Below are positions 1-4,205 of a stretch of DNA of 4,205 nucleotides, one piece after another. This stretch comes from a virus (taxonomy: Duplodnaviria > Heunggongvirae > Uroviricota > Caudoviricetes). Made by a program: the position numbers and the translations under genes. Where the stretch lies: positions 1-4,205 of the IMG/VR virus record IMGVR_UViG_2667527898_000012; one strand, written 5' to 3'. Numbering within the stretch: position 1 is the stretch's first letter; every line of letters begins with the position of its first letter. The notes under the pieces were generated by a model. The model saw only the letters and a list, made by a program, of their open reading frames with translations, ran no database searches and had not been told where the DNA came from.

Positions 1-2712
1 GGCAATATAAAGGCGTCCGTCCTGCATCTTCTGCAGCTTCACCGCCCACATGCTGTTCAGGTCATTACGGGTGTCCGTCTGCACACGCTGGATTTGCTGT
101 ATGGTGGCGCTCTGGTCCTCCAGCGTTTTACTGACCGTCTGTGTGATTTCATTGCGGGTTTCGGTGATGGTGGTCTGCATTTCCGCCATCTCGTCCTTCA
201 GCTGACTGTTGTCAATCTCTGCCCACAGCGCCTCTGCCAGATGCGTTTTTCCTATCTTTTCCCGGAAAAGTTCCAGATAGCCCGCAGCATCATTGCTCGC
301 CCGTCCACTGGCTTCCACAAAAGCAGATTTACCCACCAGGTTGACGCTGCGCACATAAAACCAGAAATCCTTTCCGGGCTTAATGTGCGGACCGGAGACA
401 CTCCACTGACTGCCGGTCCCCAGATAACGGGCAGAGGTTTCCACCTGTGCGGCGTCTGCAATTTTTGCCTCCGAAAACCAGAACTCAAACTGCACCGTCG
501 GGTCATAAATGGTCAGTTTCGGGACTGCCGTTATCTGAAAATACCCCGGCGTCAGTTCAACACCGGCAGGCGCTGCCGGTGCGTTAATCCGGAACGTGGT
601 GGTGGCGGGTTCGCCCTGCTGGCCATAGCTGTTAATCGCCCTGACCGTCAGGGTGTATTCCCCGAGAGGCAGGCCACTGAAACGGTGCTCCGTATCGGCA
701 GTGATGGCGGTGGTCAGCAGGCGGCTGTTCTCACCGCTTCCACTGGTCAGGCGCAGACTGAAGCGCACGCCCTTCACCACCCTCGGCGTGTCCCATTTCG
801 CCAGCGCCAGATACTGGCTGTCAGCTGCGCTCACCTCCACCGTCAGGTGCTGCACTGCCGGTGGGATAACGCTGTTCAGGGTGCCTGACTGCGGCTCAAA
901 GCGGGCTCCGTTATCCACAATGGCTTCTTTTTCCGGTACGTGCTGCACTGCCGTGATGGCAAAGGTGCCGTCCGTGTTTTCCCGGATGGAGACACAGCGG
1001 AACAGGCGACGGCGCAGTGACGGCAGGGAGAGTCCCCACACCCCGTATGTCTCCACACCATCAGGCAGGGTACTGACCTGTATCCGGTCCGGCGCGGGGT
1101 GTGCGGTGATGTCCACACTCACCGGCTTACCGCTGCCGTTAATCAGGTTCACCGTCGATGTACCTGTCCCCGGAAGTGTCACTTCACGGTCCAGCGTCAG
1201 GGTGCGGGTGGCAGCATCAATGGACAGGACACGTCCGCCGGTCAGGGTTCCGGCATAGTCGTTATCACAGATTTCAATGATGTCACCGGGTGTGTGCCGC
1301 AGCCCCTGTGACCCGAGTGTGAAATCCACCGTCTGCGTTTCCAGCAGTTCTGTCTTTATCACCCACAGCCCGGCACGGTGGGCCTGACCGCGACTGGTGC
1401 AGCCGAACGCATCCATCTTCAGCAGGTTGCGTCCGTAGCGCAGTATGGCTTCCGGGTCTTCCACCAGTTCCGTGGAGGTCTGCCAGCCGTTCTGCGGGTC
1501 GGTGTAATTCACCTCCACCGCCGTGTGCCGGTCCTTCAGGGCACTGAAGCTGTAGCGGAACCCCACGCCGTTATCATCCACCACCACATCGCTGTTCGTG
1601 TACGGCCACACCACATCCGACTGGCGGTCCTGAACGAACGTCAGCGTCTGGCCGTTCCATACCGGCATACAGCGCATCGCCGAGCAGAAATCACTGAGAA
1701 CGTCCCACGCCTTACGCTGTTGTGCCAGGTACGCATTAAAGGTCATCCGCGGCTCTGTGCCCCCGAAACCATCCGGGACCGTCTGGTCGCAGTACTGCCC
1801 GATGGCATACAGCGCCCACTTGTCCACATCCGCCGCCCCCAGACGTTTTCCCATGCCGTAGCGCGGGTGAGTCAGCATGTCCCACAGACACCAGGCCGGA
1901 TTGTTACTGTATGCCGGTTTCAGACTGCCGTCCCAGATACCACTGTACGTGCGTTTTTCCGGGTCATAGTTTGACGGCACCTGGATGATGCGACCGCGGA
2001 TATGGTAGTTCACCGTCATCTGCTGGCCGCCGAACTGCTCCGCATCCACCTGCAGCCCCACAATGGCCGTGTTCGGGTAGCACTGTTTCACATCGATAAT
2101 TTCGGTGTATGACGACCAGAGCGTCTTATTCTGCAGCTGGTCCGTGGTGCTGTCCGCCGTCTCCCTGACCATCCGGATGTTAAAAGGACGGGGAGGCAGA
2201 TTATCCAGAATCACCGACGCCAGAAACTGCGAGGTGGTCTTGCCGTTAATGGTGACATCCTTTTCCGTCATCCATTTACCACCACGCTCAAGCTGAATCA
2301 GCAGGCGGACAGACGTCGGGTTACGGTCACCCTTTGACGTGGTCTGCACCAGTGACTGCACCCCGAAGGTCACCCGCAGGCGGTCAATGTTCGCGGACGT
2401 AATGGTGCGCGTCACCGGTTTTGCCTTCGTCACTTCCACGCCCAGTACAGTTTCAGCTCCGGAGGACTCAAAGCCTTCCGGTGGTGTCTGCTCCTGCTCC
2501 CCGGCGCGCCAGACCGCCGTCACACCGTGTATCACGGGATTACCGTCCGTGTCCGTCAGCGGGGTTTTGTTCACCAGGATACTCTGCAGTCCCTTCACCG
2601 GGCCTTCTGTCGGTCCCTCACCAACCGCATCAGTCACGCTCATCATCTGCGTGGATTTGAGATTATCCTTCGCCTCACGAGGCGTGTGTGCTTTCCCTCC
2701 ACTTTTTCCCAT
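1..2712 (-). CDS. J: Host specificity protein J / central tail fibre (tip attachment protein), N-terminal 904 codons; 3' end lies beyond the window start
   Basis: Hand translation of the reverse complement from ATG at 2712-2710 gives MGKSGGKAHTPREAKDNLKSTQMMSVTDAVGEGPTEGPVKGLQSILVNKTPLTDTDGN... and runs to position 1 with no stop (checked in consecutive 60-nt blocks; frame = codons ending at multiples of 3). The N-terminus and many internal blocks (e.g. NKTLWSSYTEIIDVKQCYPNTA, WCLWDMLTHPRYGMGKRLGAADVDKWALY, RCVSIRENTDGTFAITAVQHVPEKEAIVDNGA, TPGYFQITA...YDPTVQFEFWFSE) match what I recall of phage lambda J. SD-like GGGAAGG sits 4 nt upstream of the ATG. Absent from the ORF track only because no stop occurs in-window. 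Confidence 0.95.
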   Translation of the reverse strand, partial: MGKSGGKAHTPREAKDNLKSTQMMSVTDAVGEGPTEGPVKGLQSILVNKTPLTDTDGNPVIHGVTAVWRAGEQEQTPPEGFESSGAETVLGVEVTKAKPVTRTITSANIDRLRVTFGVQSLVQTTSKGDRNPTSVRLLIQLERGGKWMTEKDVTINGKTTSQFLASVILDNLPPRPFNIRMVRETADSTTDQLQNKTLWSSYTEIIDVKQCYPNTAIVGLQVDAEQFGGQQMTVNYHIRGRIIQVPSNYDPEKRTYSGIWDGSLKPAYSNNPAWCLWDMLTHPRYGMGKRLGAADVDKWALYAIGQYCDQTVPDGFGGTEPRMTFNAYLAQQRKAWDVLSDFCSAMRCMPVWNGQTLTFVQDRQSDVVWPYTNSDVVVDDNGVGFRYSFSALKDRHTAVEVNYTDPQNGWQTSTELVEDPEAILRYGRNLLKMDAFGCTSRGQAHRAGLWVIKTELLETQTVDFTLGSQGLRHTPGDIIEICDNDYAGTLTGGRVLSIDAATRTLTLDREVTLPGTGTSTVNLINGSGKPVSVDITAHPAPDRIQVSTLPDGVETYGVWGLSLPSLRRRLFRCVSIRENTDGTFAITAVQHVPEKEAIVDNGARFEPQSGTLNSVIPPAVQHLTVEVSAADSQYLALAKWDTPRVVKGVRFSLRLTSGSGENSRLLTTAITADTEHRFSGLPLGEYTLTVRAINSYGQQGEPATTTFRINAPAAPAGVELTPGYFQITAVPKLTIYDPTVQFEFWFSEAKIADAAQVETSARYLGTGSQWSVSGPHIKPGKDFWFYVRSVNLVGKSAFVEASGRASNDAAGYLELFREKIGKTHLAEALWAEIDNSQLKDEMAEMQTTITETRNEITQTVSKTLEDQSATIQQIQRVQTDTRNDLNSMWAVKLQKMQDGRLYIA

Positions 2713-2716
2713 CCAC

Positions 2717-2723
2717 CCTTCCC
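2717..2723 (-). promoter_or_regulatory. Shine-Dalgarno-like element GGGAAGG for J
   Basis: Minus-strand sequence CAGGGGAAGGGTGG precedes the J ATG; the purine-rich core ends 4 nt before the start codon (short but plausible spacing). Confidence 0.4.
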
Positions 2724-2815
2724 CTGAAAAAATTATCCGCCACTTGCCATTCCGTACAGAAGTCGGATATCCTTCGCCCGAAAAGCATGAAACACATTTC
2801 TGCCATGCTAAACAG

Positions 2816-2850
2816 AAACCCCGGTATCAGCAGATACCGGGGTTTTCTTT
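2816..2850. terminator. Perfect 13-bp hairpin AAACCCCGGTATC-AGCA-GATACCGGGGTTT flanked by A-tract and U-tract; candidate bidirectional intrinsic terminator
   Basis: Arms at 2816-2828 and 2833-2845 are exact reverse complements around a 4-nt loop. Downstream is TTTTCTTTC on the plus strand and TTTCTGTTT on the minus strand. Located about 100 nt upstream of the J start codon. Confidence 0.5.
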
Positions 2851-2917
2851 CATGCCAACCGATAATCCTGTTGGTTAAAACCGGTAATGGCATAAAAATT
2901 CTGAATATCTTCACATT

Positions 2918-2945
2918 TTCACACACTGACTGTGGCGCTTATAAT
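2918..2945 (+). promoter_or_regulatory. Candidate sigma70 promoter: -35 TTCACA (2918-2923), 16-bp spacer, -10 TATAAT (2940-2945); A/T-rich stretch upstream (2889-2910)
   Basis: Read directly: -35 matches consensus at 5 of 6 positions, -10 is a perfect TATAAT, spacing is 16 bp. It faces away from J and towards I, i.e. antisense to the tail operon. Predicted transcription start near 2951-2953. Confidence 0.5.
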
Positions 2946-2951
2946 TTCGCT

Positions 2952-3050
2952 GCGTTAGTGTTTTTTTGCCCGAGTAACAAAAACAACTCCTTAACATTAA
3001 TCTTCATTTGTCTGTCCCCGCAGCTCCGCGATCACTGCGGGATTTTTTTA
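2952..3050 (+). ncRNA. Putative prophage-encoded small RNA (about 100 nt) between promoter and intrinsic terminator; possible Hfq-type sRNA or anti-sRNA
   Basis: Promoter at 2918-2945 and terminator at 3017-3058 bracket about 100 nt with no ATG and no ribosome-binding site. A GTG at 2958 opens a frame but lacks an SD and the frame runs on through the terminator. The segment includes a U7 run (2961-2967), a CA-rich stretch AACAAAAACAAC (2976-2987, four consecutive A-R-N triplets), and a 3' GC hairpin plus U-tract. Coordinates of the 5' and 3' ends are estimates. Confidence 0.45.
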
Positions 3051-3058
3051 TTCTTTTT
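3017..3058 (+). terminator. Rho-independent terminator on the plus strand: stem CCCGCAG (3017-3023) / CTGCGGG (3035-3041), 11-nt loop, then ATTTTTTTATTCTTTTT
   Basis: Perfect 7-bp GC-rich inverted repeat immediately followed by a long T-tract on the plus strand only; on the minus strand the stem is preceded by A's and not followed by U's. The U-tract overlaps the stop codon of I (3057-3059). Confidence 0.6.
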
Positions 3059-3737
3059 ACCCCTGCCGCCCGATAACCACGACCTTTCCGCACCCGCCTT
3101 CATCACGGGTACTGATGTCCTGGGATATACGGCGGGAGCCAACCAGCATTTCCCCGTAAGGCACCGGCATCGGGTTACCCTGGGCAATCATGTTGTCCAG
3201 TGACGAAAAATACGTGTTCTGTCTGCCGTTATCCGTTGCGCGGTAATCCGGTGTTTTTGCCTTCGGGGCCAGCATCTGGGCCACACCACCCAGAATCATG
3301 CTGGCCCCCAGTGAAAACAGCATCGTGGTGGCAGAAAAACCGCCGGCACTCAGGGCTGTACCCCATAACGCCATCGAGGCACCGGCAGTGAGGAAAGAGC
3401 CCACGATGGCTGCCGCCCCCAGCACAATCTGAAGTCCGCCCTTTCCGGCCCCGGCCAGTCGCGGCACAATATGGATAACCGTTCCCTCACCCAGTGGTTC
3501 GTGAAGGCGGGCATACACCGCCTCCGGTGCCGTATCCTCACCGGCAATGCGTATCTGGTACCAGCCTTCGTTCATCTGACGGCGAAAGCCCGGCACCTGC
3601 AGCGACAGGGCGCGGATGGCTTCCGCCGCCGTGTTCACATACAGGCTGAAGCGGCGGCCAAATCGTTGTAAATCCCCGTGAAGGCAGATGCGTGCCAGTG
3701 GCGGTGACGCCAGACAGAATGCGTTCGTCGTTGCCAT
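3057..3737 (-). CDS. I: Tail assembly protein I (tail tip assembly), 226 aa
   Basis: ORF-track protein MATTNAFCLASPPLARICLHGDLQRFGRRF...GASMILGGVAQMLAPKAKTPDYRATDNGRQNTYFSSLDNMIAQGN...VVVIGRQG resembles lambda gpI as I recall it, including the Gly/Ala-rich hydrophobic central segment. Stop TAA at 3059-3057 confirmed by hand. Lies between K and J in the lambda gene order. Start at 3737 is inside the K reading frame. Confidence 0.93.
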   Translation of the reverse strand: MATTNAFCLASPPLARICLHGDLQRFGRRFSLYVNTAAEAIRALSLQVPGFRRQMNEGWYQIRIAGEDTAPEAVYARLHEPLGEGTVIHIVPRLAGAGKGGLQIVLGAAAIVGSFLTAGASMALWGTALSAGGFSATTMLFSLGASMILGGVAQMLAPKAKTPDYRATDNGRQNTYFSSLDNMIAQGNPMPVPYGEMLVGSRRISQDISTRDEGGCGKVVVIGRQG

Positions 3738-4205
3738 TTTTCGGAATACCTCTCCCGTTTACTCAGTTGTTCAGGCAGATGGTGAAGCAGTTCACCGTTG
3801 CCGCAGTAAATGGCGGCATGATTAGCCACCGATGCGCCGAAGCAGCACAGCAGGATATCGCCCGGCAGTGCAGAGGACAGGGGCACCCGGTAAAAGCCCG
3901 TTTCCTCCATATTGTCCAGGTAAAGGTTCTGACCGTTGCACCACCAGTCATCCTCACGGTGAAAATCCGGCATATCAATGCCTGCCAGATGGTATGCATC
4001 CCGGAACAGCGTGTAACAGTCCGTCACCCCGTGCGCAAAGCGCCGTCCCGTCAGGTGCGGAACGCAGCGGAATTTGTGAATGTCACCCCGGCTGACCAGC
4101 CACCAGGGCAGTGCGCTTTTTATCTGCAGCCGCCGGTCGGCCTCGCTCAGCCAGGGCAGTCCACCGGGATGACTGTGGACCAGTGCCACAATCTCCCCCT
4201 GCATC
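3635..4205 (-). CDS. K: Tail assembly protein K (MPN/JAMM metalloprotease-like plus NlpC/P60 cysteine peptidase-like domains); 5' end truncated by the window edge
   Basis: In-window protein contains the JAMM signature H-x-H-x7-S-x2-D (HSHPGGLPWLSEAD) followed by an NlpC/P60-like Cys...His...His arrangement (GVTDCYTLF ... ANHAAIY ... LLHHLP), the two-domain layout known for lambda gpK. The frame is open to the last base of the window, so the true start is upstream of 4205. It overlaps the I start by 103 nt in a different frame, which matches the lambda K/I overlap as I recall it. Confidence 0.9.
   Translation of the reverse strand, partial: MQGEIVALVHSHPGGLPWLSEADRRLQIKSALPWWLVSRGDIHKFRCVPHLTGRRFAHGVTDCYTLFRDAYHLAGIDMPDFHREDDWWCNGQNLYLDNMEETGFYRVPLSSALPGDILLCCFGASVANHAAIYCGNGELLHHLPEQLSKRERYSEKWQRRTHSVWRHRHWHASAFTGIYNDLAAASACM

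Follow-up and report, generated by a model that had tools for sequence, protein, structure and literature searches.

The region at positions 1-340 of the analysed DNA, a stretch of 4,205 nucleotides referred to here as the window, most probably (we put the probability at roughly 80%) covers the J protein of a lambda-like prophage from the end of its second FNIII domain (FNIII-2), through the entire alpha-helical shaft (AHS), to the strands with which its central straight fibre (CSF) begins. The shaft domain is already known and its structure solved; the window has a lengthened allele of it, of a minority type, in an ordinary lambdoid prophage tail gene. The shaft is a structural domain and, by analogy with phage lambda, a trigger domain, and not the start of a receptor-specificity module.

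Gene content and domain assignment

All genes of the window are encoded on the minus strand, and follow each other in the order K - I - J, on the same strand, as in lambda. Gene K, encoding a C40-family peptidase, is represented by its 3' part (3638..4204), the N-terminus of the product falling outside the window; it was recognized as an open reading frame and from the annotation of relatives, as was the tail assembly gene I (3057..3737), which bears the same annotation in them. The 5' part of J, the tip attachment and host specificity gene, occupies positions 2712..1, as one open frame of 2712 bases, or 904 codons, starting from the ATG at 2712; the C-terminal part of the gene, about 270 codons, lies past position 1 and hence outside the window. 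Genes I and J are separated by a low-GC spacer of 344 bp (3056-2713). The possibility that this spacer is the gene for the anti-sRNA AgvB was ruled out, AgvB and AsxR being located at the PR' moron site (PMC4104026), and Rfam models gave no hit anywhere in the window at E <= 1.

Residues 1-834 of the J fragment match the lambda gpJ chains present in PDB, including 8iyk_J, with E = 0 (phmmer). Pfam analysis of the fragment identified FNIII-A_GpJ and Phage-tail_3, both above cut-offs, as well as Ig_J at residues 609-712 and Ig_J_second at 714-816, corresponding to the two FNIII/Ig-like domains which follow the hub. Residues 817-870 are not covered by any Pfam model in the scan of the fragment; in the full-length relative from E. 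coli 2013C-3033 (L006), the Phage_Tail_Tip model is found at 871-998.

Positions 1-340 encode J residues 791-904; the peptide quoted for this region in the initial annotation begins at residue 805. Three parts can be distinguished, all on the minus strand. Residues 791-806 (295..340) are the last strands of the second FNIII/Ig-like domain, as indicated by the Ig_J_second match, by predicted strands and by the motif GKSAFVEA, common to lambda and the window. Residues 807-887 (52..294) are the equivalent of the lambda AHS, 81 residues long: both ends align to the lambda domain, and predicted helices and composition agree with the assignment. The remaining 17 residues, 888-904 (1..51; MWAVKLQKMQDGRLYIA), align to lambda 862-878, are predicted to form strands, and correspond to the beginning of the beta-prism CSF.

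Predicted helicity of the shaft

The distal part of J had been described in the initial annotation as a Gln/Thr/Glu-rich, helix-prone segment, different in character from the beta-rich upstream domains, and composition bears this out: Q+T+E account for 34.6% of residues in J 807-887 vs 20.0% in J 1-790, and P+G for 2.5% vs 14.3%. The J fragment goes longest without Pro at residues 780-904, and without either Pro or Gly at 822-898. An AlphaFold2 monomer model of J 700-904, based on 27 aligned sequences, features helices at 809-832 and 836-889, separated by a short break at I833-D834-N835, with pLDDT values of 87-94 across residues 840-879; beta structure, corresponding to FNIII-2, is predicted upstream of the helices, and strands are found again after residue 892. 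The FNIII part of the model is poor (mean pLDDT 62), and what we took from the model is therefore restricted to the secondary structure of its helical portion. A Foldseek search with the same model retrieved only lambda gpJ chains, with a low TM-score (0.32), and generic FNIII domains, nothing beyond what sequence had already matched. According to the model, J 807-887 is thus an alpha-helical segment.

The heptad-like spacing of hydrophobic residues, also proposed initially, is only partly recovered. Hydrophobic periodicity in J 807-887 has its maximum at 3.6 residues (z = 3.7; reached by 0.9% of shuffles). The value at exactly 3.5 is reached by 18% of shuffles in J 807-887 and by about 2% in J 831-887, being significant only in the latter, and the best a/d register in J 807-887 shifts along the segment. 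A peak at 3.6 combined with a shifting register points to an amphipathic helix, which would fit a helix bundle with stutters; the strict heptad periodicity of a coiled coil in the narrow sense is weak.

Comparison with the lambda gpJ shaft

The structure of lambda gpJ has been described in both closed (PDB 8XCK) and open (8XCI) form (Ge et al. 2024, PMC11101478), and the domain limits used here (AHS = 809-861) are taken from that work. In lambda, the AHS is a three-helix bundle located between FNIII-2 and the beta-prism fibre, holding the three FNIII-2 units from below. Binding of LamB makes it flip by about 180 degrees; the part formed by 809-840 becomes shorter, and that formed by 841-861 turns into beta strands. 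This refolding frees the FNIII domains and opens the tail tip (PMC11101478).

The window shaft shares with the lambda domain its position between FNIII-2 and the beta-prism fibre, a helical nature, with two helical segments in both, and the flanking motifs, DAxGYLxxF..KI...HL at the N-terminal and N.MWAVK...DG..Y.A at the C-terminal side. It differs in length (81 residues vs 53 in lambda), in composition, being Thr/Gln/Ile-rich where lambda is Glu/Lys/Asp-rich, and in sequence, with an overall identity of 21.0%. Moreover, about 28 central residues have no counterpart in lambda J: HMMER leaves J 835-862 (127..210, minus strand), a placement which is ambiguous in its exact limits, unaligned between lambda residues 836 and 837, and aligns J 863-904 to lambda 837-878. 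No similarity to lambda can be detected in the central part of the shaft, which is taken as homologous on account of its position and its flanks.

Identity to lambda J is not uniform along the fragment: from 73.4% over residues 1-806 it drops to the value reported above for the shaft, and is 52.9% over residues 888-904. The stretch is thus by far the most diverged part of the fragment, as had been suggested, but the onset of the divergence has to be moved from residue 790 to about 815-818, because no 81-residue interval upstream of the shaft falls below 53% identity.

Shaft alleles and receptor-binding domains

In the initial annotation, the diverged helical stretch was taken as the start of a swapped host-range module, in which all of J beyond about residue 790 is exchanged as one unit, changing receptor specificity. 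The sharp fall of identity to lambda would fit such an exchange, as would the recombination junctions which do lie within the stretch, and receptor specificity of J proteins is indeed carried at their C-terminal end (PMC11101478). What follows the shaft, however, makes this explanation very unlikely. In L006, the nearest proxy for the window's J, which is available at full length (1176 residues; WP_106894452.1), identity to lambda measured per 30 residues is 0.57, 0.50, 0.93 and 0.63 between residues 901 and 1020, and does not sink to 0.13-0.30 before about residue 1021, where the receptor-binding domain (RBD) starts. This domain lies at least 130 residues beyond the shaft and outside the window, where the initial annotation had also placed the receptor-binding end.

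Furthermore, shafts and RBDs are not inherited together. L006 and the locus of E. coli EC2 (L003) carry the same shaft allele as the window, yet differ from each other in fibre alleles, RBDs and downstream genes: J is directly followed by a side-fibre gene in L006, and by lom and then a fibre gene in L003. Among 60 complete related loci taken from IMG/VR, three shaft alleles and five RBD clusters occur in various combinations; all three alleles are found with one and the same RBD type, and the allele of the window is found with two RBD types. The divergent block, in addition, begins upstream of the shaft, within the FNIII domains. The flagged segment does not behave as a receptor-binding (host-range) module, given that similarity returns in the fibre and that alleles reassort. 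Free reassortment, along with the similarity regained after the shaft, makes shaft divergence uninformative on the receptor used.

Mosaicism and recombination junctions

Lambdoid tail genes are known to be mosaic, and the window is a mosaic when set against any of the records found. Among 5426 complete E. coli genomes, the best matches to the whole window reach 96-97% identity, with a patchy distribution of mismatches, and no locus compared is exactly identical over the last 1200 bases. A search of genome contigs with an exact 81-base sequence from the window end, and exact look-ups of the two possible gene I products, gave no match either. Junctions were located by mismatch maps, covering the last 1000 bases, and by 60-base identity profiles. 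E. coli 2013C-3033 (L006) is identical to the window over positions 1-664 and diverges beyond, with a junction at about 665. E. coli EC2 (L003) shows 2 mismatches over 95-843 and 40 over 6-94, which places a junction between 95 and 162, at the protein motif QRVQ / KDTNDDLAALYMLK. Phage 783R2 (L005) has dense mismatches over 63-819 and 4 over 1-62, with a junction at about 44-63. A step in synonymous divergence is also seen at the shaft/fibre border, and mismatch maps and synonymous divergence together define a recombination junction zone at positions 44..162. Crossovers may also fall inside the shaft, as in the protein fragments P0031 and P0068, which are hybrid shafts.

A further recombination junction is found at about 800-820. 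At the population level, best-match identity was determined for each E. coli record over three segments of 340 bases: the commonest identity band is 95-99% in the hub (1201-1540; 1813 of 1888 records), 80-90% in the FNIII region (341-680; 1412 of 1695 records) and 60-80% in the flagged stretch (1-340; 2025 of 2335 records). Departure from the common E. coli allele thus sets in at about 800-820, within the FNIII domains, and reaches its maximum in the shaft. The mosaic junction initially suspected is accordingly real, in that junctions do fall within the segment, but the divergent block starts well before it in the coding direction, at 800-820 and not at 340.

Length classes and constraint on the shaft

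Shaft alleles are discrete in E. coli prophages, with several alleles and several length classes. Classes were identified by measuring the distance between the anchors GKSAF and MWAVK/LYMLK among protein fragments obtained from a database search with J 725-904. Anchor-to-anchor lengths of 71 (lambda type), 99 (the window and common EHEC-prophage types) and 172 residues were found, the last class consisting of two clusters with more than 1500 member sequences; about 53, 81 and 154 helical residues, respectively, lie between the anchors. The 71 and 99 classes are precisely four heptads apart, while the 172 class is not reached in steps of seven: a rule by which shaft length varies in multiples of seven was thus discarded, fitting the first two classes and failing for the third. 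A recent duplication as the source of the 28 additional residues was likewise rejected, as searches for tandem and dispersed repeats in positions 1-400 of the window yielded trivial matches only.

The common long-shaft J alleles of EHEC/Stx-associated lambdoid prophages, such as those of phage vB_EcoS-783R2 and of the PPompW prophages, have the same 99-residue anchor length and the same gene context as the window, and share with it the motifs NEITQTV and QSA.IQQIQ.VQ.DT; amino-acid identity to the window in the shaft is 63-83%. The window allele itself is a minority type, at least 95% identity over positions 1-340 being found in 102 records among the 5426 complete E. coli genomes. In the papers searched we found no description of length classes in the shaft of E. 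coli prophage J proteins, an absence which is no proof of novelty.

Coexistence of several length classes, together with the lack of a Pfam model for the centre of the shaft and its position as the most diverged part of the fragment, could indicate a weakly constrained spacer, which diverges and varies in length as a neutral side effect of recombination. The dN/dS values between shaft alleles, 0.16-0.31, are however similar to those of the adjacent FNIII domain, and show that purifying selection acts on the shaft, which is therefore no free linker. Moreover, the different shaft alleles retain a composition suited to helices, with Pro and Gly absent, and the domain has a defined mechanical role in lambda (PMC11101478). 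We therefore regard neutral variation of a spacer as rather improbable, and retain the reading of the shaft as a constrained structural domain.

A different role for the additional length is suggested by F2 pyocin, whose J homologue PyoF10 (PDB 25vf) has an extended, three-stranded coiled-coil AHS which carries side fibres, three side-fibre trimers being bound to it (PMC13455828). PyoF10 and the window protein are both J-family proteins in which a hub and two FNIII domains are followed by a helical shaft longer than that of lambda, three-stranded in PyoF10 and presumably so in the window protein. By analogy, the extra residues of the window shaft could be a docking site for side tail fibres: a gene annotated as "prophage tail fiber N-terminal domain" directly follows J in the closest full-length relatives, and the predicted helix break at I833-D834-N835 could serve as a kink. 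PyoF10, however, has features of its own, namely a far longer shaft, an insertion domain, a Gly kink and side-fibre binding, whereas the window shaft is extended by a mere 28 residues and lacks an insertion domain. In Ur-lambda, side fibres attach via a collar on the tail tip complex and not to the shaft (PMC12617516). It is from annotation alone that the downstream genes are assigned to the lambda stf type, and prophages with this long shaft vary in the genes that follow J, L003 with its intervening lom being an example. We consider a docking role for the window shaft unsupported and highly improbable.

A model for shaft function and exchange

If the window shaft works as its lambda homologue does, three copies would associate into a parallel helix bundle directly beneath the FNIII domains, an arrangement for which F2 pyocin offers a second precedent. 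The bundle would clamp the FNIII domains shut, and would bear the beta-prism fibre and the RBD. Binding of the distal domain to its receptor would produce a twist running up the fibre; the shaft would then flip, its C-terminal part would refold into beta strands, the FNIII domains would be released and the tail tip would open. Flipping and partial conversion to beta structure on receptor binding are known only for lambda, and are extended to the window shaft by analogy. As to physical length, we infer that the 28 extra helical residues would add about 4 nm to the lambda shaft, if the helix is continuous. Shaft alleles are exchanged by homologous recombination, for which conserved motifs on the flanks and inside the shaft (GYL..F, NEITQTV, MWAVK) serve as sites; these exchanges are independent of the RBD.

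Significance

For annotation purposes, the flagged stretch can now be assigned to the structurally defined alpha-helical shaft of gpJ. Divergence in this domain should not be read as a change in receptor specificity, because the RBD is located further downstream and assorts independently.

The existence of length classes is no surprise, in view of the known mosaicism of lambdoid tail genes and of the extended shaft of F-type pyocins. That these classes, of 53, 81 and about 154 residues, act as a cassette which recombines at conserved motifs, independently of the RBD, is an only mildly novel lead, and a small one for phage engineering. More tentatively, the shaft may act as a "length and trigger" cassette that is exchanged on its own, and could set both the reach of the tip, for instance through O-antigen or capsule, and the energy barrier of the helix-to-sheet transition that opens the tail. 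Were this doubtful possibility true, the shaft would be a second determinant of infectivity, independent of the receptor.

Mosaic composition of the window

None of the collections searched contains an exact match to the whole window (1-4205). The genome of E. coli 2013C-3033 is 100% identical over positions 1-664, and outside this interval other strains are nearer; the window is therefore a mosaic combination unrecorded so far. In its closest whole-window relatives, a full ompC porin gene lies between the tail genes M and L (positions 3759-4922 of the related locus L001 and 1759-2922 of L003, from E. coli EC2), and is a moron within the tail operon.

Variation of the J gene

Database fragments matching J residues 725-904 include alpha-helical shafts far longer than that of the window, which measures 99 residues between the anchor motifs GKSAF and MWAVK/LYMLK. 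The corresponding distance is 172 residues in P0047 and P0078, and the alignment suggests that the shafts of P0063 and P0098 are longer still; all four fragments include helical sequence of a repetitive kind. Smaller departures are found in P0081, which carries a single additional 'IQQ', and in P0001, where the end of the shaft and the start of the beta-prism fibre are apparently duplicated internally: these two changes are either real products of slippage or recombination, or assembly artefacts.

In phage PhiR12_5 (L004 5404-8933), for which a laboratory host is on record, the J gene is annotated at just 974 residues, terminating inside the fibre at GGNPPH, and is followed by a separate 175-residue 'tail fiber' ORF, so that J is here either split or frameshifted. 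On the plus strand of the window, antisense to J and spanning the region that encodes J residues 791-904, a 264-codon ORF with a TTG start (94-888) was taken as spurious, sitting within the well-supported J coding frame.

The spacer between I and J

The tail genes I and J are separated by 344 bp of low GC content (window 2713-3056, GC about 0.42), in contrast to only 60 bp in lambda, and this spacer contains no annotated gene in the relatives. Antisense to the tail genes, its plus strand features a near-consensus candidate promoter (TTCACA-16-TATAAT, 2918-2945) and a candidate terminator, formed by a hairpin and a T-run (3025-3041), which together would delimit a putative transcript, roughly 100 nt long, that includes a CA-rich stretch. 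A whole-window scan (E <= 1) returned no Rfam match, and the fold z-score is just -1.3.

Conservation of the spacer is 98% among PPompW-type and Stx prophages. Both phage PhiR12_5 and E. coli 2013C-3033 have unrelated sequence in place of its middle part (window 2765-2885), with identities of 0.08-0.43 per 60 bases, and the I-J spacer is thus itself a mosaic insertion site.

Follow-up and report, generated by a model that had tools for sequence, protein, structure and literature searches.

Between the tail genes I and J, phage lambda has a gap of 60 bp (NC_001416; I ends at 15444, J starts at 15505), whereas in the DNA considered here, a window of 4,205 nt from a tailed-phage genome (IMG/VR record IMGVR_UViG_2667527898_000012), the same two genes stand 344 bp apart. 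What fills the enlarged junction, and does it act on its own? A sequence-only reading, whose lambda coordinates are correct, had taken it for one inserted cassette, an independently transcribed moron. The present analysis favours a composite, with a probability of roughly 0.88, in which an I-proximal module of 168 bp is a small RNA (sRNA) moron carrying pasB and a J-proximal module of 176 bp is a lineage-specific hairpin leader.

The I-J junction and its coding potential

The window genes all lie on the - strand and follow the lambda order K, I, J. The 3' part of K (3635..4205), annotated as a C40 family peptidase at homologous loci, is cut by the window end and overlaps I by 103 nt, as in lambda. 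Gene I (3057..3737, from the ORF list) encodes a protein of 226 aa, annotated as a tail assembly protein at homologous RefSeq loci, and the 5' part of J (1..2712), the tail tip or host specificity gene, annotated as J or tail tip protein at such loci, runs off the left end of the window. Reading from its start codon at 2712..2710, J begins MGKSGGKAHTPREAKDNLKSTQ... and translates as MGKSGGKAHTPREAKDNLKST..., with a homologous N-terminus in lambda J. A search of the 38 open codons upstream of this ATG for an in-frame ATG, GTG or TTG found none. Because the I ORF ends where it does and no alternative J start lies upstream, the spacer is exactly 2713..3056.

The GC content is 0.588 for the J part and 0.597 for the I and K part but falls to 0.43 in the spacer (0.47 in its left half and 0.39 in its right half), with a sliding minimum of 0.373 at 2851-3000. 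The 4.2-kb window holds three sigma-70-like sites, compared with 1.4 +/- 1.1 in shuffled sequences, and all three are within the spacer, as are two strong hairpins with U-runs, at 2816-2845 and 3017-3041. The compositional drop from about 0.59 in the flanks, and the claim that the spacer has a promoter and terminators of its own, are therefore both borne out, the predicted promoter, the best of the three sites, being an 11/12 match to sigma-70 and the terminators two in number, each a hairpin followed by U residues.

In the moron concept of Juhala and Hendrix (Juhala et al. 2000), extra DNA of lower GC content lies between conserved genes, has its own promoter and terminator and is expressed from the repressed prophage. 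The classical form is protein-coding, a small ORF equipped with a promoter and a terminator of its own, and several features might suggest one here: a + strand frame is open across the whole spacer (a 171-aa ORF, 2688..3203), small - strand ORFs of 22-83 aa occur within it, and in relatives this very junction is the site of sodC, a protein moron. That the window spacer is itself of this form is nevertheless exceedingly improbable. The open + frame is found only in a type-A/long-type subset, the commonest, 343-bp spacers and all short ones interrupting it, indels between alleles are not multiples of three, and the 171-aa ORF would run through a promoter, an sRNA and two terminators. Pfam returned no family for two of the ORFs and, for a third, a chance-level match (E = 0.077) below the cutoff. 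Because no ORF is conserved, the spacer is read as an sRNA moron and not a protein moron.

The relatives with sodC are nonetheless informative about the site. In four fetched loci the I-J gap is 851 bp long and holds a Cu/Zn sodC gene (Pfam Sod_Cu, E = 4e-32) in the orientation of pasB, followed by its own terminator and then by pasB-like sequence; the hexamers of the pasB promoter are missing from these sodC-type spacers. Because sodC sits there too, the I-J junction genuinely hosts morons, in support of the general idea from which this analysis started. Like lambdoid protein morons such as sodC, the window spacer adds low-GC DNA to a row of conserved late genes and brings a promoter and a terminator along, but its cargo is RNA where theirs is protein.

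The pasB gene in the I-proximal module

When 43 unique spacers were compared with the window spacer by BLAST, homology to every other spacer type began at about 2889, and short-type spacers aligned only from spacer position 177-180 on. This comparison, together with the alignment, delimits a right module of 168 bp (2889..3056, + strand), the pasB cassette, which consists of an A/T-rich upstream region, a promoter, an sRNA and a terminator, and which is transcribed antisense to the tail operon. PasB was described as an 83-nt sRNA of prophage PP6 of enteropathogenic E. coli (EPEC) E2348/69, located at NC_011601 1466343..1466261 on the - strand between E2348C_1436 and E2348C_1437 with the directionality '(> <) >' (Pearl Mizrahi et al. 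2021, PMC8550237, Table S6). In the E2348/69 record this interval, which begins 5 nt past the I stop, has the tail assembly gene on one side and gpJ on the other.

Window positions 2967-3049 are identical to E2348/69 PasB at 81 of 83 nucleotides, the two substitutions, A for C at 2994 and A for G at 3000, falling in the body of the RNA, and the published Northern probe, AATCCCGCAGTGATCGCGGAGCT, is the exact reverse complement of window 3022-3044. The two loci also share the I-J position, the antisense orientation, the distance from the I stop, the predicted promoter and the terminator; they differ in the rest of the spacer, which in E2348/69 is 240 bp long with a short, unrelated J-proximal module in place of the long 176-bp module of the window. 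On this match the I-proximal half of the spacer is identified as the known gene pasB, and the moron is accordingly of a known kind, an element already in the literature and not a new one. The other description of PasB surveys its distribution and notes that it lies within a phage operon for structural proteins (Zhu, Shabalina and Storz 2026, bioRxiv 10.64898/2026.05.13.724894).

For the E2348/69 allele, both size and Hfq-dependent stability of PasB were confirmed on Northern blots, the RNA being lost in an hfq mutant (PMC8550237). Expression was higher in the non-activating condition, and PasB ranked high in RIL-seq, with 37 Hfq-mediated interactions but no target motif reported (PMC8550237). 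The DESeq2 log2 fold changes given are -6.8 and -2.4 (PMC8550237). Among the first of the RIL-seq pairs tabulated, one is of the sRNA class, pasA-IGR::pasB, and a GcvB-PasB pair under the activating condition is not among them (PMC8550237). These experiments concern the EPEC E2348/69 allele; by analogy, we infer the same behaviour for the window copy, together with its transcription start, promoter and seed.

The predicted pasB promoter (2918..2945, + strand) consists of a -35 element TTCACA at 2918-2923, a 16-nt spacer and a -10 element TATAAT at 2940-2945. Nearly all alleles keep the TTCACA and a TATAAT-like -10 (TATAAT, AATAAT, TATCAT or GATAAA). From the geometry of this promoter, the primary 5' end is predicted at about 2952, giving an RNA of 98 nt, but the E2348/69 annotation maps to an 83-nt transcript at 2967..3049 on the + strand, with a 5' end 15 nt farther downstream. 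The mismatch may reflect either processing or imprecise mapping of the start. At the predicted 5' end, the hexamer GCGTTA (2952-2957) occurs in all but two of the alleles, those two having GAGTTA, and a U-run is also kept. This comparison drew on 29 distinct alleles, of which 15 diverse ones were used for RNAalifold and the structure alignment.

Downstream of these 5' elements lies an A-rich (A-R-N)5 tract, AGUAACAAAAACAAC (2973..2987, + strand), a putative site for the distal face of Hfq by the ARN motif definition of PMC4104026; a run of at least three ARN repeats occurs in 27 of 29 alleles despite changing sequence. The sequence CUCCUU at 2987-2992, which could pair with Shine-Dalgarno sequences, comes just before a nearly invariant core, UUAAUCUUC (2997..3005, + strand), present in 29 of 29 alleles and unpaired in both folds. 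Its conservation and single-strandedness make this core the likely seed of PasB; the published survey places the seed directly upstream of the terminator (bioRxiv 10.64898/2026.05.13.724894). The intrinsic terminator itself (3017..3049, + strand) has a 7-bp stem (3017-3023/3035-3041), an 11-nt loop, an A and then seven U residues (3043-3049), and it ends 7 nt before the I stop codon. Its seven pairs are essentially invariant among the 15 diverse alleles, while its loop varies in both length and sequence, as does the stretch between the U-run and the core. RNAalifold on these 15 alleles gave the terminator as the only structure, with no compensatory pairs, and single-sequence folds of PasB were no better than those of shuffled sequences (z -1.8 and -1.1).

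This layout, with an ARN site for the distal face of Hfq, a U-rich 3' end for the proximal face and a single-stranded seed, is by its sequence that of an Hfq-dependent, trans-acting sRNA. In a lysogen, where the late operon is silent, host RNA polymerase would start at the near-consensus sigma-70 promoter (2918-2945), transcribe the + strand antisense to the tail operon and stop at the intrinsic terminator (3017-3049), yielding an RNA of about 83-98 nt. The (ARN)n tract and the hairpin with its U7 3' end would bind Hfq, and UUAAUCUUC would base-pair in trans with host and prophage mRNAs. On the late mRNA, the J-proximal module would terminate or insulate by means of its hairpin and would give J a structured 5' leader.

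PasB could act mainly in cis instead, pairing as an antisense RNA with the late I-J mRNA and causing its cleavage, or interfering with it by convergent transcription, and in this way tune J and tail-fibre expression or tighten lysogeny. Its position is fixed and antisense at one syntenically stable junction, whereas other Pas sRNAs are found in mosaic contexts (bioRxiv 10.64898/2026.05.13.724894), and PasB is complementary to the late transcript over its full 83-98 nt. Such a principal role is nevertheless rather unlikely, given that the 37 Hfq-dependent chimeras with other RNAs in E2348/69 are typical of trans-acting sRNAs, that PasB does not overlap the J ribosome-binding site, some 250 nt away in the window spacer, and that the body of the RNA varies among alleles as expected for trans seeds. 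Moreover, because a cis-antisense RNA matches its own template whatever its sequence, the conserved core suggests that more than antisense pairing constrains the sequence. One mode of action does not preclude the other, and a cis effect in addition to action in trans is possible.

Non-coding morons with short Hfq-binding products have precedents in lambdoid prophages, namely AgvB and AsxR, which also contain ARN motifs (PMC4104026) and, like PasB, combine a conserved 3' terminator part with a variable 5' part. They differ from PasB in locus, sitting in the convergent sRNA pair downstream of PR', beside stx or moron genes and not at I-J, in being shorter (51-60 nt) and in having no sequence or model similarity to it. 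A guess that the + strand RNA was AgvB, made from a CA-rich stretch, was ruled out by the location of AgvB downstream of PR' and by the lack of an Rfam match: the AgvB and AsxR models (RF02702 and RF02703) matched nothing in the window at E<=1, although the same search found both in Sakai. A search of the whole window against all of Rfam 15 at E<=1 likewise gave no match.

The J-proximal module

The remaining 176 bp of the spacer (2713..2888) form the left module, of the long type, which is structured and includes the J ribosome-binding site. Its fold z-scores are -5.2 on the + strand and -4.3 on the - strand. At its centre, a repeat search identified a perfect inverted repeat whose 13-bp arms enclose a 4-nt loop (2816-2828/2833-2845), which on both strands folds with -27 to -30 kcal/mol. 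The hairpin is followed by U-runs, UUUUCUUU on the + strand and UUUCUGUUU on the - strand, and because they occur on both strands it looks like a bidirectional terminator.

Lambda, the short-type spacers and the long-type spacers each have a GC-rich hairpin with a late-strand U-run just upstream of J. Since lambda and the short spacers have one as well, a hairpin leader before J appears to be the ancestral feature and the long module a variant of it; the long left module thus replaces the short hairpin leader found before J in lambda and other relatives. A + strand U-run is found with the long-type hairpin only, those of the short type and of lambda lacking it. In sequence, the left module is unrelated to the 70-95-bp modules of E2348/69, BP-4795 and Sakai, and a search for distant homologues found none in phages and, in E. 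coli, only matches that are 95-99% identical.

Such matches occur at 1694 places in 1446 of 5426 E. coli genomes (about 27%), 8 sequence variants were seen among 50 long-type loci, and all 80 IMG/VR loci that contain the hairpin have it in the I-J context. A full-text literature search with two hairpin sequences, as DNA and RNA and on both strands, returned no papers. Most likely, the module has two roles on the late mRNA, as a hairpin that terminates or insulates and as a structured leader 5' of J.

Could the left module instead be a second, undescribed + strand sRNA gene in tandem with pasB? A candidate RNA of about 72 nt (2780..2851, + strand), hypothetical as yet, would comprise a 5' hairpin (2784-2809), an A-rich, (ARN)3-like linker and the stable GC-rich terminator hairpin with its UUUUCUUU tail, a shape resembling that of an sRNA (-29.9 kcal/mol, z -5.9). 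A promoter-like site upstream, TTGCCA-18-TATCCT (2744-2773, + strand), would drive it, the + strand U-run is peculiar to the long type, and the left module is nearly invariant even between genomes that differ by about 18% in their pasB alleles. Several points speak against it. The promoter-like site is weak, with a poor -10 (TATCCT) and 9/12 matches overall, and such sites arise by chance; the conservation may reflect recent spread; the hairpin is terminator-like on the late strand too, and likewise in lambda; and the candidate has neither an Rfam family nor a literature match for its hairpin sequence. A second sRNA here is therefore rather unlikely, and the preferred reading remains a hairpin leader of J.

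Reassortment, distribution and the wider pasB family

The notion of a single inserted cassette stands only in part, because a promoter and terminator unit is present in the I-proximal 168 bp alone and the 344 bp consist of two independently reassorting modules. The long left module is joined to pasB allele A at 12 loci and to allele B at 35, the short left module to alleles A, B, C and D at 15, 9, 3 and 2 loci, respectively, and the sodC-type left module to allele B at 3 loci; left and right modules reassort independently. No direct repeats that might represent insertion scars flank either module. The sole notable direct repeat, the 11-mer TATCCTTCGCC at 2664-2674, inside J, and at 2768-2778, is unable to bracket an insert because the repeat pair spans the J start, and the I-side boundary is undefinable because the I alleles themselves differ, the window protein sharing about 66% amino acid identity with lambda-type I proteins (65.8% with that of Lambda_4A7).

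A survey of presence and absence upheld the claim that extra DNA lies at this junction in some related phages only. Among IMG/VR loci whose I protein matches that of the window at 96% identity or more (window-type I), the gap is 234-851 bp and a pasB-like segment is present in all 78 scorable of 80 loci, always antisense, directly after the I stop and at the I-J junction. In loci with a lambda-type I, the gap is 59-60 bp and pasB is present in 0 of 80. Three other lambdoid phages have I-J gaps of 60, 122 and 41 bp. Thus the related phages differ in the presence of extra DNA at one junction, and the DNA deviates in base composition, as does a moron; its own promoter and factor-independent terminator belong to the right module only, and protein-coding cargo is lacking. 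As a moron the spacer is of the non-coding, sRNA kind only, a sense in which the literature already uses the word. What holds of the independently transcribed moron first proposed is an AT-richer cassette without a counterpart in lambda-type phages; its cargo is the non-coding pasB and not a protein gene.

Of 5426 complete E. coli genomes, 1814 contain the 168-bp cassette, at 5545 places in all, at 60-100% identity and with up to 11 copies per genome. In the phage collection the cassette occurs in 147 records and a window-type I, here at 80% identity or more, in 131, and these similar counts indicate that the cassette co-occurs with one group of I alleles. A scan of genome contigs gave just 4 loci, three of them in implausible hosts, and so added nothing on phylogenetic breadth.

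The family may already have been encountered in E. coli O157:H7 Sakai. Three Hfq-CRAC peaks, EcOnc22, EcOnc23 and EcOnc24, assigned to prophages Sp15, Sp14 and Sp11, respectively, are mutual homologues of about 85 nt on Northern blots and are destabilised without hfq (Tree et al. 2014, PMC4104026, Table S2). The I-J spacers of Sp15, Sp14 and Sp11 each measure 240 bp in the current record of the Sakai genome (NC_002695.2), and the sequence of the Sp15 spacer contains a pasB allele. After a genome-version shift of about +142, calibrated on the AgvB and AsxR Rfam matches in that record, all three peaks fall inside pasB homologues. By this coordinate conversion, EcOnc22-24 are very probably members of the pasB family. 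They resemble the window pasB in being antisense to tail genes within the I-J spacer and in having the same core and terminator stem, but they are divergent alleles of type D/C, with about 75-82% identity to the window cassette. Neither paper on the Pas sRNAs (PMC8550237; bioRxiv 10.64898/2026.05.13.724894) mentions a link between PasB and EcOnc22-24.

At the lower identities of 60-82%, the pasB family takes in alleles that differ in body but share the promoter, (ARN)n tract, core and terminator. A more speculative view, to which we give a low probability, treats the left module as more than leader DNA, being either another, undescribed Hfq-type sRNA gene next to pasB or an insulator or regulatory leader by which J is controlled. 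If this were true, the junction would carry a non-coding moron of two genes, and pasB would be one allele of a far larger family, with types A to D and including EcOnc22-24, than BLAST-based surveys have reported.

With copies in a third of complete genomes, pasB ranks with the most widespread of the sRNA genes that E. coli prophages carry. The pasB region is unannotated in nearly all matching RefSeq genomes, and because it has neither an Rfam 15 nor a RefSeq/PGAP annotation, genome scans will go on finding it anew as an odd, AT-rich interval of the tail operon. The remaining interest of the locus lies in the long module and in an allelic breadth beyond BLAST-based surveys, and the basic picture is unchanged: the I-J junction is a multi-use moron site, occupied by pasB alone, by pasB with a long structured module, or by sodC with a promoter-less remnant of pasB.

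Variation in the spacer and its boundary with J

Within the left, J-proximal module of the I-J spacer (2713-2888), the window shows six differences from the consensus of the remaining long-type copies, namely at 2713, 2716, 2729, 2736, 2813 and 2857. No complete E. coli genome carries a 100% match to the window spacer, the best reaching 98.8%. Together, these sequence comparisons indicate that the window comes from a prophage variant absent from the RefSeq complete-genome set.

The 11-nt sequence TATCCTTCGCC is present twice, as an exact direct repeat: at 2664-2674, within the EAKDN codons of the J coding sequence, and 104 nt away at 2768-2778 in the left module. By chance, about 0.04 such repeats would be expected in this stretch. 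The repeat can be ruled out as an insertion scar, because the start of J lies between the two copies.

On the late strand, the 60-bp I-J gap of lambda (NC_001416 15445-15504, corresponding to 1446-1505 of comparison locus L004) has a GC-rich hairpin with a U-run after it, directly upstream of the ribosome-binding site of J. The short spacers (1920-1996 of comparison locus L003) share this arrangement. In every spacer type examined, a terminator-like hairpin before J is conserved.

The start of gene I

RefSeq homologues of I (L002, L003 and L169) are annotated by PGAP as 582-nt genes of 193 aa that abut K. In the window, the full open reading frame of I (3057-3737) encodes 226 aa, and its overlap with K, of 103 nt, is exactly that of the 223-aa I of lambda. 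Many RefSeq records probably place the start of I wrongly.

Relatives of pasB in Sakai and on foreign contigs

EcOnc22, EcOnc23 and EcOnc24, Hfq-CRAC sRNAs of Tree et al. 2014 (PMC4104026), map by their coordinates (with a +142 shift between genome versions) to the pasB homologues that the Sakai prophages Sp15, Sp14 and Sp11 carry between I and J. The loci concerned are NC_002695.2 2902836-2902926 (L170), 2676622-2676861 (L172) and 2166672-2166911 (L171). This equivalence is mentioned in neither Pearl Mizrahi et al. 2021 (PMC8550237) nor the preprint of Zhu, Shabalina and Storz 2026.

Very small contigs from the assemblies of three unrelated organisms also encode the E. coli type of tail protein I, with identities of 91-98%: a 3.4-kb contig of Streptomyces flavalbus (L005), which carries a full pasB spacer of 336 bp as well, a 460-bp contig of Parendozoicomonas haliclonae (L007) and a 3.4-kb contig of a Clostridiales MAG (L008). 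Most likely, these contigs represent E. coli or phage contamination of their assemblies.

Spacers bearing sodC

Spacers of 851 bp, found in three IMG/VR loci (L081, L076 and L048) and in the Clostridiales contig L008, contain a 175-aa Cu/Zn superoxide dismutase gene, sodC (Pfam PF00080, E=4e-32), which is antisense, as is pasB, and has a terminator hairpin of its own after it. Beyond this hairpin lies type B pasB-like sequence that has lost the pasB promoter, so that a pasB-like RNA, if made at all from sodC-type spacers, could arise only through read-through or processing of the sodC 3' end.

Follow-up and report, generated by a model that had tools for sequence, protein, structure and literature searches.

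The perfect hairpin located between the tail genes I and J of a lambdoid prophage is probably an intrinsic (Rho-independent) terminator with a conserved role on the minus strand, i.e. the local allele of the punctuation that precedes J in lambda-like phages. Pre-J terminators are a known feature of lambdoid late operons, and comparison of sequences indicates that the hairpin is best read as an unusually long, bidirectional allele of this feature. It is real, strong and conserved, and most likely belongs to the ordinary equipment of these phages.

The analysis concerned a window of 4,205 nt (the whole stretch of DNA under study, positions 1 to 4,205 of IMG/VR record IMGVR_UViG_2667527898_000012), in which the lambdoid prophage tail genes K, I and J are all on the minus strand. 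On one side the hairpin is bordered by an antisense PasB cassette (a 'reverse moron'), on the other by the J ribosome-binding site. The genes and the parts of the hairpin are as follows:

4204-3635, minus strand: tail gene K, with an NlpC/P60 domain (Pfam), truncated by the end of the window
3737-3057, minus strand: tail assembly gene I (Lambda_tail_I, Pfam)
2713-3056: non-coding I-J spacer, 344 bp between the stop of I and the start of J
2816-2845: perfect inverted repeat, with arms 2816-2828 (AAACCCCGGTATC) and 2833-2845 (GATACCGGGGTTT) and loop 2829-2832
2819-2842: GC-closed core of the hairpin (CCCCGGUAUC/GAUACCGGGG)
2809-2818, minus strand: late-sense U-rich tail UUUCUGUUUA, 3' of the GC core, 7/10 U
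2843-2852, plus strand: plus-strand U-rich tail UUUUCUUUCA, 7/10 U
2712-2710, minus strand: start codon of J, with the Shine-Dalgarno-like run GGGGAAGGG just upstream
2712 to 1, minus strand: J coding sequence, with tip attachment protein J domains (Pfam), truncated by the end of the window

Genes I and K overlap by 103 nt (3635-3737), the same as in lambda; RefSeq annotations of relatives give a shorter I, which starts after K.

A repeat search of the window revealed a stem of 13 bp with 100% complementary arms and a 4-nt loop; among perfect inverted repeats with a short loop, it is the longest that the window contains. In 300 first-order Markov resamples a stem of this length never arose (the maximum was usually 7 bp and at most 12 bp). 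The fold is strongly stable on both strands: a 55-nt RNA around the hairpin has a free energy of -24.8 kcal/mol on the plus strand and -27.2 kcal/mol on the minus strand (z-scores of -6.3 and -5.5, respectively, equalled in 0 of 200 shuffles), and the GC-closed core alone accounts for -18.5 kcal/mol (plus) and -19.1 kcal/mol (minus). Repeat search, resampling and folding thus confirmed the perfect 13-bp hairpin of the preliminary description, which was also correct in calling it bidirectional (the tails are 7/10 U on either strand) and in placing it 100 nt upstream of J (the nearest arm is 103 nt from the J start).

The hairpin has the form of an intrinsic terminator, with a GC-rich stem in the range of approximately 5-14 bp, a short loop and a U-rich tract on the 3' side. 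It also has the placement of a pre-J terminator, since it stands between the stop of I (3057) and the start of J (2712), upstream of the J ribosome-binding site and with its U-tract in late sense. The U-tract is broken up (UUUCUGUUU), both tails (UUUCUGUUUA and UUUUCUUUCA) being interrupted; the late-sense tail of the majority allele is UUUCUCUUUA, where the window has UUUCUGUUUA. A simple terminator scan of the window did not include the hairpin among its sites. Judging from the stated rules of the scan, it was probably missed because the stem is extended through the A and U tracts, so that the tail is consumed.

The strand on which the hairpin acts is indicated by comparison with other phages. 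All the other spacer types examined, except those bearing sodC, carry an unrelated hairpin followed by a late-sense U-tract just before J, which in HK97 and N15 is annotated as a putative terminator; for this reason the late-sense strand is favoured. In the eight spacer types that were tabulated the late-sense tail always contains 7-8 U in 10 positions. The antisense tail contains 1-5 in seven of the eight, and is U-rich only in the allele of the window. The preliminary description considered that the role of the hairpin could not be decided from sequence, which appears too pessimistic, as the comparison points to the late-sense strand. Of the options that it offered, a minus-strand terminator within the K-I-J unit is the one favoured across spacer types; the Q read-through attached to this option is presumptive.

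In lambda, vB_EcoS-689R5, Gifsy-2, HK97, HK446 and N15, a GC hairpin with a tail of 7-8/10 U is found in late sense 10-25 nt before J, and the opposite-strand tails in lambda, Gifsy-2, HK97 and N15 contain 1-5/10 U. The 60-nt I-J gap of lambda (J02459) contains AACCGCC-UGCG-GGCGGUU and then UUGUCAUUUAU on the late strand. Lambda, Gifsy-2 and vB_EcoS-689R5 resemble the window in having a late-sense GC hairpin with a U-tract right before J, and differ from it in a weaker core (about -8 to -10 kcal/mol versus -19 kcal/mol) and in a spacer of only approximately 60-70 nt, without an sRNA cassette. The lambda hairpin (approximately 15465-15490, or 765-790 of our locus L133) is not annotated in record J02459.

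HK97, HK446 and N15 share the arrangement (A/G)GCCACC-loop-GGUGGCU, followed by six or seven U. At exactly these pre-J sites putative terminators are annotated in HK97 (NC_002167, 15107-15129) and N15 (NC_001901, 15307-15330), and both records contain several further putative terminators inside the late operon. A literature search for experimental tests of the two annotated pre-J terminators found none. The parallels with the window comprise (i) the I-J position, (ii) the late-sense strand, (iii) the GC stem with a short loop and a U-tract, (iv) a late operon under a Q-type antiterminator and, in HK97, (v) morons in the I-J spacer, one of them reverse (the spacer is annotated with a 'moron' and a 'reverse moron', the cargo being gp22/gp23). 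In contrast, there is no sequence similarity, the HK97 and N15 stems are of 7 bp and lie 10-12 nt from J (13 bp and 103 nt in the window), and these terminators are unidirectional, whereas the window hairpin has U-tracts on both strands.

The composition of the spacer itself was also compared among loci. Its remaining features in the window are:

2952-3049, plus strand: PasB sRNA; the published 83-nt form corresponds to approximately 2967-3049
stem 3017-3023/3035-3041 and U run 3043-3049, plus strand: PasB terminator, identified by folding
2918-2945, plus strand: PasB promoter TTCACA-16-TATAAT, 11/12 consensus matches, conserved in all spacer classes
2741-2891: J-proximal long module carrying the hairpin, near-invariant among loci, for which an unrelated short module substitutes in other prophages
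2744-2773, plus strand: promoter-like TTGCCA-18-TATCCT, 9/12 consensus matches, a candidate that would give an RNA of approximately 70 nt ending at the hairpin

The promoter and terminator of PasB are kept in all spacer classes, its body varies greatly, and the sequence next to J occurs in unrelated versions. Among 79 IMG/VR loci, defined by an I protein 96-99% identical to that of the window, 47 carry the long module, 29 the short one and three the gene sodC. The PasB cassette combines freely with two unrelated J-proximal modules.

The short class includes E2348/69 PP6, Sakai Sp15, Sakai Sp14 and the PhiR12 phages. Its module has no similarity to the long one, and its hairpin, CAGGCA[C/U]CC-UCCG-GG[G/A]UGCCUG, has UUGUUUUUG after it in late sense alone (the opposite-strand tail contains 2-4/10 U). 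These spacers resemble the window in having the PasB promoter on one side and J on the other, with a hairpin of late-sense terminator form. They differ from it in an unrelated sequence, a stem of 7-9 bp, a U-tract in late sense alone and a distance of approximately 37-45 nt from J. One position of the short-class stem alternates between C-G and U-A, and the commoner two wobble variants, which are U.G at positions 7 and 8 of the stem, form pairs in late-sense RNA alone. In total, 97.2% of the cells are paired, compared with 35-44% when the partners are slid. The covariation is weak, with one compensated pair and 37 of 500 shuffles as good; this test was limited to the short class because of the near-invariance of the long one. 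Taken over all these types, the common denominator suggests, at the level of sequence, a late-sense intrinsic terminator immediately before J that has been maintained through complete sequence turnover.

An effect of such a terminator can be envisaged as follows. Ordinary RNA polymerase moving in the late direction would pause on the U-tract, the GC stem would form and the transcript would be released before J. In lambdoid phages, polymerase modified by Q passes intrinsic terminators all along the late operon, so that the signal would do no harm during lytic growth and would act on the unmodified polymerase of a lysogen. Q-modified polymerase arriving from the late promoter would ignore it and J would be made in lytic growth, while in a lysogen stray late-sense transcription would be kept out of J and the downstream cargo genes. 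In the allele of the window, whose upstream A-tract mirrors the U-tract, the same stem could also halt plus-strand transcription out of J short of the PasB promoter. The sequences show the structure, its tails, its near-invariance and a position conserved among unrelated sequences; we infer the actual termination, the read-through under Q and the benefit to the lysogen.

J must be expressed across both kinds of spacer, since ASU11 (long spacer) and the PhiR12 series (short spacer) are viable. ASU11 is an Stx2 phage recovered by mitomycin C induction, which has the same long spacer and encodes Q (gp39c). Further late-sense terminator-like hairpins are present in ASU11 (our locus L217) after J (4570-4639), after lom (3906-3969) and after the major capsid gene (16683-16769); they resemble the many putative terminators annotated in the late operons of HK97 and N15. 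A search for transcript 3'-end or termination data for the long-spacer allele found none, the strains checked from the EHEC Hfq-CRAC and EPEC RIL-seq studies having short or sodC spacers at the prophages examined. The literature on 3'-end mapping inside lambdoid late operons likewise yielded nothing bearing on the hairpin site.

The virulent T1-like Klebsiella phage MassiveIgloo (Webervirus; 1783-1869 of our locus L224) has a strong GC hairpin followed by UUUUUGUCG between its I-like and J-like genes, which implies that pre-J punctuation is not confined to temperate, Q-using phages. Insulation of the lysogen cannot therefore be the sole or general reason for the positional conservation. The earlier proposal that the hairpin insulates J in a lysogen is not the whole story, and its rationale is presumptive.

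As lysogeny is irrelevant in a virulent phage, the same punctuation in MassiveIgloo would also fit a post-transcriptional role, in which the hairpin, as part of the read-through late mRNA, blocks 3'-to-5' exonucleases and thereby protects the tail mRNA upstream of it, or is itself processed, and so sets the ratio of J to the upstream products. Two further observations agree with this: the late-sense stem grows to approximately 19 pairs with the A and U tracts, and there is an analogy with P22, where the ant moron lies immediately 5' of the gene for the tailspike and is believed to influence the tailspike level (PMC2629481). Like the window, P22 has a variable inserted region with an antisense RNA directly before the gene for the receptor-binding protein, and this region is thought to affect the late transcripts reaching that gene (PMC2629481); it nevertheless belongs to another phage group, with other genes and no homology. 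A role in dosage control or mRNA stability within the read-through transcript is possible, but the combination of hairpin and U-tract is the form needed for termination, whereas a stability element needs no U-tract, and we regard a post-transcriptional function as the main explanation as improbable.

Of 5426 complete E. coli genomes, at least 1445 carry the long spacer. O157:H7, O26:H11 and ST131 strains are among them, the last represented for instance by 81009, and the spacer also occurs in Stx phages and in E. albertii. The long hairpin module stays near-identical even where the adjoining PasB body has strongly diverged, and the hairpin is perfect in nearly all long-class loci. This near-invariance could reflect recent spread instead of selection. 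A search for the hairpin in other genomic contexts found it only in the same context: the single GTDB species representative matching the hairpin word is E. albertii, with the same surroundings, and within ASU11 the word occurs at this site only. The second BLAST placement obtained for each phage record was rejected, as it is the palindrome matching itself.

Not every spacer carries the hairpin. The sodC-bearing spacers (Sakai Sp10 and three IMG/VR loci) are without a late-sense hairpin adjoining J, and in IMG/VR locus 2671180417_000014 (our L066) a natural 47-nt deletion between TTTCT direct repeats has removed exactly the hairpin (the equivalent of approximately 2802-2848 of the window). The hairpin is thus dispensable at least in a prophage. 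In Sakai Sp10 (8485-9335 of our locus L131) an antisense sodC with its own terminator occupies the I-J junction, and sodC is followed by a PasB-like remnant whose promoter is gone. The hairpin is not a leftover sodC terminator, as that of Sakai Sp10 differs in sequence. In another locus (L021) the long spacer is split by foreign DNA resembling an end of an IS3-family element, at the equivalent of approximately position 2866 of the window, which falls between the hairpin and the promoter of PasB.

The deletion and the sodC spacers without a hairpin, together with the status of the I-J junction as a hot spot for cargo (PasB, sodC and HK97 gp22/gp23), would be compatible with a relic that has no function and came in along with moron DNA, or with a palindrome acting at the DNA level as a protein-binding or recombination site. 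The probability of either seems low. In at least six spacer types, unrelated sequences supply a hairpin with a U-tract at this very position and in late sense; the variation of loop lengths and stem sequences speaks against a fixed protein-binding site, and the hairpin is perfect throughout nearly the entire long class.

The bidirectional form of the window hairpin raises the question of roles on the plus strand, where the tail (UUUUCUUUCA) is as U-rich as that of the minus strand. The promoter-like sequence at 2744-2773, to which the preliminary description drew attention, is indeed present. The main role could accordingly be to end an RNA of approximately 70 nt started at this site, or to stop antisense transcripts coming out of J, giving a second sRNA and/or a shield for the PasB promoter; we consider this unlikely. 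Such a role would agree with the folding of the 2775-2860 RNA into two hairpins (z = -5.6) and with the approximately 100 nt of extra near-invariant sequence that the long module has between J and the hairpin, absent from the short class. However, promoter-like sites are not enriched in the window (3 versus 1.4 +/- 1.1 in shuffles), so that of the proposed plus-strand roles the U-tract and the promoter-like match stand, the latter not above chance and with no further support. The other spacer types compared have no plus-strand U-tract, from which it follows that PasB generally needs no such shield. The U run is only four long and is then followed by C. Four U are short for an Hfq-type 3' end by the U-run lengths that Otaka et al. 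reportedly gave in 2011. No match was found in Rfam, and expression data were looked for and none were found.

A second plus-strand sRNA of approximately 70 nt, extending from about 2780 to about 2852, antisense to the J leader and in tandem with PasB, would make the hairpin a bidirectional terminator serving two units. This arrangement is rather unlikely: the putative RNA (approximately 2780-2852) belongs to no Rfam family, and the nearby Hfq-CRAC peaks EcOnc22/23 map to PasB-like RNA instead. The plus-strand U-tract, peculiar to this allele, may be a by-product of the upstream A-tract, or it may be used.

An ORF of 83 aa (2926-2675, minus strand) runs through the hairpin, and the GenBank record of ASU11 annotates a 66-aa version of it as the hypothetical protein gp9c (1494-1694 of our locus L001). 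It is, however, extremely improbable that the hairpin lies inside a real gene for a small protein. The ORF has no match in Pfam or PHROG and no convincing ribosome-binding site, overlaps the start of J, is not called in the RefSeq annotation of the same sequence and is absent from all the other spacer types (short, sodC, lambda, HK97 and N15). The gp9c of ASU11 is probably a spurious call.

With a late-sense terminator as the preferred reading, lambda-like phages have a fixed point of punctuation at the I-J junction, right before the receptor-binding gene J, a conclusion of modest importance. Cargo inserted at this junction (PasB, sodC and the HK97 morons) lies upstream of the pre-J terminator, and for work on PasB the hairpin defines the upstream border of the cassette. 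If in lysogens the terminator truly shields J, and with it lom, stf and the effector genes further downstream, its deletion should alter the expression of prophage cargo; the natural 47-nt deletion is an existing test allele for loss of the hairpin.

The neighbouring plus-strand sRNA is, by its sequence, PasB. The Northern probe AATCCCGCAGTGATCGCGGAGCT, designed for PasB of EPEC E2348/69 (PMC8550237, table S6), matches AGCTCCGCGATCACTGCGGGATT in the window (approximately 3022-3044) exactly when reverse-complemented, and the window aligns without gaps to the published PasB locus of this strain (NC_011601, 1466261-1466343). PasB is Hfq-dependent, has recently been surveyed across E. coli and is described as embedded in a phage structural gene operon (bioRxiv 10.64898/2026.05.13.724894). 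An Rfam search of the window gave no match at E <= 1, the PasB region included. AgvB, which Tree et al. placed downstream of the late promoter, was ruled out as the identity of the neighbour, as no Rfam AgvB match is present in the window. With its own promoter and terminator between two late genes, PasB resembles the lambdoid morons (Juhala et al. 2000, as cited in PMC4104026 and PMC2629481). Terminators at the borders of morons belong to the same concept. The hairpin, in contrast, is outside PasB, upstream of its promoter and on the other strand, and is hence not the terminator of PasB itself.

For the Hfq-CRAC peaks EcOnc22/23, a position on the hairpin of the short class results only when uncorrected 2014 coordinates are applied to the current Sakai record, and this placement was rejected. 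Calibration on AgvB1 gave a shift of approximately +137 to +146 between the Sakai genome versions (our own estimate). The shifted peaks map to PasB-like RNA in short-class spacers, in agreement with the Northern size of approximately 85 nt. Given this shift, the EHEC Hfq-CRAC sRNAs EcOnc22/23/24 (approximately 85 nt and destabilised without Hfq) appear to be PasB homologues residing in I-J spacers, namely those of Sakai Sp15 (1136-1228 of our locus L128) and Sakai Sp14 (L220). This equivalence was not found stated in the PasB literature. EcOnc33 and EcOnc54 (Sp6) are located at other morons.

What the first reader, a model, noticed from the sequence alone, without database searches (positions are those of the whole stretch)
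2889..3058. Self-contained small-RNA module, antisense to the tail operon, in the I-J spacer
A near-consensus sigma70 promoter (TTCACA-16-TATAAT) and a clean intrinsic terminator bracket about 100 nt of non-coding sequence on the strand opposite the K-I-J genes. A sigma70 promoter of this quality would be expected to fire in a lysogen, when the late tail operon is silent. The transcript carries AACAAAAACAAC (four A-R-N triplets), the kind of C/A-rich element that the G/U-rich R1 region of the core sRNA GcvB is known to pair with. Hfq-bound prophage sRNAs that act as mRNA-mimic anti-sRNAs (AgvB against GcvB) have been reported from EHEC prophages; I am not sure from memory that their location is the same I-J junction. 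If this is such an element it is a regulatory cargo gene hidden inside a structural-gene block, and no ORF-based annotation would find it.
Basis: partly seen in the sequence, partly recalled or inferred. Interest (0 to 1): 0.8.

Follow-up and report, generated by a model that had tools for sequence, protein, structure and literature searches.

The report
Known prophage small RNA PasB
The promoter-to-terminator module between tail genes I and J is real, but it is a copy of the already described Hfq-dependent prophage small RNA PasB (EcOnc22-24 family), and the evidence argues against it being an AgvB-like decoy for GcvB.

Summary
The + strand, antisense to tail genes K-I-J, carries TTCACA-16-TATAAT (2918-2945) and an intrinsic terminator (stem 3017-3041, U7 3043-3049).

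The element is already known. It matches PasB of EPEC E2348/69 at 81 of 83 positions, and the published PasB Northern probe is an exact reverse complement of window 3023-3045. PasB was found by RIL-seq and Northern blot and is Hfq-dependent. The same I-J spacer position in E. coli O157 Sakai prophages Sp15, Sp14 and Sp11 holds EcOnc22/23/24 (Hfq-CRAC, about 85 nt, destabilised without Hfq). About 30% of complete E. coli genomes carry the module.

The AgvB/GcvB reading fails on five counts:
- AgvB lies downstream of Q, not in the I-J spacer.
- AgvB shares no sequence with this element.
- The CA-rich stretch is not conserved among alleles.
- Predicted GcvB pairing is no better than for shuffled sequences.
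- EPEC RIL-seq lists no GcvB-PasB chimera.

Published PasB partners pair with window-equivalent 2983-3016, and far better than background does. The window allele has two substitutions inside that seed.

Verdict: ordinary and already described, with the physiological role still open.

The parts
2891..2917 (+). Conserved A/T-rich block upstream of the -35 (cATAAAAATTCTGAATATCTTCACATT). It includes a second TTCACA at 2910-2915 that is kept in all alleles that retain the promoter region. It may be an UP-like or regulatory element.
   Evidence: Alignment of 37 unique modules; role inferred only.
2918..2923 (+). -35 hexamer TTCACA
   Evidence: Promoter scan, 11 of 12 match with a 16-nt spacer; the exact promoter is kept in 65 of 81 related loci.
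2940..2945 (+). -10 hexamer TATAAT
   Evidence: Other allele types have AATAAT, GATAAA or TATCAT here.
2952..3049 (+). Predicted primary transcript, about 98 nt, if transcription starts 7 nt after the -10
   Evidence: Inferred from promoter geometry; fold.
2967..3049 (+). Equivalent of the published 83-nt PasB RNA (E2348/69, NC_011601 1466343..1466261)
   Evidence: 81 of 83 identical. The PasB Northern probe AATCCCGCAGTGATCGCGGAGCT is an exact reverse complement of 3023-3045. The most 5' RIL-seq read start is 1466344.
2961..2967 (+). U7 run near the 5' end. It pairs with the A-rich stretch in the 98-nt form and lies at or before the published mature 5' end.
   Evidence: A U-run is present in all allele types.
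2976..2987 (+). AACAAAAACAAC: four A-R-N triplets, a candidate Hfq distal-face site.
   Evidence: Seen directly in the sequence. A-rich or ARN character is kept but the CA content is not. GcvB pairing is not above shuffles.
2983..3016 (+). Single-stranded seed region. Seed 1 is 2987-3002 (CUCCUUAACAUUAAUC) and seed 2 is 3001-3016 (UCUUCAUUUGUCUGUC). Positions 2993 (A, against C in PasB) and 2999 (A, against G in PasB) are allele-specific.
   Evidence: Pairing profile over 11 RIL-seq partners, duplexes, comparison with 316 background windows, p = 3.6e-8. Unpaired in the fold.
3017..3049 (+). Intrinsic terminator: stem CCCGCAG/CTGCGGG, 11-nt loop, A, then U7. The U-tail is also the expected Hfq proximal-face site.
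   Evidence: The 3' end of PasB maps to the end of the U-run.
3057..3737 (-). Tail assembly gene I. Its stop codon lies 8 nt from the sRNA 3' end.
   Evidence: ORF list; annotated homologues.
1..2712 (-). 5' part of host-specificity gene J (start codon at 2712..2710). It runs off the window.
   Evidence: Sequence; annotation of homologues.
2713..2888 (.). Left half of the long-form spacer. It is not part of the sRNA. It contains a 10-bp GC-rich hairpin (2819-2842) flanked by an A-rich run and TTTTCTTT (2843-2850), which reads as a terminator on either strand.
   Evidence: 95-99% identical in 1,451 E. coli records. The tail-strand fold is -61.1 kcal/mol, z = -2.9. Absent from short-form spacers.

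Best explanation
The module is a copy (allelic variant) of the prophage small RNA PasB, which belongs to the same I-J spacer family as EcOnc22/23/24 of E. coli O157.

It is an extra piece of DNA (a 'moron') between tail genes I and J, on the opposite strand, with its own sigma-70 promoter and intrinsic terminator. It can therefore be made in the lysogen while the late operon is silent.

The RNA is about 83-98 nt. It would bind Hfq through its 3' U-tail and probably through the A-R-N-rich stretch. It acts in trans by imperfect base pairing through the single-stranded stretch between the A-rich region and the terminator (window 2983-3016). Its partners are many host, virulence-island and prophage RNAs, often at ribosome-binding sites.

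Shown by others for the orthologues: expression, size, Hfq dependence and in vivo partners. Shown here: identity, synteny, anatomy, allele structure and the location of the pairing region. Inferred: that this particular copy is expressed, that pairing represses translation, and which genes this allele targets. Its two seed substitutions are predicted to weaken several PasB pairings.
For: Identity:
- 81 of 83 nt identical to PasB, and the PasB Northern probe matches window 3023-3045 exactly.
- Same position and strand between the tail assembly gene and gpJ in E2348/69.
- EcOnc22/23/24 lie in the I-J spacers of Sakai Sp15, Sp14 and Sp11 on the strand opposite the tail genes. Their CLASH read sequence is found there exactly and aligns with the window module.

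Expression and Hfq:
- EcOnc22 gives a Northern band of about 85 nt and is destabilised in the hfq deletion.
- PasB is 83 nt, with log2 fold change -6.8 and -2.4 in the hfq mutant, 37 interactions, and is almost always the second RNA in chimeras.

Anatomy: promoter and terminator and folds.

Conservation: promoter in 65 of 81 loci and terminator in 79 of 81; the module is in 1,611 of 5,426 complete E. coli genomes.

Seed:
- The mean pairing z-score over 11 RIL-seq partners dips at positions 32-45 of the 99-nt predicted transcript, which is PasB nt 17-30.
- napF 5'UTR forms a 16-bp duplex of -23.6 kcal/mol. caiF, the fabR/yijD junction, map, rplX and ler use the same core. hflX, E2348C_2648 and the RNAs upstream of the holin (PP2) or in the matching spacer (PP5) use the adjacent stretch.
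- Targets average -16.9 kcal/mol against -11.4 for 316 background windows, Mann-Whitney p = 3.6e-8.
- An EHEC CLASH chimera uses the homologous block of the Sakai allele.
- Zhu et al. 2026 independently propose a seed just upstream of the terminator.
Against: - There are no expression data for this copy or its host.
- The published 5' end (window 2967) is 15 nt downstream of the start predicted from the TATAAT. Either the RNA is processed, or the coverage-based end is imprecise, or the promoter assignment is slightly off.
- The terminator stem never varies, so there is no covariation support.
- The original authors listed no common target motif for PasB (no PasB entry in the motif table).
- RIL-seq chimeras do not prove regulation, and no target has been validated. 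The 2026 preprint states that the function of the Pas sRNAs is not elucidated.
- The window allele carries C27A and G33A in seed 1. Predicted pairing to napF falls to -15.8 kcal/mol and to caiF to -11.0 kcal/mol, so its targets may differ.
- In the Sakai-type and L073-type alleles the correctly spaced -35 is poor.
Confidence: 0.85

Rival explanations
1. AgvB-like anti-sRNA: the CA-rich stretch mimics GcvB targets, pairs with GcvB R1 and relieves GcvB repression.
For: AACAAAAACAAC (2976-2987) is C/A-rich and forms four A-R-N triplets. It is single-stranded in the 83-nt form. A duplex with R1 can be drawn at -18.6 kcal/mol.
Against: - 17% of dinucleotide shuffles pair with R1 as well. AgvB itself gives -23.7 kcal/mol, with 5% of shuffles as good.
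- There is no CACAACA consensus in the window.
- The stretch is present in only 24 of 81 loci and is replaced by AUAAGAAUAAUU, GAAAAAUAAC or AAAAACAAAAC in the other alleles.
- There is no sequence similarity to AgvB, AsxR or EcOnc03 and no Rfam hit.
- AgvB lies elsewhere in the prophage.
- EPEC RIL-seq with the identical stretch shows no GcvB-PasB chimera, although both RNAs are abundant on Hfq.
Confidence: 0.04
2. The element acts mainly as a cis-antisense regulator of the phage's own late operon. It pairs perfectly with the I-J intercistronic part of the late mRNA, triggers RNase III or RNase E cleavage, and so tunes J and downstream gene expression or silences leaky tail transcripts in the lysogen.
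For: The RNA is fully complementary to the tail-strand transcript over 83-98 nt by construction. Tail-strand fragments of the I 3' region are bound by RNase E in EHEC (ECs2945 3'UTR chimera). The position is fixed in all related phages.
Against: - The complementary region is more than 250 nt from the J ribosome-binding site.
- Almost all in vivo chimeras are with unlinked RNAs.
- Lambda manages with a 60-nt spacer and no such module.
- The variants carrying sodC keep the RNA body but lose the promoter.
- No second site in the window's tail mRNA pairs notably with the seed (best -13.3 kcal/mol).
Confidence: 0.12
3. The conserved sequence encodes a small protein on the tail strand (ORF 3007..2939, MKINVKELFLLLGQKNTNAAKL). 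The + strand signals would be incidental, or would form a type I toxin-antitoxin-like pair.
For: A 22-codon ORF with ATG is present. The Sakai allele has a longer ORF with a GGAGA Shine-Dalgarno sequence, and the 6-nt indel between the two alleles keeps the frame.
Against: - 46 of 81 related loci have CGT in place of CAT, so the tail strand reads ACG rather than ATG. Another allele deletes 4 nt across the start.
- ORF length and C-terminus are not conserved.
- The peptide is not hydrophobic like type I toxins.
- The + strand RNA is experimentally detected and bound by Hfq.
Confidence: 0.02
4. PasB serves mainly as partner, sponge or target of an RNA made upstream of the holin gene of a co-resident lambdoid prophage (and in the matching spacer of another). 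Its main role would then be RNA crosstalk between prophages.
For: By far the largest RIL-seq partner is the + strand RNA at 743482-743611, upstream of the PP2 class II holin: 774 chimeras in 3 libraries. The PP5 homologue gives 54. Both contain UGACAGACAGUGACGGAU, which pairs with seed 2 at -15.5 kcal/mol. Seed 2 is identical in the window allele.
Against: - The pairing energy is modest; 2.8% of background windows do as well.
- The direction and consequence of the interaction are unknown.
- The partner RNA is not characterised.
- The window does not include a lysis region, so presence of the partner in this host is unknown.
Confidence: 0.15

Closest known systems
PasB (pathogenicity-associated sRNA B) of EPEC O127:H6 E2348/69, prophage PP6 (Pearl Mizrahi et al. 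2021, PMC8550237; Zhu, Shabalina & Storz 2026 preprint)
   Same: 81 of 83 nt identical. Same promoter region, terminator and position between tail assembly gene I and gpJ, on the opposite strand. Identical CA/ARN stretch and identical seed 2.
   Different: Two substitutions in seed 1 (window 2993 A for C, 2999 A for G). The position-27 change is the one the 2026 preprint describes between PasB and PasB-2. The window has the long 344-nt spacer, E2348/69 the short 240-nt one.
EcOnc22/23/24 of EHEC O157:H7 Sakai, prophages Sp15, Sp14 and Sp11 (Tree et al. 2014, PMC4104026; Waters et al. 2017, PMC5286369)
   Same: Same I-J spacer position and strand, same terminator stem, the same invariant upstream TTCACA block (the properly spaced -35 differs), UUAAUCUUC and ACUCC blocks, similar size (about 85 nt), Hfq-bound and Hfq-dependent.
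   Different: About 75% identity over the module. A 6-nt deletion removes part of the CA-rich stretch. Seed 1 and seed 2 differ (CCAUAACGUU..., CAUCGUUCUCU). The -10 is AATAAT with a poor -35. The PasB row of Table S6 shown carries no EHEC-homologue note, and 'EcOnc' does not occur in the main text of the 2026 preprint. So the link between PasB and EcOnc22-24 does not appear in the parts of those two papers that I read.
AgvB / AsxR / EcOnc03 anti-sRNA family (Tree et al. 2014; cited as Rfam RF02702 and RF02703)
   Same: Prophage-encoded, Hfq-bound, with A-R-N triplets and an intrinsic terminator. Alleles share a scaffold but differ in the pairing region.
   Different: No sequence similarity. 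That family is 51-60 nt and sits downstream of Q/PR' near stx or lysis genes, not in the tail operon. It acts on GcvB or FnrS, and no such partner is seen for PasB.
Phage 'morons' such as sodC (cargo with its own promoter and terminator inserted between conserved late genes; Juhala et al. 2000 as cited)
   Same: Extra DNA relative to lambda (344 nt against 60 nt). It has its own promoter and terminator and is expressed from the prophage. The same spacer holds a sodC gene on the same strand in some relatives.
   Different: The cargo is a non-coding regulatory RNA, not a protein.

Membership tests
PasB / EcOnc22-24 (I-J spacer prophage sRNA) | Sequence homology to the 83-nt PasB RNA | tested here: met
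   81 of 83 identical. The Northern probe is an exact reverse complement of 3023-3045. Alignment A2.
PasB / EcOnc22-24 (I-J spacer prophage sRNA) | Position between tail assembly gene I and host-specificity gene J, on the opposite strand | tested here: met
   Window ORFs; E2348/69; Sakai Sp15, Sp11 and Sp14.
PasB / EcOnc22-24 (I-J spacer prophage sRNA) | Intrinsic terminator with a U-tail at the 3' end, and its own promoter | tested here: met
PasB / EcOnc22-24 (I-J spacer prophage sRNA) | Expressed in the lysogen, bound and stabilised by Hfq | not testable with these tools
   Shown for orthologues only: Hfq-CRAC, Northern blot and hfq deletion; RIL-seq, Northern blot and DESeq2 in the hfq mutant.
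PasB / EcOnc22-24 (I-J spacer prophage sRNA) | Base-pairing seed in the single-stranded stretch upstream of the terminator | tested here: inconclusive
   Clear for the E2348/69 allele. The window allele keeps seed 2 but has two substitutions in seed 1, so its partners are unknown.
AgvB/AsxR anti-sRNA family | Conserved 3' domain of about 42 nt (GUAUCUCAUGC..UUGCCCGAACCCAYUCGGGC) | tested here: not met
   Only chance 7-9-mers by blastn-short. No Rfam hit at E <= 1.
AgvB/AsxR anti-sRNA family | Location at the moron site downstream of Q/PR' | tested here: not met
   AgvB1 maps between Q (ECs_1958) and the lysis genes of Sp10. The window element lies between I and J.
AgvB/AsxR anti-sRNA family | GcvB R1 target consensus CACAACA and pairing with GcvB | tested here: not met
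   No CACAACA in 2952-3049. The duplex is not better than shuffles. No GcvB-PasB chimera in RIL-seq.
Type I toxin-antitoxin or small-protein gene with antisense RNA | Conserved small ORF with a start codon on the strand opposite the sRNA | tested here: not met
   The ORF exists in the window, but the start codon is lost in 46 of 81 loci and in a 4-nt deletion allele.
Phage moron | Extra DNA between conserved genes, with its own promoter and terminator | tested here: met
   The lambda I-J spacer is 60 nt against 344 nt here. Promoter and terminator. sodC occupies the same site in relatives.

The most novel reading that the evidence does not exclude
The I-J spacer RNAs form an allelic series. 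A fixed scaffold (promoter block, U-run, A-R-N stretch, ACUCC, UUAAUCUUC, terminator) frames short variable seed blocks, so each prophage carries a differently targeted regulator. The window allele would be a retargeted version of PasB.

In addition, the dominant in vivo partner is an RNA made upstream of the holin gene of a co-resident prophage. A tail-region sRNA of one prophage could therefore tune, or be titrated by, the lysis region of another.
Probability: 0.2. Interest if true: 0.6.

Novelty: already known. Interest (0 to 1): 0.28.

Why it matters
The result shows that a reader working from raw sequence alone can recover a real regulatory RNA gene hidden inside a structural operon, one that genome annotation still leaves blank. 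The gene itself has been described twice (EHEC 2014, EPEC 2021), and its distribution was surveyed in a 2026 preprint.

Three things remain worth following:
- The physiological role of PasB is still unknown.
- PasB and EcOnc22-24 appear to be one family. I did not see that link in the parts of the two PasB papers I read.
- The pairing region can be placed at window 2983-3016, and natural alleles, including this one, differ exactly there. This predicts allele-specific targets among virulence regulators (ler, perB, map, bfp) and metabolic genes (napF, caiF).

Tried and rejected
- **Rfam scan** of the whole window at E <= 1: no hit, so neither PasB nor AgvB is recognised there.
- **AgvB, AsxR and EcOnc03 against the window** by blastn-short: chance words only.
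- **GcvB R1 duplex prediction** for four allele types, with dinucleotide shuffles: not significant.
- **Small ORF on the tail strand** (3007..2939): rejected because the start codon is lost in most alleles.
- **Covariation in the terminator:** uninformative, because all 7 pairs are invariant in 18 diverse alleles. RNAalifold does not support a conserved 5' hairpin.
- **Unrestricted duplexfold of PasB against the RNA upstream of the PP2 holin:** gave an implausibly long structure, so it was replaced by windowed scans.
- **Search with protein I in one-genome-per-species contigs:** only 4 loci, all close E. coli-type sequences, so no distant homologues were gained.
- **Multi-word search of tab-separated supplements:** returned nothing, so I read the tables by part instead.
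- **Second pairing site for the seed in the window's own tail mRNA** (for example the J ribosome-binding site): nothing above background.
- **Mapping of EcOnc22 coordinates:** the paper's coordinates are in an older Sakai version. The offset of +135 to +137 was fixed with AgvB1 and with the CLASH read sequence.

Full report
**What is in the window.** The window is the K-I-J part of a lambda-like tail operon, read on the - strand. K is 4204..3635, I is 3737..3057, and J starts at 2712 and runs off the left end. Close matches in phage and E. coli records are annotated as tail assembly protein and host-specificity protein J. I and J are separated by 344 nt (2713-3056), whereas lambda has only 60 nt there.

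**Check of the observation.** The + strand carries three features.
- A promoter: TTCACA (2918-2923), 16 nt, TATAAT (2940-2945). This is an 11 of 12 match. The region gave three promoter-like sites against 0.7 +/- 0.9 expected from shuffles.
- An intrinsic terminator: CCCGCAG (3017-3023), an 11-nt loop, CTGCGGG (3035-3041), then A and U7 (3043-3049).
- The stretch AACAAAAACAAC at 2976-2987.

The description is therefore accurate. Among 81 related loci fetched through protein I, 65 keep the exact promoter and 79 keep the terminator. The module occurs in 1,611 of 5,426 complete E. coli genomes, usually once and up to six times, and almost always without annotation.

**What it is.** Rfam has no match, but the literature does.
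- *EHEC.* Tree et al. 2014 list EcOnc22 (Sp15), EcOnc23 (Sp14) and EcOnc24 (Sp11) as homologous Hfq-CRAC peaks on the + strand. The Northern band is about 85 nt and is destabilised in the hfq deletion.
- *Coordinate mapping.* Their coordinates are in an older genome version. The RNase E-CLASH supplement of Waters et al. gives the EcOnc22/23/24 read sequence GCCTGAAAAATAACTCCATAACGTTAATCTTCA. That sequence lies in the I-J spacers of Sp15, Sp11 and Sp14 in NC_002695.2, on the strand opposite the tail genes. The offset is +135 to +137, consistent with about +136 from AgvB1.
- *Homology to the window.* The Sakai spacer aligns with the window module from the upstream TTCACA block to the terminator.
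- *EPEC.* Pearl Mizrahi et al. 2021 describe PasB: NC_011601 minus strand 1466343..1466261, 83 nt, prophage PP6. Its Northern probe AATCCCGCAGTGATCGCGGAGCT is the exact reverse complement of window 3023-3045. The E2348/69 locus lies between the tail assembly gene and gpJ. The 83-nt RNA is 81 of 83 identical to window 2967-3049.
- *PasB properties.* PasB is strongly Hfq-dependent and has 37 RIL-seq interactions. It is higher in static overnight LB than in DMEM.
- *Distribution.* A 2026 preprint (Zhu, Shabalina, Storz) surveys it: 1,158 hits, embedded in a phage structural operon, common in extraintestinal strains. The preprint says the function of the Pas sRNAs is not elucidated.

The element is therefore already known. 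The PasB row of Table S6 shown carries no EHEC-homologue note, and 'EcOnc' does not occur in the main text of the preprint. So the link between PasB and EcOnc22-24 does not appear in the parts of those two papers that I read.

**The 5' end.** A start 7 nt after the TATAAT would be near 2952 and give a 98-nt RNA. The published PasB 5' end corresponds to 2967, and the most 5' RIL-seq read start to 2966. The 15-nt difference is unresolved. It could reflect processing in the U-run, imprecise coverage across U7, or a different start. In the 98-nt form the U-run pairs with the CA-rich stretch. In the 83-nt form that stretch is open.

**The AgvB/GcvB idea.**
- AgvB (sequence) maps between Q and the lysis genes of Sp10. 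It is 57-60 nt and shares nothing with the window beyond chance words.
- The alleles fall into at least four types, named here for convenience: the window type, the L070 type (the commonest), the Sakai type and the L073 type. In these the CA-rich stretch reads AACAAAAACAAC, AUAAGAAUAAUU, GAAAAAUAAC or AAAAACAAAAC. What is kept is A-richness and A-R-N triplets, which suggests an Hfq distal-face site, not a GcvB target motif.
- Predicted pairing with GcvB R1 is -18.6 kcal/mol, and 17% of dinucleotide shuffles are as good. For AgvB it is -23.7 kcal/mol, with 5% of shuffles as good.
- The most direct evidence comes from the EPEC RIL-seq tables. For a PasB with the identical stretch, GcvB appears only with SroC among sRNA-sRNA pairs, and PasB appears only with two prophage intergenic RNAs, in both growth conditions.

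**How it most likely works.** I took eleven published PasB partners and scored pairing along the RNA.
- *Position.* The mean z-score against shuffled targets is near zero over the 5' part and the CA-rich stretch. It drops to about -1.9 over positions 32-45 of the 99-nt predicted transcript, which is PasB nt 17-30.
- *Seed 1.* Windowed duplexes define seed 1 as CUCCUUCACAUUGAUC. It forms a 16-bp duplex with the napF 5'UTR (-23.6 kcal/mol) and also pairs with caiF, the fabR/yijD junction, map, rplX and ler.
- *Seed 2.* Seed 2 is UCUUCAUUUGUCUGUC. It pairs with hflX, E2348C_2648 and the PP2 and PP5 intergenic RNAs.
- *Background.* Targets average -16.9 kcal/mol against -11.4 for 316 background windows, p = 3.6e-8.
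- *Other support.* An EHEC CLASH chimera uses the homologous block of the Sakai allele. The region is unpaired in the fold, and the preprint also places the seed there.
- *Mechanism.* Seed 1 contains CUCCUU, an anti-Shine-Dalgarno-like motif. Occlusion of ribosome-binding sites is therefore the likely mode for 5'UTR targets. This step is inferred.
- *The window allele.* It differs from PasB only at 2993 (A for C) and 2999 (A for G), both in seed 1. Predicted pairing to napF, caiF, fabR, rplX and others weakens, while seed-2 pairings are unchanged. The same blocks are the most variable parts across allele types.

**Rivals.**
- *A purely cis-antisense role on the late mRNA.* This cannot be excluded, but nothing I examined favours it over the trans role. 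The complementary region is far from the J start, the in vivo chimeras are with unlinked RNAs, and no second site in the window's tail mRNA stands out.
- *A small ORF on the tail strand (3007..2939).* It loses its start codon in 46 of 81 loci.
- *A role centred on a co-resident prophage's RNA.* The largest single partner is a + strand RNA upstream of the PP2 holin, with 774 chimeras, plus a PP5 homologue. This hints at RNA crosstalk between prophages, which is the most novel reading left open.

**Verdict.** The feature is real and correctly described as a small-RNA gene, but it is already known as PasB (EcOnc22-24 family). The proposed GcvB-decoy mechanism is not supported. Interest is low to moderate. 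It rests on the open physiological role and on the seed polymorphism of this allele.

Noticed in passing
window 2713-2888 (hairpin 2819-2842, T-run 2843-2850): The left half of the spacer is a separate segment. It is absent from short-form spacers, yet 95-99% identical in 1,451 E. coli records and never annotated. It holds a 10-bp GC-rich hairpin between an A-rich run and TTTTCTTT, so it reads as a terminator on both strands, plus a second hairpin (GCATG...CATGC, 2785-2808). The tail-strand fold is -61.1 kcal/mol (z = -2.9). A weak + strand promoter-like site (2744-2773) could give a second RNA of about 70 nt.
   Followed up: partly
L089 1950-1990 (E2348/69) and L002 2745-2775 (Sakai Sp15): Short-form spacers have a different hairpin (CAGGCACC...GGTGCCTG). 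On the tail strand it is followed by TTGTTTTTGTG or TTGTTTTCTGG. So both spacer forms place a tail-sense terminator-like site between the sRNA gene and J.
   Followed up: no
L077 2184-3030 (also L072, L044, L088): Some relatives have an 851-nt I-J spacer carrying a Cu/Zn superoxide dismutase (SodC-like) gene, recognised by eye from its translation and not searched against any database. It lies on the sRNA strand and has its own terminator. It is followed by a PasB-like RNA body that has lost the promoter block. The I-J spacer is thus a recurrent insertion site for antisense cargo.
   Followed up: partly
window 2910-2915 and 2918-2923: There are two TTCACA copies 8 nt apart. The upstream one lies 24 nt from the -10 and is kept in all alleles that retain the promoter region. 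The properly spaced one is present only in the window-type and L070-type alleles. The Sakai-type and L073-type alleles have a poor -35 at the right spacing although EcOnc22 is expressed. The invariant block may serve something other than a -35.
   Followed up: partly
window 2939-3007, - strand: A 22-codon ORF (MKINVKELFLLLGQKNTNAAKL) lies antisense to the sRNA body. It is longer, with a GGAGA Shine-Dalgarno sequence, in the Sakai allele, but the start codon is lost in most alleles.
   Followed up: yes
L090 2983-3170 (E2348/69 743482-743670) and L092: The main RIL-seq partner of PasB is a + strand RNA lying divergent to PasA, between the SASA esterase and (in PP2) the class II holin. In PP5 an IS4-like transposase follows instead. 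The RNA ends at an intrinsic terminator (GCCGTCAGTGGGTGACACTGGCGGC plus a T-run). It looks like an uncharacterised sRNA or leader RNA and is conserved in PP2 and PP5.
   Followed up: partly
L085, L087, L088: Short contigs filed under Streptomyces flavalbus, Parendozoicomonas haliclonae and a Clostridiales MAG encode this E. coli-type tail protein I at 91-98% identity, together with the same spacer. They are most likely contamination or mis-binning in those assemblies.
   Followed up: no
NC_002695.2 against the coordinates in Tree et al. 2014 and Waters et al. 2017: Published EcOnc coordinates are offset by +135 to +137 nt from the current Sakai RefSeq between 1.94 and 2.90 Mb. Taken at face value they would point to the wrong part of the spacer.
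   Followed up: yes
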